Made by a program: the position numbers and the translations under genes. Below are positions 1-3,730 of a stretch of DNA of 3,730 bases, in pieces (the stretch's first letter is position 1; each line of letters starts with the position of its first letter). The DNA is taken from assembly GCA_000004985.1 (NCBI GenBank), contig GG739212.1; one strand, given 5' to 3'. Under the pieces are notes generated by a model, which saw only the letters and a list, made by a program, of their open reading frames with translations, made no database searches and was not told the DNA's origin. This stretch comes from Naegleria gruberi. Taxonomy: Eukaryota.

Positions 1-143
1 CCAATTGTTTACCGGCGTAGATGAGCCTTTGTTGTTCTGGTGGAATTCCTTCCTTATCTTGAACCTTTCTTTTAACATTTTCAATTGAATCGTTCTTCCA
101 ATGTGATAGTTTTACCAGTGAGTGTCTTGACAAATAATTGCAT
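1..143 (-). CDS. Ubiquitin-like protein, N-terminal part only (the gene runs off the window edge). The reading frame appears broken (+1 shift) near 92..95, so this is either a pseudogene or a sequence error.
   Basis: The minus-strand ATG is the reverse complement of 141..143. It translates as [16 protein letters not shown], 15/16 identical to the ubiquitin N-terminus [17 protein letters not shown] different frame, starting at about 94, translates as [31 protein letters not shown], which matches ubiquitin [31 protein letters not shown]. Only 4 nt (GAAC) lie between the Glu16 codon and the Asp21 codon, where ubiquitin has 12 nt. That leaves the two ubiquitin-matching segments out of frame, and the ATG frame reaches a TGA stop at about 81..83. 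Confidence 0.6.
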
Positions 144-555
144 GATTGGTTTGAACTGTTTTTTTCTTATTGTTGAAATTCAAACCTAAATCTTCCCACT
201 ATTTATGTGAATCTGCGGTTTTTGTGTATTTTTAGATAAAAGTTCTAGTTGAGCTTTGAACTAGTTTTGTTTCGCGACACAAATTTTGGAACTTGGGATA
301 TATTGTAATTTAAAAGCACAAAAGGTGAAAATTAGCATGTTAATATCGAATAACTAAATATATAGATTGTATTGCTTTCATATATTAGAACAACACTTTT
401 CACTTTGAGTTTTCTTTAAAATGTTTGTGGGTGTAATTATTGCTGATTATCTTGATATTTACTTGATAAATGTATTCAATTTTTTTACCATATCAACTAG
501 ACATTTTGGAGTGCCTTTTATGGCTTTTATATGTCTTAATAAAAAGAGCTCAAGT

Positions 556-569
556 AAAAAGAGACAAAA
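556..569 (-). terminator. Pol III oligo-T terminator for the tRNA-Leu gene.
   Basis: On the minus strand, directly 3' of the tRNA discriminator, the sequence reads GC-TTTT-GTCTC-TTTTT-A. A further TTTTT follows at 541..545. Confidence 0.6.
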
Positions 570-571
570 GC

Positions 572-652
572 TGCAGAAGGTGGGATTTGAACCCACGAAG
601 CTTGCGCAGTAGAACTTGAGTCTACCCCCTTTGACCACTCGGGAACCCCTGC
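572..652 (-). tRNA. tRNA-Leu, anticodon CAA, type II with a long variable arm and no intron.
   Basis: Reverse complement of 572..652: GCAGGGGTTCCCGAGTGGTCAAAGGGGGTAGACTCAAGTTCTACTGCGCAAGCTTCGTGGGTTCAAATCCCACCTTCTGCA. The 7-bp acceptor stem is GCAGGGG/CTTCTGC with two G-U pairs. The D-arm is CCC-GAGTGGTCAAA-GGG. The anticodon stem is GTAGA/TCTAC with loop CTCAAGT (U33, CAA, G37). There is a 12-nt variable arm with a short GC stem. The T-arm is GTGGG-TTCAAAT-CCCAC (GTTCAAATC consensus). The discriminator is A. Confidence 0.85.
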
Positions 653-657
653 TTCAC

Positions 658-684
658 ATTCATTCATATTCATTCTTCATCACA
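658..684. repeat. Imperfect (ATTC)n-like low-complexity tract in the tRNA 5' flank.
   Basis: cattcattcatattcattcttcatcaca. Confidence 0.3.
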
Positions 685-1407
685 CTGAAATAAACTAATA
701 ATTCTATTTTCTTAAGTACACAACTACATACAGCTCGGGTAATAATTTTCTATTATTGATAAAAAGTTTAAGGTACCAATCTGCATGTTCACAAATCCCC
801 CATTCACAAACCATGGCTGGTAAGGAATGCAGCAATCATCTATGAACGAGGAAACCTACAGCGAAGCATGTTTCCAGTTCGATATCATGCTCAAGATATG
901 TGACTACAGAGTCTTCATCTTGGTTAACCTCAAAGGTCAGATTGACTCAAAAAAGTCGAGTTTATGTATTCCTACAGAAAAGATCCTGTAGAAGTACAGT
1001 CAATGGTTTTATCAATCTTGCATCCTCAATGATGTTATATTGGTTCTGAAAGTGTAAATTGTTATGAAGAAAAGTTATGGTTAAAAAATTGGGAAAAAAT
1101 TCAATAACAGATTCAAGAATATATTTGAAAGAATAAGGTTACCAGTCTGGCTTTCTTGGTGAATAAAGATGATAATATGAAAGTAAGTCAATTTGTCGAA
1201 GGACCTTCAGTGCAGTATTGGGGTTAGACAAGTGTTGTTCTAAAGATATGACATTTGTCATGGAAATTAACACTTGCTAGGTATGTGGTGAAGCAAATAT
1301 TTGAAGTCTCAAATCCAAAAATTGATCTTTTATTGATCAACCACAAGTATCTCTTTCTAACTAGATAAAATTCAAAGGTGATATATAGATGGTCACGTAG
1401 CAAGCTT

Positions 1408-1865
1408 NNNNNNNNNNNNNNNNNNNNNNNNNNNNNNNNNNNNNNNNNNNNNNNNNNNNNNNNNNNNNNNNNNNNNNNNNNNNNNNNNNNNNNNNNNNNN
1501 NNNNNNNNNNNNNNNNNNNNNNNNNNNNNNNNNNNNNNNNNNNNNNNNNNNNNNNNNNNNNNNNNNNNNNNNNNNNNNNNNNNNNNNNNNNNNNNNNNNN
1601 NNNNNNNNNNNNNNNNNNNNNNNNNNNNNNNNNNNNNNNNNNNNNNNNNNNNNNNNNNNNNNNNNNNNNNNNNNNNNNNNNNNNNNNNNNNNNNNNNNNN
1701 NNNNNNNNNNNNNNNNNNNNNNNNNNNNNNNNNNNNNNNNNNNNNNNNNNNNNNNNNNNNNNNNNNNNNNNNNNNNNNNNNNNNNNNNNNNNNNNNNNNN
1801 NNNNNNNNNNNNNNNNNNNNNNNNNNNNNNNNNNNNNNNNNNNNNNNNNNNNNNNNNNNNNNNNN
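1408..1865. other. Assembly or scaffold gap: 458 consecutive N.
   Basis: Direct observation of the N run. It starts immediately after an AAGCTT (HindIII) site at 1402..1407. ORF-track entries 1224..1916(-), 1378..1893(+) and 1393..1953(-) are poly-X artefacts spanning this gap. Confidence 0.99.
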
Positions 1866-1954
1866 GGAGATCATCTTGGAAATAAATAGATAACTGATCG
1901 GATGATGATATTCCACAACAAAACAAAATAACTAAATAACAAACACTAATCAAA

Positions 1955-2251
1955 ATGCCAGCTAGAAATACTTCTTCAAATACTTCTTCATCTTCCGAAG
2001 ATAGAATTCCAACAAAAACAGTCTGGTCAAGATCTAAACCAATTGATTTAACTAAAAGATTACCATTATTTGATATTGATACTTCAAATATTATAAGTGG
2101 AACCAGACATCGTAATAATATTGATTATCATCATGCAAATTTAAATGGTAAACAAATTTCAGTGAAAAGATCTTCGAAAAATTCAATTGAAAAGAGAGCT
2201 AAACAATCAACCACCACTACTAAGAGGATTACCAAATCGAAAAAGATGTAG
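1955..2251 (+). CDS. Hypothetical small protein of 98 aa. It is basic, Ser/Thr/Lys-rich, probably intrinsically disordered, and has a K/R-rich C-terminus that could act as a nuclear localisation signal. No family assignment was possible.
   Basis: ATG at 1955 lies in the context tcaaaATGc, preceded by an A-rich, G-poor leader. An in-frame TAA sits 18 nt upstream, so this is the first possible start. Codon usage is coherent and yeast-like (AGA Arg, TTA Leu, TCT/TCA Ser, CCA Pro, ACT/ACC Thr). Stop TAG is at 2249..2251, followed by an AT-rich 3' region with AATAAA-like motifs. Sequence: MPARNTSSNTSSSSEDRIPTKTVWSRSKPIDLTKRLPLFDIDTSNIISGTRHRNNIDYHHANLNGKQISVKRSSKNSIEKRAKQSTTTTKRITKSKKM. Confidence 0.55.
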   Translation: MPARNTSSNTSSSSEDRIPTKTVWSRSKPIDLTKRLPLFDIDTSNIISGTRHRNNIDYHHANLNGKQISVKRSSKNSIEKRAKQSTTTTKRITKSKKM

Positions 2252-2450
2252 ACTAATACTTGTAAATTATCCTAAATTTGTAAATAAAAAAAGAAGAGAA
2301 TTAAATATCCAGAAGAATCAGATCTTATTATTGTTCATAAATGAAGTTGCCCTACTGTCCAGAATGTGTTTGAGGCAGTAGTTCAGTTGATTATATAGAA
2401 ACTCTTTTCATTATTGTTGATTGTTTAAGATGTGAAGCATGTTCCAGTAT

Positions 2451-2470
2451 GGGAAGAAGGATAAATTACA
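2451..2470. repeat. Left arm of the 20-bp perfect inverted repeat.
   Basis: gggaagaaggataaattaca, matching the reverse complement of 2971..2990. Confidence 0.9.
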
Positions 2471-2970
2471 CTTTTTGGCCGTCTGGAACCCCCTCCTACC
2501 AACTGAGGGTGTTGTATGATTTTTTTTCATGATTTGTTATAGATAGAAGTTTATTAACAATACAAGTCTTTATTAGACCAAGAGAAAAACAGGGTGTTCA
2601 AAGTATCAATTACCACTTGTTCTTCTAGCAACAAGCACTTTCTGGGTTCTGAACAATGGCCAAGTGATTGGTGTTCGTTCGAACCTCACTTCAATGTACC
2701 AACAACTTCAAGTAAATGACAGATGTTGTTTTGGGTAGCCATGTGGAAGGAAGCAAAAGAACTTCTCCTCCGGTGGTATCAAGGTAGCGTGATGAAGGTT
2801 GTTATTTAGCAGGGTGGTGATGAAATCATGATGAGTAATTGTTGTTTGTTTTTTTTGTTGAATATTTAACGGTCATCTTGCAGCGGTTTTTGAAATCGAT
2901 TCTATTTTATTTATTATTTTTTAATTTTTATTTTAATAATTTGGCCAAGACCCCCTCTCCCCCTGCGTGC

Positions 2971-2990
2971 TGTAATTTATCCTTCTTCCC
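2971..2990. repeat. Right arm of the 20-bp perfect inverted repeat.
   Basis: tgtaatttatccttcttccc, which is the reverse complement of 2451..2470. Confidence 0.9.
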
Positions 2991-3166
2991 TATTTAAATT
3001 ACTTTGATTTATGAGAAGAGTTTAATATTTTGTGAATTGTACAACAGAGATTTATTTAAAACTGAATTGATTCAATCTACTATCATATAATTGTGGTTTT
3101 GTTCTTGATATTAGGAGTGCTGTGGATTTACAATTCTGCAAATACTGAGTGAGAGAAATAATTGTC

Positions 3167-3223
3167 AGCCCTCTTGAACTCTATTCTCAACTATTAATTG
3201 ATTAGGAAAAGTACAAGAGGGCT
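3167..3223. repeat. Hairpin-forming inverted repeat with a 10-bp GC-rich stem and a 37-nt loop.
   Basis: agccctcttg at 3167..3176 is the exact reverse complement of caagagggct at 3214..3223. A T-run (tttctttttttttt) follows about 45 nt downstream at 3269..3283. Confidence 0.5.
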
Positions 3224-3507
3224 CAATGAATCTATAATCATAATAGCTATAGTATTCATTGCAGTAGGTTTCTTTTTTTTTTAATTGAACAAGAGACAAT
3301 TTCACTCATTCAACCCACTTGCTATCTATTTATATTTTTGGAAAATGTAACTTTCATATTTTGAAGCTCACATCCATGCATTTACTTGTCATAAGCAATG
3401 CTCAATTTCATTGTTGTACAGGACATGTGTTTCTGTTGAACAAATATTTCAGGATTCAAATTAATGACTACCGGTACAATTATATTTCACAATTTGAGGA
3501 AGTGTAT

Positions 3508-3625
3508 GGCTACGGCCATATCACGATGAATGCACCTCATCCCGTCCGATTTGAGAAGTTAAGCATCGTCGAGCCACATCAGTACTGAGGTTGGAGACAA
3601 CTTGGGAACCTGTGGTGCTGTAGTC
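3508..3625 (+). rRNA. 5S ribosomal RNA gene, dispersed copy not linked to rDNA within this window.
   Basis: GGCTACGGCCATATCACGATGAATGCACCTCATCCCGTCCGATTTGAGAAGTTAAGCATCGTCGAGCCACATCAGTACTGAGGTTGGAGACAACTTGGGAACCTGTGGTGCTGTAGTC. The conserved 5S blocks are present: 5' GGCUACGGCCAUA, GCACC, CCCGUCCGAU, GUUAAGC, AGUAC (loop E), GGUUGGAGACAAC, UGGGAA, and the 3' GGUGCUGUAG. Helix I forms between GGCUACGGC and GCUGUAGUC. The total length of 118 nt is appropriate. Confidence 0.9.
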
Positions 3626-3630
3626 TTTTT
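3626..3630 (+). terminator. Pol III T5 terminator of the 5S gene.
   Basis: ttttt immediately after the 3' end of the 5S helix I. Confidence 0.7.
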
Positions 3631-3730
3631 GATTGCAATAGGAAAATCTATCCTAATATATGGTTATTCATGGATTAAAAGCATCTTTTGTAATGCAATG
3701 TTTGAGAGTGGTGCATCTTTCTGTGATATT

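Follow-up and report, generated by a model that had tools for sequence, protein, structure and literature searches.

A diverged, unannotated ubiquitin gene copy with a broken reading frame at a scaffold end of a Naegleria gruberi-type genome

At the left end of the window, by which we mean the whole 3,730-nt stretch of DNA that was analysed, lies, as read from its sequence, an additional, unannotated copy of a diverged ubiquitin gene from a genome of the Naegleria gruberi type; the scaffold edge cuts it short and leaves the 5' two-thirds. We consider it probable that this copy is a recently inactivated paralogue, i.e., a ubiquitin-variant gene disabled by a real 8-nt deletion. According to this model, a variant copy that is additional to canonical ubiquitin and related to the N. 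gruberi proteins XP_002669132, P0145 and P0189 would have diverged from ubiquitin while purifying selection still acted, and an 8-nt deletion within the beta2-alpha1 loop (Val17-Ser19) would then have shifted the frame, such that translation from the ATG would end after 20 codons. The frame shift and the early stop suggest that the locus most likely yields no ubiquitin-like protein product.

Reading frames and the lesion of the ubiquitin-like copy

Translation of the reverse complement of 1..143 places the ubiquitin-like gene on the minus strand, which the first-pass annotation had left unstated, with the following features.

96..143, minus strand: block A, the start codon (143..141) and ubiquitin residues 1-16 (translation; tblastn frame -3)
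95, minus strand: frame-break junction, a single G (two matches in different frames; alignment gap of 3 columns)
2..94, minus strand: block B, which covers ubiquitin residues 20-50 and is shifted by +1 from the frame of block A (translation; tblastn frame -1)
81..83, minus strand: TGA stop that closes the starting frame after 20 codons (translation)
144..571, minus strand: non-coding region upstream of the ubiquitin-like copy, extending to where the 3' end of a tRNA-Leu gene begins

Past codon 16, the starting frame reads EERFN and then the TGA at 83..81, and skipping the G at 95, which amounts to a +1 shift, leaves 94..2 open and free of stops to the window edge. Block B comprises 31 residues and is truncated by that edge, where the gene leaves the window at codon 50/51. 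The interval from the Glu16 codon to the Asp21 codon is 4 nt here (G plus AAC) and 12 nt in ubiquitin, and the single G at 95 stands in place of the 9 nt for Val17-Glu18-Ser19 that are found in ubiquitin and in the N. gruberi paralogue. Searching the whole window by tblastn with human and yeast ubiquitin gave exactly two HSPs and no other notable match: one covers 143..96 (frame -3) and the other 94..2 (frame -1), with a joint E of 4e-17. The first-pass annotation had described a diverged ubiquitin-like copy in two blocks of different frame with a net loss of 8 nt between Glu16 and Asp21, and each of these statements is borne out by the tblastn frames and by our count on the sequence; the eight substitutions it listed (I3L, S20N, T22S, D24E, S28R, I30V, D39E, F45Y) are exactly all of the differences from yeast ubiquitin.

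When the 47 residues of the two blocks were joined, they matched profile positions 1-48 of 72 in Pfam PF00240 with 54.7 bits (E 8.9e-15), against a curated cut-off of 25.4 bits. By these scores, the ubiquitin homology of the two blocks is far beyond chance. One continuous ORF for a complete beta-grasp domain is absent, as the coding sequence is divided between two frames with a stop at 20 codons, and the window edge cuts the domain at residue 50, before the place where ubiquitin has the LRLRGG diglycine end that serves its activation and conjugation. In the visible part, K6, K11, K27, K29, K33 and K48 are all kept. Two other accounts of the frame change were rejected. An intron does not fit, because sequence is missing rather than extra and no GT...AG pair fits the homology. 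A +1 frameshift at the TGA stop would give the product TLEERFNENVK, in which the conserved D21 and I23 are lost, whereas the frame starting at 94 gives an exact NDSIENVK match.

We infer that the genome really carries this deletion and that it inactivates the gene. The 48 nt before and the 93 nt after the junction consist of ubiquitin-like codons without a flaw, and these continue to the final scaffold base; this suggests that local sequence quality is good, unlike that of a low-quality read tail. An 8-nt loss is also atypical of Sanger base-calling errors, which are usually 1-nt indels. Furthermore, Val17, which is removed together with the rest of Val17-Ser19, is a buried core residue of strand beta2 in the ubiquitin structure. 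These same observations weigh on a somewhat unlikely alternative, which the first-pass annotation had raised as a sequencing or assembly indel. Here the ubiquitin-variant gene would be intact and expressed at the real locus, and the draft alone would show the 8-nt loss, as the product of a single read or of a deletion during plasmid cloning. The junction, given as ...TTGGAAGAACGATTC... within window positions 60..130, would in that case read TTGGAAGTNGAATCNAACGAT at the true locus. In its favor, the scaffold, which is 3,730 nt long and contains a gap of 458 N, ends 95 nt from the break, where coverage may come from a single read or a single clone, and the source is a Sanger draft of 1,977 scaffolds (PMC9928731). 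The size of the loss and the perfect codons that flank it to the last base nevertheless argue against a region of generally low quality.

A second alternative, which we regard as very unlikely, is that the copy encodes a functional ubiquitin variant with a beta2-alpha1 loop that is 3 residues shorter. Such a product would require either an in-frame deletion of 9 nt plus the erroneous insertion of one base, the G at 95, or else programmed +1 frameshifting of the ribosome at GAA-GAA-CGA. A +1 shift anywhere in codons 16-18 would restore a continuous ubiquitin-like product, single-base errors are the commonest Sanger indels, and the annotated Oikopleura protein P0001 carries a 3-residue deletion in the same loop. 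However, P0001 is the only one of 246 retrieved relatives with that deletion, the normal 3-residue spacer separates the two blocks in every top match, and the full 150 nt are spanned in all 80 giant-virus loci listed (of 569). The junction also has no slippery site, stop codon or known stimulator, a buried core residue would be lost with Val17, and this route calls for two events instead of one or for an unsupported mechanism.

Divergence, selection and relatives in N. gruberi

Across the 47 visible residues, the copy differs from yeast ubiquitin at eight positions and from human ubiquitin at seven, which corresponds to 39-40/47 identities with the canonical protein. By tblastn, block A is 94% identical to ubiquitin and block B 77-81%. 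If ubiquitin proper is defined as departing from the human or yeast sequence at no more than about 3-4 positions, the 7-8 differences in 47 visible residues place the copy outside the near-invariance of that protein. For the canonical polyubiquitin of Naegleria (N. fowleri, PDB 5VIX), an identity of 96% with human ubiquitin is reported (PMC7990177), which suggests that the window copy is a side copy and not the working ubiquitin.

All eight substitutions are conservative, with a mean BLOSUM62 score of +1.63. As a null model, we introduced random point mutations into the same coding DNA until eight residues differed, in 20,000 runs. The simulated mean was -0.47 +/- 0.65, the observed value was reached in 0.05% of runs, and a stop codon was gained in 43% of them. 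By this comparison, the visible coding sequence is one that evolved under purifying selection, as judged with the low power that only 47 codons afford. The restriction to conservative changes suggests that the copy diverged under selection and that the frame was broken only recently, if the break is real at all. The indel aside, nothing points to relaxed constraint, which counts against inactivation, and the lack of any decay apart from the 8-nt loss suggests that any inactivation was recent. The earlier proposal of a decaying pseudogene can thus be kept in part: a pseudogene is the best fit to a broken frame, but decay is not seen beyond the 8-nt loss, since the substitutions are conservative and both blocks are free of stops. 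Conservative changes with no stops are likewise what a live gene would be expected to show, as an error confined to the draft would entail.

The comparison with ubiquitin, NEDD8 and Rub1 proposed in the first-pass annotation was carried out by tblastn and found the copy closest to ubiquitin in both blocks. Its residues had been described as sitting between ubiquitin and NEDD8, which the data do not support: the two blocks are 77-81% and 94% identical to ubiquitin (81% and 94% for the human protein), the corresponding values being 63% and 56% for NEDD8 and 50% and 75% for Rub1, and thus the copy is not more similar to NEDD8 than to ubiquitin. We find it hardly credible that the gene encodes NEDD8/Rub1 or, as had also been suggested, an N-terminal UBL domain that belongs to a larger, multidomain protein. 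The window does not reach the C-terminus, which leaves room for an extension. However, the copy starts with Met1-Gln2 and shows 77-94% identity to ubiquitin, whereas UBL domains in larger proteins are much more divergent, and its N. gruberi relatives are 76-aa or di-ubiquitin-like proteins with RGG at the end.

A protein search with the joined 47 residues against ~5.8 billion proteins, including the N. gruberi proteome, gave 3,515 ubiquitin-family matches. An intact near-identical protein (>42/47) was found nowhere in that set, which argues against an intact gene hidden by a draft error. Among the tied best matches is N. gruberi XP_002669132 / EFC36388 (NAEGRDRAFT_44880), an intact 76-aa 'predicted protein' with an RGG end; the existence of such a paralogue is in turn a point for the draft-error reading. 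XP_002669132 comes from the same organism, is identical at 42/47 positions, and shares with the window copy L3, N20, S22, E24, R28 and V30 as well as an exact 16-mer. It differs in having Val17-Glu18-Ser19 and the RGG end and in carrying R11, S37, D39, F45 and G46, whereas the window copy carries the 8-nt loss and is cut off at the scaffold end. At three of these five substituted positions, the window copy holds the canonical ubiquitin residue (K11, P37, A46). By tblastn, block B is 87% identical to XP_002669132, and the best match to the N-terminal 34 residues of the window copy is this N. gruberi paralogue. The N. gruberi paralogue shares its score of 42/47 with some metagenomic ubiquitins of giant viruses and with other variants.

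A further protein search for Naegleria orthologues, with P0115 as the query, returned mostly polyubiquitin and two more N. gruberi models, P0145 (129 aa) and P0189 (115 aa). Both are di-ubiquitin-like, with first units of the XP_002669132 type and second units that have an 11-residue stretch, including Tyr45, in common with the window copy. Both also lack stretches of the ubiquitin fold; in P0189, Leu43 of unit 1 is joined to RGG and unit 2 lacks residues 24-30. These gaps suggest that the gene models splice around lesions, in which case the same genome would contain other degenerate copies. We count the degenerate appearance of these sibling loci in favor of a real deletion in the window copy. 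All six derived residues of the N. gruberi variants (L3, N20, S22, E24, R28, V30) are present in the window copy, and we group it with the Naegleria variants by the motifs they have in common and by the genome they come from rather than by a phylogeny.

Searches further afield added little. The literature, queried with the peptide string and for Naegleria ubiquitin variants, contained nothing specific, and a degenerate-pattern scan of JGI metagenome contigs (L3 plus an NDSIENVK-type motif, any loop length) recovered one unrelated locus with a loop of normal length. That locus, on contig Ga0180438_10006279 (7152..7232, minus strand), encodes 36 residues of an L3-type ubiquitin variant and then leaves the frame at a TAA, which may reflect an intron or a variant genetic code. 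Exact-protein look-up of the CHZ ORF described below, two other window ORFs, P0115, P0121, P0124 and P0145 gave none on record.

Genomic context of the window

Beyond the ubiquitin-like copy, the window contains the following features.

572..652, minus strand: tRNA-Leu(CAA) (Rfam/ARAGORN)
775..1003, minus strand: full-length U3 snoRNA (Rfam/ARAGORN)
1408..1865: 458-N scaffold gap, with contigs of 1,407 and 1,865 nt on either side
1955..2251, plus strand: ORF of 98 aa with a CHZ histone-chaperone motif, the only substantial ORF (motif search)
2187..2381, plus strand: out-of-frame ORF downstream of the CHZ ORF stop (matches the tail of EFC42156)
2451..2470 and 2971..2990: perfect inverted repeat, GGGAAGAAGGATAAATTACA / TGTAATTTATCCTTCTTCCC, of two 20-nt arms separated by 500 nt
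3508..3626, plus strand: 5S rRNA (Rfam/ARAGORN)

The tRNA-Leu(CAA), U3 and 5S genes and two protein genes are thus packed within 3.7 kb. U3 lies 122 nt upstream of tRNA-Leu on the same strand, and the 3' end of U3 is followed after ~10 nt by a T5 run (762..766, AAAAA on the plus strand), which could represent Pol III-type termination, as in plants and trypanosomatids; the 5S gene is likewise followed by T5. The inverted repeat is MITE-like, with no long ORF in its interior, and the two long 'ORFs' listed across 1408..1865 are artefacts of the N run.

The window has a GC content of ~33%, and the Sanger assembly of N. gruberi one of 35% (PMC9928731); this composition and the small, N-gapped scaffold fit the Sanger draft. 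The CHZ ORF is 88-90% identical to two N. gruberi 'predicted proteins', EFC35829 (on an 11.9-kb scaffold) and EFC42156 (on a 380-kb scaffold), and from this protein identity we take the source of the window to be N. gruberi or a very near relative. Because the C-terminal tail of EFC42156 matches the out-of-frame ORF at 2187..2381, the duplicated segment extends beyond the CHZ coding region into flanking DNA, and the EFC42156 gene model probably reads through a frame change. The presence of at least two CHZ paralogues together with duplicated flanking DNA indicates that the window belongs to a multi-copy segment. A 661-bp contig from an ENA metagenome (ERZ929261 k127_327985) carries a CHZ gene with ~93% DNA identity to window 1866..2290 and does not extend as far as the ubiquitin-like gene; its match points to a close Naegleria relative in the environmental sample, or to a paralogue there.

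These neighbors also bear on whether the copy could be a giant-virus-derived ubiquitin gene integrated into the amoeba genome, an origin that we judge most improbable. Metagenomic giant-virus ubiquitins P0018 and P0019 share N20, S22, V30, E39 and Y45 with the window copy and have an exact 15-residue match to it. However, these positions are commonly variable ones of ubiquitin, and in a scan of giant-virus contigs, in which 569 loci encode relatives, the best locus was 86% identical, no closer than cellular variants, and none of the 80 listed had the short loop. Furthermore, the genes around the copy are cellular housekeeping ones (tRNA-Leu, U3, 5S and a CHZ protein gene that has paralogues in N. 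gruberi), and the best match to its N-terminal 34 residues is the N. gruberi paralogue.

Significance and comparison with known ubiquitin systems

The finding by itself is ordinary and of little consequence: the small group of N. gruberi variants gains one more member, unannotated and probably dead, and a possible scaffold-end error is flagged. Its setting is that Naegleria has several ubiquitin-like copies that have drifted by 10-17% from an almost invariant protein through conservative changes only. An unlikely extension is that Naegleria keeps and expresses lineage-specific ubiquitin variants of the L3/N20/S22/E24/R28/V30 type and that the window copy is itself live, with a break that is either a draft error or bypassed, possibly to give a shorter beta2-alpha1 loop. 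If this were true, the expressed variants could form a conjugation signal distinct from that of canonical ubiquitin. Variant copies that are expressed and conjugated would offer a natural example of variant ubiquitins, a prospect that concerns the intact paralogues and not the window fragment.

Canonical ubiquitin (polyubiquitin, Ub-eL40, Ub-eS31) belongs to the same PF00240 fold family as the window copy and has the same kind of start, but the window copy differs from it by seven or eight conservative substitutions and by its broken frame. NEDD8/Rub1 shares the ubiquitin fold and the Tyr45-type 'QQRLIY.GKQ' motif, yet the window copy has none of the NEDD8 signature residues, e.g., Lys4, Glu12, Glu14 and Ile15-Asp16. 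Other eukaryotes also carry extra diverged ubiquitin copies beside invariant genes, some of them with indels, such as the UBB/UBC-derived pseudogenes of humans and the ubiquitin-like polyubiquitin genes of Arabidopsis. The copies in Naegleria resemble these in kind, and ubiquitin itself is the extent of their direct homology.

Follow-up and report, generated by a model that had tools for sequence, protein, structure and literature searches.

PIF/Harbinger transposons leave a 3-bp target-site duplication (TSD) with the consensus TWA (TAA or TTA), and En/Spm (CACTA) elements, whose TSD is also 3 bp long, are characterized by CACTA...TAGTG termini and by repeated motifs in their sub-terminal regions. 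With a content in transposable elements (TEs) of 0.13-0.28% in one survey (bioRxiv 10.64898/2026.06.24.734286), the genomes of Naegleria rank among the poorest in transposons of all eukaryotes surveyed (bioRxiv 10.64898/2026.06.24.734286; PMC6125883). In N. lovaniensis, RepeatMasker identified 2.17% interspersed repeats, the DNA elements including the CMC-EnSpm and piggyBac classes (PMC6125883). Kolobok elements of Naegleria are associated with a TTAA duplication and 5'-RR...YY-3' termini (PMC9587614), and MuDR, with its 9-bp duplication, was also reported from the genus (PMC3164196). Our literature searches found no report of a MITE, or of a Harbinger element, for Naegleria.

Here, we describe a 540-bp unit of Naegleria gruberi (positions 2451-2990) that we tentatively regard as a non-autonomous, MITE-like cut-and-paste DNA transposon with terminal inverted repeats (TIRs), an interpretation that we leave without superfamily assignment and to which we grant slightly less than an even chance. 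The window, that is, the whole stretch of DNA that was analysed, has a length of 3,730 nt and belongs to contig GG739212.1 of assembly GCA_000004985.1. It contains the following genes and landmarks:

1-145, minus strand: start of a ubiquitin-like gene (Pfam ubiquitin, 48 bits)
572-652, minus strand: tRNA-Leu(CAA) (ARAGORN and Rfam, 49 bits)
775-1003, minus strand: U3 snoRNA (Rfam, 76 bits)
1408-1865, no strand: run of 458 N, read from the sequence
1955-2251, plus strand: ORF with a CHZ histone-chaperone domain (Pfam, 25.6 bits)
3508-3626, plus strand: 5S rRNA (Rfam, 105 bits)

The unit is located in the AT-rich spacer of 1.26 kb that separates the CHZ-domain (histone-chaperone) gene from the 5S rRNA gene. 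The initial annotation, made from the letters alone, had assumed a yeast-like fungal host, which is wrong: the organism is a heterolobosean amoeba, and the neighbouring CHZ ORF is a Naegleria gene with about 90% identity to N. gruberi proteins. In a multiple alignment, this ORF exhibited 91% and 78% identity with two predicted proteins of N. gruberi and 71-92% identity with three proteins from environmental contigs.

The perfect 20-bp inverted repeat initially described around the 540-bp unit was confirmed, with two arms that are complementary at 20 of 20 positions, lie 500 nt apart and are each flanked by the same trinucleotide:

2448-2450, no strand: left flank TAT, putative TSD, read directly
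2451-2470, plus strand: left arm of the perfect 20-bp inverted repeat, GGGAAGAAGGATAAATTACA, with 16 purines out of 20
2971-2990, minus strand: right arm of the perfect 20-bp inverted repeat, TGTAATTTATCCTTCTTCCC
2991-2993, no strand: right flank TAT, putative TSD, read directly

All 20 arm pairs are of the Watson-Crick type, with zero G-U, and the termini of the element read GGGAAG...CTTCCC (5'-GG...CC-3'). As had been claimed, this symmetry is well beyond chance: none of 200 dinucleotide shuffles produced a match with three mismatches or fewer, none of 100 produced a 20/20 repeat, and our own estimate of the chance expectation for such a repeat is ~5e-5 per window, computed for 5.3e6 pairs of positions with a match probability of 0.28 per base. 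The abrupt stop noted at both outer edges was also borne out, T2450 being opposite T2991, and when the two 300-bp ends were aligned locally with gaps, no similarity was detected past the 20-bp arms.

Both flanks are indeed TAT. Identical 3-mers separated by 540 bp were observed at 2.0% of the window positions, for 2.3% expected from 3-mer frequencies, so that the TAT flanks are suggestive of a TSD and not a proof of it. If a 3-bp duplication is specified in advance, the TAT/TAT pair is enriched ~40-fold, a figure that becomes smaller if any length of 2-10 bp is allowed, and the pair can alternatively be parsed as a TA duplication with one extra base. As a putative TSD, the flanks are seen at one copy, from which site-to-site variation is not visible.

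Two other roles were considered for the arms and rejected. A promoter signal was suggested by the resemblance of AAATTACACTTT, in the left arm, to AATTTACACTTT, found at -58 to -47 of the U3 gene. Similarly, a poly(A)-type signal was suggested by the resemblance of the arm string TGTAATTTATCCT to TGTAAATTATCCT in the CHZ 3' UTR (12 of 13 positions), which is probably due to chance. With 11-12 matches over 12-13 positions, both pairs are of a type frequently seen in the window (E of ~3).

Inside the arms, each end of the unit carries a sub-terminal direct repeat:

2475-2495, plus strand: left repeat, TTGGCC-N7-ACCCCCTC, with looser similarity extending to ~2510
2941-2957, plus strand: right repeat, TTGGCC-N3-ACCCCCTC, followed by a second C5 run at 2959-2963

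These repeats, which had been pointed out from the sequence alone, are real: in the window, TTGGCC(N3-7)ACCCCCTC occurs only at these two positions, and it was found in 0 of 200 shuffles. The window has five C5 runs, three of which fall within the two sub-terminal ends. Because the motif is unique to the two ends, as are the sub-terminal repeats of many TIR transposons, it was counted in favour of the transposon interpretation. The interior had been described as free of ORFs, and the longest stop-free frame in the 540 bp is indeed 54 codons long. Of the traits of MITEs, a length below ~800 bp, a lack of coding capacity and TIRs are present in the 540-bp unit. A MITE is further defined by its presence at several or many loci with conserved ends, by polymorphic insertions or empty sites in orthologous DNA, and by an autonomous, transposase-encoding relative that shares its TIR.

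As in Tourist-like MITEs of the PIF/Harbinger type, the unit is small and non-coding, has TIRs of at least 14 bp with a G-rich start (GGG...), and would have inserted near genes in AT-rich DNA with a 3-bp TSD; however, the TWA consensus differs from TAT, so that the length of the duplication fits and its sequence fails. CMC-EnSpm elements, a class known in N. lovaniensis, share with the unit a 3-bp TSD, putative in the unit, and repeated sub-terminal motifs near both ends, but their CACTA...TAGTG termini contrast with GGG...CCC. The 5'-RR...YY-3' termini of Kolobok (PMC9587614), which is present in the genus, are compatible with those of the unit, yet the TTAA duplication is not found in its (G)TAT/TAT(T) flanks. 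More generally, the Naegleria superfamilies with a TTAA or a 9-bp TSD do not fit the unit. Two retroelement types were also rejected: a solo LTR, since the unit has neither TG...CA termini nor a 4-6-bp duplication, and DIRS, whose size and architecture are wrong.

The MITE classification of the initial annotation stands for the anatomy (TIR, 3-bp flanks, size, non-coding state and sub-terminal repeats) and falls for the yeast host, the SINE-like character and the fit to TWA or CACTA. SINEs have a head derived from tRNA, 5S or 7SL RNA, properly spaced A and B boxes and a 3' tail, and are devoid of TIRs. ARAGORN and Rfam found no tRNA-, 5S- or 7SL-derived head in the unit, its candidate boxes are about 10 nt apart and TIRs are present, all of which speak against the SINE-like label.

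If the unit is a transposon, it would have inserted into the AT-rich spacer between the CHZ-domain and 5S rRNA genes. A DDE-type transposase encoded elsewhere would bind the two 20-bp TIRs, and possibly also the sub-terminal TTGGCC...ACCCCCTC motif, before excising the element and reinserting it through a 3-bp staggered cut, the repair of which would duplicate TAT. In that case, the perfect identity of the arms would indicate either that the insertion is recent or that selection acts at the level of DNA and not of RNA. Mobility, a transposase partner and a superfamily are what we infer from a TIR, ends, flanks, a non-coding state and sub-terminal repeats that are read directly. Had such an insertion occurred, the empty site would read uninterrupted CCAGTATTTAAATT.

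A reasonable but unproven case for a MITE is made by the perfect and abruptly ending TIR, the identical flanks, the small size, the non-coding state and the sub-terminal repeats. With arms that are exclusively paired by Watson-Crick bonds, a constraint or a copying event at the DNA level fits better than an old RNA stem. A further point in favour is that DNA transposons (Kolobok, CMC-EnSpm, piggyBac and MuDR) are known from the genus. Against a transposon are the single known copy, the direct rather than inverted orientation of the sub-terminal repeats, a TAT flank and termini that are non-canonical for the superfamilies with a 3-bp TSD, and an interior GC island resembling the neighbouring RNA genes in a neighbourhood dense in such genes. 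The low TE content of Naegleria genomes also lowers the prior for this interpretation. In its present state, the candidate consists of one copy with a good anatomy and a putative movement.

No second copy of the unit occurs within the window. Searches for the exact TIR in JGI metagenomes revealed three single matches, without a second arm and in bacterial, archaeal-like coding and organellar contexts, a count close to the chance expectation for a 20-mer. The exact TIR had 0 matches in IMG/VR and 0 in GTDB genomes, and two interior 20/21-mers had 0 in IMG/VR. Since the JGI, IMG/VR and GTDB collections barely sample Naegleria, the outcome of these scans weighs little. The orthologous environmental contigs (L001-L003) end ~130 nt past the CHZ stop codon, before position 2451. 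Bacterial or vector contamination was rejected, blastn against plasmids and phages returning only a 44-nt chance match of 85% with Lactococcus plasmids.

At the protein level, the ORF at 2558-2716 matched two internally repetitive pseudo-proteins of a representative library, with best single HSPs of 28.9 and 20.8 bits; as the scores of these matches are sums of weak repeats, they were treated as chance. Six-frame pseudo-protein searches gave zero matches, but also missed a control, namely the C-terminus of the N. gruberi gene model P0004 (see below), which reaches 44.9 bits with E = 4.8e-6 at database size in a local phmmer search. Because this control escaped the concatenated six-frame query in the word-indexed protein search, the negative results of that search are uninformative.

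A TIR family with a 3-bp duplication, if confirmed, would represent a class of mobile DNA new to the genus Naegleria and would suggest that a transposase is, or was until recently, active. Were the unit instead to prove single-copy and conserved, attention would turn to its GC island as a possible RNA gene, so far unannotated, among clustered genes of the Pol III type. Either outcome, transposon or RNA gene, would be useful without being surprising to the specialist.

The interior of the unit differs in composition from its surroundings and contains several T-runs:

2472-2476, plus strand: T5 run directly after the left arm
2520-2527, plus strand: T8 run resembling a Pol III terminator
2585-2589, minus strand: T5 run at the low-coordinate edge of the GC island
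2586-2845, no strand: GC-rich island, with 41% GC as in the U3 gene (41%), compared with 29% in the intergenic DNA on either side
2849-2856, plus strand: T8 run at the high-coordinate edge of the GC island

Over its whole length, the unit has 37% GC, compared with 29% for the surrounding intergenic DNA. In sliding windows of 140 nt, the fold z-scores of the island ranged from -1.2 to -2.3 on the minus strand and were ~0 on the plus strand, and the corresponding values for the U3 gene, taken as a control, were -2 to -3.3 on the strand that encodes it. When 2583-2850 was folded in isolation, its minus strand had z = -2.16, 5 of 200 shuffles folding as well, and the plus strand of 2529-2858 had z = -0.76. 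The 20-bp stem forms in the predicted folds of both strands.

One T5 run ends the 5S gene and another begins 9 nt after the U3 gene, which makes such runs plausible Pol III terminators in the window. The Pol III-like motifs previously attributed to the interior are present, in the form of an A-box-like TGGCCAAGTGA at 2657, a palindromic GTTCGAAC core and the T8 runs, but they are weak; with only ~10 nt between the A-box-like string and the GTTCGAAC core, their geometry is not that of a tRNA-type promoter. As the T5 and T8 runs of the plus strand lie between the arms, a Pol III transcript cannot contain both arms. Together with the all-Watson-Crick stem, this arrangement argues for an origin of the symmetry at the DNA level and not at the RNA level.

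Known RNA families were searched for with Rfam 15 on the whole window, on 2300-3150 and on 2560-2880 (321 nt), with E values up to 10. The 5S (105 bits), U3 (76 bits) and tRNA (49 bits) genes were recovered as controls, and no credible match was obtained in 2300-3150 or 2560-2880: the best matches in the region of the element had E values of ~1.1-2.9 (at least 2.7 in 2300-3150) with unrelated bacterial or snoRNA models and were far below the gathering scores. Regular-expression scans identified no CR-I/CR-V of RNase P/MRP, no snRNA signature, no m1/m2 motif of U17, no telomere-template-like string and no SRP Alu-domain motif in its proper context. The 11-mer GGAAGGAAGCA at 2745 was considered as SRP helix 8 and rejected, as it forms a different local hairpin and has no match with an SRP model. 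Neither Rfam nor the motif scans thus provided a known RNA family that explains the inverted repeat, an origin that the initial annotation had envisaged as an alternative. The absence of a matching Rfam family and of hallmark motifs of RNase P/MRP, SRP and snRNAs was counted in favour of a transposon.

Several RNAs transcribed by Pol III have ends that pair over long distances, including RNase P/MRP (P1), SRP RNA (helix 5), vault and Y RNAs. The unit resembles them by this long-range pairing of its ends, by a GC-rich body in an AT-rich genome, by T-run terminators and by Pol III neighbours. Unlike these RNAs, it has no covariance-model match and no CR-I/CR-V, helix-8 or Alu-domain motifs, it has T-runs between its arms on the plus strand, and its perfect stem is devoid of G-U pairs.

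Two further inverted repeats were observed in the window. The first, at 378-401/1227-1251, is imperfect (22 of 25 positions, one gap; TCATAT-ATTAGAACAACACTTTTC) and has no matching flanks; its score of 33 exceeded that of all 300 shuffles (maximum 31). The second, at 1296-1324/2064-2092, extends over 29 nt with 79% identity and a core of 16/17, and its right arm is in the conserved coding sequence of CHZ. Overall, three or four inverted repeats of 16-17 nt were seen in the window, compared with 0.08-0.23 expected from dinucleotide shuffles. With one arm in the CHZ gene, the second repeat indicates that this genome yields inverted repeats of 16-17 nt beyond what dinucleotide shuffles predict.

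Of the other explanations, the one that survives best is a locus-specific, non-mobile cassette around an unannotated structured ncRNA gene or regulatory unit (island at ~2586-2845), which we hold to be unlikely while giving it real weight. Its RNA would possibly belong to a family absent from Rfam, be transcribed by Pol III and end at the T8 run (plus strand) or at the T5 run (minus strand), and the inverted repeat and TTGGCC...ACCCCCTC boxes would serve at its flanks in regulation or as boundaries, or form the terminal stem of a longer precursor. Such a cassette would agree with the U3-like GC content of the island, with T-runs that bracket it and also follow the 5S and U3 genes, with the large size of the spacer, and with a window dense in RNA genes (tRNA-Leu, U3 and 5S), two of which, tRNA-Leu and U3, are themselves bracketed by the weaker repeat at 378-401/1227-1251. 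The minus-strand folding follows a U3-like pattern, though a weaker one, and its z-scores are modest. The repeat at 378-401/1227-1251 may be an effect of k-mer composition, the comparable repeat at 1296-1324/2064-2092 having an arm in coding sequence. No credible Rfam match was found even for the 321-nt stretch, and class-defining motifs are absent. A 20-bp stem without G-U or mismatch is also unusual for an evolved RNA helix, the plus-strand T-runs prevent a Pol III transcript from spanning both arms, and the TAT/TAT flanks are left unexplained.

An inverted micro-duplication at the DNA level, arising without a transposase, appears distinctly less probable. It would be a relic of repair or template switching, or else consist of two recombination sites on either side of a segment that can invert. 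The TE-poor genome is in line with this origin, as are the perfect arms, which are the only inverted symmetry in a 300-bp end alignment that stops at 20 bp, and the direct, not inverted, arrangement of the other end motifs. However, the window has no recombinase gene, and we know of no mechanism by which 20-bp inverted copies with identical 3-bp flanks are cleanly and routinely produced at a distance of 500 bp, nor of any site-specific inversion system in Naegleria nuclear DNA; these points count against it.

It is improbable, in our judgement, that the unit is more than a dead MITE and carries, or is, a transcribed structured ncRNA of ~250-300 nt (island at 2586-2845) whose family is missing in Rfam. 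In one version of this proposal, the RNA would be a Pol III RNA specific to the Naegleria lineage, such as telomerase RNA, which, to our knowledge, has apparently not been identified in this lineage. Another version would be a TIR element mobilizing a small-RNA gene, which would fit the weaker repeat around tRNA-Leu and U3.

An assembly artefact, with the inverted repeat marking a mis-join, is very improbable: the scaffold is gapped, as illustrated by the 458-N run at 1408-1865, but no break in the sequence occurs at either arm, the interior is unique, with no reverse-complement counterpart in the window, and fold-back artefacts give long palindromes and not 20-bp arms. Finally, a chance repeat is effectively refuted, since AT-rich DNA with k-mer biases does exceed the shuffle prediction for inverted repeats of 16-17 nt, but the 20/20 match appeared in none of the 100-200 shuffles and has the very low expectation given above.

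Several observations concern the neighbouring genes. The ubiquitin-family gene start at 1-145 (minus strand) shows a frame break after ~16 codons, for which a short intron and a sequencing error are both conceivable. Downstream of the CHZ ORF, the frame at 2256-2378 (plus strand) matches the C-terminus of P0004 (residues 82-116) nearly residue for residue, which means that conservation between N. gruberi NEG-M and the window extends to position 2381 or beyond. This C-terminus corresponds to the CHZ 3' UTR translated in another frame, entered via a predicted intron, and P0004 appears to be mis-annotated. The same 3' UTR includes the motif ATCCTAAAT(T)TGTAAATAA (2261-2290), which is conserved in the environmental relatives L001-L003 and is likely the polyadenylation region. 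Upstream of the CHZ gene, the window is occupied by the N-run at 1408-1865, and at the equivalent position the environmental contigs L001 (90-160), L002 and L003 exhibit a conserved palindromic motif, GTGATGAGTGGAAAATCCAC...TCATCAC, that matches no family in Rfam.

Between the element and the 5S gene, a strong hairpin was found at 3154-3240, with arms at 3167-3180/3210-3223 that are complementary at 13 of 14 positions. Its match with an Rfam MIR396-like model is weak (E = 0.19; 23 bits for a cut-off of 80 bits). Fold z-scores for this hairpin were -5.4 (plus strand) and -6.2 (minus strand) in sliding windows, and -2.85 and -2.70 for a stretch of 111 nt.

Upstream of the U3 gene, a TATAA box is located at about -37 to -33, and a T5 run begins 9 nt past the 3' end of the gene. 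These signals suggest a Pol III-type U3 gene, as in plants.
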